Shown: positions 1 through 64,000, counted from the stretch's first letter. The stretch: 64,000 bases of DNA from Candidatus Zambryskibacteria bacterium RIFCSPLOWO2_01_FULL_39_39 (GCA_001823925.1 MHWB01000011.1:25471-89470), one strand, 5' to 3'. Notes: a model not told the origin generated them from the letters alone. Translations and numbers: made by a program.

Positions 1-568
1 AATCCAAAAATCTTTTTGCTTGCTCCACATTGCCAGCAAAAAAGTGTGCGTTGCCTCGAAGCTTGTCTCCACCTTCGGCTTTTTTATAAACTTCCAAAAT
101 ATTTAGGACATCGTCGTAAGCTTCACGACAATGGAGCATTAGTGGCTTATTATATTTGAGTGCAAATTCTATTTGTTGTTTGAAAAGTTTAGTTTGTCTT
201 TCTCTTTCACTCTCTATATTTTCTGGCTCAATCCGAAACCAATCAAGACCACATTCCCCTATCGCAACAACTTTTGGATGCACAACTAATTTTTCAAATT
301 CTTTTTCTTCAAACCCCAAGGTGAGACCTTGAAAATTTCCTAAGGTCTCACCTTGGGGTTTTTCTGGATGCACCCCAATACAAGCCCAAATTTTGTTTCC
401 ATTTTTTTCACCCTCTTCTGCTATTTTTACCGCCCTTCTAGAACTTTCCAAATCTGTGCCAATGGTAATAGCTCCCACCTCGTTTTCTTTCATTCTCTCC
501 AACACTTCGGCAAGATCAGTACCATAATCCGGAAAATCTAGATGGCAATGTATGTCTATATATTTCAT
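1..568 (-). CDS. TatD family metal-dependent hydrolase/DNase. Partial: the 3' end lies beyond the window start.
   Basis: Reverse translation gives MKYIDIHCHLDFPDY...VVAIGECGLD...HCREAYDD...HFFAG, the TatD motifs. Not in the ORF track because it runs off the edge. Confidence 0.7.
   Translation of the reverse strand, partial: MKYIDIHCHLDFPDYGTDLAEVLERMKENEVGAITIGTDLESSRRAVKIAEEGEKNGNKIWACIGVHPEKPQGETLGNFQGLTLGFEEKEFEKLVVHPKVVAIGECGLDWFRIEPENIESERERQTKLFKQQIEFALKYNKPLMLHCREAYDDVLNILEVYKKAEGGDKLRGNAHFFAGNVEQAKRFLD
311..361. repeat. 20-bp perfect inverted repeat with an 11-nt loop, inside the TatD coding region and in frame.
   Basis: aaaccccaaggtgagacctt / aaggtctcaccttggggttt. It encodes KPQGETLGNFQGLTLGF in the minus frame. 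Confidence 0.8.
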
Positions 569-569
569 A

Positions 570-2006
570 TTAGTCCTTCCTTGGAAATAGAGGCTTTTCT
601 GGAACTTTATTTTCTTTTATGAGAGATTTTATTTTTGCAGAAGTTTCTGGGAGGATTGGGTTTAACATACGAGCAACGGAATAAAGTCTTACAACAAGAC
701 TGGAAATCATTTCTTTTCCTTTTTCTTTATCTTCTTTTACTACTTTAAACGGCTGATTGTCTTGGATATATTTATCCATTCCCCCTATTTCTTTCCAAAT
801 AAAATCACAAGCTTTATTTATTTCAAATTTTTCTAAGTAAGAAAAATACTGACTCATATCTTCCCATTCTGGAATCTTAACTGGCTCACTCAAGTTATCA
901 CTCGCCATTTTCATAATCCTAGAAACAAGATTTCCCAGACCGTTTGCCAATTTTGCGTTATAAGTTTGTTTGATTAAATCCATTGAGACTGGACTATCTT
1001 CAAACATAGATACTTCGGCACAAACATAGTAGCGAAGAGCTTCGGCCCCATACTCCTTCACCACATCATAAGGATTAACGGTATTACCCAAAGATTTTGA
1101 CATTTTTATCCCCCCCTCACCTGTAAAAAATCCATTGATAACAATTTGATGGGAATGGGGCAATCCCGCCGCCAAAAGCATCGCTTGCCACATTGCTGAT
1201 TGCATTCTTAAATTATCTTTACCGCAGTATTGAACAGGTGTTCCGTTTGTCCAAAATTTCTCAAACTGAATTTGGTCTTCAGACCAACCTAAAGTAGATA
1301 CGTAGTTGACGAGCGCATCAAACCAAACATACATCACCTGATCAGTATCTCCGGGCACCGGTATACCCCACGGCATTTTTGACTTGAGTCTCGATATAGA
1401 AAAATCTTCTAAGCCTCTTTCTACAAATAACCTTATCTCATTTAAGCGAAAGTCTGGCACCACAAAATTGGAGCGACTCTTATATAAATCTAACAGTTGT
1501 TTTTGAAAAGAAGAAAACTTAAAAAAATAATTTTCTTCGTCTATAAGCTCCACTTCCAGATTTGGATGAATTGGACACTTACCCTCAATTAATTCAGAAT
1601 CTGTTTTTTCTAACTCACAACCAACACAATATCTTATCTTATAAGATTTTTTATAAATAAAACCATTTTTATCACAAATCTTCCAAAATTCTTGAGCAGC
1701 TTTTATATGATGTTCGTCTGTGGTTCTAACAAAATGCACGTCCGGAGATATTTGAAGCAAGTCTATAAGGCCTTTAAATTTTTGGGCCCACTCATCTACA
1801 TATTCTTGTGGATCTTTGCCGATCTCTAAAGCTTTCTGATAAATTTTAGATCCATGCTCATCAGTACCTGTGTTGAAAAACACTTCAAGTCCCTGAAGTT
1901 TTTTGGTTCGAACAATTACATCTGCCCTTATTATCTCCATAGCAAAACCAACATGGGGGTCAGAATTCACATAGGGCAAAGTAGTGGTTATGTAAAATGT
2001 CTTCAT
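570..2006 (-). CDS. metG: Methionyl-tRNA synthetase
   Basis: N-terminal LPYVNSDPHVGF (HIGH-like), KMSKSLGN, Cys knuckle CVGCE...CPIH. Confidence 0.9.
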   Translation of the reverse strand: MKTFYITTTLPYVNSDPHVGFAMEIIRADVIVRTKKLQGLEVFFNTGTDEHGSKIYQKALEIGKDPQEYVDEWAQKFKGLIDLLQISPDVHFVRTTDEHHIKAAQEFWKICDKNGFIYKKSYKIRYCVGCELEKTDSELIEGKCPIHPNLEVELIDEENYFFKFSSFQKQLLDLYKSRSNFVVPDFRLNEIRLFVERGLEDFSISRLKSKMPWGIPVPGDTDQVMYVWFDALVNYVSTLGWSEDQIQFEKFWTNGTPVQYCGKDNLRMQSAMWQAMLLAAGLPHSHQIVINGFFTGEGGIKMSKSLGNTVNPYDVVKEYGAEALRYYVCAEVSMFEDSPVSMDLIKQTYNAKLANGLGNLVSRIMKMASDNLSEPVKIPEWEDMSQYFSYLEKFEINKACDFIWKEIGGMDKYIQDNQPFKVVKEDKEKGKEMISSLVVRLYSVARMLNPILPETSAKIKSLIKENKVPEKPLFPRKD

Positions 2007-2024
2007 TGAAATTTTGAGCCGATG

Positions 2025-3131
2025 TTACATTTGGCTTCCCGATTCTTTGGGGCGTCGAGACAAGCGTTCGGCTTCAGCGGTTTTATTTTTTTCCACATCG
2101 TTCAAAAACTCAATAAGCATCGTGGCCAAAGGCACCGAGATCAAGAGACCAACAAACCCAGCCAGCTTGTAACCGACGATAAGAGCCAAGATAGATACGA
2201 GCGGTGGTACTCCGACAATCTTGCGTACCACTAGTGGATATATGAGCTGATTTTCAAATTGTTGGATAATTATATAAAGACCAACCACCAAAAGAGCCGA
2301 GGTCATACCATTGGAAACTAGAGCCAAAGTAACCGCCGGTATAGCGGCCAGGATCGGACCAAAAATCGGAATTATTTCAAACATTCCAGCCAAAACGGCA
2401 AGGAGAAGAGCATTGTCGATTCGCATTAGAGTAAGACCCAAAAACACAAGCATTGCGATAATGATAGCCAAGACTACCTGCCCCTGCATCCAAAGACCGA
2501 TTTTGTGTTGAGACCTTTTCCACAGACCTAAAACATATTTTTCATTTTTGGCTGGAGTAACAATGCGTAAGAAATTGGAAACCCCATCAGACTCAACGGA
2601 TAGATAAAAAGATAGAACAACCACTAAAAGAAAACTTAAAATTCCACCGAAAACAGTGCTCGCGGTAGAGAAAAATCCATTTGATAAACTGGATACAGTA
2701 GTATTGATTTGTTCAACTATTTGGGAAAGAGAAAAAGTTTTAGAAAATCCCTCTACGGCAGAGTTTGAGCTAAAAAATTCTGTGTTTGATAGAGGATTCC
2801 AAACTTGGAGTTCTCCTAAATATCCGGGCAAGGTAGACAGGAGCGTCGCCGATTGATTTAAGAGGGGCAAAAAGAGGAAATAAAACATTAAAACCAAACT
2901 CATCACTGCCACCGAATATATAAAAAGGACTGAGATAATTCTGGGTATTCCCAGACGCAAAAACCATTGGGTACCCGGCTCCACCGCAGAGGCGATTATA
3001 ACCGCGAGCAAAACTACCAACACAATGTCTCGCAAGTAATAAAAAGCAACAAAAATCGAGACAATGAGCAGGGCCTTCATGATCGTCCCCGAACTTATTT
3101 GAATTATTTTATCACTTCTACCAATTGCCAT
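2025..3131 (-). CDS. AI-2E family transporter (UPF0118 / PerM-like membrane protein)
   Basis: Multi-TM 368-aa protein with the characteristic AI-2E-like layout. Confidence 0.65.
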   Translation of the reverse strand: MAIGRSDKIIQISSGTIMKALLIVSIFVAFYYLRDIVLVVLLAVIIASAVEPGTQWFLRLGIPRIISVLFIYSVAVMSLVLMFYFLFLPLLNQSATLLSTLPGYLGELQVWNPLSNTEFFSSNSAVEGFSKTFSLSQIVEQINTTVSSLSNGFFSTASTVFGGILSFLLVVVLSFYLSVESDGVSNFLRIVTPAKNEKYVLGLWKRSQHKIGLWMQGQVVLAIIIAMLVFLGLTLMRIDNALLLAVLAGMFEIIPIFGPILAAIPAVTLALVSNGMTSALLVVGLYIIIQQFENQLIYPLVVRKIVGVPPLVSILALIVGYKLAGFVGLLISVPLATMLIEFLNDVEKNKTAEAERLSRRPKESGSQM

Positions 3132-3151
3132 AATCTATATTATATCATTTT

Positions 3152-3409
3152 TTATTTATAAATATCATGCGTTCCAACGGCATGAAATCGTACATGGCCC
3201 GAATCAACAAAAGTGAAACCGATTCTGTAATAATAACTTATTGAGAAAGCCCAATAATCTTTCATTGCCCCATGCAACTTATGAGTTTTTAGTCGTAGAT
3301 CAAAAGGATTGTTTCTGAATATTGTCTCAATTGCCAACGCCTTCATTTTTACATCTTTTGGAAGTTTTTTGAACTGCTTTAAAAATTTCAGAGAATAATC
3401 AATTACCAT
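3152..3409 (-). CDS. Type II toxin, RelE/ParE family
   Basis: 85 aa; KLHGAMKDYWAFSI...RIGFTF pattern; immediately downstream of a small antitoxin-like ORF. Confidence 0.55.
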   Translation of the reverse strand: MVIDYSLKFLKQFKKLPKDVKMKALAIETIFRNNPFDLRLKTHKLHGAMKDYWAFSISYYYRIGFTFVDSGHVRFHAVGTHDIYK

Positions 3410-3414
3410 GATTA

Positions 3415-3630
3415 TTACATTAAATCTTTTAGAGATTTTAGTGTTTTAAATTTTCCCGTAGCAAAATCTTTTTCACTTTCCATAATACTTTCTATTAATT
3501 TTTGATCCTCAAATGCTCTAATAGAATCGCGAAACAATTCGCTTGCAGAGGCATAATTATTTTCTTTAATAAGATTATTTATTTTATCCCTAAAACTTTG
3601 AGGCATTGAAATGTTTAGCGTTGTTCTCAT
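3415..3630 (-). CDS. Antitoxin (ParD/CopG-like ribbon-helix-helix) paired with the 3152-3409 toxin
   Basis: 71 aa; position and size; 6-nt gap to the toxin. Confidence 0.5.
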   Translation of the reverse strand: MRTTLNISMPQSFRDKINNLIKENNYASASELFRDSIRAFEDQKLIESIMESEKDFATGKFKTLKSLKDLM

Positions 3631-3658
3631 TTAAATTTAATTATTTCTAATACGACCA

Positions 3659-3677
3659 GTGTAGCACAATGTGCTAC
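3659..3677. promoter_or_regulatory. Palindrome gtagcac-aat-gtgctac upstream of the toxin-antitoxin operon; candidate operator
   Basis: 7-bp perfect inverted repeat about 30 bp upstream of the antitoxin start; no T-run, so not a terminator for glyQS. Confidence 0.3.
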
Positions 3678-3699
3678 AGGGTGCAACTTACTCATCAAT

Positions 3700-5034
3700 T
3701 TATAAGACTTTTTCTTTAATATACTCGACTAAATCTTTTTCTGACACTCTTTCTTGTTTGCCACTGTCACGGTCGCGAACAGTAACACCTGTAGATTTTT
3801 CAATCGTATCAAAATCTATAGTCACACAAAAGGGTGTGCCTATCTCGTCTTGTCTTCTATATCTTTTGCCAATATTACCATTATCATCAAATTCAACGGC
3901 CCCAAATTCTTTTTTAAGCTTTTGGTACACTTCCCTAGCCTTTTCTACAAGCTGTGGTTTGTTTTTGAGTAATGGAAATACAGCTACTTTCACCGGAGCT
4001 AATTTTGGAGTAAGTTTTAAATAACCTCTAACTTCCCCACCAAGCTCATCTTCAGTATAAGCTTCAAGCATTACAAACAAGAAGGCCCTATCAACTCCCC
4101 CAGAACACTCAACATCCCACGGAATAAATCTTTCTTTTGTTTCTTCATCATAATAAGACATATCGACTCCGGAATATTCTGTGTGTCTCCTTAAATCCCA
4201 ATCTGCCCTATGGTGTATTCCCCATGCTTCTTTCCAACCAACAGATGGCATATTGTACTCTATATCCCATGCATCTTTGGCATAGTGGGCTCTTTCGTCC
4301 GCTGCATGCTGACGCAAACGCAAATTTTCTTTTTTAAAACCCAAACCAAGATACCAATCAAAAGCAAACTGTTTCCAGTACTCGTACTGCTTCATCCCTT
4401 CTTCTTCATTTGGCTTTATATAATATTGTAATTCCATCTGTTCAAACTCGCGCTGACGAAAAAGGAAGTCACGTGGGGTAATCTCATTTCTAAATGCTTT
4501 TCCTATCTGTCCAATGCCAAAAGGAATTTTTGTGTGCATTGAATCCAATATATTTTTAAAGTTAACATGCACCCCTTGTGTTATCTCCCCACGCAAATAA
4601 ACCTGATTAGCGGTCTTTTCAGCGGCACCCAACTTAGTTCCAACAAGCATGTTAAATTTTACCGGTTCAGTCCATTCAACCTTTTCTTTTTTATGAGTTT
4701 TTTCATGATCGCTAATCGCTTCGGGTTGGTCGGCACGAACTCTTTCGTGACAAATTTTGCATTCAACTAATGGATCAGTAAAAAGCTCCGTATGACCAGA
4801 CGCTTGCCAAACTTTTTCTGGCATAAGTATTGCTGCCCCCATGCCATACACATCTTCACGTTCAACGATAAATTTCTGCCAAAAATATTGCTTAATATTG
4901 TGTCTCAATTCAACACCCATGGGACCGTAATCAAAAATACCAGCCAAGCCACCATAGATTTCAGAGCCTTGAAAGATAAATCCCCTTCTTTTACAAAGAG
5001 AAACTACTTTTTCCATTTTACTATTATCTGCCAT
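3700..5034 (-). CDS. glyQS: Glycyl-tRNA synthetase (class II, dimeric GlyQS type)
   Basis: 444 aa; N-terminal GFIFQGSEIYGGLAGIFDYGPMG; class II motifs. Confidence 0.9.
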   Translation of the reverse strand: MADNSKMEKVVSLCKRRGFIFQGSEIYGGLAGIFDYGPMGVELRHNIKQYFWQKFIVEREDVYGMGAAILMPEKVWQASGHTELFTDPLVECKICHERVRADQPEAISDHEKTHKKEKVEWTEPVKFNMLVGTKLGAAEKTANQVYLRGEITQGVHVNFKNILDSMHTKIPFGIGQIGKAFRNEITPRDFLFRQREFEQMELQYYIKPNEEEGMKQYEYWKQFAFDWYLGLGFKKENLRLRQHAADERAHYAKDAWDIEYNMPSVGWKEAWGIHHRADWDLRRHTEYSGVDMSYYDEETKERFIPWDVECSGGVDRAFLFVMLEAYTEDELGGEVRGYLKLTPKLAPVKVAVFPLLKNKPQLVEKAREVYQKLKKEFGAVEFDDNGNIGKRYRRQDEIGTPFCVTIDFDTIEKSTGVTVRDRDSGKQERVSEKDLVEYIKEKVL

Positions 5035-5060
5035 GTTGAAGAGATTAACACAATTATTTA

Positions 5061-7010
5061 TTATTGCACCACCCTTTCATCTCCCATTTTAAAACCTGGG
5101 TCTCCGGAAAAATCAGTAGTGACTTCTCCAGTCCTTGTTTCTATTTTTAAACCAGTTATCTTATCAATACCAGAAAGAGAGGCTCCACCCAAAAGGCTTG
5201 GGGTTTGCCCGATTTGACTTACACTAGGTAAGAATTCAAGCTGAAAATATATTTCCTTGGCGGGAGAATCGAAACCAGTATTTGGCAAAACAGATCCCAC
5301 ACTCCAAACAACTTCATTGCTCACAGGATTGAATGAAAAAATTTCGCTCGCTGGGCTTTTTATATTAGTCCACTTTACATAAGAAGGCAGGGTGGCTCTA
5401 ACTTCCACATTGCTTACCTGATTAAAAGAATTATTAATACTCCAGACCACAGTATACGTGGTGGGCGCATCAGCCTTTGGTGGTATTGGTCCAGAATTTT
5501 CCAAGTTGCCAGCAGATCTTACTATTTTTGATGAAAGAGTGATATCGGTTGCAAGAACAATTTTTCTTGTCTCAACAGAAGAAACCATCTCCACCGAACC
5601 AGACTCTAAAATCCTTTCACCCCTAGCTTTAATGGTTATTTCTATTTCAGGCCTAACGCCTTTGGCTATATTTGAATACAGAAGGGGTGTCAATCGAAAA
5701 GATAATCTTTCTTCAGAACCCGGCCCCATATCAGAAAGCCCTGGCACCAGACGTTTATCCCACAAAATAGTATCATTTGATGACTGAAAGAATCCATTAT
5801 TTCCCGGGAGAACCCCCGATCGATTAAAAGCTCCGCCCTTAAAAGTAACTTCAACTACTGTATTAAATAATCTAGATGGCAAATTATTTTTAACCGTAAA
5901 TTCGGTGCCAATCTGCTCACCACCTTGAGCGGCAAAATCCCCATCTCCTCCTTCAATAGACACATCTAGCCCAATAAAAGGCTTTTTTACCAAAATTGAT
6001 TCCACTGACTGCGAAAACGGCACGGCTATTTTCCTTTCATCATCTAGACTCCCCGTGCCCACGTTTATCTTAAAAACTTTTTCTTCATTGTCTTGCCCAA
6101 TAATACTTCCTTTTATTGTAATTGTTTTCTTTTCTCCAGAGTTAAGGCTTCCAAATCGCCAAATATTATTGTTATACGAGGCCTTGGGTGTCGCTTCTTT
6201 AAAAACAAAACCAAATGGATATTCAACATTAACCAAAAAATCGCCCACCTTATCTTTAGAGTTTGAGGCTACTTCTACATTAAAAGAGATCTCTTGATTT
6301 GAATTAACTTCTTTGGGATAAGTGGGGGTGATTATGACCGGAGCAGAACTTATAGATATTTCATGTATTTTCTCTTTATAAAAAAGAGCGCTTGAATTTT
6401 CTACTCTATACTCTAAAGATATTTTCAATTGTTTCAACTCCTCTTTTTCTCCAAAGAAGACTACTTTAATATTTTGGTTGAAATCTTCTCCGGATTTTAT
6501 TTTATCCAAAGCAAATCTTTCTTGATCAAGTTCTTTAGTCAAATCGCTTACAGATCTCGTGCCCGCTGGATATTCTAACAGTAAGGAAGCGGAATCAAGA
6601 TCTACATTGTTGTTATTTATAATACTTATATCAAACGACACCTCTTGCCCACCTCCCACCGAAAGCGGTCCTACCACTTTTATATCAACATTTTTTGAGG
6701 AAATAGAGTTCACGCCACCAAAAAACACAAAGATGGCCACACCACAAGCGGCCACAAAAAACAAAGTGGAAAATATGAAAATTTTATTTATGAAGTTGTG
6801 TTTTTTCTGAGCCATTTTTGATACTTTAGCCGCTAACTCGTCAAAACCATTGCTTTTTGCGTTTTGCCAATTTTCTTTTATTCCCTCTGGTTCTTCTATT
6901 CGAGGATTAAATTCTGACCTCTCAGTGTGATCGATATTAGAGATATTTCTAGAATATAATTTTCTTTCAAGTCTTTCTAGCTTTTCTTTTTTTTCATCAT
7001 TGAATTCCAT
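5061..7010 (-). CDS. Hypothetical membrane-anchored protein with a large extracytoplasmic region
   Basis: 649 aa; a single TM near residues 75-100; no recognised domain. Confidence 0.4.
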   Translation of the reverse strand: MEFNDEKKEKLERLERKLYSRNISNIDHTERSEFNPRIEEPEGIKENWQNAKSNGFDELAAKVSKMAQKKHNFINKIFIFSTLFFVAACGVAIFVFFGGVNSISSKNVDIKVVGPLSVGGGQEVSFDISIINNNNVDLDSASLLLEYPAGTRSVSDLTKELDQERFALDKIKSGEDFNQNIKVVFFGEKEELKQLKISLEYRVENSSALFYKEKIHEISISSAPVIITPTYPKEVNSNQEISFNVEVASNSKDKVGDFLVNVEYPFGFVFKEATPKASYNNNIWRFGSLNSGEKKTITIKGSIIGQDNEEKVFKINVGTGSLDDERKIAVPFSQSVESILVKKPFIGLDVSIEGGDGDFAAQGGEQIGTEFTVKNNLPSRLFNTVVEVTFKGGAFNRSGVLPGNNGFFQSSNDTILWDKRLVPGLSDMGPGSEERLSFRLTPLLYSNIAKGVRPEIEITIKARGERILESGSVEMVSSVETRKIVLATDITLSSKIVRSAGNLENSGPIPPKADAPTTYTVVWSINNSFNQVSNVEVRATLPSYVKWTNIKSPASEIFSFNPVSNEVVWSVGSVLPNTGFDSPAKEIYFQLEFLPSVSQIGQTPSLLGGASLSGIDKITGLKIETRTGEVTTDFSGDPGFKMGDERVVQ

Positions 7011-7036
7011 TATCTTTAATTATAACACGAGTAGAT

Positions 7037-7615
7037 TTAAGTCGCCCTGAGAGACTCGTTGATGAGTCCTATTATTTTTGATCTTTGGGGAGCAATCATT
7101 TCCAAATCTTTTATTTCTATTTCTGAAGAAGACATCGGGATCAGTAGCTCTGGGTCGTGGCGCATATAACCCAAGACGTGCAAGATGCGAACCAGAGTTA
7201 AACATTCAGCCAAAGCAATACTTTCTTCTTTCGCGGTTATTAAAAAATCAAAAAAATTTGCAACAATACCAAAAATGGAACCATGAGCTTCTTCTTCGGA
7301 AACAAGTTTCTTTATGAGGCTAAGTATATTTGAAGCAATTCTTAATTTAAGCGGAGAATTCCTAAAGCTTTCATAAAAATTCTGCTCCGCCCTAACACTA
7401 ACAACTTTAAAGCCACCTTTGCCACGCACCAAAGAAAATTCACTGAAAGAAAAATCTTGCGAGCCTCCGCGCAATTTAGAGCGGATATTTCTAGCTCCTT
7501 GCACCCGAGCATTTATTAATCCAAAATTTTCAGTAAATATTTCTATGAGCCTATTGCTGTCCCCTTCAATTTTACTTCCGACGACAATACCCTTGGTGTG
7601 GTGTTTGTGGTACAT
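7037..7615 (-). CDS. RecO-like DNA repair protein
   Basis: N-terminal OB-fold-like GIVVGSKIEGDSNRLIEIFTENFGLINARVQGAR resembles the RecO N-terminal domain. Confidence 0.45.
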   Translation of the reverse strand: MYHKHHTKGIVVGSKIEGDSNRLIEIFTENFGLINARVQGARNIRSKLRGGSQDFSFSEFSLVRGKGGFKVVSVRAEQNFYESFRNSPLKLRIASNILSLIKKLVSEEEAHGSIFGIVANFFDFLITAKEESIALAECLTLVRILHVLGYMRHDPELLIPMSSSEIEIKDLEMIAPQRSKIIGLINESLRAT

Positions 7616-7626
7616 AAAATTAAGTT

Positions 7627-10600
7627 TTATTTAATTTTAATTTTCAATTTATAATTTTCAATTTTCAACTCTTCTCCGTCGTTTTCAGCAAAAATAATTT
7701 CATTTATATTAGTTGGTTTTTTAATTTCCGAAATAACAGAGTTCAAAAATTCTTTACCCACATTGTCCGTCTCCACCAAAAGCTCTATTGCGTCAGCTGG
7801 CATTAAATTTTTATTCTTACGAAGTTCTTGAACAGCTCTTATAAAACTTCTTAGATCACCCTCTTTTTGCAATTCTTTTGTTATTTTTGTGTCCAACTCC
7901 ACTTCTGTTTCTAAATTTTCCTGGAAGATTATTTTTTTAACATTAACTTCATCCTTTATTAATTCCAAATATTCTTCTTTATCTTTCAATTTTAAATCTT
8001 TAATTTTTAATTTACTAAGAGGTTGTCTTACTTTTATATTGGCCGTCATTCTTTTTTCTAACGCTAAAGAAACTGTTTTTCTTACCTCTTGCATCATTTC
8101 CAAAATTTCTGCGAAATGGAGCCCTTCGACTTCGCTCAGGACGGGCCAACTGCAAAGATGGACACTCTCTGGATCATTTGGAAATTTTAATTTCAAATAA
8201 ATATGTTCAGCAAAAAATGGAGTAAGTGGTGCCATATATTTTGCCAATTCTAATAAAACAAAGCGAGTGGTTGAGAGCACATTATTTTTGTCTTTTATGT
8301 CTTCCGATTTAAATCTATCTCTTGAGCGTCTAATATACCAAGTAGAAAAATCTTCAATAAAATTCAGGATGGGACGGGTTGCGCCGTAAATATCACAAAC
8401 ATTAAGTGCTTTGGTTATTTCTTTATGGAGTTCACTTAAGCGAACCAAAATCCATCTGTCCAAAACATGTTCCGACTCTTGATTATTTTCAACAACTTTT
8501 TTGTCAGAATACATTTCATAAAACGAAAGTACATTTTCAAGTTTTAAAATAACTTTTTTTGAAACTTCATCTACCCCTTTTTCAGAAAAATTTAAATCCT
8601 CGGCTTTCATGACCGGAGTTGACATGAGATAATATCTCAAACTATCTGCTCCATATTTATCAACAATAACTGTCGGGTCTTGGTAATTTTTAAGCCTCTT
8701 GCTCATTTTTTTACCATCTTCTGCTAAAACAATGCCGTTGACTACCACATTATTAAAAACTTGTTTTCCAAACAAACTAGTTGCAAAAACATGCTGGTAA
8801 TAAAACCACTTACTAATCTGGTCAAGCCCTTCGGCAATAAAGTCGGCAGGAATACGACTTTCTACTTTTTCTTTATTTTCAAATGGATAATGGTAGGAGG
8901 AAAAAGGCACTGATCCAGAATCAAACCATGTGTCCAAAACATCAGTTACCCTTTTAAAAACTATGCCTTTGTCATTAACCAATTCTACCTCATCTATATA
9001 TGGCCTATGTAAATCAAGTTCGTAATTTTCGTTATGAGGAAGTGGTACAAAATTTAGTTCTCCAAATTCAGCAAACTCTGATTTATGTATTCCTTTTTCT
9101 TTTATTTCAATTGACCTGTTCAAATTTGCCCCCTCCGTCACCATATACATAGCCGCAATCGGACCATCGTGACTCACCAAAAGAATGTTTTTATCAGAAT
9201 ATTTTTTTTCAATATTAAAAAGTAGACCCCCCATTCTCTTATTTAAGTCAAGTAAAGTCTCTCCACCATCAGGTGCTTTTTCAAATCTTTCTCTCATATT
9301 TGCAAACAATTTCCAATATTCATCCCATTTTTTACCTTCAAAATCTGGTCCCTTTTTAAATTCTCCCAGCAAATCATCTACTTTGACATCCTCTTTACTT
9401 AAATCTAAAGCTTGGCGCACAATTTCTGCAGTTTCAAGACATCTTTCAAAAGGAGAAGTAATTATTAAATCAATTTTTTCTTTTTTTATATCTTGGGCAA
9501 CAGTCTGTACTTGCTTTCTACCTTCCTTGGTTAAGGGAAAAATATTTTGGGGATCTGAATTTATAATATCCGAAATATTTTGCTCGGCTTCTCCATGTCT
9601 CATTACAAAATATTTATTGCCAGATTTTTTGGTATATTTTTGTAGCTCTTCAACTGACCCGATCACTAACCTTTCCTCTGTTTTTTCATTTTCCCAAACA
9701 GGAATAGTGTTTGCCCAAAAACGCTGTCTGCTAATAGACCAGTCACGAGCATTTTCTAACCAACTATGCCAACGACCTTCTTTGATGTGTTTTGGTTGCC
9801 AATTTATATTTTCTGCGTACTCAAGAAGATCTTTTTTTATTTTTGAAACTGAAACAAACCAGGAACTGGTGGCATAATTTAAAAGCGGAGTTTCGCACCT
9901 CCAACAGTGTGGGTATGAGTGCTCATATTTTTCCTTAGAGAAAAGGAGATTTTTTTGAGCTAATATTTTCAAAACCTCCACATCAGTTTTTTGTGGATCC
10001 TCTATTGGTTTTACAGAAAGCCCAGCCAAATCGAGAACCTCCGATCTTATAATGCCATCCATACCAACATGTTGAACAAACGGTAATTTTTCTTTTTTAC
10101 CAAGTTCCATATCATCTTCCCCAAAAGCAGGGGCAATATGAACCACCCCCGTACCACTTTCAGTGGTCACGAACGAAGTGGCATAAATCTTCCAACCATT
10201 TTTTCTATTTTCTAATGTCTTACTTTTTGAATAATCATCAAAAATTGGTTTGTAAGATTTGCCAACTAAATCTTTGCCTTTAAACTCTTCAACAATCTCA
10301 AACTTATCCTCTTTAAAAATTTCTTTGAGCTTTTCTTTAATGAGAATAAATCTAGTGAGATTTTCCATGGTCTCATCTTTCTTTTCTATTTTTACATAAA
10401 TAAAATCTGGGTTTACTGCCAAGGCAACATTGCCAGGCAGAGTCCATGGGGTAGTTGTCCAAGCCAAAATAAAAGTATTCGGTTCATCCACTAATTCAAA
10501 TTTAGCTGTTACCGCGATATCTTTAATATCTTTATAGCCTTCTGCTACTTCTGCTTGAGCTAGTGTAGTCTCACAACGCGGACAAATATACATTGATCGA

Positions 10601-11130
10601 TAATCTTTATAAATTAAACCTTTATCAAATAATTTTTTAAAAGCCCACCACTCTGACTCCATATAAGAAGCGTCCATCGTTCGATAAGGACTATCCATAT
10701 TTACCCACCGTCCAAAGCGTGGAATAAACTTATTCCAAACATCGACATAAGTAAAAATTTTATCTCGACAAAGATTATTAAATTTGCCAATTCCTATTTC
10801 TTCAATTTCTTTTTTACTTTTGATACCTAATTCCTTTTCAACAATATTTTCAATTGGTAGACCGTGTGTATCCCAGCCCCACCGCCTCTCAACGAAGCGC
10901 CCCCGCATTGTCTGATAGCGCGGAATCACATCTTTCATAACACTTGCTACCAAGTGGCCATAGTGAGGTGTTCCGGTAGCAAATGGAGGTCCATCATGAA
11001 AAACAAAAGGTTTATTATTTTTTGTTTGCTCTAGAGATTTTTCAAAAATTTTGTTATCTTCCCAGAATTTCAGTATTTCTTCTTCTCTTTCGGCTATTTT
11101 TGACTTTTGGTTTCCCTCTATCATACTCAA
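7627..11130 (-). CDS. ileS: Isoleucyl-tRNA synthetase carrying an internal histidine-phosphatase (PGM-like) domain insertion
   Basis: HYGH and KMSKRL motifs, WCISRQR-like WSISRQRFW. Residues ~505-690 (nt ~9061-9618) are a complete RHG histidine-phosphatase domain (FVMRHGEAEQN ... LVSHDGPI). Confidence 0.9.
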   Translation of the reverse strand: MSMIEGNQKSKIAEREEEILKFWEDNKIFEKSLEQTKNNKPFVFHDGPPFATGTPHYGHLVASVMKDVIPRYQTMRGRFVERRWGWDTHGLPIENIVEKELGIKSKKEIEEIGIGKFNNLCRDKIFTYVDVWNKFIPRFGRWVNMDSPYRTMDASYMESEWWAFKKLFDKGLIYKDYRSMYICPRCETTLAQAEVAEGYKDIKDIAVTAKFELVDEPNTFILAWTTTPWTLPGNVALAVNPDFIYVKIEKKDETMENLTRFILIKEKLKEIFKEDKFEIVEEFKGKDLVGKSYKPIFDDYSKSKTLENRKNGWKIYATSFVTTESGTGVVHIAPAFGEDDMELGKKEKLPFVQHVGMDGIIRSEVLDLAGLSVKPIEDPQKTDVEVLKILAQKNLLFSKEKYEHSYPHCWRCETPLLNYATSSWFVSVSKIKKDLLEYAENINWQPKHIKEGRWHSWLENARDWSISRQRFWANTIPVWENEKTEERLVIGSVEELQKYTKKSGNKYFVMRHGEAEQNISDIINSDPQNIFPLTKEGRKQVQTVAQDIKKEKIDLIITSPFERCLETAEIVRQALDLSKEDVKVDDLLGEFKKGPDFEGKKWDEYWKLFANMRERFEKAPDGGETLLDLNKRMGGLLFNIEKKYSDKNILLVSHDGPIAAMYMVTEGANLNRSIEIKEKGIHKSEFAEFGELNFVPLPHNENYELDLHRPYIDEVELVNDKGIVFKRVTDVLDTWFDSGSVPFSSYHYPFENKEKVESRIPADFIAEGLDQISKWFYYQHVFATSLFGKQVFNNVVVNGIVLAEDGKKMSKRLKNYQDPTVIVDKYGADSLRYYLMSTPVMKAEDLNFSEKGVDEVSKKVILKLENVLSFYEMYSDKKVVENNQESEHVLDRWILVRLSELHKEITKALNVCDIYGATRPILNFIEDFSTWYIRRSRDRFKSEDIKDKNNVLSTTRFVLLELAKYMAPLTPFFAEHIYLKLKFPNDPESVHLCSWPVLSEVEGLHFAEILEMMQEVRKTVSLALEKRMTANIKVRQPLSKLKIKDLKLKDKEEYLELIKDEVNVKKIIFQENLETEVELDTKITKELQKEGDLRSFIRAVQELRKNKNLMPADAIELLVETDNVGKEFLNSVISEIKKPTNINEIIFAENDGEELKIENYKLKIKIK

Positions 11131-11143
11131 AATATAGCATTTT

Positions 11144-12166
11144 CTAATCCTTTTTCAAAAGGTTTTTTATTCTTTCATTTATTTGAGTTTGTAACACAAA
11201 TTGATTTCCATGTTTCAATAAACCGCTATATGACATAAGTGAGCTTACATTTTCATTTTCGTTCAAAGCTTTTACAACTCTCCTCTTTGTCGCAGTCCTC
11301 AAAACTCTGTGGGTTGGGAAATGCCCCCAGCCCAGGAAATCAACACCAGAAGATAAAGTCTTTATGAATACCTTGTTGGGATGAAGCAAAAGTTTTAGAT
11401 TTTCTTCCAAGAATTCACTAATTTTATAAGTAAGTTCCAAAAGGTAGTATTTGTCTGTACTTAGTATCACAAAATCATCTGCATATCTTATATAATATTT
11501 TACTTTCATTTGATGCTTCATCCAACTATCAAACTCATTCATGTATATGTTTACTAAAAGTTGAGATGTTAAATTTCCTAAAGGTAAGCCAACACTTTCT
11601 TTTCTAGAATCAAAACTTTTTATTACTCTCGCGAGCAGCCAAATTATCTCTTTGTCCTCTATGTGTTTGTTTAAAATATTTAAGAGAATGGTTTGATTTA
11701 TAGAAGCAAAGAACTTACGAATATCACACTTTAGAACCCAGCAAGTTTTTGTATTGTTTTTTGATACCTTTCTGCCAAAATCTCTAAATCTATTTATGGC
11801 TCTGTGAGTCCCTTTGTCTAGCCTGCAAGAATATGAATCATGTATAAAAAGTTTATCAAAGTATGGATACAGTATTTTATAGATTGCATGGTGCAAAAGC
11901 CTGTCCCTTACTATTGCCTTATGTATATTGCGAGGTTTGGGGTCTGAAATATTGAAGGCTTTGTAGCCAGCGTGGGTGTAGGTTTTTGTTTGGAGAGAAT
12001 TGTATAAAGAAATTATATTATCAAACAAATTTAACTGAAATTCCTGGGCATCTATTTTGTTTTTCTTTCCATTTAGAAACTCTTCCCAAGCTAGGAGCAG
12101 ATTTTCTATAGAAATGATATCTTTATAGTGAATAGAAGATTTTTTCATTTTATAATTAGAACACAA
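11144..12166 (-). CDS. Reverse transcriptase of a diversity-generating retroelement
   Basis: 340 aa; YADDFVIL motif 5; motif 4 is GLPLGNLTSQLLVNIYM (SQ in place of SP, the DGR RT hallmark). Confidence 0.85.
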   Translation of the reverse strand: MCSNYKMKKSSIHYKDIISIENLLLAWEEFLNGKKNKIDAQEFQLNLFDNIISLYNSLQTKTYTHAGYKAFNISDPKPRNIHKAIVRDRLLHHAIYKILYPYFDKLFIHDSYSCRLDKGTHRAINRFRDFGRKVSKNNTKTCWVLKCDIRKFFASINQTILLNILNKHIEDKEIIWLLARVIKSFDSRKESVGLPLGNLTSQLLVNIYMNEFDSWMKHQMKVKYYIRYADDFVILSTDKYYLLELTYKISEFLEENLKLLLHPNKVFIKTLSSGVDFLGWGHFPTHRVLRTATKRRVVKALNENENVSSLMSYSGLLKHGNQFVLQTQINERIKNLLKKD

Positions 12167-12182
12167 AAATTATTCCTATGAA

Positions 12183-12193
12183 CCCCCCCCCCC
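12183..12193. repeat. Homopolymeric C11 tract in the 46-bp divergent region between the RT and avd starts
   Basis: aacccccccccccgc read directly; the surrounding genome is AT-rich. Confidence 0.9.
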
Positions 12194-12212
12194 GCAATTA
12201 CAAGCAAAAAAT

Positions 12213-12572
12213 TTGGTGCCTGTGGTAATAAAATTGAAGGATAGTTATAAACTGTGGCAAGTTCTTTTAGCAATTCTACCCAAGACTTTGCGATATTCTA
12301 TGGGAATAAAAATAGATTCTCTTTTTGTTGAAGTGATAGAATACACATCCATGGCCAGCTTTTTAGAAAAAAGTGAGAAGTTGCCATATTTGAAAGTAGC
12401 TATAAGAAAAATAGATACTATAAAAATACTTCTTATGATTGTCTGGGAAAATAGAGGAATTGATGACAAAAAGTACATAACTATTTCTGAATCACTAAAT
12501 GAAGTGGGTAAAATGCTTGGTGGATGGAGCGGACAGCTTATAAAATCAGCCTCCGTTAAAACTTCGGCCTGA
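12213..12572 (+). CDS. avd: Four-helix-bundle protein of the 23S rRNA-IVS family; putative DGR accessory variability determinant (Avd)
   Basis: 119 aa; C-terminal ISESLNEVGKMLGGW matches the four-helix-bundle/Avd family; adjacent to RT and TR1. Confidence 0.55.
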   Translation: MVPVVIKLKDSYKLWQVLLAILPKTLRYSMGIKIDSLFVEVIEYTSMASFLEKSEKLPYLKVAIRKIDTIKILLMIVWENRGIDDKKYITISESLNEVGKMLGGWSGQLIKSASVKTSA

Positions 12573-12583
12573 CAAAGCAAAAC

Positions 12584-12604
12584 TCTCCCAAGAAATAGGG
12601 AGAG
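12584..12604. other. GC hairpin (ctctccc-aagaaata-gggagag) directly 3' of TR1 in the minus-strand RNA sense
   Basis: 7-bp perfect stem, followed on the minus strand by a U-rich run. Confidence 0.5.
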
Positions 12605-12616
12605 AAATGAAGAGAG

Positions 12617-12717
12617 TTGCGACGCCCCGCAAACCAGATATTGCCATTCCAGTTGCTGTCGTTACTGTTCACATTGACCTTGCGCTCATCACCGTTCCGG
12701 TTGAAGTAGACGTAACT
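12617..12717 (-). repeat. DGR template repeat TR1
   Basis: 101 bp, homologous to 13072-13172. All ~20 mismatches have T on the + strand here (A in the minus-strand sense). In-frame translation is Asn-rich. Confidence 0.85.
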
Positions 12718-12983
12718 CTGTACAAAAAACCCTCTATGCCACCACCCCTTGAAATTTTTTTAAAATAACTCGGAGTTGAATTTTATTTCGCATCATAATG
12801 CGATGGTATTCTGTACCAAGTATCTTCATTTTTTATTGAAGTTTCTACATACACCACCCTACCAAAAACCGTGATCCCCGATATTCTCGATGTATGAATA
12901 CTGGATTCGGTGGCAAGCATCCATAAACACTTGCTGATATTCACCTACTACCATATTTATATTAGCAAAATTTTGATAAATAG

Positions 12984-13015
12984 AAATCCCCATCCGCCGA
13001 AACGGGTGGGGATTT
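12984..13015. other. 13-bp-stem GC hairpin ~55 bp downstream of VR1 (minus sense); candidate DGR target-recognition hairpin/cruciform
   Basis: aaatccccatccg-ccgaaa-cgggtggggattt; one G-U pair. Confidence 0.6.
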
Positions 13016-13067
13016 GAAGGACAAAGTCCAAAGGATCCGAAAGACCCAAATGGACAAGTCCGAAGAT

Positions 13068-13682
13068 CTACTTGCGACGCCCCGCAAACCAGAGAGAGCC
13101 AAGCCAGAAGCTGACGAGACTGTCCACATGGACCTTGCGCCCATCACCGCGCCGGTAGAAGTAGACGTAACTGTTCTTTGCCCACTGCATCCCGTTGGGA
13201 TGTTTATCGGCAAAAGCCTGGTCATCTGCATTCACCTGCATTTGGGCTGCGTAGTCCGGGACAAGCCCACGTTCCTCAAACACTCGTGAAATGTCGGCGA
13301 CAGGGGTGTCTTTCTCGAGCGGGAAGAAGAGTAGGTCACCTTCTTCCGGGCCGTCCATGGGCATAGTCGCGAGGACTGTCTCGTCGACGTACCATGGTAC
13401 ACGATTGCAAGCAGAAAGTAATTGAGCCGGAGTTTTCGTCCGATCCACCTTGAAGTGGCGGATGATCACTTTAGCACGATGCTCGACGCGAGTTTTCAAC
13501 GACTCGATAAACTCTGCAATGAGTTCCTCCATCTCGTCATCTGAAACGCCTTGCACTATGTCTTTTGGGAAATTGGTACCGGCTTTCGGAAACTTGGCGA
13601 CAAATCGATCACCAATCTGTCGTGCCTGTTCCTGGGTCATTGTTTCTGTGGTTGCAATGGTTTTTTGTTCCATCGGTTGCAC
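13068..13682 (-). CDS. DGR variable target protein 1; VR at the extreme C-terminus; GC-rich gene; no signal peptide
   Basis: 204 aa; the C-terminal 34 codons are VR1; GC clearly higher than the flanks. Confidence 0.8.
   Translation of the reverse strand: MQPMEQKTIATTETMTQEQARQIGDRFVAKFPKAGTNFPKDIVQGVSDDEMEELIAEFIESLKTRVEHRAKVIIRHFKVDRTKTPAQLLSACNRVPWYVDETVLATMPMDGPEEGDLLFFPLEKDTPVADISRVFEERGLVPDYAAQMQVNADDQAFADKHPNGMQWAKNSYVYFYRRGDGRKVHVDSLVSFWLGSLWFAGRRK
13072..13172 (-). repeat. DGR variable repeat VR1
   Basis: Pairs with TR1; differs only at TR adenine positions; sits at the 3' end of the target ORF. The IMH-like end tttgcggggcgtcgcaa is shared with TR1. Confidence 0.85.
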
Positions 13683-13816
13683 TACTTTCTCAAAGAAAAT
13701 ACAGGTTGTATTAGGCTTTTAGGCCTCCTGCACTCCATATCAATTATACCATATCTAATATTTAAATGCAAGGATTTGTGGTGATACCGCTTAAAATAAG
13801 CCATATTTCAACCAAT

Positions 13817-13848
13817 TACACTGTCTTTACGGTCGTAAGAAGAGTGTA
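13817..13848. repeat. 32-bp near-palindromic element tacactgtctttacggtcgtaagaagagtgta (copy 1). Sits ~135 bp upstream (minus sense) of DGR target gene 1.
   Basis: Identical to 14438-14469. Confidence 0.8.
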
Positions 13849-13850
13849 GT

Positions 13851-14426
13851 TTATTTTTTAGGAAGTTTAAAATATTTACGGAGCCAATCGTCATTTTCAA
13901 TTAATTCAACTGTCATATAAATAACATCGTCCCCTATTTCTAAATAAGTTTTTAAAAGATTGATCGCCCCTTCACATGGGTATGGATAGACCCAAACACT
14001 ATTTTGTAATCTTACAAATCCAAATTTTAAAAGCATATATCTCAGATCATCTCGTGAAAATCTTAAATTTTCTTTTATATCAAAGATAACTACTCTATAT
14101 TTTCCATCCCATTTTTTGGGTTTTTGTTTTGCCAAACCTTCAAATTCAAATTTAAGAAGTGATTTCTTACCCTCTGGAGTTAACTTGGCATATTTTTCTC
14201 CACTGGCTTTAGTAATCGTCTCAATCAGACCCCTTTTATAAAGTTTCTTTATTGCTGTATCAATATAATATTTTTGTCTATCTTCTCTTTTTTTATCAAG
14301 ATTAAGAAGTCTCAAAGCTTGCAGAGCATTGGGAGCAATCAAAGCAAAACTCATAAGAGCCGAGAGTCCAATGACCGCAAGTATTATATTTCTTACTGGT
14401 ATCCTTTCACCATAATCGTCTTTCAT
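13851..14426 (-). CDS. PaaX-like regulator: N-terminal TM, wHTH, C-terminal PaaX_C/Cas2-like fold
   Basis: WDGKYRVVIFDIKENLRFSRDDLRYMLLKFGFVRLQNSVWVYP resembles the PaaX family C-terminal motif. Confidence 0.4.
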   Translation of the reverse strand: MKDDYGERIPVRNIILAVIGLSALMSFALIAPNALQALRLLNLDKKREDRQKYYIDTAIKKLYKRGLIETITKASGEKYAKLTPEGKKSLLKFEFEGLAKQKPKKWDGKYRVVIFDIKENLRFSRDDLRYMLLKFGFVRLQNSVWVYPYPCEGAINLLKTYLEIGDDVIYMTVELIENDDWLRKYFKLPKK

Positions 14427-14437
14427 AATTTACATTA

Positions 14438-14469
14438 TACACTGTCTTTACGGTCGTAAGAAGAGTGTA
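14438..14469. repeat. 32-bp near-palindromic element (copy 2), 12 bp upstream of the PaaX-like gene start; includes a TGTATAAT -10-like motif on the minus strand
   Basis: Identical to 13817-13848. Confidence 0.8.
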
Positions 14470-14505
14470 ATCGAGGGGTATTGAAAATTATTAAGATTAT
14501 AAAAA

Positions 14506-15321
14506 TTAAGAAAGTACTTTTTTTGCTTCTTCAAATTCTTTCGGCAGAGGAGATTCTACTGTTATGTGGGTACCAGAAGGAAGTTGTAACTTTATAGATA
14601 ATGCATGTAAAGCAAGCCTATCAAACCCTAATATTTTTTCTTCTCCATCTTTCGTATTTCGCCTGCCCGAATGACTCGGTCGGGCGGGTATTTCGTATTT
14701 CTGTTTTCGCCCGTATAGTTTATCCATAAGTACCGGATGACTTATTGATTTCAAGTGTACTCTGATTTGATGTGTCCTCCCCGTCTTAGGTCTAACTTCA
14801 AGATACGCAAAATATTCTCCCTCAATTTCTTTTTGAAATAAAACTTTATACTCTGTAACTGCCTCTCGGAGCTCCCCCTTTGCGCCATGCTCTGCAGACC
14901 ATTTTCGGAAATCTGAAGCGCTCCGACCAATTGGAGCATCTATCCTCCCCTCTATTTTGCCTGTCCTGAGCAAAGTCGAAGGATCGGCTCCAAATTTTCC
15001 CCAAACAACTGCATTATAAATTTTTTCTACTTTTCTATTTTGAAACTGCTCTTTCAAAAACTGATGAGCTTCTTTGGTTTTTGCCACAAGTATTACCCCG
15101 CTTGTATCTCTATCCAACCTATGCACAATACCAGGCCTCTTTATAACCTCTCCATTTTGGAGAGTTTGAGGCTCCCCCACTTCTTTCAAATACGGATAAT
15201 CCTCGTTTAGCCGATCTACTAAAGTAGGGTTCTTGCTCCTCCCATCAGAGTGCACCAAAAGCCCACTTGGCTTGTCTAAAGCTAATATATATTCATCTTC
15301 GTATAATACTTTTATTTCCAT
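14506..15321 (-). CDS. RluA-family pseudouridine synthase (RluD/RluC-like)
   Basis: HRLDRDTSGVILVAKT catalytic motif; RTHQIRVHL. Confidence 0.85.
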   Translation of the reverse strand: MEIKVLYEDEYILALDKPSGLLVHSDGRSKNPTLVDRLNEDYPYLKEVGEPQTLQNGEVIKRPGIVHRLDRDTSGVILVAKTKEAHQFLKEQFQNRKVEKIYNAVVWGKFGADPSTLLRTGKIEGRIDAPIGRSASDFRKWSAEHGAKGELREAVTEYKVLFQKEIEGEYFAYLEVRPKTGRTHQIRVHLKSISHPVLMDKLYGRKQKYEIPARPSHSGRRNTKDGEEKILGFDRLALHALSIKLQLPSGTHITVESPLPKEFEEAKKVLS

Positions 15322-15367
15322 GGCTTTAACTATGCCATAAAAATATGTTATGGTATATTATGTCCAC

Positions 15368-15440
15368 GCGCGGTTAGCTCAGTTGGTAGAGCGCGTCATT
15401 TACACTGACGATGCCGGGGGTTCGAGCCCTCCACCGCGCA
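15368..15440 (+). tRNA. tRNA-Val (anticodon TAC)
   Basis: Manual cloverleaf: acceptor gcgcggt/accgcgc, anticodon loop tttacac, T-loop ttcgagc. Confidence 0.75.
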
Positions 15441-15484
15441 CACTTCGATTCGCTTGTGCTTACTTAAGTAACAGGCACGAAGAC

Positions 15485-15556
15485 GCTCCCGTAGTTCAAT
15501 GGATAGAACAGAGCTCTTCTAAGGCTTTGATGTAGGTTCGATTCCTGCCGGGAGCA
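15485..15556 (+). tRNA. tRNA-Arg (anticodon TCT)
   Basis: Manual cloverleaf: acceptor gctcccg/cgggagc, anticodon loop cttctaa, T-loop ttcgatt. Confidence 0.7.
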
Positions 15557-15572
15557 CAGACGTTAAGAAAAT

Positions 15573-15878
15573 CTATATTGATGGATCTTTGGGGATAGAG
15601 ATTTCTTGGTTTATAAAATTATTCCTTTTTTCTATGGCACCATTAAGTTTGTCCACGTTTATAATATTTTTGAAACTCTCTGTTGATCTTGTATCTTTAT
15701 AACTTTCGGTATATAGAGAATAAAAAAGTTTAAAACCAACCAAGCTTGTGATAAAAACTATGATTAGAAACAGTCCCAGACTAACAAACCAAAACAAATC
15801 AATATCAAAAATCTGTGGCTTTAAAGATTTTAAGCTCGGCAAACCTTTCTTTTTAAGTTTTAAAAAATTAAATTTCAT
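15573..15878 (-). CDS. Hypothetical small membrane protein
   Basis: 101 aa; one TM helix; operonic with the pilMNO-like genes. Confidence 0.35.
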   Translation of the reverse strand: MKFNFLKLKKKGLPSLKSLKPQIFDIDLFWFVSLGLFLIIVFITSLVGFKLFYSLYTESYKDTRSTESFKNIINVDKLNGAIEKRNNFINQEISIPKDPSI

Positions 15879-16399
15879 TTTTCTCTAAAAATAACAAACT
15901 CCACAAAACCAGACCAATTGTTAGATGCATCAGCATCTAAATCAACTTTTTCAATTGATACCCCAAAAGACATTTTTTTTAATTTATCCAAAAAGATAAT
16001 TATATTTTTCCAAGAGCCTTCTATTTGCATTTTTACATTAATATCTTCTTTAAAAGAAGCGTCCTTTACTGCCCTAACATCAATAGAGGCGATCTCAAAC
16101 TTGACAGAGGAAGCTTTGGCCACCCCCTCTATTATTTCTATAAATTTCACCTCATCACCTTTTTGAATAAAAAAGTCTCTCAATGTTTGTACCGGCTCTT
16201 TATTGGCTTCAGCAATAGATTTGATTGCCCAAAATTTTTCTTCTTTGGAAGATTCCGAATTTATATCGTGATATAGATTTTCTATTTTTTTAATTTTGTT
16301 AGAAACAATGAGCAATCCCCCAAAATATAAAACAACACTAAGTAGGGCGATGGACAGAGACAATCTTACAATTTTGTTTTTTGGAATCCAGTTATTCAT
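15875..16399 (-). CDS. PilO-like type IV pilus assembly protein
   Basis: N-terminal TM plus coiled coil; 174 aa; position after the pilN-like gene. Confidence 0.45.
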   Translation of the reverse strand: MNNWIPKNKIVRLSLSIALLSVVLYFGGLLIVSNKIKKIENLYHDINSESSKEEKFWAIKSIAEANKEPVQTLRDFFIQKGDEVKFIEIIEGVAKASSVKFEIASIDVRAVKDASFKEDINVKMQIEGSWKNIIIFLDKLKKMSFGVSIEKVDLDADASNNWSGFVEFVIFREK

Positions 16400-16402
16400 T
16401 TT

Positions 16403-16951
16403 TTAATTTTCAATAGAAATATTCATAGAAAAAGGAAGGTTTTTGTCTTTAGTCAAACTCGAAACGGGCACCAAAACATCAGCAAATAGCTTGGATTCCT
16501 TTAAAAGAGTTGAGAAGGTGACCAGAGAATCCCGATTGGAGGCTACACCCGAAATCAAAACAGTAGTACTCCCCTTTTCTTTAGAAGTTTGATTTTTAGA
16601 AAGTGATATTGAATTTAAACGCACCCCCGAGGGTAAGAAGGCAACAATTTGGGAAAGATTATCCGCCACCGAAAGATCGCCGGTGTTTGATTGGAAAAAA
16701 TTTAATTTTAAACCTATTTCTCCGGGTAAATCTAAGATTTTTTTTATCGAAACATCATCTTCTGATTTTAAAAAATAATTAAGAGACGACTCTTTGGTAA
16801 AATAACCAGAAGCCAAGAAATAAGCAGGTGAAAGCATAATGAAGCCAATCAAAAATGATGCCGCCAATAAAAGCGAAGAGGCAACAATAAAACGAAGTTT
16901 TAAACCCTTTTTTAAATTCTCTTTTTCTGTTTTTGGTAAAATATTCATCAT
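16403..16951 (-). CDS. PilN-like type IV pilus assembly protein
   Basis: N-terminal TM; 182 aa; overlaps the pilM stop. Confidence 0.45.
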   Translation of the reverse strand: MMNILPKTEKENLKKGLKLRFIVASSLLLAASFLIGFIMLSPAYFLASGYFTKESSLNYFLKSEDDVSIKKILDLPGEIGLKLNFFQSNTGDLSVADNLSQIVAFLPSGVRLNSISLSKNQTSKEKGSTTVLISGVASNRDSLVTFSTLLKESKLFADVLVPVSSLTKDKNLPFSMNISIEN

Positions 16952-17907
16952 ATAATATCTGACAAGGCCGCCCCAACTGAACCAGCAAAGCTCAGAGATT
17001 TTTCAAAAGGAATATCCGGGGAATATTTGTCTATTTCAAAAACGTTGGTCCACACGTTTGATAATTTAATATTTTTTGAAGGCCCCCCAGAGTCATTTAT
17101 TGCCTCAACTACTTTTTGGGCATTTTCAAACTCACCACAAACAAAAATTGATTTTATGGGCTGGTTTTGGCTAGTATCATATTTTGAACAATATTCCAAA
17201 AATTTTTCATACTCATCCAAAAATTCCTTTTTGTAGTCTCCCTCTAAAACAGTCCTAATGGTGGAGAAGTGAACAATTTTGTCTTTTACTAAGTGAATTC
17301 CAATTCTATTTTCTCTGGCATGAATAACGCAAAACGTCCCAAAAAAGTTTTTGGGGATGACAGTTTTGGTTATTGCTTGCGATTCGTGGACACAGCCCAC
17401 CGGCTCAAACCCAGCTTTATAAAACGCTTCTATAAATTTCTCTATTTCTTTTTTAACACAGGCGGTCACCACCACCGAGACGCTATATTCGGCCTCCGAT
17501 TGGACAATTTGAATCGGCACAAAATCAAAAGCAACTTCACTTAGAGAGAGTGGGACATTTTCTTCAATAACAAAGGCCACTGCCTCTGTTATGTCCCCAC
17601 CAGAAGTTGGTACCGAAGCGAGAAATACATAAGAGAATTCATCCGGCACAGTAAAAAAAACAAAGGGTGAGTCAAAATTTTTCCTTATAACAGAAAGTCT
17701 TTTGACCACTTCTTCCATATTAACAATACTGCCGAGAACAATAGATCCCTTTTCAACTGAAATGATAGTACTTTTAAAACGGGGCCCTACGGTATTTTTT
17801 GTAAACGAGATAGCTTTAATGCTGGTATCGGAAAAAGAAATTCCAATATGGGGCGGCTTCAAAAATTGTGGTGGTGGAAAATATTTAGAGAAGAATCCTA
17901 ACTTCAT
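16948..17907 (-). CDS. pilM: PilM-like type IV pilus assembly protein (actin-fold ATPase-like)
   Basis: 319 aa; operon order M-N-O. Confidence 0.6.
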   Translation of the reverse strand: MKLGFFSKYFPPPQFLKPPHIGISFSDTSIKAISFTKNTVGPRFKSTIISVEKGSIVLGSIVNMEEVVKRLSVIRKNFDSPFVFFTVPDEFSYVFLASVPTSGGDITEAVAFVIEENVPLSLSEVAFDFVPIQIVQSEAEYSVSVVVTACVKKEIEKFIEAFYKAGFEPVGCVHESQAITKTVIPKNFFGTFCVIHARENRIGIHLVKDKIVHFSTIRTVLEGDYKKEFLDEYEKFLEYCSKYDTSQNQPIKSIFVCGEFENAQKVVEAINDSGGPSKNIKLSNVWTNVFEIDKYSPDIPFEKSLSFAGSVGAALSDII

Positions 17908-17916
17908 ACTACAAAA

Positions 17917-18306
17917 TTATAACATATACGAATTTTTATCTAAATACGACTGGAGGATAATGGCCGCCACCGAAGCATCGTGCATATCGTTTTCACCCTG
18001 AATGTGTTTTGCTTGAACAGAAGTCATAAATTCCGGTTCAAAATAAATTTTCAATTTTGTTTTTTCAGCGAGTTTATTTTTAAATTTTTCTATTTCTACC
18101 ATTATTTTGTTTGGCTCTCCTTTAAAATCTTTGGACTCCCCTATTATGATACTTCCAATATTTTCTTCCTTTATTATTTTAACAACTTCTGTCAAAAGAT
18201 TTTCATTATTTAAAATAACCGAGTGCGGAAAAGCTAGTCTATTTGTCTCGTCAGAGACCGCAAGCCCCACCCTCTTACCCCCAAAATCAATCCCTAAATA
18301 TTTCAT
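17917..18306 (-). CDS. ruvX: Holliday-junction resolvase-like RuvX/YqgF
   Basis: MKYLGIDFGGKRVGLAVSD N-terminus; 129 aa. Confidence 0.8.
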   Translation of the reverse strand: MKYLGIDFGGKRVGLAVSDETNRLAFPHSVILNNENLLTEVVKIIKEENIGSIIIGESKDFKGEPNKIMVEIEKFKNKLAEKTKLKIYFEPEFMTSVQAKHIQGENDMHDASVAAIILQSYLDKNSYML

Positions 18307-19523
18307 AATTTAAAACTAGCTATTTTTTTGGCAATCGCTTTTACCACCCTTTTATCAAAGATGCTTGGCAGTATCTTATTTTTATTTAGTTCACTGTTTT
18401 TCAAACAGCCAGAAAGTGTTTGGGCAACTGCGATTTTTATTTCATCTGTAATTACCTTAATCCTGTTATCCAAAACCCCTCTAAACAATCCCGGGAAAAC
18501 CAGCACATTGTTTATCTGATTGGGAAAATCGCTCCGACCAGTACCCACGATAAAGGCTCCTGCCTTTTTGGCTAGGTCGGGCATAATTTCTGGAATCGGG
18601 TTAGCCATTGCAAAAATGATAGGCTTCTCTTTCATTAACTTCACAAATTCTGGCTTAAATATATTTGGAGCACTCACACCAATAAAGACATCGGCACCCT
18701 TTAACGCTTCCACCAAACCGCCATCAATATTTTGAGGGTTGGTTATTTTCAATATTTTTTTCTTCACTTCGTTTAAATCGGTCCGGTTTTTGGATACAAT
18801 GTTTTTTGAATCAACTAAAATAATATTTTTGATCCCGTATTTAACAAGTAATCTGGTGACTGCTATCCCGGCCGCACCAACGCCACAAATCACCACCTTA
18901 ATATTTTCTTTTTGTTTTTTAACTAATTTCAAACTATTGATGAGAGCCGCCAAAACCACAATCGCCGTGCCGTGCTGATCATCATGAAAAATTGGAATGT
19001 TTAATTCTTTTATTAATCTTTCCTCTATTTCAAAACATCTGGGCGAGGAGATATCTTCCAAATTTATACCACCAAAAGTGGGCGCTATGGCTTTTATGGT
19101 TTTTATAATTTCTTCGGTATCTTGAGTGGCCAAAACTATAGGGTAAGCGTCTACACCCCCAAACTCCTTAAAAAGGAGAGCTTTGCCTTCCATAACTGGC
19201 AATGCCCCAAGAGGACCAATGTTGCCAAGTCCCAACACTGCCGAACCATCTGATATAACCGCGATAGTATTTCTTTTGATTGAATACTTAAGAGCTTTAG
19301 AGTGGTCTCCGGCCAAAAGCAAGGAGACCTCTGCCACACCGGGTGTATAGGCCACAGACAAATCGTCTCTATTTTTTAATTTTGGAAATTTACTTTTGAT
19401 TTCAATCTTACCTCCAAATTTCAAGTGTCTCCTCAATGATTCTTTTTTGTAGTCCATGGAGTTGTATTCTATCAAAATTAAAATTTTTCCGCCTTTACTT
19501 GAAAATATCTTTAAAATCTGCAA
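18303..19523 (-). CDS. NAD(P)-dependent malic enzyme
   Basis: VAYTPGVAEV; VICGVGAAGIA Rossmann motif; malic-enzyme core. Confidence 0.85.
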   Translation of the reverse strand: MQILKIFSSKGGKILILIEYNSMDYKKESLRRHLKFGGKIEIKSKFPKLKNRDDLSVAYTPGVAEVSLLLAGDHSKALKYSIKRNTIAVISDGSAVLGLGNIGPLGALPVMEGKALLFKEFGGVDAYPIVLATQDTEEIIKTIKAIAPTFGGINLEDISSPRCFEIEERLIKELNIPIFHDDQHGTAIVVLAALINSLKLVKKQKENIKVVICGVGAAGIAVTRLLVKYGIKNIILVDSKNIVSKNRTDLNEVKKKILKITNPQNIDGGLVEALKGADVFIGVSAPNIFKPEFVKLMKEKPIIFAMANPIPEIMPDLAKKAGAFIVGTGRSDFPNQINNVLVFPGLFRGVLDNRIKVITDEIKIAVAQTLSGCLKNSELNKNKILPSIFDKRVVKAIAKKIASFKL

Positions 19524-19540
19524 TTATCTTAAAAGACCAT

Positions 19541-19622
19541 GGAGGGTTGGCAGAATGGTAATGCACCGCTCTTGAAAAGCGGCGGGCGCAAGCCCTTGGA
19601 GGTTCGAGCCCTCCACCCTCCG
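19541..19622 (+). tRNA. tRNA-Ser (anticodon TGA) with a long variable arm
   Basis: Manual cloverleaf: acceptor ggagggt/accctcc, anticodon loop cttgaaa, variable hairpin gggcgcaagccc. Confidence 0.75.
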
Positions 19623-19706
19623 CAAAATAAGGAGCTTATTTGTAAGCGACTATATTTTGCGAGAGTCCTGAGTGAAGCGAAGGGCTAACGCTAAAAATTT
19701 AAAATT

Positions 19707-20078
19707 ATGATCACCATAGACGATTTTAAAAAAGTAGAAATAAGGGCAGGTAAAATAATTTCCGCAGAGAGAGTAGAAGGTTCGGAAAAGTTATTAAAAC
19801 TTTCGGTTGATTTTGGGTCCGCCCCACCAGAAGATGGCCCGCCTTCGCTAGAAAACACAGGCTCCGGCGTGATAAAACAGGTTATTTCGGGTATTGCCAA
19901 ATTTATTTCTCCAGAAGAACTGACTGGCACCATTTGTGCCTTTGTCACAAATTTGGAACCAAGAGAAATAATGGGTCTTGAAAGTCAGGCTATGATTATG
20001 GCTATATCATCTGGCGACAAATTTTTCTCCTTACTCAAAATATCCCAAAATGTCCCCCTCGGGAGTATTGTCAAATAA
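19707..20078 (+). CDS. tRNA-binding protein (CsaA / EMAP-like domain)
   Basis: VISGIAKFISPEEL motif of the tRNA-binding domain. Confidence 0.55.
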   Translation: MITIDDFKKVEIRAGKIISAERVEGSEKLLKLSVDFGSAPPEDGPPSLENTGSGVIKQVISGIAKFISPEELTGTICAFVTNLEPREIMGLESQAMIMAISSGDKFFSLLKISQNVPLGSIVK

Positions 20079-20101
20079 TTTCTTGTGATAAAATGTAGTG
20101 G

Positions 20102-20575
20102 ATGGAAGAAGAAACTATTTTAGAATGGCTCAGTCCAGAGCATCATTTTGATAAAAAAACCAATGATTGGTATTGGATTTTGGGTGTCACAGTTTTGGGT
20201 GCCGCCACTTTAGCTTTTTATTTTGATGATTTTTTGTTTGGCATATTTATCATAATTGCCGGACTAACGGTAGGCATGCTTTCATACAGAGAAACCAAGG
20301 TGGTGACTATAAAAATTTCCACCAGAGGTATAATTTTTGGCAAATTCCTTTATCCATGGTTATCTTTCCGATCTTTTTGGATTGAAGACGAACATACTCA
20401 TGGTGCCCGTATTTTGATGCATCCAACAAACTCCTACCTACCCCTAACCGTTATCCCAATAAACGAAGATCTTGATTTAAATGACGTCCGCGAAGTCCTT
20501 CTGGAATTTCTAGCAGAAGAATTCCTAAAGGAGTCTTTGGTCCATAAATGGTTTGATAAGCTTCTAGCGAGGTAA
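20102..20575 (+). CDS. Hypothetical membrane protein
   Basis: 157 aa; two TM helices. Confidence 0.4.
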   Translation: MEEETILEWLSPEHHFDKKTNDWYWILGVTVLGAATLAFYFDDFLFGIFIIIAGLTVGMLSYRETKVVTIKISTRGIIFGKFLYPWLSFRSFWIEDEHTHGARILMHPTNSYLPLTVIPINEDLDLNDVREVLLEFLAEEFLKESLVHKWFDKLLAR

Positions 20576-20624
20576 AGGTGGATTGTCTTTAAATATTTTT
20601 TTGAATGAAGAGCGGTTTCGTTTT

Positions 20625-20864
20625 TCACGAAACCGCCTTAAGTTGAGCTTGCTTTTCTTTTTCTCGTACTCTATCAGCTGGTCTGCACCTAAAACAGGGT
20701 ACAATGGCTCTTCCAAATATCCAATCAATTCTCCAAAGTAAGCCCATGCCTTTACACATTTCACACTTCGGATCTCCTTGGTCAAGTAATCTTTTCGCCC
20801 ACCAAGGCAATATTACTTCAGCTCGTTCCATCGGTAAATCCCCCTCAATCCTTATTGGCTTCAC
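20625..20864 (-). CDS. Hypothetical Cys-rich (zinc-ribbon-like) protein; may be a frameshifted continuation of the 20845-21054 ORF
   Basis: CEMCKG...CFRCR; overlaps the upstream ORF by 20 nt in another frame; a competing + strand ORF exists. Confidence 0.25.
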   Translation of the reverse strand: MKPIRIEGDLPMERAEVILPWWAKRLLDQGDPKCEMCKGMGLLWRIDWIFGRAIVPCFRCRPADRVREKEKQAQLKAVS

Positions 20865-21054
20865 GCTTGGAAATCCGCCTCACCCCAGAGATTCGGACTT
20901 CATAGCTTCTGGTTTTGTTGTTGTTCGGACCGCTCACAAGGAACTTCCCCGTCTTGTTCACGCGAACAAAAATACTGTGCTCCGTCGACCCTTCCAATTG
21001 CAAGAAAACGCTGTCTCCAGGATAGAGATCAATGTGGGTGATTTTAATTGACAC
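20845..21054 (-). CDS. Hypothetical protein; possibly the N-terminal part of a frameshifted gene
   Basis: 69 aa; the region is GC-richer than the flanks. Confidence 0.2.
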   Translation of the reverse strand: MSIKITHIDLYPGDSVFLQLEGSTEHSIFVRVNKTGKFLVSGPNNNKTRSYEVRISGVRRISKREANKD

Positions 21055-21178
21055 TGGAACCTCTTTCTAGTCCGTATAGATAAAAGCATACTTATACCTT
21101 GTCGTCAATCAAAATTTCGGCTAAGAATACTGGGTGGCATAAAGGCCACTTTTTTGTTAATGTGTGTCTGTCTTAAAT

Positions 21179-21250
21179 GCTCTCATCGTTCAATGGATAG
21201 GACATGACTTTGCGGAAGTTAAAATGTAGGTTCGATTCCTACTGGGAGCA
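21179..21250 (+). tRNA. tRNA, probably Arg (anticodon read as GCG); the anticodon assignment is uncertain
   Basis: Manual cloverleaf: acceptor gctctca/tgggagc (one G-U), T-loop ttcgatt, anticodon loop ttgcgga. Confidence 0.55.
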
Positions 21251-21330
21251 CATCGGTGTACATAATGCATGTCGTTCCATGTTCCGTTTGGTGCGATATA
21301 AGACAATGAAGGTTCTAACGCCCTCGATTT

Positions 21331-21609
21331 TCATTTAAACAATTCGGAATGGCTACCGATGTTGATTAGGAGTAGAGTTCTATTTTCTTCGTCCATTTGA
21401 TACAAAAGAAGCAAATCTGATTCCATATGGCATTCCCTTACACCCTGAAGTCTTCCTTTTAATTCATGATCTTTGTGTTTTGATTCCAATTTTCCTCCTA
21501 TTGCCAAAATTCTGACAATACTTTCAATATTTTCTCTTTCAATTCTTCCGGAACGCAAATATTTTCTAGTAGACTTTCTAAATTTTTTGCTTTCTTTGAT
21601 AATATACAT
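21331..21609 (-). CDS. Type II toxin, YafQ/RelE family mRNA interferase
   Basis: DHELKGRLQGVRECHMESDLLLLY resembles YafQ. Confidence 0.6.
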   Translation of the reverse strand: MYIIKESKKFRKSTRKYLRSGRIERENIESIVRILAIGGKLESKHKDHELKGRLQGVRECHMESDLLLLYQMDEENRTLLLINIGSHSELFK

Positions 21610-21620
21610 TGACCCGTACT

Positions 21621-21893
21621 TTAATCTTCAAGTATACCATCAAAAAGATTTTTAACATTTTTATGCCCTTTGCTGTTTTTATTAGCACTCGCAATCTGTC
21701 TCTTTATCCACCTTTCCTGTTCCGGAGTCATCGCGTAATGCATCTTTGGTTCAAAGGGAATGGACTTAGTATTAACTACCTGACACAAAAACATTTTTAC
21801 TCCAGAAGAAATATCCAAACCCATATTTTTAAGGGTTTTCCCGGCATTTTCTTTAAGCTTTTTGTCTATTCTTATGTTTAATGTTGAGTTCAT
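21621..21893 (-). CDS. DinJ/RelB-like antitoxin
   Basis: 90 aa; upstream partner of the YafQ-like toxin. Confidence 0.55.
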   Translation of the reverse strand: MNSTLNIRIDKKLKENAGKTLKNMGLDISSGVKMFLCQVVNTKSIPFEPKMHYAMTPEQERWIKRQIASANKNSKGHKNVKNLFDGILED

Positions 21894-21964
21894 ATATTAT
21901 TATGACTGTTATTTTTAATGAATATTACAAAGTATACACGATGTAATTACGTTGTCAAACACTA

Positions 21965-22441
21965 TCAAAACCAGGTCTTATTTTTGTAATCCCGGTATTC
22001 TTCCCCTAATTTTTCCGATAAATAGGAGTCCTCAAGATACATTCTGCGGAAAAAATAAATAATAATCACCAGAGAAATACCTGCAAACCAAATTTGGGAA
22101 TATAAAATAGATAGACCAGCTAAAGTCATATTTATTCCCAAATATAAGGGGTGACGGATTTTTGAATATATACCACGGGTTACAAGTTGTTTTATTGTGG
22201 GTTTTCCATACCCAGCATCCCAATTTTCGGCAAGTGTTAATCTTGCAAACCACCACACTAAAAGACCAACGATATTAATGATTAGTCCGATAATTTTCAA
22301 AAAATCATAATTAATGAGCGTAATCCAAAAATAAATTGAAAAGATCGTTAGTATTGAGGGAACTAAATACTTTAATTTATATTTTTTGAGGAAACGAGTA
22401 TATAGCTTTTCTTCTGTATTCATAGTTAAATTATACACCAA
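21965..22441 (-). CDS. Isoprenylcysteine carboxyl methyltransferase (ICMT)-family membrane methyltransferase
   Basis: RHPLYLG motif; multi-TM. Confidence 0.65.
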   Translation of the reverse strand: MVYNLTMNTEEKLYTRFLKKYKLKYLVPSILTIFSIYFWITLINYDFLKIIGLIINIVGLLVWWFARLTLAENWDAGYGKPTIKQLVTRGIYSKIRHPLYLGINMTLAGLSILYSQIWFAGISLVIIIYFFRRMYLEDSYLSEKLGEEYRDYKNKTWF

Positions 22442-22802
22442 AATGAGGGTTCTATTGGAATTGGTATTTTCCTTATTTAGGGGATATTCTACTAACAGAG
22501 AGGATTCTGATGACTCTCAACCACTACCAAGCATTAACGATTCCAAAGGAAGAACAAACGTCTGGTATTAACAAAGAGGTTCTAACGTCATACAATAAAC
22601 GGCACATGATAAAAAAGTATGAACTGCTTCATACTTTTTGATACATGTGCTGGCCGCAGTCATATTTTTGTAGCAACAAAAATAGACGAGGCGGGGTCGA
22701 GAAAATTTTGTTTTGACGAAAACAAAATTATTCGTGACCACAAGATTAATTCTTGGTTTTTACCTAAACTTACAAAAAATAAGAAAAAATTATTCCCAAA
22801 AT

Positions 22803-22825
22803 AAAACCCCTTCTTGGGGTTTTAT
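22803..22825. terminator. Intrinsic terminator hairpin aaaacccc-ttctt-ggggtttt downstream of rpsT
   Basis: Perfect stem plus a T-run on both strands. Confidence 0.6.
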
Positions 22826-22826
22826 T

Positions 22827-23084
22827 TTATCTAAAAATTATTTTCATTAGGCGAGATTTTTTGCGAGAAGCGGTGTTCTTTTTGATAAGTCCTGTTTTCT
22901 TTGCTTTGTCTATCGCTTTTTGAAGTTTGGGAATGAGTTTTTTAGCTTCTTCTGATTTTTTAGCTAAAATTAGTTTTTTGTATTCTTTAACTACATTTTG
23001 CATCTCATTTTTTCGGCGTAAATTAAAAACTCTCTTCTTTTTAGAAGATCTGAGAGCTTTTTTAGCTGATTGTGTTATTGGCAT
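22827..23084 (-). CDS. rpsT: 30S ribosomal protein S20
   Basis: 85 aa; basic, Lys/Ala-rich; S20 pattern. Confidence 0.8.
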   Translation of the reverse strand: MPITQSAKKALRSSKKKRVFNLRRKNEMQNVVKEYKKLILAKKSEEAKKLIPKLQKAIDKAKKTGLIKKNTASRKKSRLMKIIFR

Positions 23085-23169
23085 AGTGGAAATAAATTAG
23101 CATAAATAAGAATATTATGCAAATTCCAAATCTCAGCCCACTACTATATACTTAGCTACAATTACTATT

Positions 23170-23736
23170 ATGTTTGGCCATCTTACAGGTAAAATATTTG
23201 ATTTGAAAGGCACAAAAGCTATCGTAAAGGTGGGGGGTATCGGTTTTGTCATACACAGCACGCCTTCATATTTAACGAAATTAAAGACTAATGTGGATGC
23301 AAATTTTTGGGTACATACCGCCGTAAGAGAAAATTCTATAGATCTTTATGGATTTGAAACCGAAGAAGAACTCCATATTTTTGAACTTTTAATTTCAGTC
23401 TCTGGAGTGGGGCCAAAGTCGGGACTGGCAATTTTGGGTATTGCTGGAGTGAAATCTATCACCTATGCGGTTGGAACAGGAGACACTTCATCTCTCACCA
23501 AAATATCCGGCATCGGCAGAAAGACTGCCGAGAAAATTGTTTTAGAATTAAACGGCAAATTAGTAACAACTCGAAAAGGAGAAAATAGGACAAGTGAAGA
23601 TGTAGATGTTTTTGAGGCCCTCAAGTCACTCGGTTATAGAGATCGAGATATCCAAGAAACAATAAGAAACTTACCAAAAAATTTGGTGGGGGTAAATGAT
23701 AAAATAAAATACGCCCTTAAAAACTTAGGAAAATGA
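23170..23736 (+). CDS. ruvA: Holliday-junction helicase subunit RuvA
   Basis: MFGHLTGKI N-terminus; HhH motifs GVGPKSGLAILG / ISGIGRKTAEKI. Confidence 0.85.
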   Translation: MFGHLTGKIFDLKGTKAIVKVGGIGFVIHSTPSYLTKLKTNVDANFWVHTAVRENSIDLYGFETEEELHIFELLISVSGVGPKSGLAILGIAGVKSITYAVGTGDTSSLTKISGIGRKTAEKIVLELNGKLVTTRKGENRTSEDVDVFEALKSLGYRDRDIQETIRNLPKNLVGVNDKIKYALKNLGK

Positions 23737-25013
23737 TTAGTTTAATAAAAAAAATTATTCCAAAACCTATATTTGCATTTTTTCAACCTATCTATCATTT
23801 CATATTAGCCTTACTTGGAGCCATCCTTTACCGCTTCCCCACCAGAAAGTTATCGGTGGTGGCTGTAACAGGCACCAAGGGCAAATCGACTACCACCGAG
23901 TTGGTAAGTGCAATTTTGGAAACAGCAGGATATAAAACGGCTCTCCAAAATACTTTGCGTTTTAAAATAGGAGATAAGGAAAAAAGAAATTTATTCAAAA
24001 TGAGTATGCCTGGCAGATTTTTTATGCAAAAATTTTTACGAGACGCGGTGGATGCGGGGTGTAGCCACGTCGTGCTTGAAATAACAAGTGAGGGCGCTAA
24101 GCAGTTTCGCCATAAGTTTATTTATCCCGATGCCCTAATCTTTACCAACTTGGCGCCAGAGCATATTGAGTCACACGGATCATTTAATAATTATTTGAAA
24201 GCCAAACTTTCTATTGCTGAAGAGTTGGAAAACAGAGAAGGTGCGGTGATGATTGCAAATATAGACGACAAGGAGGCGGAAAAGTTTTTGGCACTCAATA
24301 TAAAAAACAAAATCCCCTATTCTTTAAACGACGCCATAGCAGTAAAAGCCAGCGAGAAAGGTTCTTCTTTTCAAATAGGAAAATTGGTTATTCATAGTAA
24401 ATTGCCGGGTATTTTCAATATCAGCAATATGCTTGGAGCCATAGCTTATGCCAAATTTGCAGGAATTAGAGAGGAGGACATAAAAAACGGGCTGGAGCAA
24501 ATAAATTTTATCAGAGGCCGGATGGAAAAAATAGAAAATGAGTGTGGATTTGAAATGGTTGTTGATTATGCCCACACACCAGATTCTTTAAAAGCTGTCT
24601 ACGAAACATATAACAGTCACAAAAAAATATGCATCCTTGGCAACACCGGCGGAGGCAGGGATAGATGGAAAAGAGGGGAGATGGGTAAAATCGCTGATAA
24701 ATATTGTGATCAAATAATTTTAACCAACGAAGACCCTTATGACGAAGATCCTCGAACTATTTTGGAAGAAATAAAAAAAGGGGTAACCAAAAAACCTTGC
24801 CAAATAATTATGGACAGAAGAGAAGCTATCTCAAGCGCAATTAAAGACGCCAAAAATCTGGTAGAGACCCAAGGCAATAAATATAAAATCGCAGTACTTC
24901 TAACCGGCAAAGGCACCGACCCATATATAATGGAAGCCGGAGGCAAAAAGACTCCTTGGGATGATGCGACGGTTGTCAGAGAAGAATTAGAAAAAATAAT
25001 GTTGTCAAGTTGA
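23733..25013 (+). CDS. Mur ligase family protein (MurE/MurT-like, with an N-terminal TM)
   Basis: VAVTGTKGKSTTT P-loop; DYAHTPDSL; GGGRDRWKR. Confidence 0.55.
   Translation: MISLIKKIIPKPIFAFFQPIYHFILALLGAILYRFPTRKLSVVAVTGTKGKSTTTELVSAILETAGYKTALQNTLRFKIGDKEKRNLFKMSMPGRFFMQKFLRDAVDAGCSHVVLEITSEGAKQFRHKFIYPDALIFTNLAPEHIESHGSFNNYLKAKLSIAEELENREGAVMIANIDDKEAEKFLALNIKNKIPYSLNDAIAVKASEKGSSFQIGKLVIHSKLPGIFNISNMLGAIAYAKFAGIREEDIKNGLEQINFIRGRMEKIENECGFEMVVDYAHTPDSLKAVYETYNSHKKICILGNTGGGRDRWKRGEMGKIADKYCDQIILTNEDPYDEDPRTILEEIKKGVTKKPCQIIMDRREAISSAIKDAKNLVETQGNKYKIAVLLTGKGTDPYIMEAGGKKTPWDDATVVREELEKIMLSS
25001..25013. promoter_or_regulatory. Perfect palindrome tgtcaa-g-ttgaca carrying a TTGACA -35-like hexamer, just upstream of the antitoxin gene; candidate TA operator/promoter
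   Basis: Read directly. Confidence 0.3.
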
Positions 25014-25300
25014 CAGGTGTAGCACTTTTGATACACTTAATTTGTTACCAACTTAAACTAATAAATAATATGCCTACCCTAAAACAACGAATAAGCATCA
25101 CTGTAAATACAGATACTGGATTAGCCCTCAAAAAACTTGCAAAAATGCACAAAATGCCAGTTGCCACAAAAGCGGGAGAACTCTTAGAACAAGCCTTGGA
25201 ATTGGAAGAGGATTTAATTTGGGCTGAGATAGCAGACCAAAGATCTCGCGAAAAAGCAAAGTACCTCTCACATGAAATTGTATGGAAAAGTGTAAAATAA
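25010..25300 (+). CDS. Ribbon-helix-helix antitoxin (ParD/RelB-like)
   Basis: 96 aa; overlaps the downstream RelE-like toxin. Confidence 0.5.
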   Translation: MTGVALLIHLICYQLKLINNMPTLKQRISITVNTDTGLALKKLAKMHKMPVATKAGELLEQALELEEDLIWAEIADQRSREKAKYLSHEIVWKSVK

Positions 25301-25566
25301 CTTACCATCCTAAAGTTTTTAAAATAGATATCCCCAGATTAAAGTATTTAGCAAAAAAAATTTTGCCAATTATTTACAAAAAACTTTCATTTTATCCAGA
25401 AACTTACGGATTACCACTGCGCTCCCCCCTTAAAGGATACTGGAAATTAAGAATCGGAGATTATAGGATTATATATAAAATCGTTGATAATGAAATAAGA
25501 ATTCAAGTGATAGGCCATCGAAGAGAAGTTTACGAAATAGTAAAAAGAAGATTGGGTTTAATTTAA
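25282..25566 (+). CDS. Type II toxin, RelE/ParE family
   Basis: GDYRIIYKIVDNEIRIQVIGHRREVYE is the classic RelE C-terminus. Confidence 0.7.
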   Translation: MEKCKITYHPKVFKIDIPRLKYLAKKILPIIYKKLSFYPETYGLPLRSPLKGYWKLRIGDYRIIYKIVDNEIRIQVIGHRREVYEIVKRRLGLI

Positions 25567-25570
25567 AGAA

Positions 25571-26515
25571 ATGCCAGAATTACCTGAAGTACATACAACA
25601 GTTGAGGGATTAAAGAAGGTGTTGATAGGAAAAACCATAAAAACAGTGTGGTCGGATTATTATGTGGCGACGGCGCACGGAGAAAGACAAACGATAAAAA
25701 ACAAAAAATATTTTGAAGCTTTCAAAAAGAAAGTTACTGGTTCAAAAATAATAGGGTTGGAAAGAAGGGGTAAAAATATACTTATACACTTAAGTAATAA
25801 ATATACTTTTATCATTCATATGAAAATGACGGGACATTTAATGTATGGAAAATACAGGAAAGCAGCTAGAAGCAAGAATCTAGAATCTAGAAAAGAAATT
25901 TGGAAAGCAGAAGAAAAAGGTCCACTACAAGATCCATACAATAGATTTTTACATTTTGTTTGCTCTCTTTCAGATGGTAAACATCTAGTCCTTTCGGATA
26001 CAAGAAAATTTGCTTCTATCACAATTACGGAGACAAAAAACTTACACCTTCATGAGAGTATAAGAAATTTGGGACATGAACCTCTAGACCCAAAATTTAA
26101 ATTAGAAAAATTATTAGAAATAATAAAGGCAAGAAAAAGTATGCCTATAAAATCCGCCCTCTTGGACCAGAGTGGTATAGCCGGTATAGGAAATATTTAT
26201 TCCGATGAAATACTTTGGAAAGTAGGTGTCCACCCCCTATCAAAATCTTCAAATATTCCAAATAAAAAAATAAGAGAGACTTATGATTTTATGAGAAAGA
26301 TCCTTAAGTTCTCCATAAACAAAGGTGGAGATTCAAAATCTGATTATAGAAACGCTCTTGGAGAAAAGGGTAGTTTCCAAAATTTTCATAAAGTTTACGG
26401 TAAAAAAGGAGGAAAATGTCCAAAAAAACATTGCTCGGGTATAATAGAGAGGATCGTAGTAAGGGGCCGAAGCGCCCACTTTTGCCCCAAACACCAAATA
26501 AAATATGGATACTAA
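25571..26515 (+). CDS. fpg: Formamidopyrimidine-DNA glycosylase (Fpg/Nei family)
   Basis: MPELPEV N-terminus; C-terminal zinc finger CPKKHCSG...CPKHQ. Confidence 0.85.
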   Translation: MPELPEVHTTVEGLKKVLIGKTIKTVWSDYYVATAHGERQTIKNKKYFEAFKKKVTGSKIIGLERRGKNILIHLSNKYTFIIHMKMTGHLMYGKYRKAARSKNLESRKEIWKAEEKGPLQDPYNRFLHFVCSLSDGKHLVLSDTRKFASITITETKNLHLHESIRNLGHEPLDPKFKLEKLLEIIKARKSMPIKSALLDQSGIAGIGNIYSDEILWKVGVHPLSKSSNIPNKKIRETYDFMRKILKFSINKGGDSKSDYRNALGEKGSFQNFHKVYGKKGGKCPKKHCSGIIERIVVRGRSAHFCPKHQIKYGY

Positions 26516-27437
26516 AGAACCATTTCTTATATTGTTAGTCTTGTTTATCTTGGTTGGTCTTGCTTATAGCCCATTTAAAGAGGCTAACCAAAACAAAAAC
26601 AGTAACGGCAACCCATCTTCTTCGGTCGGAGTAACTAGTGGAAATCTGGGAAATTCGAGCAATAAAGAAATAGCCGAAAATATAAGAGACGCAGAAGAAA
26701 ATATAAAAAGATTGGAAGAAAATTTAAATAAAAAAATAGATGAAAAAAATCGCTCCCCTTATTACGGCAAAATCAGAATGTCCAACATATCCGGACTTTA
26801 TGGAGATGATCCAAGTCAAGAATACACCTATCTCTCTACCAATCTTTCAAAAAACGAAACCATAAAAATAACCGACTGGTATTTGAAAAGCGAGATCACC
26901 GGCTATTACGCCACCATCGGTAAAGCATCCCTACTCCCCTTCCCATTTGCCAAAACAGAAAGTGATGTGGTCTTGCAACAAATGGATAGGGTAGTTTTGA
27001 CTAAAGGTTTTTCCCCAATTGGCATCTCTTTCCGCACCAATAAATGCACCGGCTATTTTGAAGAAAACAGGACTTTCGTCCCAAGTCTTTCTCTACAGTG
27101 CCCAGAGCCGAGAGACGAAAAGTTGCCCGTCTTTTCTGGTGTTTATGACAGAAACGACGAGTGTCTAGATATAATAGAAAGGATACCGCGTTGTACCACC
27201 AAAGGAAGTCAATTTATAAGGGATTTGCCAGATACTGTGCCATCGTCTTGTAAAACTTATCTGACTACCCAAATAAATTACAACACCTGTGTAGCTATAC
27301 ACTTTGGCGATACCGATTTCCCGAGCGACGAATACCGTATTTATTTAAATAAATTTGGCCCTTTGTGGCGTAAAAAACAAGATAAAATAAATCTCCATGA
27401 CGAAAATGGTTTGGTTGTAGACTCAATTAGTTATTAA
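26505..27437 (+). CDS. Hypothetical secreted/membrane protein with a coiled coil and a Cys-rich C-terminus
   Basis: N-terminal TM; no recognised domain. Confidence 0.4.
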   Translation: MDTKEPFLILLVLFILVGLAYSPFKEANQNKNSNGNPSSSVGVTSGNLGNSSNKEIAENIRDAEENIKRLEENLNKKIDEKNRSPYYGKIRMSNISGLYGDDPSQEYTYLSTNLSKNETIKITDWYLKSEITGYYATIGKASLLPFPFAKTESDVVLQQMDRVVLTKGFSPIGISFRTNKCTGYFEENRTFVPSLSLQCPEPRDEKLPVFSGVYDRNDECLDIIERIPRCTTKGSQFIRDLPDTVPSSCKTYLTTQINYNTCVAIHFGDTDFPSDEYRIYLNKFGPLWRKKQDKINLHDENGLVVDSISY

Positions 27438-27483
27438 AATAAATCCCAAAATATATTAAAACGGCTTATTATAAACAAAATAC

Positions 27484-27510
27484 CCCGATCCGCAATTAAG
27501 CGAACCGGGG
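27484..27510. other. GC hairpin ccccg...cgggg directly 3' of TR2 (minus sense)
   Basis: Read directly. Confidence 0.45.
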
Positions 27511-27550
27511 CAAGAGACAAGGTATCAGAGAGACACAGCGTCTGTGTTTC

Positions 27551-27662
27551 GAAAGAAGAAGCGATTCTCGGTATTCCACTCATAGTCGTTGTCGAGGCGG
27601 TTCACGTTCACGTTCCACTGCCTGTCGTTGCGGTTCGCGTTGACAACCGAGACACTTTGTAC
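27551..27662 (-). repeat. DGR template repeat TR2 (unrelated in sequence to TR1)
   Basis: ~112 bp, homologous to 27915-28027. Every mismatch is T on + here (A in the minus sense). In-frame translation is Asn-rich: VVNANRNDRQWNVNVNRLDNDYEWNTENRFFFRN. Confidence 0.8.
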
Positions 27663-27848
27663 GCCTTGTCTTCTGCTACACCACCCATTGAATACTCGCA
27701 GGGTTGAATCGAATTCGGAGCATTGTATTCTAAACTCCATAACAAAGCGCACCAACTATTTCTTTTTTTGAAGCCGACAAGTATCGTCGGCTTTGAATCG
27801 CCACCCCAAGAGTTACCCAAAGATGCCAGCGTGTTCAAAAACATAATA

Positions 27849-27878
27849 CCCCCTCGCACGAACTTGGTGCAAGGGGGC
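27849..27878. other. GC hairpin ccccctcgcac-gaacttg-gtgcaaggggg ~35 bp downstream of VR2 (minus sense)
   Basis: 10-bp stem with one mismatch. Confidence 0.5.
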
Positions 27879-27903
27879 ATAGGAACAAAGTTTCCGAAAG
27901 GGA

Positions 27904-28602
27904 TCAGAGGGTCTTGTTGCGAAAGAAGAAGCGATCCTCGGTATCCCACTCAGAGTCGTGGGCGAGGCGGCGCACGCTCACGCCCCACTGCCCGCCGCCG
28001 CGGTCCGCGCTGACAACCGAGACACTTGGTTCTTCACCTTCATTCTCGGCCTTCTCCTCCACGAAAAAGAAGTTGGCATAACCGTTGGTCCGAAGATCAA
28101 CGTCCTGTCCACCTTCTTGTTGCTCAATCAGAGTTTCGATGGTGGGTAGCGTTGTAACACAGCCCCGTTCCCTGAGAGTCTTAGCGAGCATTGGGATGTC
28201 GCCCGTAACCCCGAGGAAACTTTCAACGGCTTGCTTGAAAGTCGCTGGCGTGTTTAGTCGTTGGACGGAGAACTTGCTCTCCGGCTGAATTGACTGATCC
28301 TCCGGAAGCCATCCGTCCAGATCGGCGTCGCGGTAGCAATACCGCGTTTTGTCGATGAAGCAGTCGGCAGTCTTTTTCGCTCCCACAATCGCAACCTTGA
28401 CGGTCGCAACCAGCGAGAGAACCGATTTTACGACGATCTCAGCCGTTCCCTCGATAACCATCCTAACACGGGACAGAACATCCTCTTCGCACAAACTTTT
28501 GATTTGGCCATTGGTCCAATGACCACGCCGAAACGCGGCTTTCAGTTCTCCGGCCTGATCAACATCGAGCATCAAATTACTCATGGTTGTCTCCTTTTGC
28601 AA
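27904..28602 (-). CDS. DGR variable target protein 2; VR at the C-terminus; GC-rich; no signal peptide
   Basis: 232 aa; the C-terminal ~37 codons are VR2. Confidence 0.75.
   Translation of the reverse strand: MQKETTMSNLMLDVDQAGELKAAFRRGHWTNGQIKSLCEEDVLSRVRMVIEGTAEIVVKSVLSLVATVKVAIVGAKKTADCFIDKTRYCYRDADLDGWLPEDQSIQPESKFSVQRLNTPATFKQAVESFLGVTGDIPMLAKTLRERGCVTTLPTIETLIEQQEGGQDVDLRTNGYANFFFVEEKAENEGEEPSVSVVSADRGGGQWGVSVRRLAHDSEWDTEDRFFFRNKTL
27915..28027 (-). repeat. DGR variable repeat VR2
   Basis: Pairs with TR2; VVSADRGGGQWGVSVRRLAHDSEWDTEDRFFFRN versus the N-rich TR translation. Confidence 0.8.
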
Positions 28603-28708
28603 CGGTGTTCTCTAGAACATTGTTACAACTTTCTAACTCTTATTATACAGCCAAAACACCTATTTTGTCAACCAAAATGATAAAAGTGGCTTAAAATAAG
28701 AGTTTTAT

Positions 28709-29200
28709 TCACAACAAAGAGTACAAAACCACCCCGACGCAGACCGAGACGTTGAGAGACTCTTTCCCCCCAAACATCGGAAGCTCTGCGACCATATCAC
28801 AAAGTTTCAAATCTTCTTTTGAAAGCCCCTCCACTTCGTTCCCAAAAACAAAAGCTAGATTCTGGATTTTAGATTCTAGAATCTTGTTTTTTAAAAGCCT
28901 ATAATCCAAAGATTTTTTACTTTGCTCTATTCCTACAATTTTAAATCCCTCTTCTTTTAACTTTAAACTGGTCTCTTCCAGACTCTCTACTTTTTCCCAC
29001 TTTACAAACTTTTCTGCCCCCAAAGAAGCCTTAGTCAAACCTTTATTTTCTCTCCCAAACCTATCAACTGGAGATGGGGTGTACCCCACCAAAATTATTT
29101 TTGATACAGAAGTGGCGTCGCAAGTCCGAAATATAGAGCCCACGTTTTCATTACTCCTTATATTATTCAATATGACAACTCTGTTTATATTTTTTGTCAT
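28709..29200 (-). CDS. SpoU/TrmH-family RNA 2'-O-methyltransferase
   Basis: 163 aa; SPOUT layout; NVGSIFRTCDA and GNEVEGL motifs. Confidence 0.75.
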   Translation of the reverse strand: MTKNINRVVILNNIRSNENVGSIFRTCDATSVSKIILVGYTPSPVDRFGRENKGLTKASLGAEKFVKWEKVESLEETSLKLKEEGFKIVGIEQSKKSLDYRLLKNKILESKIQNLAFVFGNEVEGLSKEDLKLCDMVAELPMFGGKESLNVSVCVGVVLYSLL

Positions 29201-29218
29201 ACTTGCTATACTACACTT

Positions 29219-29623
29219 ATGTTAAATCCATTTCCAGACTTACTCACCTATTCGCTTTTGGCGCCTCTTATATTACGAGTGGTCGCTGGCCTCTTATTTA
29301 TAAATTTAGGTTTGTTAGCTTTTAAGAACGAGAAGGTGGTATGGTTTACTTCCCTTTCTTTTCTGAAAGTTCCAAATCCAAAATTGGCGGTAAAGATATT
29401 TGGGGGAATTGAAATAATTGGTGGCGCAATGTTTATTTTAGGATTTTACACTCAAGTTGTAGCTCTCATCTTGGGACTTCTCACTTTTGCAGAGGCCTAT
29501 GTTGAATACAAAGATCCGGCTATTTTAAAAAGAAATTTTGTTTTTTATATAATGCTTCTTGCCATTATCACCTCCCTCCTCCTCTCCGGCGCCGGCGCCT
29601 TCGCAATTGATTTGCCTTTGTAA
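29219..29623 (+). CDS. DoxX-family membrane protein
   Basis: 134 aa; four TM segments in the DoxX-like pattern. Confidence 0.6.
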   Translation: MLNPFPDLLTYSLLAPLILRVVAGLLFINLGLLAFKNEKVVWFTSLSFLKVPNPKLAVKIFGGIEIIGGAMFILGFYTQVVALILGLLTFAEAYVEYKDPAILKRNFVFYIMLLAIITSLLLSGAGAFAIDLPL

Positions 29624-29718
29624 CTACTGTGGTCACGGATAATTTCGTTCTCAGTCAAAACTAAATTTCCGCGATCCCACCTCACCCGTTTTGCTTGCTA
29701 ACAAAACATGGCTGTGGC

Positions 29719-29770
29719 TCGCACACGTACGAAAAAATCCCAAGCAGTTGGGATTTTTTCGTACGTGTGC
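29719..29770. other. 24-bp perfect inverted repeat (loop gcag) overlapping the 3' end of tRNA-Lys
   Basis: cgcacacgtacgaaaaaatcccaa / ttgggattttttcgtacgtgtgcg. Confidence 0.85.
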
Positions 29771-29840
29771 GCCCGGAAGGAATCGAACCTTCGACCATCT
29801 CCTTAAAAGGGAGCTGCTCTACCGACTGAGCTACGGGCGC
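29767..29840 (-). tRNA. tRNA-Lys (anticodon TTT)
   Basis: Manual cloverleaf on the minus strand: gcgcccgtagctcagtcggtagagc...cttttaa...ggttcgattcc. Confidence 0.8.
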
Positions 29841-29895
29841 GATAAACAGCAGAAAATATAACATATAATCCTAAAAATAAAAACTTATACAAAAC

Positions 29896-29950
29896 AAAAG
29901 CTCCGCGCCTGTTGTTATGTTGTTTACATAAATGGCGCGGAGCTTTTTAT
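29896..29950. terminator. 13-bp-stem hairpin (aaagctccgcgcc ... ggcgcggagcttt) with flanking T/A runs; bidirectional terminator-like, in a 318-bp noncoding region
   Basis: Read directly. Confidence 0.5.
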
Positions 29951-30158
29951 TAAATTATTAAGTTGTGTGTTGTTTTATTTCTTTGTCTTTAATCCGCCCC
30001 GTCGGGGCGGGGCCCTAGAGAAACAAACACTTATAGCTATAGAAACTTCTGTATTTTGCATAGTTTTAAATTATTGCTAATACACTCCATATGACCTATG
30101 ATTATGTGGTAAGGTTACGATGTAACATTTCTATTAGATTAATGGTCATAGTAACTGT

Positions 30159-30695
30159 ATGAGTGACGAAGAAGTATTAAAACTTTCATATAAAAAACCC
30201 CACCATTTTGGCGAGCTCTTCAATCGTCACAACAAACGATTTTTAAAAATCGCCCAAAGAGCCCTTAGGTCAAAAGATGACGCCGAGGATGTAGTGCAAG
30301 AAACTTTTGTAAAAATTTATAAATATGGCAAAAAATTTCCTTCCAATGGTGGCAAGTTCATACCATGGGCCAATACCATCCTTCGAAACTGTATCGGTGA
30401 TCAAATAAATAAATATAAAAATAAAACCTTGGCAATAAATGAGGAAATTGAAAATACTGCGGTAGACTTCATGTCAATAGAAAACTCTTTTGGAAATGTT
30501 AGTTATGTTCAATTTATTTTAAACAAGATAGACGGCGCCGCTGCAGAAATAATAAATTTACGATATATTTTAGGTAAATCATTTAAAGAAATCGCCAAGA
30601 TCTTAAGTATCAAAAACAGCACCGCCAGAGTGAGGATCTACAGGTCCAAAAAAATATTTACCGAGGCTTACAAGCAATACAACAACTATGAATAG
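30159..30695 (+). CDS. RNA polymerase sigma factor, ECF (sigma-70 family group 4)
   Basis: Region 2/4 pattern: DAEDVVQETFVKIY ... LRYILGKSFKEIAKILS. Confidence 0.7.
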   Translation: MSDEEVLKLSYKKPHHFGELFNRHNKRFLKIAQRALRSKDDAEDVVQETFVKIYKYGKKFPSNGGKFIPWANTILRNCIGDQINKYKNKTLAINEEIENTAVDFMSIENSFGNVSYVQFILNKIDGAAAEIINLRYILGKSFKEIAKILSIKNSTARVRIYRSKKIFTEAYKQYNNYE

Positions 30696-31023
30696 TAATT
30701 TAAAAAGAAGAATAATGGCTCGTATTTATTTTGAATATACAAAAAATACTTTCTTGGAGTATCCAGATTATTTTATGTTTGCGTTATTTATAATAACTTC
30801 TTTTATGCTTATCTCTATAAGCGATGTTTTGACCAATATACCAAAAGATAGTTTTCCTCATGCCTTTAACTTTTTCGTAATCGCCCTTAGAAACACTAGT
30901 TTGATTATGCAAATATTAATAGCTGGATTTTTTATTCGAGTAGTCGTTGGTGGAGCAATACTTACTTATAAAACCATAAACACTAAGTGGCCAATAACTA
31001 AACTAATAAGGCTTAGATACTAA
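30688..31023 (+). CDS. Putative membrane anti-sigma factor
   Basis: Overlaps the sigma gene stop; TM helices. Confidence 0.35.
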   Translation: MNSNLKRRIMARIYFEYTKNTFLEYPDYFMFALFIITSFMLISISDVLTNIPKDSFPHAFNFFVIALRNTSLIMQILIAGFFIRVVVGGAILTYKTINTKWPITKLIRLRY

Positions 31024-31462
31024 GAAGAGTTTTTTCTATCGCTATATCTAATTCACTACCGCTTTCCATACGAGAGAGGTGATATATTTCTACAAGTTTT
31101 GTGTAAAATTTATTAAGATCTTCATGTTTCCAATTTTTAAGATCTTTTTTTGATTTATTGTATGGGTAGTCTTTCATATTCAAGTCTTCTTTGGTTGCCC
31201 CCATATTTACAAACGCCAGATCTCTTACTTTACTTACTATTTTATGTATTATTTCTTCGGCTTCTATTCCGGCAAATCTCAGTTTTTCATATTCTAACCA
31301 TATCTTTTTTATATTTTTTTCTCCTATTGCATCTTGCAGAGCAAACGGACTAAAAGTATAGACTCTTTCTTTTTTGGTTTGGTCATTATTTTCCAACCCT
31401 TCTGTTTCTTCGGGATTTTGACTAAAAATTTCCTGAAATTCTTCAAACAAATTATCTTGCAT
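31013..31462 (-). CDS. Hypothetical protein
   Basis: 149 aa; plausible composition. Confidence 0.35.
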   Translation of the reverse strand: MQDNLFEEFQEIFSQNPEETEGLENNDQTKKERVYTFSPFALQDAIGEKNIKKIWLEYEKLRFAGIEAEEIIHKIVSKVRDLAFVNMGATKEDLNMKDYPYNKSKKDLKNWKHEDLNKFYTKLVEIYHLSRMESGSELDIAIEKTLLSI

Positions 31463-31463
31463 A

Positions 31464-33833
31464 TTATTTTAAATTACCCCAATTTTCCCCCACACTACTA
31501 TTTACAACAATGGGTACCCCCAGCGTCTCCTCCTTTGTTAATGCACTCTCCATAATTAATTTTATTTGGGGTACTACTTTTTCTAAAATATCGCTATCAA
31601 TTTCATAGACAATTTCATCGTGTATCTGAAGTATTAAATTTATTTTTTCTCCTAATTTTTCTTCCTCCAAATAATTATTAACGTCCCTCATAGCAATTTT
31701 TGTAAGATCTGCAGAGGTACCTTGTATGGGAGCGTTCACAGCCATTCTCTCCGCAGCCGCTCTGATAAAAGGTATTTTGGATTTTATACCTTCAAAGTAT
31801 CTGCGTCTACCAAAAAATGTTTTGGTATATCCCAGCCTGTTTGCATCAATTTTGGTCTGATCTAGATAATTAGAAAGTCCAGAAAAAGTTTCAAAATATT
31901 TATTATAAAATTCTTGAGCAGTCTTCCTGTCTGTCCCAAGGTTACCTTGCAGAGCGCTTACCCCCATTCCATAGAGTATGCCGAAGTTTATAACCTTGGC
32001 CCCCCTTCTCATCTCCTTACTCACCTCTTTTTCTTCTACCCCATAAACTTCTGCCGCAACAGCAGAGTGGACATCTTTGCCACTCTTAAATATTTCTATA
32101 AGTTTCTCATCTTTTGAAAGAAAGGCAGCGATACGAAGCTCCACTTGAGAGTAATCAAAAGCGACCAAGCTCTTGCCTTTGTCAGAGACAAAAGCATCTC
32201 TTATCAGCCGCCCCCTATCTGTGCCTATGGGAATATTTTGTAGGTTAGGATTTTGAGAAGCCATCCTGCCCGTAGTGCTTCCTGCCAAAACAAACCTTGC
32301 GTGTAGTTTATTATCTTTGTCCACTAAATTTTGTATTGGTTCTAGATAAGTTGAGAGAAGTTTAGAGAGCTCTCTGTATTCCAAAATAAGAGGGATGATA
32401 AGGTGAGTATCTTTTAGCTTTTCTAATTCAGACTCTCTGGTGGACCTTGCGCCTCCGGAAGTCTTTTTCAAATTCTTTACAAAAAGCCCCATCTTATCAA
32501 AAAGTATTTCACCAAGCTGTTTTGGAGAAGAAATATTGAATTCTACTCCAGCTTGCTTCCATATATTTTTTTCTATTTTTGAGAGTTCTTTTTTGTATTT
32601 ATCAGCAAGCTTCTTTATAAGTTCTATATCTACCAAGACACCATGCTTTTGCATTTTATTTACCACGGGGATCAAAGGCTTTTCTATTTTTTCAAATACA
32701 TCCTCACTCTCCCTCCTTTTCAATTCTTCAAATATAACCTTCTTTGCTTCTTTAAAATTTCTTGTATTTGCGAAGTTTAAAATATCTTCTAATTTAGGAT
32801 CTGTAATATTGGAATCTGCCACCCAAAGAGCTAGGGAGACTTCTTCTAGCTCTCTTTCGTCTATATTTTCTTCCTGTTTTTCTTCTACAATTTCTCTGCC
32901 ATTTTTCTTCAATACTTCCTGAAGTTTGCCCGACATAGTCCTAAACTGCAGTTCCCCAAAAAGCTTCTGCGCATTTTCTAAATTTATTCCCTCTTTCCAA
33001 CTCTTCTTCGGCATTTCAAAGTCTATAGGAGCATCCCTTCTTATTGTTGCAAGCATTTCGCTAAACCTTGCTTCTTCTTCACCTTCCTTGAGCAACTCCA
33101 CAATTCTTTTCTTTATACCTTTTTTTATAAAAACATCTTTGTTCTTTTTTAAAGTTTTGTATATCTCTTCAATACTTCCAAAATTTACAATTAGTTCTGT
33201 CGCCGACTTTTCTCCTATACCTTCTATGCCTATTATATTATCCGACGGATCGCCCCGAAGCCCTTTGAAACTTGGTAAAAGTTTTGGGAGGAAACTAAAC
33301 CTTTCCAAAACAGCCTTTTCATCATAAAGTATTGTGTCGTTCAAACCCTTTTTTAAGGTGTAGACCATTACCCTGTTATCATCAACAAGTTGCATGGTAT
33401 CCATGTCTCCCGAAGCAATTATTATTTCCAAGTCTTTTTTTAATTTTTCTTTAAGCTCTTCTACAATAGTGCCTAAAATATCGTCCGCTTCAAATCCGGG
33501 ATGAGAATATGTAGGAATACCCAAAGCGGTACAAACTTCTTTGGACTTTTCCATTTGAGAAACTAATTCCGGGTCAGACTTAGCTCTGCCGGCTTTGTAA
33601 TTCTCATAAACCTCATGCCTATAGGTAGGTTTGGGCAAATCATAACAAGCAATTATATAGTCTGGTTTTAGATCCGTTGCTATCTTAAGTATCATAGTCG
33701 CAAGACCATAGAGAGCCCCCGTAGGCTGGCCGCTACTGGTCGCAAAGTCAGGCAGGGCGTGGTATGCCCTATGCAATATTGCGTGTGCATCAAGCAATAC
33801 TAATCTTTCTTTGGTTTTCTCCGGTTTTGCCAT
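31464..33833 (-). CDS. polA: DNA polymerase I (5'-3' exonuclease plus polymerase domains)
   Basis: N-terminal 5'-nuclease motifs; pol motif RRGAKVINFGILYGMG. Confidence 0.9.
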   Translation of the reverse strand: MAKPEKTKERLVLLDAHAILHRAYHALPDFATSSGQPTGALYGLATMILKIATDLKPDYIIACYDLPKPTYRHEVYENYKAGRAKSDPELVSQMEKSKEVCTALGIPTYSHPGFEADDILGTIVEELKEKLKKDLEIIIASGDMDTMQLVDDNRVMVYTLKKGLNDTILYDEKAVLERFSFLPKLLPSFKGLRGDPSDNIIGIEGIGEKSATELIVNFGSIEEIYKTLKKNKDVFIKKGIKKRIVELLKEGEEEARFSEMLATIRRDAPIDFEMPKKSWKEGINLENAQKLFGELQFRTMSGKLQEVLKKNGREIVEEKQEENIDERELEEVSLALWVADSNITDPKLEDILNFANTRNFKEAKKVIFEELKRRESEDVFEKIEKPLIPVVNKMQKHGVLVDIELIKKLADKYKKELSKIEKNIWKQAGVEFNISSPKQLGEILFDKMGLFVKNLKKTSGGARSTRESELEKLKDTHLIIPLILEYRELSKLLSTYLEPIQNLVDKDNKLHARFVLAGSTTGRMASQNPNLQNIPIGTDRGRLIRDAFVSDKGKSLVAFDYSQVELRIAAFLSKDEKLIEIFKSGKDVHSAVAAEVYGVEEKEVSKEMRRGAKVINFGILYGMGVSALQGNLGTDRKTAQEFYNKYFETFSGLSNYLDQTKIDANRLGYTKTFFGRRRYFEGIKSKIPFIRAAAERMAVNAPIQGTSADLTKIAMRDVNNYLEEEKLGEKINLILQIHDEIVYEIDSDILEKVVPQIKLIMESALTKEETLGVPIVVNSSVGENWGNLK

Positions 33834-34284
33834 GCTCGAATTTTACCACAATATGTGGAGGCATTATACCGGCAATTTGCTCAGGCCATTCTACAAAAAC
33901 AAGGTTTTGGGGGTCAGAAATTATCTCCTGCCAGCCTAAATTTATCATCTCTTCTTCTTTTTCTATGCGGTAGGCGTCGATATGAATGAGATTCTCGACC
34001 TCACCCCCCAACCCCCTCCCCTTGACAAGGGGAGGGGGAGAAGAAAACGGAAGTTTTCTTGGGGGTGAGGTCTTATAAATTTTCATAATAACAAAAGTGG
34101 GGCTTTGGATTGTTTCTTTTACACCAAAACTCTCGGCCAAATATTTCATAAAAGTAGTCTTGCCACTCCCCAATTCTCCATATAACCCAACCACTAGCGC
34201 AGAATCGGTTTTAGGTTTTAATTTTTGGGAAAAGTCGGTCGCTATTTGAGCTGTTTCTGAAACGTTTTTAGATAAAAATTCCAT
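33790..34284 (-). CDS. tsaE: tRNA t6A biosynthesis protein TsaE (YjeE ATPase) carrying an in-frame GC-rich palindromic element
   Basis: LYGELGSGKTTF P-loop, SPTF, HIDAYR; extra SPPRKLPFSSPPPLVKGRGLGGEV segment. Confidence 0.8.
   Translation of the reverse strand: MEFLSKNVSETAQIATDFSQKLKPKTDSALVVGLYGELGSGKTTFMKYLAESFGVKETIQSPTFVIMKIYKTSPPRKLPFSSPPPLVKGRGLGGEVENLIHIDAYRIEKEEEMINLGWQEIISDPQNLVFVEWPEQIAGIMPPHIVVKFEHGKTGENQRKISIA
33997..34072. mobile_element. GC-rich TIR-bounded palindromic element (copy A), inside the tsaE coding sequence in frame
   Basis: TIR gacctcaccccc / gggggtgaggtc enclosing hairpins ccccctcccc-ttgacaa-ggggaggggg and agaaaac-gg-gttttct. Confidence 0.7.
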
Positions 34285-34327
34285 AAAATGATTTTAACAT
34301 ATAAAAAGGTGGGGATTTCTCCCCACT

Positions 34328-34801
34328 CTAATACACTCCGCGTGGTCCGCGGAGATAATCAATTTCCCAAAAGTCAGTTCGCCACTGACCATCGGTGTAG
34401 ATGTAGAAACTTCTTGATGCTGTGCCTGCATATTGGCCGGGCGTACAGCCAGCAGTCCTTGTATCAGACTCCGGTGGTGTCGACGGACAAATCCCTCGGA
34501 CAGTGATGACGACATCACGTCGCCCGAGAAAGTTGTAATACCCCCGAGAAACAGTGTTTCCCGACGGTAACACCACACCATGCCACTGTCCGTCCGGCCC
34601 CTTAATTGAAATTGGCTGTCCATTCTCAAAGACCTCCAGTGGCACGTTTGTGTTGTTGGTCAACACAACAGTCAAAATTGGCGGTGTTGCCAAAGAAGAC
34701 AACCTTCCCCAACCACCACCGCCACCTTGGGTCGTGGCACACCCGCCCGCCAAAACGGCGAGTAAGGTGGCCACAAAAGCCAACAAAATGTTCGTTTTCA
34801 T
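34328..34801 (-). CDS. Lipoprotein (signal peptide plus LAGGC lipobox); GC-rich compositional island
   Basis: MKTNILLAFVATLLAVLAGGCATT; GC content clearly above the flanks. Confidence 0.55.
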   Translation of the reverse strand: MKTNILLAFVATLLAVLAGGCATTQGGGGGWGRLSSLATPPILTVVLTNNTNVPLEVFENGQPISIKGPDGQWHGVVLPSGNTVSRGYYNFLGRRDVVITVRGICPSTPPESDTRTAGCTPGQYAGTASRSFYIYTDGQWRTDFWEIDYLRGPRGVY

Positions 34802-34938
34802 AGAACCAGTCTCCTACCCTCTATTATAGCATACTCTGTTTTAAAATGCAATAGCCATTTAAAATTTCAAAATGTAGCGATTAATCGCTACAAATTACAA
34901 CACACACCAAAGTGTCAAAGGGCGCCTTTGACACTTAT

Positions 34939-34977
34939 TCCCTCTCCTGCTTCTAGGATAGAGGTTGGGGGTGAGGT
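34939..34977. repeat. Half copy (copy E) of the GC-rich element: hairpin ccctctcc-tgcttcta-ggatagagg plus TIR gggggtgaggt
   Basis: Matches the 3' half of copy D. Confidence 0.5.
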
Positions 34978-34988
34978 ATAATAAACTC

Positions 34989-36668
34989 ATGACCATCAAA
35001 TTTAATGAGGACAAACAGCAACAGAAACTTGAGGAGCTCCGAGAGAGCGAAGAAGAAAGCTTGGCCCAAGTGATGTCCCAAAAATACGGACTACCCTATA
35101 TTGACCTTGGTGTTACCCCCATCAATATTGACGCACTGCGAGTAGTCAAGGAGCCAGAGGCTAGAGAAGCAGAGGTGGCTCCTTTTAATATCATTAATAA
35201 AAAGGTTTCGCTAGCCATTATTTCTCCAAATAATAACAAAACTGTCGCCTTGATTGATAATTTGAAGGATCGGGGCTATTTACCCTCTCTTTTTATGGTC
35301 TCTCATCAAAGCCTAGAGAAAATATGGGATCGCTATAAAGATTTATCCTATTCGATGGAGACAAAAGGTGGAGCGCTTGATATTGAAAACGAGGAAATCC
35401 AAGATTTAGTAAAAAAAGTAAAAAGTGGGGACGATATAAAAAATTCTATTGAAATAGTTTTGGCCCAAAAGAAAAGTTATCGTATCTCAAGAATATTAGA
35501 AATAATACTGGCCGGAGCCATTTCTATCAACGCTTCCGATATTCATCTTGAGCCGGAAGAGAACGCGGTGAGACTACGGTATCGACTGGATGGAGTTTTA
35601 AATGATATTTTAAATATTGACAAAGATACCTTTGGGCTTTTGCTCTCTCGTATAAAACTTATTTCCAATCTTAAATTAAATATTAAAGGTAAGGCGCAAG
35701 ATGGTCGCTTTAGTATAAAACTTGGTGATATAGAAATTGAAATCCGAACTTCCCTTTTACCGGGTGGCTACGGAGAATCAGTGGTTTTAAGAGTTTTAAA
35801 TCCAAACGCTATTTCCGTACCTTTGGAAGAACTCGGTATAAATGAAAAGCTGCTTGACATTATCCTCAAAGAGCTCCGGAAACCAAATGGTATGATTTTA
35901 AATACCGGTCCGACTGGTAGTGGTAAAACCACGACTCTTTATGCATTTTTAAAGAAAATCTATACCCCAGAAATAAAAATAATCACAATCGAGAACCCAA
36001 TTGAATATCACCTGAAAGGTATTGTACAAACTCAAGTGGAGGAAGAAAAGGGTTATACTTTTTTGGAGGGTTTGCGAAGCGCCTTGCGTCAAGATCCGGA
36101 TGTCATCATGGTTGGTGAAATCCGCGACGAAGAGACGGCCGAGATTGCCATAAATTCGGCTTTGACGGGACACCTTGTGTTCTCTACCTTGCACACCAAC
36201 AATGCGGCTGGCACCTTCCCTAGACTCATTGATTTGGGGGTTAATTCAAAAGTTATCACTTCCGCCATCAATATCGCTATGGCCCAAAGATTGTTGCGAA
36301 GACTTTGCAACAAATGTAAAAAGAAGGCCGAACTAGGAGAAAAAGAAAATGAGTTAATAAAAGTTATTACCAATGGTATTGTAGATAAAAAATATTTGGC
36401 TGGGCTAGATTTTAACAATATTTATGAAGCGGTGGGTTGTAAAGAGTGTAATTTCACTGGCTTTAAGGGTAGAACCGGTATTTATGAGGCTATCCTCACT
36501 GATGAAAAAATAGAATCTCTTGTTAAAGAAAATCCAAGCGAAAGAGAAATAAACAAAGCGAGCCAAGATCAAGGGATTTTAAATATGAAACAAGATGGGG
36601 TCATCAAAATACTTCAAGGCATCACTTCTGTGGATGAATTGAGGCGTGTGATTGATTTGGAGGAATAA
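34989..36668 (+). CDS. pilB: Type IV pilus assembly ATPase PilB (GspE family). The ORF track begins at 34965 inside the repeat; ATG 34989 is the more likely start.
   Basis: LNTGPTGSGKTTTLYAFL Walker A; GspE N-terminal domain; tetracysteine motif CNKC...CKEC. Confidence 0.85.
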   Translation: MTIKFNEDKQQQKLEELRESEEESLAQVMSQKYGLPYIDLGVTPINIDALRVVKEPEAREAEVAPFNIINKKVSLAIISPNNNKTVALIDNLKDRGYLPSLFMVSHQSLEKIWDRYKDLSYSMETKGGALDIENEEIQDLVKKVKSGDDIKNSIEIVLAQKKSYRISRILEIILAGAISINASDIHLEPEENAVRLRYRLDGVLNDILNIDKDTFGLLLSRIKLISNLKLNIKGKAQDGRFSIKLGDIEIEIRTSLLPGGYGESVVLRVLNPNAISVPLEELGINEKLLDIILKELRKPNGMILNTGPTGSGKTTTLYAFLKKIYTPEIKIITIENPIEYHLKGIVQTQVEEEKGYTFLEGLRSALRQDPDVIMVGEIRDEETAEIAINSALTGHLVFSTLHTNNAAGTFPRLIDLGVNSKVITSAINIAMAQRLLRRLCNKCKKKAELGEKENELIKVITNGIVDKKYLAGLDFNNIYEAVGCKECNFTGFKGRTGIYEAILTDEKIESLVKENPSEREINKASQDQGILNMKQDGVIKILQGITSVDELRRVIDLEE

Positions 36669-36950
36669 ATTTATTCTAAAATTAAAGTTATACACAAAAT
36701 AAATTGCTCGGAATTTGTTTTTGTGAATAATGGACTTAGAGAGATCCGAAAAATTAGGGATACAAATCTCTAAGCGGCACTTTCAATATTTAAACCGAAA
36801 GCAAAACATTATTCTGAGGAAAGAGCTAGTGGTCCCTCCCGAAAGATGGTACCGGCACTTCCTTGATTTAATGTCAAAATCCTATTGCTAGGACCGCCGC
36901 TTAGAGATTTATACCTCCAATTAAATTCAAATTCACCCAGAGTATATCAT

Positions 36951-37994
36951 ATGGCACAAAATATGTCAAGGAATAACAAGGAAAACAATACGGGGGGTGC
37001 AGAGGATAAGGATTTTGAATTTATTGATCAAACTTTGCGACCTTCTAAGTGGGACGAGTATATTGGTCAAGAAAACATCAAAAAAAATCTACAAATCCTT
37101 TTGGATGCCGCCAAGGAACGCAATCACCCACCAGAACATCTCTTATTTTACGGTCCACCCGGTCTTGGTAAAACCACTTTGGCCCATCTTATAGCCAAAG
37201 AAACCAGTAGTCAAATGCGTTCCACCTCCGGCCCAGCCATTGAAAAAGTTGGGGACTTAGCTTCTATACTTACTAATTTATCTCCTGGCGATATTCTGTT
37301 TATAGACGAGATTCACCGACTAAACAAATCTATTGAAGAGGTACTCTACCCCGCAATGGAATCAAGATCGTTAGATATTATTATTGGCAAAGGTCCTTCT
37401 GCCCGAACCATTCAACTTGAACTTCCCGCTTTTACTTTAATAGGAGCTACCACCAGGGTCGCTATGCTCTCTTCTCCTTTGCGTTCCAGATTCTCTGGTG
37501 GTGTTTTCCGACTTGAATTTTACAACCCAGATGAAATTATACAAATAATTAAACGTTCGGCAAATATTTTGGGGGTCTCCTTGTCTAGGGTGGCCGCAGA
37601 ATCTATCGCTGAAAGAAGTCGTTTTACACCAAGGACAGCCAACTATCTTTTAAAAAGAGCTAGAGACTATGCTCAGATCCAAAAAAGAGACATTGATGAG
37701 AGTATAGTTTCCGAAGCATTTAATCTTTTGGGTGTAGATACTGCTGGACTAAATGCCTCCGACCGATCACTTCTGTTAACCATAGCCAAAAAATTTGCCG
37801 GCGGACCGGTAGGACTTAACACTTTGGCCGCTTCCCTTTCCGAAGAAGAAGCAACCATTGAGGAATTTAACGAACCCTACCTTTTACAAATCGGGTTTGT
37901 GGAAAGAACTCCTCGCGGACGCACCCTCACCAAACATGCCTATAAACACTTGGGGTTAGATTTTCCAAAAGAAAAACAAGAAAAATTATTGTAA
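36951..37994 (+). CDS. ruvB: Holliday-junction helicase RuvB (the ORF track start 36885 is probably a spurious extension)
   Basis: LLFYGPPGLGKTTLAHLIAKE; sensor motifs. Confidence 0.9.
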   Translation: MAQNMSRNNKENNTGGAEDKDFEFIDQTLRPSKWDEYIGQENIKKNLQILLDAAKERNHPPEHLLFYGPPGLGKTTLAHLIAKETSSQMRSTSGPAIEKVGDLASILTNLSPGDILFIDEIHRLNKSIEEVLYPAMESRSLDIIIGKGPSARTIQLELPAFTLIGATTRVAMLSSPLRSRFSGGVFRLEFYNPDEIIQIIKRSANILGVSLSRVAAESIAERSRFTPRTANYLLKRARDYAQIQKRDIDESIVSEAFNLLGVDTAGLNASDRSLLLTIAKKFAGGPVGLNTLAASLSEEEATIEEFNEPYLLQIGFVERTPRGRTLTKHAYKHLGLDFPKEKQEKLL

Positions 37995-38068
37995 TTAAGG
38001 ATTAATTATTTTCCTCTGGTTTTAAGTACCAAACGAGAAGTGTTTAAAACTCAATCTATCTAAGCCTA

Positions 38069-38422
38069 TTAAACCAGATGACTCCTTATTTTATCTAAAA
38101 CCTTTTCTGTATCATTATCCACTTCGATATTTGGGATCCTTAAAATTTTATAACCAAGCTCTTTGAAAAATTTGTCTCTTACGGCATCATATTCTTTTGC
38201 TTCTCTTGTATTGTGAATTTTCCCATCAAGCTCAACGATTAATTTTCCCTTGGCACAATAAAAATCCAAAATATACCCACCTATACTATATTGTCTTTTA
38301 AACCTGAAACCAAGTTTTTTATTTCTTAACTCTTCCCACAATAAATTTTCTTTAGGGGTAGCATTTTGACGCAACTCTCTTCTTCTGTCTCCTAATTCTA
38401 ATATGTTGTGGATTAATTTCAT
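38069..38422 (-). CDS. DUF559 / Vsr-like endonuclease-domain protein (paralog 1)
   Basis: 117 aa; GGYILDFYC...VELDG..H motif; ~55% identical to the 43427-43783 product. Confidence 0.7.
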   Translation of the reverse strand: MKLIHNILELGDRRRELRQNATPKENLLWEELRNKKLGFRFKRQYSIGGYILDFYCAKGKLIVELDGKIHNTREAKEYDAVRDKFFKELGYKILRIPNIEVDNDTEKVLDKIRSHLV

Positions 38423-38424
38423 AA

Positions 38425-38518
38425 AAAGTCCTCACCCCTTATCCCCTCTCCTTGGCAAGGAGAGGGGGCGAGTAATCTTCTACATTATACTAAAATCTAG
38501 ATTGGGGTGAGGACTTTT
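38425..38518. mobile_element. GC-rich TIR-bounded palindromic element (copy B), complete, abutting the DUF559 start codon
   Basis: TIR aaagtcctcacccc / ggggtgaggacttt; inner hairpin cccctctcc-ttggcaa-ggagagggg. Confidence 0.7.
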
Positions 38519-38562
38519 TAAAATAGGTGTTTGAAAATTGAGATTAGTGATATATTACTCTT

Positions 38563-39099
38563 ATGTCAGGACATAATAAATGGTCAAAGATAAAAAATAA
38601 AAAAGCTGTTACAGATGCTCAAAAAAGTAAAATTTTTGGTAAACTGGTAAGGTTTATCAGTGTAGAATCTAAAAAAGCTAAAGGAGATGTAAACGCTCCC
38701 GGACTTAGGACGGCCATAGAAAAAGCCAAGGAAGCCAACGTGCCGAGCGACAACATTGAGAGAGCTATCAAAAAGGGGGTGGGTGGTGAAGGGGGAGAAA
38801 TGGAACAAATTGTTTATGAAAGCTACGGCCCCGGAGGCTCCGCTTTGATTATTGAGGCTTTGACAGAAAATAGAAACAGAGCTGCCCAAGAAATAAAACA
38901 CATTCTCTCAAAAAATGGATTTGAGCTGGCGGTACCCGGATCAGCCACATGGGCCTTTGAAAAACAAGTTGGAGGAAGTGGCTGGTTACCCAAAAACACC
39001 ACCCCTATATCCGAAGAAGACGGCACAAAACTTTCTAATTTAATAGAAGAACTTGAAGAAAATGATGAGGTCCAAGAAGTTTTTACAAATGCAGAATAA
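38563..39099 (+). CDS. yebC: YebC/PmpR family regulator (short form, 178 aa)
   Basis: MSGHNKWSKIKNKK N-terminus; GPGG motif; lacks ~60 aa relative to the E. coli YebC length. Confidence 0.75.
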   Translation: MSGHNKWSKIKNKKAVTDAQKSKIFGKLVRFISVESKKAKGDVNAPGLRTAIEKAKEANVPSDNIERAIKKGVGGEGGEMEQIVYESYGPGGSALIIEALTENRNRAAQEIKHILSKNGFELAVPGSATWAFEKQVGGSGWLPKNTTPISEEDGTKLSNLIEELEENDEVQEVFTNAE

Positions 39100-39586
39100 A
39101 AATATTATTCTTGGAATTGACCCTGGATACGGGAGAGTTGGTATTGCTATCATTGAAAAAACAAACAAGTGCGAGAGGTTAATCCATTCGGAATGTTTTG
39201 AAACTGATGTCAAATTACCTCATTTTAAAAGACTGCTTTTAATAGGAGAAAAAATTAAAGAAATAATAAAATATTATAAACCGTGGTGTGTGGCAGTTGA
39301 AACCCTACTTTGGAGCAAGAACAAAAAGACGGCCTTACAGGTGGCCGAAGCGCGCGGAGTGATATTGTTTGAAGTAGCCAGAGCTAATATTGTTTTAAGA
39401 GAATTTAATCCAAATCAAATTAAATTGGCGATAACTGGCTACGGCAAAAGTGATAAAAAACAAGTGATTAATATGGTAGAAAAACTAGTAAAGATAATCC
39501 CAAAAAAAAGACATGACGACGAGTATGACGCCATCGCGACCGCCCTCACTTGTGCCGCTATTTCATTATCCACAGATATACCTTAG
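39089..39586 (+). CDS. ruvC: Crossover-junction endodeoxyribonuclease RuvC
   Basis: ILGIDPGYGRVGIAI; conserved yebC-ruvC order; start overlaps the yebC stop. Confidence 0.85.
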   Translation: MQNKNIILGIDPGYGRVGIAIIEKTNKCERLIHSECFETDVKLPHFKRLLLIGEKIKEIIKYYKPWCVAVETLLWSKNKKTALQVAEARGVILFEVARANIVLREFNPNQIKLAITGYGKSDKKQVINMVEKLVKIIPKKRHDDEYDAIATALTCAAISLSTDIP

Positions 39587-39689
39587 GGTTATTGCAAAAT
39601 AATTTCAATATGATAAAAAGTATTAACTTAGCATTGCTTTTAGTATTAAAAATTTAAAGTTATGTTAAGAATTAAAAATAATTTAAAAC

Positions 39690-39818
39690 TATGGACGACG
39701 ATGATCGACAAATAGATCCAGTAGACGAAGTCGCCGATGAGGAAGCGGACGAGTTAGAAGAGGGGGCAACAAAAGGAATCCCAGCAGAAGACGAGGATGA
39801 TGTTGATGACGATATGTA
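39690..39818 (+). CDS. Putative 42-aa highly acidic peptide (MDDDDRQIDPVDEVADEEADELEEGATKGIPAEDEDDVDDDM)
   Basis: ORF followed 20 bp later by a strong intrinsic terminator; below the ORF-track size cutoff. Confidence 0.3.
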
Positions 39819-39838
39819 GTGATCTTTGGTCCAAATAA

Positions 39839-39874
39839 AAAACATCGCTACATTACTAGCGATGTTTTTTATTT
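39839..39874. terminator. Bidirectional intrinsic terminator aaaacatcgcta-cattac-tagcgatgtttt plus T-run
   Basis: 12-bp perfect stem with A/T runs on both sides. Confidence 0.7.
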
Positions 39875-39891
39875 TTAAAAAAATTTCAGTT

Positions 39892-41127
39892 TTAATTTGA
39901 TTTTATAATTACAAAAGTTTTCTTGCCTATTTTTATTTTTCTTTCTCCCCCCCCCACCACTTCATTGAAATCACTTATTTTTTTATCCGGCAAACTTGTT
40001 TGATCCGATACCGCGCCAGCCTCTATCAAGCGACGAAATTCTGATTTTGATTCTATAGTTTTATCGTTGACCAAAATGTCTATCATTTTTTCTGCTTTCG
40101 ATGCATTTATCACCCGAGCATCTTCCGGAAATTCGCCCTTACCAAAGGTACTCTCAAAATTTTCCCCTGCTCTTTCAGCTTCTTTTTCTCCGTGGTACAT
40201 CTTTACTATTTCTTTGGCTAATTTCATTTTTATATCTTTGGGATTAAGGCCACCAGCAAGCTTTTTTGACATCTCTTTTATATCATCCAGAGAAACATCG
40301 GTAATCATCTCAAAACCACTAATTATAAGGTCATCGTTCCAACTCATTACTTTACCAAACATATCTTCGGGGGTTTGATCTAAGGAAACCATATTACCTT
40401 CGGTCTTACCCATTTTGCTACCACTAGAATCAATTAAAAGTTTGGTGGTCAAAACAAATTTTTCTTTGTTTTTTAAAGTCTTCATCAAATCTCTTCCAAC
40501 AAGCATATTAAAGGTTTGATCGTTACCGCCCACCTCACCATCCACATCCATAGCCACACTGTCATAACCCTGCATAAGCGGGTACATTAATTCATGAATG
40601 TAAACAGATTTTTCATCTTGTTCCCTGCGACGGAACATTTCTCTTTTCATCATTTGCTCCACCGTTGCTTGTGAGGCCAACTCTAAAACATCAAAAAGGG
40701 TCATCTTGCCAAACCACTCTGAATTGTATTTAATTGTGGCAGGATTAGTCCCACCAAAATCAATAAACTTTGAGGCCTGCTTCTTGTATTCCTTGAGATT
40801 ATTTAAAATCTCATTATGGGTCAGTTTTTTGCGAACTGCCGTTTTATCCGTAGGATCGCCAATCATAGCAGTAAAATCGCCCATAAGTAGTATAATTTGA
40901 TGACCAAGTTTTTGGAATTCTCCTAATTTTTTAAGTGGAATAACGTGGCCCAAGTGTAGGGTTTCGCCGGTTGGATCGATACCTAAATACAAAGAGAGTC
41001 TTTCTCCTTTTATTAATCTCGCTTTTAGAAAATTAAAATTGGGAAATATATTTTCTACCCCCCTCTTTAAAAGTTCATCTACTTTTTCTTCGTCAACTAT
41101 TACTTTTGATTTAGTAAGCCCAAACAT
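39892..41127 (-). CDS. tyrS: Tyrosyl-tRNA synthetase
   Basis: HIGH motif (LHLGH); KMGKTEG (KMSKS); C-terminal S4-like domain. Confidence 0.9.
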   Translation of the reverse strand: MFGLTKSKVIVDEEKVDELLKRGVENIFPNFNFLKARLIKGERLSLYLGIDPTGETLHLGHVIPLKKLGEFQKLGHQIILLMGDFTAMIGDPTDKTAVRKKLTHNEILNNLKEYKKQASKFIDFGGTNPATIKYNSEWFGKMTLFDVLELASQATVEQMMKREMFRRREQDEKSVYIHELMYPLMQGYDSVAMDVDGEVGGNDQTFNMLVGRDLMKTLKNKEKFVLTTKLLIDSSGSKMGKTEGNMVSLDQTPEDMFGKVMSWNDDLIISGFEMITDVSLDDIKEMSKKLAGGLNPKDIKMKLAKEIVKMYHGEKEAERAGENFESTFGKGEFPEDARVINASKAEKMIDILVNDKTIESKSEFRRLIEAGAVSDQTSLPDKKISDFNEVVGGGERKIKIGKKTFVIIKSN

Positions 41128-41182
41128 GTTAAAACATTACCATAATTTCGTTTTTTGGCATAATCTGGCATAATGTACAAGA

Positions 41183-43336
41183 ATGATTGGGGAATTTATA
41201 AAAAAACACAAACAAATTATAAAAACACTACTAACACTGTCACTATCAGCTTTTTTGGTGTTGGGAGCTATAACTATTTTTTGGATAAGTTCCTTTAAGG
41301 TGCCGACGTCCGAATCAATAAGAGAAAGGAGGATAATCGAATCAACAAAAATATACGACCGGACCGGAAAAGTACTTTTGTACGACACGGGTGATAATGT
41401 CAGAAGAAGCATTGTATCTATCGAAGAAATATCAAGAAATATAAAGAATGCCACTATCGCCATAGAGGATAGAGAATTTTATGGCCACTCCGGAGTTAAG
41501 CCAACCGCTTTTATAAGAGCCACCTTGGTAAACATCTTGTCTTTAAATTTTTCTCAGGGTGGTTCTACCATTACCCAACAAGTAGTTAAAAACTCTCTAC
41601 TTACTTCCGAAAAACTTATTTCAAGAAAATTAAAAGAGTGGGTGCTCGCTATCAAATTGGAGCAGGTGGCAACTAAAGACGAGATCCTTTCAATGTATCT
41701 AAATGAAATACCCTATGGTGGTGTTATTTATGGAGTGGAAGAAGCGAGTGGAGCCTTCTTTAATAAAAAATCCAAAGATGTAAGTTTAGCCGAGGCGGCA
41801 TATTTGGCGGCACTACCGAAAGCGCCGACATTTTATTCTCCGTATGGTAAAAACAAAGAAAAACTGGAGGAGAGGAAAAATTTGGTTTTAAGAGAGATGC
41901 TTCGCAACAACTTTATTACAGAGGAAGAATATAATCAGGGCATAAAAGAAGAAGTTTCTTTTACAGTTAAGGGTGATTCTAGTATCAAAGCCCCTCATTT
42001 TGTTTTTTATGTAATCGAATATCTTAAAAAAAAATATGGTGATGAAATTATAAACAGTGGAGGTTTGCGGGTCACAACTTCTTTAAATTATGACCTGCAA
42101 TCAATTGGTGAAAAGATAGCTTATGATTATGCTCTAGAAAATAAGAAGAAGTTTAACGCAGAAAACATTTCTATTGTAGCCACAGACCCAAAAACCGGAG
42201 AAATACTGACCATGGTTGGGTCAAGGAATTATTTTGATAAAGAAATTGATGGGGCTTTTAATGTAAGTTTGGCTAAAAGACAGCCCGGATCTACCATCAA
42301 ACCTTTTGTTTACGCTGAAGCCTTTTATAAAGGCTTCAGCCCAGAAACGGTTGTCTTTGATTTAAAGACTCAATTTTCAACTATGTGTGCCCCAAACAAT
42401 TTAACAATGGACAACGGGTGTTATGCACCAGACAACTATGACAATGTTTTTAGGGGACCAATTACACTAAGAAATGCTTTGGCTCAATCTATCAACGTAC
42501 CTTCGGTAAAAGTTTTATATTTAGCCGGCCTAAGTGAATCTATACGATTGGCAAGAGATATGGGTATAGAATCTTTGAGTAATAAGGGAGATTATGGACT
42601 CACTTTGGTTTTGGGGGGTGGCGAGGTCACTCCACTTGAACTAACAGCAGGCTACGGAGTTTTTGCAAATAACGGTATAAAAACAAATATTACCCCCGTT
42701 ATTGAAATAAAAAATAAAAACGGAGAAATTTTAGAAAAGCATGATCCCAAACCAATTCAGGTCTTAGATAAAGAAATTGCTTTAAAAATATCAAGCATTC
42801 TTTCTGACAACGAAGCTCGAGCACCGTCATTTGGTCAAACTTCAGCTTTGTATTTTTCAAACAGAGATGTGGCTGTAAAAACGGGTACCACCAACAACTA
42901 CAAAGATGCTTGGATAATGGGTTATACTCCAAATATAGCGGTGGGTAGTTGGGCTGGCAATAACGACAACACCCCAATGGAGAAAAAAGTGGCTGGTTTT
43001 ATTGTAGCTCCGGTTTGGAGAGCTTTTATGGATCAAGCTTTGGCCAAGATACCAGACGAACAATTTGAGGAACCTTTAGTTGGAGATAAATCTAAAACAA
43101 AGCCAGTTTTACAAGGTATTTGGCAAGGGGGCATCTTGGCCACTTCAACATCTGGAGTGTCGACTGTTTCGGGGGGTGTCCACTCTATCTTAAATTGGGT
43201 AAACAAAGACGACCCTAATGGATCTTACCCAGAAAATCCATCTGTAGACCCTCAATTTGAACGCTGGGAATACGGCGTCCGCATCTGGGCACAAGATCAT
43301 GGCCTTTCTAACGATTTACCGTTTACATTAGATTAA
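41183..43336 (+). CDS. Class A penicillin-binding protein (glycosyltransferase plus transpeptidase)
   Basis: GT51 motifs (ATIAIEDREFYGHSG); transpeptidase STIKP; KTGTT. Confidence 0.85.
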   Translation: MIGEFIKKHKQIIKTLLTLSLSAFLVLGAITIFWISSFKVPTSESIRERRIIESTKIYDRTGKVLLYDTGDNVRRSIVSIEEISRNIKNATIAIEDREFYGHSGVKPTAFIRATLVNILSLNFSQGGSTITQQVVKNSLLTSEKLISRKLKEWVLAIKLEQVATKDEILSMYLNEIPYGGVIYGVEEASGAFFNKKSKDVSLAEAAYLAALPKAPTFYSPYGKNKEKLEERKNLVLREMLRNNFITEEEYNQGIKEEVSFTVKGDSSIKAPHFVFYVIEYLKKKYGDEIINSGGLRVTTSLNYDLQSIGEKIAYDYALENKKKFNAENISIVATDPKTGEILTMVGSRNYFDKEIDGAFNVSLAKRQPGSTIKPFVYAEAFYKGFSPETVVFDLKTQFSTMCAPNNLTMDNGCYAPDNYDNVFRGPITLRNALAQSINVPSVKVLYLAGLSESIRLARDMGIESLSNKGDYGLTLVLGGGEVTPLELTAGYGVFANNGIKTNITPVIEIKNKNGEILEKHDPKPIQVLDKEIALKISSILSDNEARAPSFGQTSALYFSNRDVAVKTGTTNNYKDAWIMGYTPNIAVGSWAGNNDNTPMEKKVAGFIVAPVWRAFMDQALAKIPDEQFEEPLVGDKSKTKPVLQGIWQGGILATSTSGVSTVSGGVHSILNWVNKDDPNGSYPENPSVDPQFERWEYGVRIWAQDHGLSNDLPFTLD

Positions 43337-43351
43337 ATTTTTACCGCTACA

Positions 43352-43887
43352 AACCTCACCCCATCCGACTTGCGTCGGATTGCCCCTCTCCTAGAAGCAG
43401 GAGAGGGGGAAGAAAAAAGATAAAAAATGAAATGGATACATAATAATCAAAGTCTTCGTGACAGAAGAAAAGAATTAAGAAAAAATTCTACTAGATCGGA
43501 ACAAGATCTGTGGTTTGAATTAAGAAATAGTAAATCGGGGGTCAAGTTTAAAAGACAACATAGTGTTGGTGGATATATCGCTGATTTTTATTGTCAGAAG
43601 CACAATCTTATTATTGAAGTGGATGGAGAAATTCATAATTCAAAAGAGGCTCAAGAATATGATATGGTTAGAGATAAATATTTTACAGAACTTGGATATA
43701 GAGTGCTTAGAATACACAATAACGAAGTAGACAAAGATATAGAAAAGGTTTTAGATAAAATTAAAAGTTATTTTGTTAATTAAGATGGGTTATGTCAACT
43801 TAATTGGGTAATTAAGTTTTTTCTTTATTTCTCCCCTCTCCTGCTTCTAGGAGAGGGGCAGATCCCGAAAGGGATCGGGGTGAGGTT
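43352..43887. mobile_element. Composite GC-rich TIR element containing a DUF559 endonuclease gene: 11-bp perfect TIR aacctcacccc / ggggtgaggtt with paired internal hairpins flanking the gene
   Basis: Left end 43352-43410 (TIR plus hairpins atccgac..gtcggat and cccctctcc..ggagagggg); right end 43831-43887 (cccctctcc..ggagagggg, gatccc..gggatc, TIR). Confidence 0.5.
43427..43783 (+). CDS. DUF559 / Vsr-like endonuclease-domain protein (paralog 2)
   Basis: 118 aa; GGYIADFYC...IEVDGEIH motif. Confidence 0.7.
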   Translation: MKWIHNNQSLRDRRKELRKNSTRSEQDLWFELRNSKSGVKFKRQHSVGGYIADFYCQKHNLIIEVDGEIHNSKEAQEYDMVRDKYFTELGYRVLRIHNNEVDKDIEKVLDKIKSYFVN

Positions 43888-44134
43888 AGATAATCTTCAA
43901 AAAGATTTTTGAAGATTTTAGCGAGTTTTCAATTTGAGATTGGTGCATAAAAATTTCGTTTCTGAAGACGGGGTTGCAATTTATTTTTAAATTGTCTCCT
44001 TTTATTTCTAACATTTCTTTGGAAAGTTCTATATCTGTTTCTTTTTTTATTGTCTCTAAAATTACAGACAATTTTGTATTATTATCCCTTTCAAGATTTA
44101 AAAATTTATGAAGAAACCCTGATATGTTGTACAT
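43886..44134 (-). CDS. DUF721/DciA-like small protein downstream of dnaN
   Basis: 82 aa; position after dnaN; weak similarity to the DUF721 pattern. Confidence 0.3.
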   Translation of the reverse strand: MYNISGFLHKFLNLERDNNTKLSVILETIKKETDIELSKEMLEIKGDNLKINCNPVFRNEIFMHQSQIENSLKSSKIFLKII

Positions 44135-44146
44135 ATTATAAGATCT

Positions 44147-45268
44147 TTATCTATTCATTGGCATCACAATATAAAGAAAGCTTTTGTCTGTCGCACCACT
44201 AATGGCTAATGGTTTGCCCATGCCACCAAAATTTAGGACTAAACTGTCAGAAGGAATGGATTGTATGCAATCTATTATGTATTTACTGTTAAAATTTAAT
44301 TCAATATCGTCCCCAGAAACTAGAGCATTTATAGACTCTTTAGATTCACCTATATCATTGTTTTTTGACTCTATATTTAATAGTTTATTTTTAATATCCA
44401 CTTTTAATTTAACTTGGTTTAAAGAGTCTGAAAAAATATTTGATGTTTTTATTGAATTTATAAGGTCATTTTTTAAAATTGTTATAGTAGTACCAAACGT
44501 TTTTGGTATTATTTGTTTGTAATCTGGAAAAGACCCATCTATAAGCCTTGAGACCACATACATATCTGGAGCAATAAAAGCCGCTTGGTTTCTATCAAAA
44601 ATAATACTTATATCTCCATTAAAATCATCAAATAGTTTTATAATTTCTGAAACATTTTTATAAGGGATGAGGGTTTGAGGAAAATCAACAATATTTTTGA
44701 TGTTAACTTTTTTCTCTGCCAAACGAAATGAGTCAGTGGAAACAAAAACCAAACCACCATCTTCTTTAAACACATATACACTTGATAGTTCTGGTTTAAT
44801 GCTTGAGTTTGAGGCGCTGTACCAAACAGATTTAAATCCAGAAATAAGATCATGACAATTTATTTTTATTAGCTTTTCGTCCTCATTTATTGATGAGTTT
44901 GGCACAAGTTTTGGAATACTTGGGAAATCTTCGTATGGTAAACATTTAATAACTACTGAATTTTTATTTGATGATATTTTAAGATTATTATCTTTGGTTT
45001 CAAAAGTTAATCTTTCATCTTTAATTGAAGATAATACACCTAATAAAATGTTTGCTGGAACAGCTAAACACCCTTTTTCTATTGTTTTAATTTTTGTTTC
45101 TATTTCTACACCAATATCTAAATTTGTAGATTTTACTATTAATTTATTATCACTTAAAACATCAAAATAAACACAAGAAAGAACTGGTAATGTTAAGTGT
45201 TTGTTAGCTAATTTGGATGTTTTTTGGATAACAACTTCTATTTTTGATTTATCACACTCTATTTTCAT
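44147..45268 (-). CDS. dnaN: DNA polymerase III beta sliding clamp
   Basis: 373 aa; three-domain clamp pattern; follows dnaA. Confidence 0.85.
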   Translation of the reverse strand: MKIECDKSKIEVVIQKTSKLANKHLTLPVLSCVYFDVLSDNKLIVKSTNLDIGVEIETKIKTIEKGCLAVPANILLGVLSSIKDERLTFETKDNNLKISSNKNSVVIKCLPYEDFPSIPKLVPNSSINEDEKLIKINCHDLISGFKSVWYSASNSSIKPELSSVYVFKEDGGLVFVSTDSFRLAEKKVNIKNIVDFPQTLIPYKNVSEIIKLFDDFNGDISIIFDRNQAAFIAPDMYVVSRLIDGSFPDYKQIIPKTFGTTITILKNDLINSIKTSNIFSDSLNQVKLKVDIKNKLLNIESKNNDIGESKESINALVSGDDIELNFNSKYIIDCIQSIPSDSLVLNFGGMGKPLAISGATDKSFLYIVMPMNR

Positions 45269-45477
45269 TTTAGTTTTCTTATTAAATTATTATTTTTTAA
45301 CTCCTATATATCTGTGGATATGTGGATGAATTTTTAAATCTTTATTTTTTAACATACTATTGATTTTTAAATTTAAAAATTATGTTTATAATTTGATTGT
45401 TACTGATTTATTTTTTTAAATCTTTATTTTTTAAAAACAACTACTACACATATTATAAACATCTTATAAACACATAA
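45269..45477. promoter_or_regulatory. Putative oriC region between dnaA and dnaN: AT-rich, with tandem DnaA-box-like motifs TGTGGATA / TGTGGATGA at 45313-45329
   Basis: Matches the reverse complement of the TTATCCACA consensus; AT-rich unwinding-like stretch. Confidence 0.45.
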
Positions 45478-46830
45478 TTAACCTATAATAGAACGTATTT
45501 CTTGTATTTCTTTTAACAATAAAGTATCACTTCTGATTTCATTTTTTATCTTTTCATAAGAATGGATAACAGTAGTGTGATCTCGACCACCCAACTTTTC
45601 CCCAATAGAAGGATAAGAAATACTAAAATCTTCTCTCAAAATATACATTATTATTTGTCTTGGTTTAATTACCTCCTTTTTTCTTGTTTTTTCATAAATA
45701 GTTTCTTCTTCTATTTTATAAAAATCAGAAATTATTTTAACAACCTCCTTATATGACATTAACTTCTTTTGTTTGATACTATTTTTTACCAAATCCTTAA
45801 CCTCATTTAAGGTTAAAATTTTATTTTTGGTTTCTGTTTGGCAGACAATTAAATTTATAACACCCTCCAAGTCCCTAATGTTACCCTTTATAGAATCAGC
45901 CAAATAATCCATAACAACCTCGTCTATAAAAAGGTTTATACTGGAACATTTGGATTTTATAATAGCTAGTCTTGACTCATGATCTGGGGCTGGGATATCA
46001 ATAACCATGCCAGCGGCAAACCTGGACTTTAAACGATCCTCAAGACCAGTCACAAAATTTGGGTGTTTATCGCAAGAGAAAACAATATGCTTATTTTCGT
46101 CTTTCATAGAGTTGAAGATATGGAACAACTCTTCTTGAGTTTTTTCTTTACCTGAAAGGAATTGGATATCATCCATTATTAGCATGTCATATTTCCTATA
46201 CTTTTCTTTAAATTGGTTTACTTTGTTTGCCTGAACGGAAGATACGTAGTCGTTAAAGAATTTTTCGGAAGTGAAGTAGTAAATCTTTTTTGATGGGTCT
46301 ATTGCTTTTACGGCGTTGCCCATTGCTTGGATTAAATGTGTTTTGCCGTGGCCGGTATTTCCAAAAATAAAATATGGGTTGTAGGTTATCCCAAGATTTT
46401 TTATTACCGCTTGAGCTGCGGCGTATGCTAGCTCGTTAAACGGACCAACAACAAACGATTCAAAAGTATATCTCGGGTTTAGATTATCATCTTTGTTTAT
46501 GTAGTATTCAGACAGAGGCAACTCTTTTGTTGGGGAGGAGGTTTTTGTTGGTATGTATTGGTTTTTAGCCTTACTCTCCTCTTTGATGACATACTCAAGG
46601 GTGTGGATTGATTCGGAGGATTGTCTTAAAAGTTTTAAGACAAGATTATGAAATTTCTTCATAAGCCACTCTTGGACAAAGGTGTTGGGCACGCTTAAAT
46701 AAATTATTCCATTTTCAAAGCCAGATATCTTAGTTTCCTTAAACCATGTCGCAAAATTTGCTTTGGAGACAGATATTTCTATCTCCAACAAAACATTGTT
46801 CCAGAGTTCTTTAGTATCCATGCAAACCAT
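45478..46830 (-). CDS. dnaA: Chromosomal replication initiator DnaA
   Basis: GNTGHGKTHL Walker A; C-terminal DNA-binding domain. Confidence 0.9.
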   Translation of the reverse strand: MVCMDTKELWNNVLLEIEISVSKANFATWFKETKISGFENGIIYLSVPNTFVQEWLMKKFHNLVLKLLRQSSESIHTLEYVIKEESKAKNQYIPTKTSSPTKELPLSEYYINKDDNLNPRYTFESFVVGPFNELAYAAAQAVIKNLGITYNPYFIFGNTGHGKTHLIQAMGNAVKAIDPSKKIYYFTSEKFFNDYVSSVQANKVNQFKEKYRKYDMLIMDDIQFLSGKEKTQEELFHIFNSMKDENKHIVFSCDKHPNFVTGLEDRLKSRFAAGMVIDIPAPDHESRLAIIKSKCSSINLFIDEVVMDYLADSIKGNIRDLEGVINLIVCQTETKNKILTLNEVKDLVKNSIKQKKLMSYKEVVKIISDFYKIEEETIYEKTRKKEVIKPRQIIMYILREDFSISYPSIGEKLGGRDHTTVIHSYEKIKNEIRSDTLLLKEIQEIRSIIG

Positions 46831-46932
46831 TATATATTCAATTTATATTTAAGGAACTTGTATTTGTTCTGGAATTTGTTTATAATCTGTTAATAACTGG
46901 TTAACAATTTTTAAGAGCTAACTTCTAACGAG

Positions 46933-47067
46933 ATGTCAATTACGTATCAACCCAAAAAAAGGAAAAGAGCCAAAGCCCACGGTTTTTTGAAACGCAGCAA
47001 AAGCTCAAATGGCTTGAAAGTGCTTAAAAGGCGTCGCCAGAAGGGTCGTAAGAAAATAGCAGTCTAA
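46933..47067 (+). CDS. rpmH: 50S ribosomal protein L34
   Basis: [44 protein letters not shown]; below the ORF-track cutoff; canonical position before rnpA. Confidence 0.8.
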
Positions 47068-47069
47068 TA

Positions 47070-47396
47070 ATGTTTCCTAAAAACAGAAGAATTCCAAGGA
47101 GAATGTTCCCATTGTTGTCGAGTGGGGCTAAAGTGTTCGGAAACAGTCTTTTTTTATTAAGATTTGTTTTGAAAGGAGACTCCCAAAGCCGTTTTTGTTT
47201 CTCTGTTTCAAAGAAAATATCAAAAAGTGCAGTAGTGCGAAATAGGCTACGGCGCGCCGGGTATCGTTTATTAAAAAAATATATTTCAAAAATAAAACCA
47301 AACACACTAGCGGTCTTTTCTTTCAAAATGATACCAAAAGACGACGAGGAAATTATTAAAAATCTTGAATCAATATTAAATGATAGCCTTCTTTAA
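47070..47396 (+). CDS. rnpA: RNase P protein component
   Basis: 108 aa; basic; position between rpmH and yidC. Confidence 0.75.
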   Translation: MFPKNRRIPRRMFPLLSSGAKVFGNSLFLLRFVLKGDSQSRFCFSVSKKISKSAVVRNRLRRAGYRLLKKYISKIKPNTLAVFSFKMIPKDDEEIIKNLESILNDSLL

Positions 47397-48093
47397 AACA
47401 ATAGTTTACATACCACTTTACAATATTTTAGTGCTTATTTTAAACATAAGTTGGATTGATGCCGGTTTGGCCACAGTTATCCTAACTATACTGGTAAAAG
47501 TAATTCTCTATCCTCTTGCCAAAAAATCAACCATCGCTCAGGCCAAAATGAAAGAAAAGGAGGGAGAACTTTCGTCAATAAAAGAAAAATACAAAGATAA
47601 ACAAGAACAAGCTGTTAAAATAATGGAATTTTACAAAACCAACAATATCAACCCATTTTCTAGTATTTTAACCGTTATTATCCAAATTCCTATTATATTT
47701 TCTCTTTACTATATATTTTTCAAATCAGGCTTACCTAGTATTGACACTTCCCTCCTCTACTCCTTTATAAAGGTGCCGGCCTCGGTTTCTATGCATTTCT
47801 TGGGTCTTTGGGATGTATCTCAAAAAAGTATTGTTCTGGCACTTCTTGCGGCCGTTACCAGTTTTTGGCAGATGCATTTGGCTTCGCCCACCGTAGCTTC
47901 AGCGAAGGCGGGCAAATCCAATCAAGACTTCGGGGCAATAATGGCTAAACAAATGAAGTACACAATGCCGGTTATTGTATTTTTTATTTCTTGGAAAATT
48001 TCAGCCATCGTTGCTCTATATTGGTTTGTCAGCAACTTCGTCGGTATTGCTCAAGATGTGTATGTGAGAAGGCAGATGGTTAAAATAGTATAA
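47380..48093 (+). CDS. yidC: Membrane protein insertase YidC (short form)
   Basis: 237 aa; multi-TM; conserved gene order. Confidence 0.75.
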   Translation: MIAFFKTIVYIPLYNILVLILNISWIDAGLATVILTILVKVILYPLAKKSTIAQAKMKEKEGELSSIKEKYKDKQEQAVKIMEFYKTNNINPFSSILTVIIQIPIIFSLYYIFFKSGLPSIDTSLLYSFIKVPASVSMHFLGLWDVSQKSIVLALLAAVTSFWQMHLASPTVASAKAGKSNQDFGAIMAKQMKYTMPVIVFFISWKISAIVALYWFVSNFVGIAQDVYVRRQMVKIV

Positions 48094-48150
48094 AAAAGCC
48101 AAAGGCGACCTTTGAAGAAAATTTCCAAAAAGGTCGCCTTTGGCTTTTTT
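48094..48150. terminator. ~20-bp-stem bidirectional terminator hairpin between yidC and the convergent gene
   Basis: aaaaagccaaaggcgacctt ... aaggtcgcctttggctttttt. Confidence 0.75.
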
Positions 48151-49393
48151 ATTCCTCTAGTCTAAGCATCCACAAAAAACCATCAATTTTATTACGGAAA
48201 ACGAGATGAGTTTCGTCGGGAGAGAGGATTAAATCTGTCGCATCAATTTTTTGATCAGTTAGTAAAGAAAAATCACCAACAGTATAAGTAATATTGTTAT
48301 CAATATCTATTTTTATTACGTAATCTTCGGTGGAAACCAACCCTTTATACCAAACATCTGGGTAATTACCACCAGGTATTTGGTTTGGTACGGCGCAATA
48401 AATAGTCGGACTCTTTTCTTTTAGCCAGACGCATTTTTCGGCTAGACTGTTTACACCCAGGGTTTTTAAAGCGGTGCTTTTGTTTTCCACAACAAATAAT
48501 TGGGGGGTGGCGCCACCACTTGAAATAACACTCAAAGACCCGCTAAGGTTTGGGTTTATAGAAAGACCGGTAAATCCTACCCCCACATTCTTTAATGTTT
48601 TGTTTGAAACATCAAAAGAATAAGCATAACTTATGGCTTCCGAGCTTCCTTTGGTCTGCAATATTATAGTGTTGCCAGAGACCCATTTTGGAAGCCATTC
48701 TGTGAGTGGGTGGGCCATAACTACTGTTGTAGCTGTGCCGTCTGGGTTAGACACAAACCAGTTTGATGATCCTGTGGTGGTGTAGTAAAAAATCTTAGTA
48801 CCGTCGGGTTTTATGGTGATTTCTTTGATACCCGTAGGCAGTTTTCCTATTGTTGTACCAAATGGTGTCAAGTTTTCGGAAGCAAGGCTTTCTTTGTTTT
48901 TATTTAATTTTACTAAACTGGTTTCTATAATCTCACTCTCGGCCAAAAGTGTCTGAGCCAAAAATCCAGATCCATTTGGTAACCAAAAAGCCCTGATTAT
49001 TTTTGGAATAGTAGTGTTGGAAAGTCTGTCGATTTTCAGCGAGTCAGATTTAACTTCGTAAACATTGCCAGTCCCCTTTTCTACAAATCTGACTATACTG
49101 GTGGTGCCAACATTGAAAATAACACTACCTGCCACCGGTTCACTTGATATTTTTCTGAGTTTTGGTATTGGTGTATTTGTTGGAACATCCACCTCTTCAT
49201 CTGAGGAACCCTCTTCGGTATTTGTTTCGGTGTCTGTGTCTGTATCAACACTTTTGCCAAATGGCAGAAAATCTCTAATTGAAAATCCTACTCGACCCCC
49301 CTCTTCTGCCTGTGGCTTTGAAGTTAAAATCAAAAATGCCGCTATCCCCACCAGTACCAATATTCCTATTATCAATAATATTTTTTTACTCAT
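48149..49393 (-). CDS. Hypothetical secreted protein (TolB-like beta-propeller-like repeats)
   Basis: Signal/TM at the N-terminus; repeated DG..I.F motifs. Confidence 0.35.
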   Translation of the reverse strand: MSKKILLIIGILVLVGIAAFLILTSKPQAEEGGRVGFSIRDFLPFGKSVDTDTDTETNTEEGSSDEEVDVPTNTPIPKLRKISSEPVAGSVIFNVGTTSIVRFVEKGTGNVYEVKSDSLKIDRLSNTTIPKIIRAFWLPNGSGFLAQTLLAESEIIETSLVKLNKNKESLASENLTPFGTTIGKLPTGIKEITIKPDGTKIFYYTTTGSSNWFVSNPDGTATTVVMAHPLTEWLPKWVSGNTIILQTKGSSEAISYAYSFDVSNKTLKNVGVGFTGLSINPNLSGSLSVISSGGATPQLFVVENKSTALKTLGVNSLAEKCVWLKEKSPTIYCAVPNQIPGGNYPDVWYKGLVSTEDYVIKIDIDNNITYTVGDFSLLTDQKIDATDLILSPDETHLVFRNKIDGFLWMLRLEE

Positions 49394-49399
49394 TTTGTT

Positions 49400-50323
49400 T
49401 TATTCAAATACAACGTGCCAATGATCATATTCTTTTAAGAAAGTAGCGTTTCTATTGCCCACTTTGCTTGTATAAACAATTCCGACTCCCGGTATTGTTT
49501 GTGGTGCTACTCCTGACACCTGGTTATCCAATATATATTTATCTAGATTGGTATCAAACCGCAAATCTATGGGTGGCATGTTGGGGCCATGTGATGCGTG
49601 ACCGCCCTCTGTGCCACCAGATATTGTTATGTTGCAACCACAAACACTTTTTAAGTCAGTAACGCCCTTAAAAGTTGTTGCCGTCATACCAACAAGATTG
49701 GTGCAACCACTGGTTCCTCCAGTTGTGCATGGGCCAGCATTAACATCTATGCCATAATTATTTTTCAAGTCATTCCTCATTGCTGTATTTGTATCTACTT
49801 GGGCTTGAGTGAGTGTATATCCCGGAAATATCCCCCCTGTTCCGGCCGAGAGTTCTCCTCCTAATATACCTTTTGGGGCAATTGTGGTGACCTTTTCTAT
49901 ATTTAAGTTAAGGTTTAGAAGGTTTGGATTGATTTCGTTTAGAATAAGCCAAGCGCCTATAACCAACACCAAACCAAAAACGGCGTTTTTTATCCTCTCT
50001 TTACCATCACTTTTCTTTTGGATGGCGTCAGTAGACATATATTGAAAGCCCCCAATTACAATCATTAGTACTGCAAAGACAGCCGAAAGACCAATGGCTA
50101 GTTTAAATACTCCGGGCAGGTATTTTGCTAATGTTGTTTCGCAATTTGGATCGGGTGGTGTTGCATCAGGATTGCAGACCCCTTTTGTTGTTCCGGGTAG
50201 TGGCGCCAAAACAGTATAATCACCCTCTGCTGCTACGGCCTGTATTGTAGGCAATATAAGTATTAGTAGTATGGTAAATACTGCTACTTCCAAAAATATT
50301 CTTTTAATTTTAAATATTTTCAT
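49400..50323 (-). CDS. TrbC/VirB2-like pilin-domain protein with a Gly/Cys-rich C-terminal extension
   Basis: Signal peptide plus two hydrophobic helices (LAIGLSAVFAVLMIVIGG ... VFGLVLVIGAWLILN). Confidence 0.3.
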   Translation of the reverse strand: MKIFKIKRIFLEVAVFTILLILILPTIQAVAAEGDYTVLAPLPGTTKGVCNPDATPPDPNCETTLAKYLPGVFKLAIGLSAVFAVLMIVIGGFQYMSTDAIQKKSDGKERIKNAVFGLVLVIGAWLILNEINPNLLNLNLNIEKVTTIAPKGILGGELSAGTGGIFPGYTLTQAQVDTNTAMRNDLKNNYGIDVNAGPCTTGGTSGCTNLVGMTATTFKGVTDLKSVCGCNITISGGTEGGHASHGPNMPPIDLRFDTNLDKYILDNQVSGVAPQTIPGVGIVYTSKVGNRNATFLKEYDHWHVVFE

Positions 50324-50326
50324 TTT

Positions 50327-51340
50327 TTAATCACTAAAATTCATTATTAAACTTCCATCCGCTTGCTGTAAAACTCTGCTTGTGTTTTCTATTTGTAAAG
50401 AAACAACGGACTGCCCTTTTTCATCCTCCGGTTTTCTAAAAACAGCAGTTCGAGAGCCTGACAAATCTGGAATCGTTTGGCCATTGAGTCGCCACTTGTA
50501 TATAAGCGAGCTTCCTCCGTCTTTACTGAAGTAATATGGAGCTACTAAAATTTGAACCTCTTCCGACTTTAAAGTGAAGGGATTTTCTATGGCTAGGTCA
50601 AACAAGTGTCCATAATATGGGCTATTTTCATAAAAAACTATCTCTGGATCTGTAGGCGAGATATCAATAAAACCCTGAGCTACCAAATTGTTTACCGGAT
50701 CGGTTATCAAAACTTCTATATTCTCTACCCTACCAAGGAGAGACCCATTTAAAATAATCACACTTTTGCCATAACCAGACTGATCCTGATAGACATTTAT
50801 CCCGTTTGACCATTGGTAGATCAAATTTTGAGGGAGAACCCTTTTGCCCCCTTTGACAAATTCTGGCATGGCGACAACCTTCAAGCCTCCTTGTCTTGGA
50901 TGCAAGGCCTTACCTTTATAAAATGGTGGTACGAAAGAATTGGCTTCCCAAACAAGGTTTACACTGGCTGGATTTAAGGTAAAAGATTTTGAAAAAGAGG
51001 CCCCGCTCAAAAGTTTGATTTTTATTTCTATCGTTGTCTCTTCCCCCACACCACCCATCCTAAAAGAATATTTTGTTTCTCCTTTGCCACTCAAAACAGA
51101 TTTACCGTCTTTGTACCAGTTGATATCTGCCGAATTCAAGTCATCTGTGTATAAAGTGAGATTTATAAAAACCACAGTATTTGGCTCCGGATAGTTTGGA
51201 ATAATCTCAACGCCAAGTTCATTAGATAAAGCAAAAGGAATATTTATATTTACTTGGGCCCAAGTCGGACTTGGTAAAAATATCATCCCTACTCCAACTA
51301 GTATTAAAAGTTTTATAAATTTATCTAACATTTTCCACAT
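50327..51340 (-). CDS. Hypothetical secreted protein
   Basis: Signal peptide; 337 aa. Confidence 0.35.
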   Translation of the reverse strand: MWKMLDKFIKLLILVGVGMIFLPSPTWAQVNINIPFALSNELGVEIIPNYPEPNTVVFINLTLYTDDLNSADINWYKDGKSVLSGKGETKYSFRMGGVGEETTIEIKIKLLSGASFSKSFTLNPASVNLVWEANSFVPPFYKGKALHPRQGGLKVVAMPEFVKGGKRVLPQNLIYQWSNGINVYQDQSGYGKSVIILNGSLLGRVENIEVLITDPVNNLVAQGFIDISPTDPEIVFYENSPYYGHLFDLAIENPFTLKSEEVQILVAPYYFSKDGGSSLIYKWRLNGQTIPDLSGSRTAVFRKPEDEKGQSVVSLQIENTSRVLQQADGSLIMNFSD

Positions 51341-51400
51341 TATACCACCTTCTTTATTTATTGTTCACTAGATGTTTATAATATTGTATACTGTGAATAT

Positions 51401-51670
51401 ATGGATTTTGTTTCCGCTAAGTTTATTTTTGTCGCCCTCCTACTGGTCTCCACCCTTGCCTATTGGCTATTTAATTTTATTATTTTATACCACTTAACTC
51501 GTTTTGGTGTAGGCACAGAGCCCAAAAAATTTGCGGTAGTATTTCTCTTGGGATCCGTTTGTTTGTTTTTTGTGAGCGCTGTATTCTTTGTAAGTATTGA
51601 TCTGACAACTTTAAAAAACCAGTTTGAAAAAATAAGCAGTAGCCTTTTTAATATTACAAATACACAATGA
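51401..51670 (+). CDS. Small membrane protein
   Basis: 89 aa; two TM helices. Confidence 0.3.
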   Translation: MDFVSAKFIFVALLLVSTLAYWLFNFIILYHLTRFGVGTEPKKFAVVFLLGSVCLFFVSAVFFVSIDLTTLKNQFEKISSSLFNITNTQ

Positions 51671-52212
51671 AATCATTCTTTTCAATTTTTATAGATTCAG
51701 ACAATTCTTTTGCGGGTGAAGAAAAAGATGAAAAGACTCTCCTGCTCATACGTCGCCACCCGTTTTTTATCCTTACACGCTTAGTGGTCTTCCTGTTCCT
51801 TGCTTTGATACCGATAGCCGTAGGACTATCCTTTTCTTCCTTTCTATATTCAAACGATCTTTTGGCCAGCTTCTTTTTTGTTTCTAGTATTTGGTATCTT
51901 TTGATTTGGTCTGGCATTTTCTACGCTCTTACTATGTATACTTTAGATGTTTGGATCGTTACTAACAGGCGGATTATTGATAGCGCTCAACACGGATTCT
52001 TTAATCGGACGATTTCTGAACTACATTTGACTCGGATCCAAGATATTTCGGTAGAAACAAGGGGCTTTGTTCAAACTATTTTGCATTTTGGCGATCTACA
52101 AGTGCAAACTGCTGGTACAGAAGAAAAGTTCAAATTTCACCAAATTCCTCATCCTGAAAAAGTAAAAGATGAAATTATGAAATTGGTTTCTACTTCCCTA
52201 CCCCCACATTAA
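51667..52212 (+). CDS. Membrane protein with a bacterial PH (bPH_2/YdbT-like) domain
   Basis: Two TM helices plus a WIVTNRRIID...HLTRIQDIS PH-like segment. Confidence 0.4.
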   Translation: MKSFFSIFIDSDNSFAGEEKDEKTLLLIRRHPFFILTRLVVFLFLALIPIAVGLSFSSFLYSNDLLASFFFVSSIWYLLIWSGIFYALTMYTLDVWIVTNRRIIDSAQHGFFNRTISELHLTRIQDISVETRGFVQTILHFGDLQVQTAGTEEKFKFHQIPHPEKVKDEIMKLVSTSLPPH

Positions 52213-52309
52213 TATTCTTTTTTAAATCCAAAACATTACTCCCAGACTTTTTTCGAACGGGCTTATTTTGCTTTGATACTTGTTTTTAATTTGCTGAATT
52301 CGGTCTATG

Positions 52310-52918
52310 CTACCCATCTATGCTACCCATCGCGGTATCTGCGTTGTCCGTCTCTTCGTCCTGTTTAACCCAATTAGCTTGTCCCACACCGGCCTTCCTC
52401 TTTACAAATCTTCTTGCTCTATTCAACCCCGTTGTTCCTATGGCTATTGGCAATGCTACCGGATTGAGCGTTTCTGCGAGTGCGAAACCTTCAAGGAATC
52501 CGCCAATTATGCTTGGTTTCTCCCCCTTATCTTCCATTCTAACCATTCCCACAATGGTAACCATCCCAAGCGTCCAAAGGAACCAAACTGGGATAGCGTC
52601 AAGTCCTGGGATAATCTCTAACAAATTCATTATGATGGCCATAACAAACTTTTTCGTGTTTGAAGAATAAGGTACCCCAAGGATTAAAAACCAAACCCAA
52701 AATACAAATGAGGCAACCCAACCGACAATGGTGGCTATTATTTCAAAACTTATATAACCACCCAAAAGTTCTACCAAATCAACACAAATGGCTGAAATAA
52801 TAAGCGCCCACCCCATCCATATTTTTATTCTCATTTTTCTCGGTGCCACTTCTTGAGGTATTGGTCTTACCGGCCTTCTTAAAACGGTCTGATTTTGTTG
52901 TGCAGAATTTTCGTCCAT
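52310..52918 (-). CDS. Hypothetical multi-TM membrane protein (GC-richer than the flanks)
   Basis: 202 aa; 4-5 TM helices. Confidence 0.35.
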   Translation of the reverse strand: MDENSAQQNQTVLRRPVRPIPQEVAPRKMRIKIWMGWALIISAICVDLVELLGGYISFEIIATIVGWVASFVFWVWFLILGVPYSSNTKKFVMAIIMNLLEIIPGLDAIPVWFLWTLGMVTIVGMVRMEDKGEKPSIIGGFLEGFALAETLNPVALPIAIGTTGLNRARRFVKRKAGVGQANWVKQDEETDNADTAMGSIDG

Positions 52919-52921
52919 ATT

Positions 52922-54727
52922 TTATTTTCCTTCCAAATCTTTTTTCTGTTTTTTCATGGCCAAAATCTGGGATGGGTCAGTGGTGATGATCTGCTCTTCA
53001 GTATAAGAGCCGATTATTTTTATAGCAACGTGTTTAAGTCCGGCAAAAAATATACCTTCCCCCACCCCTGATTCCAAAAGTAAATACTTTTCTTCGTCGG
53101 TTAAGTTAAAGACTTGTTGTAGTTTGTCTATCACCGTTGGCGACTGCTTTAGCAAAATTTGAATGGAAGAGTTTGAGATAATAGGTGTGCCATAAGGAGA
53201 TTTCAAAAAGTCGTCCACATCTTGGGTGATGGTCGCTAACCCCAAATAGTATTTCCTGCCTCTTTTTGCCAAAGAAAGAAGGAAGGATGCGGTGTCTTCG
53301 GATTTCATCATCCACCAAGCTTCGTCAATTACCAAAAGCCTTTTCTTCAGTTCTCTTCTGATGGCGTTCCAAATATAATGGGTGACGATATACATCGCCA
53401 CCGGCTTCAACTCATCCTCCATATCTCTAATTGAAAAAACTATAAATTTTTTGTTGATATCAATGTTTGAAGGTCTGTTTATAAAGTTTGACCAAGTACC
53501 CTTGGTGTATTTTGAGAGTCTCTGAGCCAAAGACTCCCCTCCTTCCATACCGGAGAGTACCATTTCAAAATCAGAGAGAAGCGGTGGTTCTACGTTTTTA
53601 AAATCAGAATCAATAGTAATGTCTTTTAGGGCGTAAGTTTCGGTGATGGCGCGGTCAATCAAAGCATCTTCTTCGGCAGAAAGGCCTCCCATCATTATAC
53701 GGAAGAGACCTACCAGGTTTATAATTTGGCTTCGCAAGACGCTCGCCGTGGACTCATCTTCGGCTGGGATCGGGAGCTCAAAAGGGTTTATGTGGTGATC
53801 GGAATTTAAAGAAATATTAAAATATCTACCACCGACCGCCTCGGCCATATACTCGTATTCGTTTTCTGGATCAATCACAATCACTTCGGCGTCAAACATT
53901 AGGGTGCGCAGTATCTCAAGCTTTATAGCAAAAGATTTGCCTGCCCCCGCTTTGGCAAAAGTGACGGAGTTATAATTTTCCAAAGAAAATCTGTCAAAAA
54001 GGACAAGTGATGAGTTGTGCCTGTTGATACCGTACAAAATCCCCTTATCAGAAGTGAGGTCAAAAGAGATGAATGGAAAAAGAGAAGAAAGTGGCGAAGA
54101 ATTTATTTTTGAGTGAACCGAGAGCTCGTCTTTGGCGGTTGGCAAAATGCTTCTAAAGCCTTGTTCTTGTTGGAAAAGGGCGGGCTTAACATAGATAAGT
54201 TTTGATTCCAAAATTGATTTTATTTCAGATTCAGCCTTATCTAAATCTTCGCTATTGCCCGCATAGATTGAAATATAAAGACCCATTTCAAACATCTTTT
54301 CTTGGGCCTGCATCAACTGGTCGCGCAGATTTTCCAGGTCTCCATACGCGGTGTCAAGCATGGGGTCTCTCACCAACCCCTTCTCTTCTCTCATTCTGAT
54401 TTGGCTTTGAACTTCGGCCACCTTTTTTTGAAAACTTCTCAAAATTTTTGCTGTCTCTAAGGGGTGAATGAATATGGAGATATCAAACATTTTGTCCATA
54501 TTTATAACTGGCGAGAACCAATCTTCCGAAAGAAACCTTGGATAAGATATGACAAAAAAGCTTCTAACCACCTTTTCTCCCAGATTGAGCTCTTTGGTGT
54601 TTACCTTAAGGGCGCTGGGTGCCAAAATATCTCGGAGCTCTAATTCGGAGCTTTCGGTGATGGACCTCGGCAAGATAGAAGTGGTCACAAAATCATTTTT
54701 TTCTTTTTTCTTAAAAAATCCAAACAT
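52922..54727 (-). CDS. VirB4/TrbE/PrgJ-like type IV secretion ATPase
   Basis: Walker A FAKAGAGKSF; C-terminal GLATITQDVDDF...IQILLKQ motifs. Confidence 0.65.
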   Translation of the reverse strand: MFGFFKKKEKNDFVTTSILPRSITESSELELRDILAPSALKVNTKELNLGEKVVRSFFVISYPRFLSEDWFSPVINMDKMFDISIFIHPLETAKILRSFQKKVAEVQSQIRMREEKGLVRDPMLDTAYGDLENLRDQLMQAQEKMFEMGLYISIYAGNSEDLDKAESEIKSILESKLIYVKPALFQQEQGFRSILPTAKDELSVHSKINSSPLSSLFPFISFDLTSDKGILYGINRHNSSLVLFDRFSLENYNSVTFAKAGAGKSFAIKLEILRTLMFDAEVIVIDPENEYEYMAEAVGGRYFNISLNSDHHINPFELPIPAEDESTASVLRSQIINLVGLFRIMMGGLSAEEDALIDRAITETYALKDITIDSDFKNVEPPLLSDFEMVLSGMEGGESLAQRLSKYTKGTWSNFINRPSNIDINKKFIVFSIRDMEDELKPVAMYIVTHYIWNAIRRELKKRLLVIDEAWWMMKSEDTASFLLSLAKRGRKYYLGLATITQDVDDFLKSPYGTPIISNSSIQILLKQSPTVIDKLQQVFNLTDEEKYLLLESGVGEGIFFAGLKHVAIKIIGSYTEEQIITTDPSQILAMKKQKKDLEGK

Positions 54728-54730
54728 ATT

Positions 54731-55354
54731 TTAATTAATTTTAATGGGCTTCTCTGATTCTCCCGGATTAAATATTTTATAAAATAACTCAATGGTCTCG
54801 TCGGTGCCAAGTTTGGCAACCCTGACTCCGCAACGCGAGAGTCCCTGTTCTACTACCGACATCCTTTGCTCTAATTGATTTTTCTTCTCTTCAAAATCTT
54901 CTTCTTTTACTTCTTTACTCTGCTCTTTCCTGCTGAAACCTGACAAAAAGCCACCTTTGGAAGATATGATGGCCGCATCATATGGGATTACTATAAAAAA
55001 GTTTTTAGTCATAATGTTTGTCCCTTCGGTGAAGCTTTTTATAAAGGCCATATATTGTTCTATCTGAATTTTCATCAGATCATTGGTTTGCTCTTTATAC
55101 CGACCTTCCAAAAGGGCGATATACGGCCTGATATCAAGCCTTCTGGACTGAATTAAAATCTGGATGGAGAAGTCTAAAGAATTTAAAAAATCTTGAAATT
55201 GCAAAAGTATGGCCTGTCTCTCGTCGTTTGATTTTAAAGCAAAGTTTATACTCGACGCCATGAGGATCCCCCGCATACCGCCATCTTTTAAAATAACAAT
55301 ACCGTCTCTCACGTCATCTATAGGCACAAACTCTTGGGTTGCATTCTTTGGCAT
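54731..55354 (-). CDS. Hypothetical protein in the T4SS-like cluster
   Basis: 207 aa. Confidence 0.35.
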   Translation of the reverse strand: MPKNATQEFVPIDDVRDGIVILKDGGMRGILMASSINFALKSNDERQAILLQFQDFLNSLDFSIQILIQSRRLDIRPYIALLEGRYKEQTNDLMKIQIEQYMAFIKSFTEGTNIMTKNFFIVIPYDAAIISSKGGFLSGFSRKEQSKEVKEEDFEEKKNQLEQRMSVVEQGLSRCGVRVAKLGTDETIELFYKIFNPGESEKPIKIN

Positions 55355-55424
55355 AACAATATAATTTCTAATTATTCTAATTGACCTAATTAACCTAAAA
55401 AATAACCAATCTCCAACTACCCAA

Positions 55425-55778
55425 TCATTTTACCTTATTATAGATACTATTGAAAATCAGATTAATCTCTTTTGCTTCTAACCACAACTTCGCAACTTCG
55501 TCTCTATGTTCTGGAATTACAACAGCAAACATTCTTAGGAAGTGTTTTGATTCTCTGGATTCTTTCTTGCATATTCCAATTTTGTGTTTAAAATCCTTGC
55601 CACTTTCTGCATCATCTGCTTCACAATAATTTGCCCCAACACTTGTGCCACATTTTACCAACTGATTTATGAGTGGTTTGGTAATCTCATCTTTGGGAAT
55701 CTTTTTACAAAATGTTAATATTTTTTCTCCAAATTTTGCTGCCCGCTCTTCCAAGTCATACTTCCTATCTTTGGTCAT
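55425..55778 (-). CDS. Four-helix-bundle protein (23S rRNA-IVS family)
   Basis: LVKCGTSVGANYCEADDAESGKDFKHKIGICKKESRESKHFL. Confidence 0.55.
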   Translation of the reverse strand: MTKDRKYDLEERAAKFGEKILTFCKKIPKDEITKPLINQLVKCGTSVGANYCEADDAESGKDFKHKIGICKKESRESKHFLRMFAVVIPEHRDEVAKLWLEAKEINLIFNSIYNKVK

Positions 55779-55813
55779 TTGGATTTTTTTAGAAATTAGA
55801 ATAATTAGGACAA

Positions 55814-56239
55814 TTAGGTTAATTTATTACGTTCGTCCTCTTTCTTCCTCACATCCAATTCCCAATTCATATCTTTAAGCTTGTTTCCAGATAAATTGGG
55901 CACTATGAGCGAAGTGTACTTACCATTGGCAGATCTTTCTTTGGCGTACTCTTCCTCGGGTTCTTTTTTGTGCCAGATGTATAACTTATCTTTGGTAAAA
56001 TATTTGAAAGCCGATTCTAAGACGTGTACAAAAGGGCGGTTGTTTATCTTATAAAAAGCTAAAGCCAAGGCCAAAATAACAACAGGCGAAGCAACCAAAA
56101 GTCCAAAAAATTTACCCAAAAACATAACCGAGACTACCGCAACCGATGTTCCTCCAGCCAAATAGATAAACTGCTTTAGGGTAAATGGCCCAAATATTTT
56201 ATCTTCAACATCTATAAATTGTGGAATTTGAAAACGCAT
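55814..56239 (-). CDS. PrgI/VirB3-like small membrane protein
   Basis: MRFQIPQFIDVEDKIFGPFTLKQFIYLAGG N-terminus typical of the PrgI family. Confidence 0.4.
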   Translation of the reverse strand: MRFQIPQFIDVEDKIFGPFTLKQFIYLAGGTSVAVVSVMFLGKFFGLLVASPVVILALALAFYKINNRPFVHVLESAFKYFTKDKLYIWHKKEPEEEYAKERSANGKYTSLIVPNLSGNKLKDMNWELDVRKKEDERNKLT

Positions 56240-56399
56240 AGTGTTAAATTTCTAATTATTCTAATTCCTCTAATTATTCTAAAAAATGTCCAATAATAAA
56301 TAACTAAATCTCAAAAAAAGTTTGCAACCCTTTGTTTTTATTGAAGTTCGGGTTTCGTTCATTGTTTAGGTTAATTAGGTCAATTAGAAATTAGGTTAA

Positions 56400-56912
56400 T
56401 TATTGAAGCGGTTCTCTGTATGGATCGTCGCTAGCAATGTAATTGTGAATTATTTTTGGCAGTTCCCTCCCTTGTTGTTCATCAGTTGGTAAATTACTAG
56501 GCACTTCTGCAACCCTCATCGCCTTGGCTTGATTTAATATTATCTTTTCAAAGCTTGTCCCCACATTGTTTTGTGGCGACTTTTCTGCTTTCTCTTCGTT
56601 TTGCCACATTAAATTTATTTCATTTGTCACTTTGTTAAAAATGTTTTTCTCCGCATCTTCAGCGACCCACCCCGCCATATTAGAATCTATTTCCAACTCC
56701 CTTTTTATATTTTCCGCAAAATCATTTTTGGGTTCAAAACACAAAAGAACAAGAAAAACTTCATTTTCAAAGGAAGCATACTTTTCTTCATCAAAATTGA
56801 ATTGTTTGCCAATTTTTTCTGTATCTTTTCTCCAATTTTCATCCAATATAAAAGCTCTCAATTGAGGAGATAAAATGTTCAGCCTTTCTTTTATTGTTTC
56901 TTTGTAATCCAT
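56400..56912 (-). CDS. Hypothetical protein
   Basis: 170 aa. Confidence 0.3.
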   Translation of the reverse strand: MDYKETIKERLNILSPQLRAFILDENWRKDTEKIGKQFNFDEEKYASFENEVFLVLLCFEPKNDFAENIKRELEIDSNMAGWVAEDAEKNIFNKVTNEINLMWQNEEKAEKSPQNNVGTSFEKIILNQAKAMRVAEVPSNLPTDEQQGRELPKIIHNYIASDDPYREPLQ

Positions 56913-56922
56913 AATTTATGGG

Positions 56923-59304
56923 CTAGGTGGTGGTGGGTGGGGGAGGAGGTGGAGGGGGCGTAGGTGTTCCACCACCTCCGCCCTTTGCCTTGTCTTCTGC
57001 TTCTTTCATCTCTTTTAATAAATCAGCCGCTTTTTCGTTAGGTGATTTTCCTTTAGCCTGTTTCATTATCTCTCTTGCGGCAGCCTTATTACCCGCCCAA
57101 TTAAATTTCTCTGGCATTTTCCCTCCAGCATATTTTCCAATACCGGCACCAATACCAGCTCCTATAACGGAGCCAATTGGACCGGCTAGTCCACCCAGAA
57201 CACCACCAACAATAGCCCCAGATGAAGTTGATACTGGACTACCACTTCTTGTTTTTTCTGCATAAGCTTTTTGTCTTTCTTCACCAGCTTTCTTCATTTT
57301 CTGCGTGCTTTCTGAATATTCCTCATCATCTATTTCCTTTTTATTCTTTCTCTTTTCTGCTTCTTTTGCCACATCCTTTTTGTCATTAGCAACTTCTGCC
57401 AACTTTTTATAAATCTCATCATTTTCCTCAATTTCTTTTTTGGCTTCTTCTTTCAATTTTATTTCATTTGATAATCTTGTATTTATGGAATCAAGCTCTT
57501 TTCTCACCATTTCTGTTCTGGCCACATCACCACTTCTTCTTACAACATCTAGCTCCCTTTCTTTTTCTTGTTTCTCTCTCTTTATATTCTCTTGATTTTC
57601 TGTGTACGGTTTCAGTTTGTCGTTCAAATCTCTCCTTCTCTCATTTTCGGCTCTATCTGCTTCTGATTTTGTCTGATTTGCAACTGTTGCCCTCCCCGCT
57701 CTAATTTCTGCTTCCTCATCTTTCTTTGCTTTTTCAAATGCTTCTTTTTCTGTATCGGTCTGCCCATAAACCCCTTTTGCATACTTGGCTTTTTCTTTGG
57801 CCTTATCCTCTACTGCCTTAACAAATCCTCCTACTCCCCCAGCTTTACCGGCTATACCCATTACATCACTGGCACCAATAGTTTTACCTAATTTTGTATC
57901 AGCCAAACCGCGCGCATCATAACTGGCTTTACCTCCTTTGTTAGCCAACCAAAGTCCAGCTCTGCCAGTCGCCGATTTTGACCACTTCTCTCTTTGAGTT
58001 TCGGATATCAAACTAGATCCTCTACCAATAACAGTTCTCCCCGCTAAAGCGGCTCCACCAATAGCTACGGTGCCGATGCCACCGGAAATTTCTTTAAACC
58101 CATACGTTGAGCTTGCCATTTTTTTGGCAAAGACAAGTGCGGCTATGGAAAAGCCGATGATTAAGACGTAGTTAACTATTAGGGCCATGGCGCTTTGAGG
58201 ATTGGTTGTTAGTTCTGTCCACGGTCCTGTTGCTGGATTTATCTTGACAAGAGAAGTGCCAAGTTTAAAAACAACCCAAGTTAAGGCAAAATAGAGAGGG
58301 GCAAAAAATGATTGGGCCACCAAGGCATTCCACCATTCGTCAAAGTGTTTTTTTATCCCGGGGCTGGGGAAGATAAACGCGATTGCCGCTAGAGGAGAAA
58401 GTATCATTAAGAAAATAAGTATAATAAAGCGGGCAGCAAACATTATGCCGGCTATCAAAAATATAACAGCGGCGATTAGCATAAACACCGAAGTCATAAT
58501 GCCGATGATCAAAATTTGAACAGGATCTTTTAAATTTGGATTATCCAAAACATTGGCACTATAAAATGTTTGCATTCCAAGCATATTCATATAACCTGCC
58601 GAAATTCCTGAAAATTTCCCCTCAACTCGGTTTCCAGAGGCATCTAGTGTGGCCGTATTACTTGCTATTGACTTGTAAAAACCGTCAGCCACGATATTGG
58701 ACGCATCAATAACTACTTTGGAAAAGAATAAACTGAAGTTTATAAGCAGAGCTACGATAATAATATCTTTGATTGTTTTGCCGATACTTCCGAAGTTTAG
58801 CTCAAACATTGCTTTAAATGCGGCATAAAGAAGTACAAATATAAAACATATATTGGCCACGTCTCGCAGAGTTGCCCAAGCAACGGTGATACTGCCGCCT
58901 ACTCCATTGGGGTCGCCAATGTTTGTCGCCATTTTTACAATAGAAAAATCGATTACCTTATCAAATATAAGTCCACTCAACATTAAGATAAGAGATGAAA
59001 AACCCATCAAAAGTCTTGCAATACCTTGAAAAAGGGGCGAGACTAAATAATCAACAGCCACTCCCGCCACTGAACTGTTTTGTCCTGGTTGGGTCGGCAT
59101 TACACAAGCCACTGTAGATGCTCCGGTTGCTGAAAATGTTTGATTTCTACCACCAGCCGCTAATTCTGCTGGCGTACATTCTGCCCCAAACACAACAGAT
59201 GGGATTGAAACCCCCACCAAAACAACCGTCAGTATTCCAAGTGTTATCCAATTAGAGATAACAAACTTTCTGTTTTTTTTATTTATAATATTTGCGGGCT
59301 TCAT
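56923..59304 (-). CDS. VirB6/TrbL-like polytopic membrane protein with a long coiled coil and a Gly-zipper / poly-Pro C-terminus
   Basis: Many TM helices in the N-terminal 400 aa; KE-rich coiled coil; C-terminal GGGGGTPTPPPPPPPP. Confidence 0.4.
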   Translation of the reverse strand: MKPANIINKKNRKFVISNWITLGILTVVLVGVSIPSVVFGAECTPAELAAGGRNQTFSATGASTVACVMPTQPGQNSSVAGVAVDYLVSPLFQGIARLLMGFSSLILMLSGLIFDKVIDFSIVKMATNIGDPNGVGGSITVAWATLRDVANICFIFVLLYAAFKAMFELNFGSIGKTIKDIIIVALLINFSLFFSKVVIDASNIVADGFYKSIASNTATLDASGNRVEGKFSGISAGYMNMLGMQTFYSANVLDNPNLKDPVQILIIGIMTSVFMLIAAVIFLIAGIMFAARFIILIFLMILSPLAAIAFIFPSPGIKKHFDEWWNALVAQSFFAPLYFALTWVVFKLGTSLVKINPATGPWTELTTNPQSAMALIVNYVLIIGFSIAALVFAKKMASSTYGFKEISGGIGTVAIGGAALAGRTVIGRGSSLISETQREKWSKSATGRAGLWLANKGGKASYDARGLADTKLGKTIGASDVMGIAGKAGGVGGFVKAVEDKAKEKAKYAKGVYGQTDTEKEAFEKAKKDEEAEIRAGRATVANQTKSEADRAENERRRDLNDKLKPYTENQENIKREKQEKERELDVVRRSGDVARTEMVRKELDSINTRLSNEIKLKEEAKKEIEENDEIYKKLAEVANDKKDVAKEAEKRKNKKEIDDEEYSESTQKMKKAGEERQKAYAEKTRSGSPVSTSSGAIVGGVLGGLAGPIGSVIGAGIGAGIGKYAGGKMPEKFNWAGNKAAAREIMKQAKGKSPNEKAADLLKEMKEAEDKAKGGGGGTPTPPPPPPPPTTT

Positions 59305-59327
59305 AAATTATTTAATCTTTGACGGGA

Positions 59328-60473
59328 TTATGGCACAGTAGTACAAGATGGATCTGCGGGGTTGTATAACGGACTTGTTGAATTACAAACTTGAGTTTCG
59401 AATGGGCAGAGAGGGGTTACTCCTACTCCCGCACATGGATCTGGCGGTGGTATATCCAATATGCCTGTATTTTGAGAAGAACCAAAATAATCAACAGTTG
59501 TCTCCACAGTTGATAGCTGCTCACTAAATACTTGATTACCGGTTGTTGCATCGGGTTTACTCAAGCTCCTCAACCCTTTTCCTATGCCACCCACTACTGA
59601 CGAAACAAGTTTATTAAGAAGCGCGCTTACTATTTCATTTATTTCATCTGCTACTACCAGTTTATCTTGTCCAAGTCCAAGCTGTTTATTTAGTTGATCT
59701 GAAATAACCGATCCGGGAGTACTTGTTTTTTCCGAAATACATGGGGGCGGATCGGTAACCTGCTTTTTTGTGCCCTCTATATATTTATTAGATCCGTCTG
59801 CTTGTAATTCAAATCTTCCACCCTCTTCTACCGTTCTTGTGGTTGCTACCCCATGCTTTGTACATTCATTAAAAGACATAAAACCATTACCCCAGTCAAG
59901 CTCTTTTTGTTTGGTCCCTTGTCTGGTGGCAATCTGAAGATTCAATTCGTTTTGAGCTTGTAGGTATGCCCCGATCGGATTGTTTTGTTGTCTCTGGGTT
60001 AGTTCAAAGAAATTGTCCCAACCGCCATTTTCAAAATTATTCATAAAATCATCCATATTTTTACCCACTTGAGTTAGGGTGCATTGCCAGACTCTGTCTT
60101 GATTATAATTTTGAGTGAGAGCCAGCCTTATTTTGGCCTGTATTGGCCCACACAGAAAGTTTAGATTTGGATTACTAAATATGTATTGACCCGCCACCTT
60201 ATCACCAATATCTTTAAAATAGGCCTCAGGGTCGGTAACAAAGGCGGGGCTACCCTTAAAACCGCCATTTATCCAATTGACGGTACTAGCCGTCATTCTT
60301 TCCATTATTAGAATTACTATTGTCCATGCGAACGCGTCAAGTCCATAATTTTTTACTGAATCCATGGGATCATAAATCACCCACTGAGCTTGGGCTGGTA
60401 TTGCAAAAACTGGAGAAAAAACAAATATAATCGTCAAGATTGAGACTATAATTTTTTTATTAAATTCATTCAT
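59328..60473 (-). CDS. Hypothetical secreted protein
   Basis: Signal peptide; 381 aa. Confidence 0.35.
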   Translation of the reverse strand: MNEFNKKIIVSILTIIFVFSPVFAIPAQAQWVIYDPMDSVKNYGLDAFAWTIVILIMERMTASTVNWINGGFKGSPAFVTDPEAYFKDIGDKVAGQYIFSNPNLNFLCGPIQAKIRLALTQNYNQDRVWQCTLTQVGKNMDDFMNNFENGGWDNFFELTQRQQNNPIGAYLQAQNELNLQIATRQGTKQKELDWGNGFMSFNECTKHGVATTRTVEEGGRFELQADGSNKYIEGTKKQVTDPPPCISEKTSTPGSVISDQLNKQLGLGQDKLVVADEINEIVSALLNKLVSSVVGGIGKGLRSLSKPDATTGNQVFSEQLSTVETTVDYFGSSQNTGILDIPPPDPCAGVGVTPLCPFETQVCNSTSPLYNPADPSCTTVP

Positions 60474-60523
60474 AATTTTAATTTTTGTAGCCTTTCGTTA
60501 ATAAATTTGTTATTTCGTATTAA

Positions 60524-61381
60524 TTATATACCGTATAATAAGTAGTAACCACCGCTACCTTGTTTATAAACAATATTGTTTTTAATGATAAAGACGTTTG
60601 TCGCTTGTTTGGCTTGTATAAATATAGTCAGACCTTCTTTGTATAGTTGCATAGATGATAAGCTTTTGATTGGGTCGCTAAAGACAGTTCTCATTTCCTT
60701 TAGGGCTATTGCCATACCTATTATGCCGTTCACCATATCCAAATGCGCTTTGACAAAAGTTTGCGGGACAGGCATTTCAATAAGGTCCTCGGCACTCTTT
60801 TCATAAACAGCAATGATAGTATTTAATTCCTCTGTTTTTGAAGGGTCTCGCGAGCTCACGGCACTGCTTATTATTTCTAGCTCATTTTTTACTTCTTGCG
60901 GTTTGTTATTTCTCAAAATATTTCCCAAATTTTCACCATAATCAATCATCGTCTGTTTGCCACCGTCTGAAATAATATTGAGTTTTGTTTCCAACGTAAC
61001 CTCGCCTCCCAATTGGGAAGCCAAGTTTGCCGTTTGATCTACCAATTTTTGAGCTGACTCTTGATTTAAAGAGCCATTCTGTTTTAGAGCTAAGTAATTT
61101 GATATCAATGTTTTTGATATGGTGTCGGTGGCGGTTTCTTCCCCGCCAGCCCCTACTTCTTCTTTTGCCTGAACCCCTTCTGTATTTTGAGACACTTCGC
61201 CCAATTCATTTTGCCAATTTGGATTTTCTGGTATGTTTAATTTTTCTCCGGCCACCAAGTTGCTTGCAAAATTTATAGCAGTGCTACTCTTATCTCTACC
61301 AAAAGCAATAATGATGGCTCCCACCAACGCAGTCGTTAATATAAAAATACTTAAAACTTTTTTACTTGGCATAATCACCAC
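60524..61381 (-). CDS. Hypothetical membrane-anchored protein
   Basis: N-terminal TM; 285 aa. Confidence 0.35.
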   Translation of the reverse strand: MVIMPSKKVLSIFILTTALVGAIIIAFGRDKSSTAINFASNLVAGEKLNIPENPNWQNELGEVSQNTEGVQAKEEVGAGGEETATDTISKTLISNYLALKQNGSLNQESAQKLVDQTANLASQLGGEVTLETKLNIISDGGKQTMIDYGENLGNILRNNKPQEVKNELEIISSAVSSRDPSKTEELNTIIAVYEKSAEDLIEMPVPQTFVKAHLDMVNGIIGMAIALKEMRTVFSDPIKSLSSMQLYKEGLTIFIQAKQATNVFIIKNNIVYKQGSGGYYLLYGI

Positions 61382-61471
61382 TTAAGTATATCACCCAACA
61401 ATAGATGTTAGCATTGTGTTTTGTGCACAAATTAATTTTCAATACCAAATTTAATATCTGGTAGCAACTCT

Positions 61472-62380
61472 TTAATCTTTCAATATTTCTTTGACCAAAT
61501 TAAACCAATCCTCCACTCTCAAATCTTCGGCTCTCGCCTTCTCCGAAATCCCGCATTTCCCAAAACTCTCTCCCAGTCTTAATGTGTCAAGGTTGAACCT
61601 TGACACACCAGCGAGATTGCTTAGTAAAAGCTTCCTTTTGTGGGCAAATCCAGCTTTTAGTATTTCAAAAAATCTTTTTTCAGAAATTCCTTCGTTTCTT
61701 TCCTTTTTTGATGTAAGGGTGGTTGGAAAGGTTATTTTAAATCTGTCTTTACTTATATTCCTTATAGAAATAATGGCAGAATCTACTTTTGGTTTGGGGA
61801 AGAAACTCCCCGCTTTTATAATTCCACCATATTTAGGCTCTCCGTAAGCTTTTATTGAAATACTCAAAATACTTTCCTTGCCCGCCGTAGCTTTATGCGA
61901 AGGCTGGGTTTTTCTGTCGCGGGCCATTATCCTCTCTGCCACTTCTTTTTGCACCACAAAAGTAATTGATTTTGGAGGATTTGCAGACTCCAAAGCTTTT
62001 TTAAATAATGTGCCGGTTATGTAATACGGAATGTTGCCAACTAGCTTATAAGTGTCAAGGGGCGTCTTTTGGGACCGAGGCATTTCAAAGACGCCCTTTG
62101 ACACTTTCAGCACATCCCCTACTATTATCTGTAATCTGTTGCTTGCTATTTCTTGACTGAATTTGTTTTCAAGTTTTTTAGCAAGATTTTCATCTTTTTC
62201 TATCGCTATTATTTTAGATGCTTTTGTGAGCAAAATCTCAGTGAGTGTTCCCTCTCCTGGTCCCACTTCTACCACTACATCTGTTTTTTCAATTTGCGCG
62301 AAATCAGCAATTTTTTTCAAAATCACCCTATCTCTCAAAAAATTCTGCCCTAATGATTTTTTAGCTTTATGTTTAATCAT
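61472..62380 (-). CDS. rsmA: 16S rRNA (adenine1518/1519-N6)-dimethyltransferase (likely start MIKHK at 62380)
   Basis: SLGQNFL motif; VVEVGPGEGTLT SAM-binding motif. Confidence 0.85.
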   Translation of the reverse strand: MIKHKAKKSLGQNFLRDRVILKKIADFAQIEKTDVVVEVGPGEGTLTEILLTKASKIIAIEKDENLAKKLENKFSQEIASNRLQIIVGDVLKVSKGVFEMPRSQKTPLDTYKLVGNIPYYITGTLFKKALESANPPKSITFVVQKEVAERIMARDRKTQPSHKATAGKESILSISIKAYGEPKYGGIIKAGSFFPKPKVDSAIISIRNISKDRFKITFPTTLTSKKERNEGISEKRFFEILKAGFAHKRKLLLSNLAGVSRFNLDTLRLGESFGKCGISEKARAEDLRVEDWFNLVKEILKD

Positions 62381-62627
62381 AGATATCCTTTCGGTGGCCG
62401 ATTGATAAAAATGAAGCTGAATTTTCGTCGGCAAACTTGAACAACACTCTGTATTTTCTAGTAATTCTAAAAGAGAGGAGCACTGTACCTATTATTTTTT
62501 TGGCGTGAAGTCGCGGATCCTTCCAATTTATAATAAATAGATTTTCTTGTTTTTTATAAATTCTTTTTATTCCAGTGGGGAGAGAAATTAATACTTTGTT
62601 GAACTTTTGTGAATAGAATATTTTCAT
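62373..62627 (-). CDS. Type II toxin, RelE/ParE family
   Basis: 84 aa; YRVLFKF...SASFLSIGHRKDIY. Confidence 0.55.
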   Translation of the reverse strand: MKIFYSQKFNKVLISLPTGIKRIYKKQENLFIINWKDPRLHAKKIIGTVLLSFRITRKYRVLFKFADENSASFLSIGHRKDIYD

Positions 62628-62872
62628 CGGGCTCTAAAAAATCTGCCATTCTTAAAATCGGCGAGTCCTCTCTTTAGACTACGAATGCTTTCTTCTGTAT
62701 AATCATCCAAACTTTCCTCCTCAAGTGTCAAACCCACATTAATTTTCCCATCAACAAAAGATTTAGCGGCAGATTTAAAAAAGTCACTAATGGTGATACC
62801 TTCTTCTTTAGCCTTCTTTTGCACGGCCTTTTTAAGTTTATCCTCTAGCCTAAACATTATTTGAGTAGTCAT
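62624..62872 (-). CDS. Antitoxin (RelB/DinJ-like)
   Basis: 82 aa; overlaps the toxin start; the 10-bp perfect palindrome tgttataaca lies upstream at ~62890. Confidence 0.45.
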   Translation of the reverse strand: MTTQIMFRLEDKLKKAVQKKAKEEGITISDFFKSAAKSFVDGKINVGLTLEEESLDDYTEESIRSLKRGLADFKNGRFFRAR

Positions 62873-62910
62873 ATTATAAGTATATACTTTGTTATAACAT
62901 TGTCAATATT

Positions 62911-64000
62911 CTAAAACTCTATATGTAAGAGGGGTTTTCGTTTTGGGGTATAATCTAGAAATTCACGCTCCAAATATTCGTCCGGGATTTCTAAAATAAA
63001 TTCAGAAGGAATATTCACTCCCCGACTGCCAAAAATGGTGCGAGTTTGAGCATAGGAGAGAAAAAGTTTTTTCTTGGCGCGGGTGACAGCTACATAAAAA
63101 AGCCTTCGCTCTTCCTCCGCTTCTTCTTCGCTTACGTTTTCATCATTATTTCTATCATGTGGGAAAAGTCCTTCTTCTAGACCAGTCACAAAAACATAAG
63201 CAAACTCAAGACCTTTTGAAGCGTGAACCGTCATGAGTCTTACCCCGTCCTTCTCTTTTTTGTCACTGTCTTGATCTGAGGTGAGCGAGGTGTCTTCTAA
63301 TAATTTTTCCACCCCCTCTTCTGGATTTAATTTATCATATCTAGAGGCAAGTGCGGCCAATTCTTTTATATTTTCTATCCTTTCCGTCCCCTCCTCTGTT
63401 TTTTCCAAATTTTTGTTTAACCCCACCTCTTCGGCTATAAACATAATAGTTCTTGAAGGAGGATTCTGGACCGCAAAATTTTTGATTCTTCGCAGAAGTT
63501 CTCTAAAGACTGACATTTTTATTTTCATCCCCGCCGGCAGAGATTCTTCCTTGCCCTCAACTATTTTAAGCAAAGTAGTTTTGCCGATACCACGAGGTGG
63601 TACGTTTATGATACGCTTTAAATCAGAGATACTTTCGGGGTTAAAACAAAATCTCAAAAATGCCAAAATATCTTTGATTTCTTTTCTTTCAAAAAATCTA
63701 GTTCCCAATACTTGGTAAGGCACATCTTTGGCCAAAAACTCCTCCTCCAAAACTCTTGACTGAAAATTGGCGCGATAAAGTACGGCTATTTCCGAAAGAG
63801 GCACTCCATTTTTTTGTAGCTCCTTTGCTTTTAAGGCGACGAACTCTGCCTCATGGTTTTCGGTTAAGGCTTCAAAGAGTCCGACCTTTTCTCCAACTGC
63901 ATTTTTTGTTATTAAAATTTTTTCTTTTCTAAATTTATTTTTTTCAATAATTTTGTTTGCCACAGCAAGTATTGTTTTGGTGGAACGATAATTTTCTTCC
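62911..64000 (-). CDS. UvrD/PcrA/Rep-family SF1 DNA helicase, C-terminal part (the N-terminus lies beyond the window end)
   Basis: The reading frame stays open upstream of the listed ATG to the window edge; MTVHASKGLEFAYVFV and VAVTRAKKKLFL helicase motifs. Confidence 0.75.
   Translation of the reverse strand, partial: EENYRSTKTILAVANKIIEKNKFRKEKILITKNAVGEKVGLFEALTENHEAEFVALKAKELQKNGVPLSEIAVLYRANFQSRVLEEEFLAKDVPYQVLGTRFFERKEIKDILAFLRFCFNPESISDLKRIINVPPRGIGKTTLLKIVEGKEESLPAGMKIKMSVFRELLRRIKNFAVQNPPSRTIMFIAEEVGLNKNLEKTEEGTERIENIKELAALASRYDKLNPEEGVEKLLEDTSLTSDQDSDKKEKDGVRLMTVHASKGLEFAYVFVTGLEEGLFPHDRNNDENVSEEEAEEERRLFYVAVTRAKKKLFLSYAQTRTIFGSRGVNIPSEFILEIPDEYLEREFLDYTPKRKPLLHIEF

Follow-up and report, generated by a model that had tools for sequence, protein, structure and literature searches.

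The segment at positions 43352-43887 of the 64,000-nucleotide stretch of DNA analyzed here (the window) is a mobile cassette, in which an intact DUF559 gene is bracketed by two inverted triplex units of the BoxC / PIT / TM type. The best-supported model, to which a probability of roughly 0.5 is assigned, is a partnership between a nuclease and its repeats like that of REP/REPIN-RAYT, with repair-based copying of the units. The near-universal pairing of DUF559 with such repeats appears to be unreported, although the repeat family itself is known; no literature linking DUF559 to triplex repeats was found in searchable open-access papers and bioRxiv.

The host is a Patescibacterium with low-GC DNA (about 37%), and its TsaE shares 100% identity with a protein of Candidatus Zambryskibacteria RIFCSPLOWO2_01_FULL. 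The order of terminal repeats, hairpins and DUF559 open reading frame (ORF) given in the original prediction was observed directly, with every feature at its expected position, and the cassette can be described as follows.

43352-43887: cassette of 536 bp, DUF559 gene between inverted repeat units
43352..43424, minus strand: left arm of ~72 nt, an inverted copy of the right arm, reading on the minus strand hairpin b (CCCCTCTCC/GGAGAGGGG), hairpin a (ATCCGAC/GTCGGAT, GCAA loop) and purine tail GGGGTGAGGT
43353-43408: left-arm triplex unit, 10/10 mirror triplets, 20-nt linker
43427..43783, plus strand: DUF559 gene, 118 aa, PD-(D/E)xK nuclease of the Vsr/EDxHD fold
43817..43887, plus strand: right arm, with hairpin b, hairpin a (GATCCC/GGGATC, GAAA loop) and tail GGGGTGAGGT
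43833-43886: right-arm triplex unit, 10/10 mirror triplets

The terminal inverted repeat is perfect over 11 nt, as had been noted (AACCTCACCCC at 43352-43362 and its reverse complement GGGGTGAGGTT at 43877-43887); allowing at most one mismatch, it has five matches in the window versus 0.68 expected, a number reached by none of 100 shuffles. However, the inverted repeat is longer than originally described, extending over ~72 nt per arm, and the inner portions of the arms (43381-43424 versus 43817-43860) are 84% complementary. From the outside inward, each arm consists of the 11-mer, hairpin a, hairpin b and an AT-rich inverted repeat of ~16 nt. Hairpin b, CCCCTCTCC-N8-GGAGAGGGG, is identical in both arms and has exactly two occurrences (43383-43408 and 43833-43858) where none is expected, whereas hairpin a differs between the arms through compensating changes (atccgac/gtcggat versus gatccc/gggatc). 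Folded as single-stranded DNA, the cassette arms give two hairpins each (z = -5.0, -5.1 and -3.6). A promoter and terminator scan of the arms returned nothing above the shuffle background, and the arms are not terminator-like. The DUF559 gene is the sole ORF inside the cassette. AT-rich 22-mers repeated between dnaN and dnaA (window 45279-45434) are likely origin-region repeats, which places the cassette ~1.5 kb from the probable replication origin.

The assignment of the ORF at 43427-43783 to DUF559 was confirmed (PF04480, E = 1.6e-33). The two DUF559 proteins of the window score 115.3 and 117.7 bits against a Pfam gathering cut-off of 20.6, and their only Pfam matches are DUF559 and MTES_1575, with no HUH Y1 (IS200/IS605-like) protein among them. 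The sequence also matches the solved DUF559 structure PDB 3HRL (E = 2e-24). When a structure model of the window protein (pLDDT 87.8) was searched using Foldseek, 3HRL (TM 0.67/0.83) and the catalytic domain of I-Bth0305I (0.64/0.76) were returned, with a weaker match to Vsr (E = 0.11); PvuRts1I/AbaSI and Vsr are structurally more distant than the first two. On the basis of this model, the nearest characterized fold is that of the catalytic domain of the homing endonuclease I-Bth0305I (PDB 3R3P). Residues D53, E64, D66, H70 and D79 are invariant across 32 sequences, and dN/dS is about 0.1-0.17 among homologs, with synonymous sites saturated, indicating that the protein is under purifying selection. 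The DUF559 protein is predicted to be functional and nuclease-like from its sequence and modeled structure. PADLOC gave weak matches to nuclease-domain models only, and a scan of viral contigs found just three relatives of the gene family, which gives no link to phages.

The repeats had been described as a GC-rich MITE, within a transposon-like system that was not recognized as described before; that the element is undescribed was not borne out, as it belongs to the BoxC / PIT / TM intrastrand-triplex repeats and resembles Rfam Whalefall-1. The BoxC repeats of Escherichia coli were renamed PIT elements and later TM/TMECO (Holder, 2015; PMC4666352), and have been known since 1992 through the earlier BoxC/PIT work as it is cited there (Bergler, 1992; Hoyne & Maher, 2000). 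Each unit combines a pyrimidine/purine hairpin with a purine tail, which is a mirror image of the hairpin's purine arm and follows after a linker; this linker is the variable hairpin a in the cassette units and ~3 nt elsewhere. The mirror relation was evaluated at 80 loci picked by DUF559 homology only, comprising 366 hairpin orientations with 87 distinct arms, and perfect mirror tails within 40 nt were counted against three controls.

Own flank: perfect tails in 154 of 366 orientations
Flank borrowed from a unit whose arm differs: 9.6 +/- 3.0 perfect tails (maximum 20)
Own flank shuffled: 1.8 perfect tails
Direct instead of mirror register: 36 perfect tails

Mirror covariation of arm and tail is thereby observed directly. 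The tail base facing an arm A was A in 177 cases, T in 168, G in 10 and C in 12, and that facing an arm G was G in 746 of 776. Read from the sequence, this pairing is the code of a purine-motif intramolecular triplex, in which the tail can putatively fold back as the third strand of purine-motif DNA; the mirror/triplex relation as such is already published (Holder, 2015). Hairpin a covaries completely between copies, as judged by stem inspection because the MAFFT alignment of the long units was too poor for pair counting. The mirror tails, the covariation of hairpin a and a pair of SNPs described below suggest that the structure of the units is under selection.

The TM/TMECO repeats and the window units share the same three blocks, namely a pyrimidine arm, a purine arm and a mirror purine third strand, and have a near-identical core (CCCTCNCCC-N3-6-GGGNGAGGG-N3-GGGNGAGGG in TMECO and CCCCTCTCC-N8-GGAGAGGGG ... 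GGGGTGAGG in the window). Both are dispersed, multi-copy and often arranged as inverted pairs, and both lie at rearrangement-prone loci. TM repeats are found in more than 260 genomes, and TMECO oligonucleotides form a stable triplex in vitro, whereas no stable triplex was detected in vivo (Holder, 2015). The literal TMECO consensus and the loop limit of the ITxF search (1-6 nt) do not cover the cassette arms, where the first loop measures 6-8 nt and the second 18-20 nt; a short second loop (4 nt) is present only in copy B, minus strand. The second loop of the cassette arms is itself a stable hairpin of 18-20 nt, so cassette-type copies would have been missed by ITxF, and the window copies are regarded as a variant of the BoxC / PIT / TM family. 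Furthermore, unlike the published TM/TMECO repeats, one window copy lies within a coding sequence and the host is a low-GC Patescibacterium. The published repeats have no associated protein or mobility gene, whereas window-type units flank DUF559 genes; neither a flanking-gene function nor 'activities that provide genetic mobility' were reported for TM repeats by Holder (2015), where DUF559, ycjD or any endonuclease is not mentioned. Units were found in at least 120 metagenome loci.

Rfam Whalefall-1 (RF01762) matches the window with 25.3 bits at 43830-43887 and 18.4 bits at 38442-38514. Because the gathering score is 37, the right arm is no formal member, although it aligns to the full model (positions 1-56) and a seed member, ...CCUCUCC-UUUA-GGAGAGG...GGGUGAGGAU, is nearly identical in sequence to the unit. 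Whalefall-1 was described as a small RNA without gene association (Weinberg, 2010; PMC2864571), whereas the evidence from the window points to a DNA-level repeat linked to DUF559. At the gathering threshold, an Rfam search of the window and 20 loci returned only tRNAs, one Flavo-1 and one cobalamin riboswitch, away from the genes.

Gene order is kept in related genomes (dnaA-dnaN-orf82-PBP1A ... RuvC-YebC-RuvB ... TsaE), and the comparison of empty sites in relatives that the original prediction had called for could be carried out. The insertion was directly observed: the 536-bp segment is additional DNA, and its ends coincide with the repeat termini.

43337..43885: DNA absent from the syntenic PBP1A/orf82 junction of relatives, consisting of 15 nt plus the repeat-bounded cassette

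At this junction the stop codons lie 1 nt apart in L084 and the genes overlap by 9 nt in L086, whereas the window has 549 extra nt. The right repeat of the cassette terminates at the stop codon of orf82, which is overlapped by the final 2 nt of the arm. The empty PBP1A/orf82 site is devoid of any unit, and hence the gene and the units arrived together. No target-site duplication was found at the filled and empty junctions compared (PBP1A/orf82 and RuvB-YebC). Another candidate, L081, offers no empty site, since it represents the same locus as the window and is 99.97% identical.

The spacer between RuvB and YebC is a hot spot for insertions, and its contents differ among relatives.

Window 37995-38562: paralogous DUF559 gene at 38069-38422
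L084 6351-6360 and L208 3161-3179: empty
L209 4654-4857: two-unit shell without a gene, ~125 nt
L210 5450-6289: unrelated ORFs without units
L082 2314-3298: a different DUF559 subtype in the opposite orientation

Pairs of bAvd and reverse-transcriptase genes, the signature of a diversity-generating retroelement, also occur near the syntenic region (L082 6923-8329 and 13935-15317; L208 6189-7568).

Five units are present at four places within the 64-kb window, where 0.19 hairpins are expected. The copies outside the cassette, together with a further DUF559 paralog of the same genome assembly, are the following.

38069..38422, minus strand: paralogous DUF559 gene, 117 aa, 65% identical to the cassette DUF559
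38428..38515: closed element B, composed of CCTCACCCC, hairpin b, a 36-nt AT-rich linker and GGGGTGAGG; z = -8.0
33997..34072: closed solo element A, composed of an outer stem, hairpin b and hairpin a; z = -8.5
34940..34978, plus strand: partial degenerate unit C, a decayed hairpin b plus tail GGGGTGAGG
L218 1425-2494 (GCA_001823825.1 MHVV01000010): third DUF559 paralog, in a tails-out segment of ~1070 bp

The essential gene tsaE (33790-34284, minus strand) contains element A as an in-frame insertion. The insertion is a 76-nt closed triplex element that adds about 21-25 amino acids (TSPPRKLPFSSPPPLVKGRGLGGEV); TsaE orthologs of 143-147 aa lack element A, and other unit variants are found at the same loop in relatives. 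Between the window and L081 there are four SNPs in 13.6 kb, two of which fall on the two sides of a single base pair in hairpin a of element A, changed from A-T to G-C (window 34045/34056 versus L081 619/630). This compensatory pair suggests either that the hairpin was under selection very recently or that another copy acted as the donor in a gene conversion. Rickettsia palindromic elements are likewise short palindromic repeats situated in frame within conserved protein-coding genes; the in-frame insertion resembles that in tsaE, but the sequence family is unrelated, and we know of no triplex tail or partner nuclease described for them.

A gene-less copy of the element had been reported as fused to the start codon of the paralog at 38069-38422. 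The closed element (B) does exist, but it is adjacent rather than fused, lying 7 nt upstream of the start codon. Element B can be read as a triplex unit on either strand and has 10/11 mirror triplets. Its linker (38468-38503) takes the place of hairpin a, and homologous linkers lie upstream in L006 and L014. The linker contains a TATAAT-like box pointing toward the DUF559 gene (TGgTATAAT in L014), and the AT-rich linker may be a built-in promoter.

The segment of the third paralog reads GACCTCACCCC, hairpin a, hairpin b, 21 nt and ATG, followed further on by hairpin b, hairpin a and GGGGTGAGGTC; it also holds a 158-aa ORF with a weak HTH match, and occupies the TrxB/FtsZ site, as in L002 and L004. 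All three known DUF559 paralogs of this genome are therefore flanked by repeats, in support of the original prediction. The co-cargo ORFs within repeat-bounded segments are mutually unrelated (one HTH-like, one CDP-alcohol phosphatidyltransferase-like and others matchless), and there is thus no conserved second gene.

The association between DUF559 and the element proved to be real and more general than originally noted, and it can be observed directly across phyla. A set of 80 DUF559 loci was assembled with one genome per species from at least eight phyla (Patescibacteria, Bacteroidota, Ignavibacteria, Chloroflexi, Cyanobacteria, Proteobacteria, Acidobacteria and Elusimicrobia). A hairpin with a pyrimidine/purine stem lies within 200 nt of the gene in 77 of the 80 loci (96%), compared with 13 of 120 other ORFs (11%) in the same loci, and hairpins occur on both sides of DUF559 genes across phyla. 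Hairpin density in non-coding DNA is 5.32/kb adjoining DUF559 versus 0.46/kb elsewhere in the loci; perfect triplex units are found near 56 of the 80 genes, at 1.89/kb versus 0.13/kb in the control. Sampling from the side of the repeat gives a complementary result: among 62 units in metagenome loci that were picked by unit sequence and have adequate flanks, three have a DUF559 ORF within 300 nt. This is far above chance, yet ~95% of the units sampled by sequence are solo, a majority that is itself directly observed and that bears out the expectation of elements without a gene. The pattern is one of many repeats and few genes. Solo copies are mostly single units or self-closed palindromes rather than terminal-repeat pairs.

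The terminal-inverted-repeat layout did not hold as a family feature, since the 47 loci with similar flanks divide into 25 direct, 19 inverted and three ambiguous cases. Units are also variably oriented with respect to the gene, so there is no single conserved cis architecture, and in the closest homologs hairpin b ends ~20 nt upstream of the start codon. Protein identity by tail type is 48.9% versus 45.2%, a weak and taxonomy-confounded signal from a crude classification. DUF559 genes were among the predicted inversion targets of one study, which fits with flanking inverted repeats.

A comparable pairing is found in E. coli K-12, in which TMECO no. 9 (1,351,204-1,351,239; Table 1 of Holder, 2015) lies 168 nt downstream of the DUF559 gene ycjD. 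In the corresponding region (L214, NC_000913.3 1348000-1353500), unit positions near ycjD are 3205-3242 and 3392-3428; a degenerate unit overlaps the 3' end of ycjD, and ~40 nt of that end are duplicated downstream. Across complete E. coli genomes, TMECO-like repeats are present in 5426 of 5426 and ycjD in 3378 of 5426 (a count that covers ycjD alone among DUF559 paralogs), which means that the repeats persist without ycjD. Genomes lacking ycjD have the region replaced (TetR plus an RND efflux pump) with no clean empty site, and the insertion boundaries are therefore unreadable there.

We infer that the DUF559 nuclease binds or cuts the repeats and that cutting drives their spread. The nuclease would recognize the folded repeat (hairpin or triplex) in single-stranded or supercoiled DNA and nick or cut there; repair or recombination would then copy or move units, at times carrying the gene along with the units that flank it. 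This partnership model draws on the association seen from the gene side, the sampling from the repeat side, the flanking of all three paralogs and the evidence of mobility, as well as on the apparently selected structure, the nuclease-like protein, the proximity of ycjD to TMECO no. 9 and the in vitro triplex formation and rearrangement reported by Holder (2015). As in REP/REPIN-RAYT (Bertels & Rainey, 2011; PMC3116915), the repeats are short hairpins, many of which are solo and few of which flank a gene of nuclease or transposase type, and both kinds are structured as single strands. However, RAYT is an HUH Y1 transposase, whereas the partner here is a Vsr/EDxHD PD-(D/E)xK nuclease; moreover, window-type repeats carry a triplex-forming tail and occur in either orientation, and DUF559 is multi-copy and polymorphic in presence or absence. 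I-Bth0305I, discussed above, and free-standing homing endonucleases resemble DUF559 in that a small nuclease gene is placed precisely between conserved genes with empty sites in relatives. DUF559 differs from these in lying outside any intron or intein, in lacking a separate DNA-binding domain, in bringing its own conserved repeat flanks and in being rare in viral contigs (three loci).

Passive co-localization, in which small selfish or orphan genes gather at fragile triplex repeats, or repeats land preferentially beside DUF559, with no functional link between them, is considered unlikely. It would agree with the finding that TM loci are more rearranged than control sites (Holder, 2015) and with the differing cargo of the RuvB-YebC spacer. 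However, it does not account for hairpins lying within 200 nt of 96% of DUF559 genes but only 11% of other ORFs, on both sides and across phyla, nor for the joint arrival of gene and units at a PBP1A/orf82 site that is empty of units in relatives, and the non-DUF559 cargo in L210 has no units.

A host enzyme that processes unusual structures is also improbable; here DUF559 would resolve triplex or hairpin obstacles and travel with the repeats by mitigating their cost instead of spreading them. Vsr, which shares the fold, is a repair nuclease, triplex units block DNA polymerase in vitro (introduction of Holder, 2015) and DUF559 is under purifying selection, all of which would be in keeping with this reading. 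Against this, the presence/absence polymorphism and the several diverged paralogs in a genome of ~1 Mb fit better with a selfish module, and the direct flanking of the gene by units is left unexplained.

The reading closest to the original prediction is a classical autonomous transposon, in which DUF559 serves as transposase for an element with terminal inverted repeats and the solo copies are its MITEs. The perfect 11-nt terminal repeat inside ~72-nt inverted arms, the coincidence of insertion ends with repeat ends, the similarly tails-out third paralog with its extra ORF inside and the two-unit shell without a gene in L209 are all in keeping with this. The description nevertheless over-reads the data and is now judged quite unlikely. 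There is no target-site duplication at the compared junctions, the layout is unconserved, with 25 loci having direct and 19 inverted flanks, the solo copies are mostly single units or self-closed palindromes, and the only ORF has the Vsr/EDxHD fold, which has no known strand-transfer activity, in a cassette devoid of any DDE, HUH, serine or tyrosine transposase ORF. To our knowledge, TnsA is the only transposition protein of the wider nuclease superfamily, and strand transfer there needs the DDE protein TnsB; a Vsr-like nuclease alone leaves integration unexplained. The mixture of direct and inverted flanks, the missing target duplication and the lack of a transposase favor the nuclease-repeat partnership over a classical transposon.

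An RNA-level element, with the arms acting as structured UTRs or small RNAs of the Whalefall-1 type that control or stabilize the DUF559 transcript, is highly improbable: the sub-threshold Rfam match, the GNRA-like loops on the G-tail strand and the ~20 nt that separate the end of hairpin b from the start codon in the closest homologs are outweighed by the variable orientation relative to the gene, the ~95% of units that are geneless and the one in frame in tsaE, the arms that are not terminator-like, the absence of promoter or terminator activity in PIT elements (Holder, 2015) and the A/T-opposite-A, G-opposite-G code, which belongs to the purine motif, a triplex type that RNA reportedly does not adopt (introduction of Holder, 2015).

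If the partnership of DUF559 and its repeats is extended to the whole family, DUF559 would be the missing trans-acting partner of the BoxC / PIT / TM repeats, forming a widespread selfish system that recognizes the triplex or hairpin and drives both spread and instability, including ycjD and the 23 TMECO copies of K-12. This wider reading is put forward tentatively, at somewhat less than even odds. DUF559 proteins make up a very large orphan family for which a structure has been solved, and they supply the first candidate enzymatic partner of triplex repeats that have long gone unexplained; the link provides each side with a concrete hypothesis that is testable through ycjD and the TMECO repeats of E. 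coli K-12. A nuclease acting on the folded repeat would be a structure-specific, triplex-recognizing enzyme and would represent a new route by which repeats proliferate. Its action would also account for repeats inserted in frame, as in tsaE.

Other repeats in the window are unrelated to the triplex units. Two direct-repeat pairs of ~100-116 nt with 84% identity are located at 27545-28030 and 12617-13172, and a perfect 32-mer occurs twice, 621 nt apart (13817-13848 and 14438-14469).
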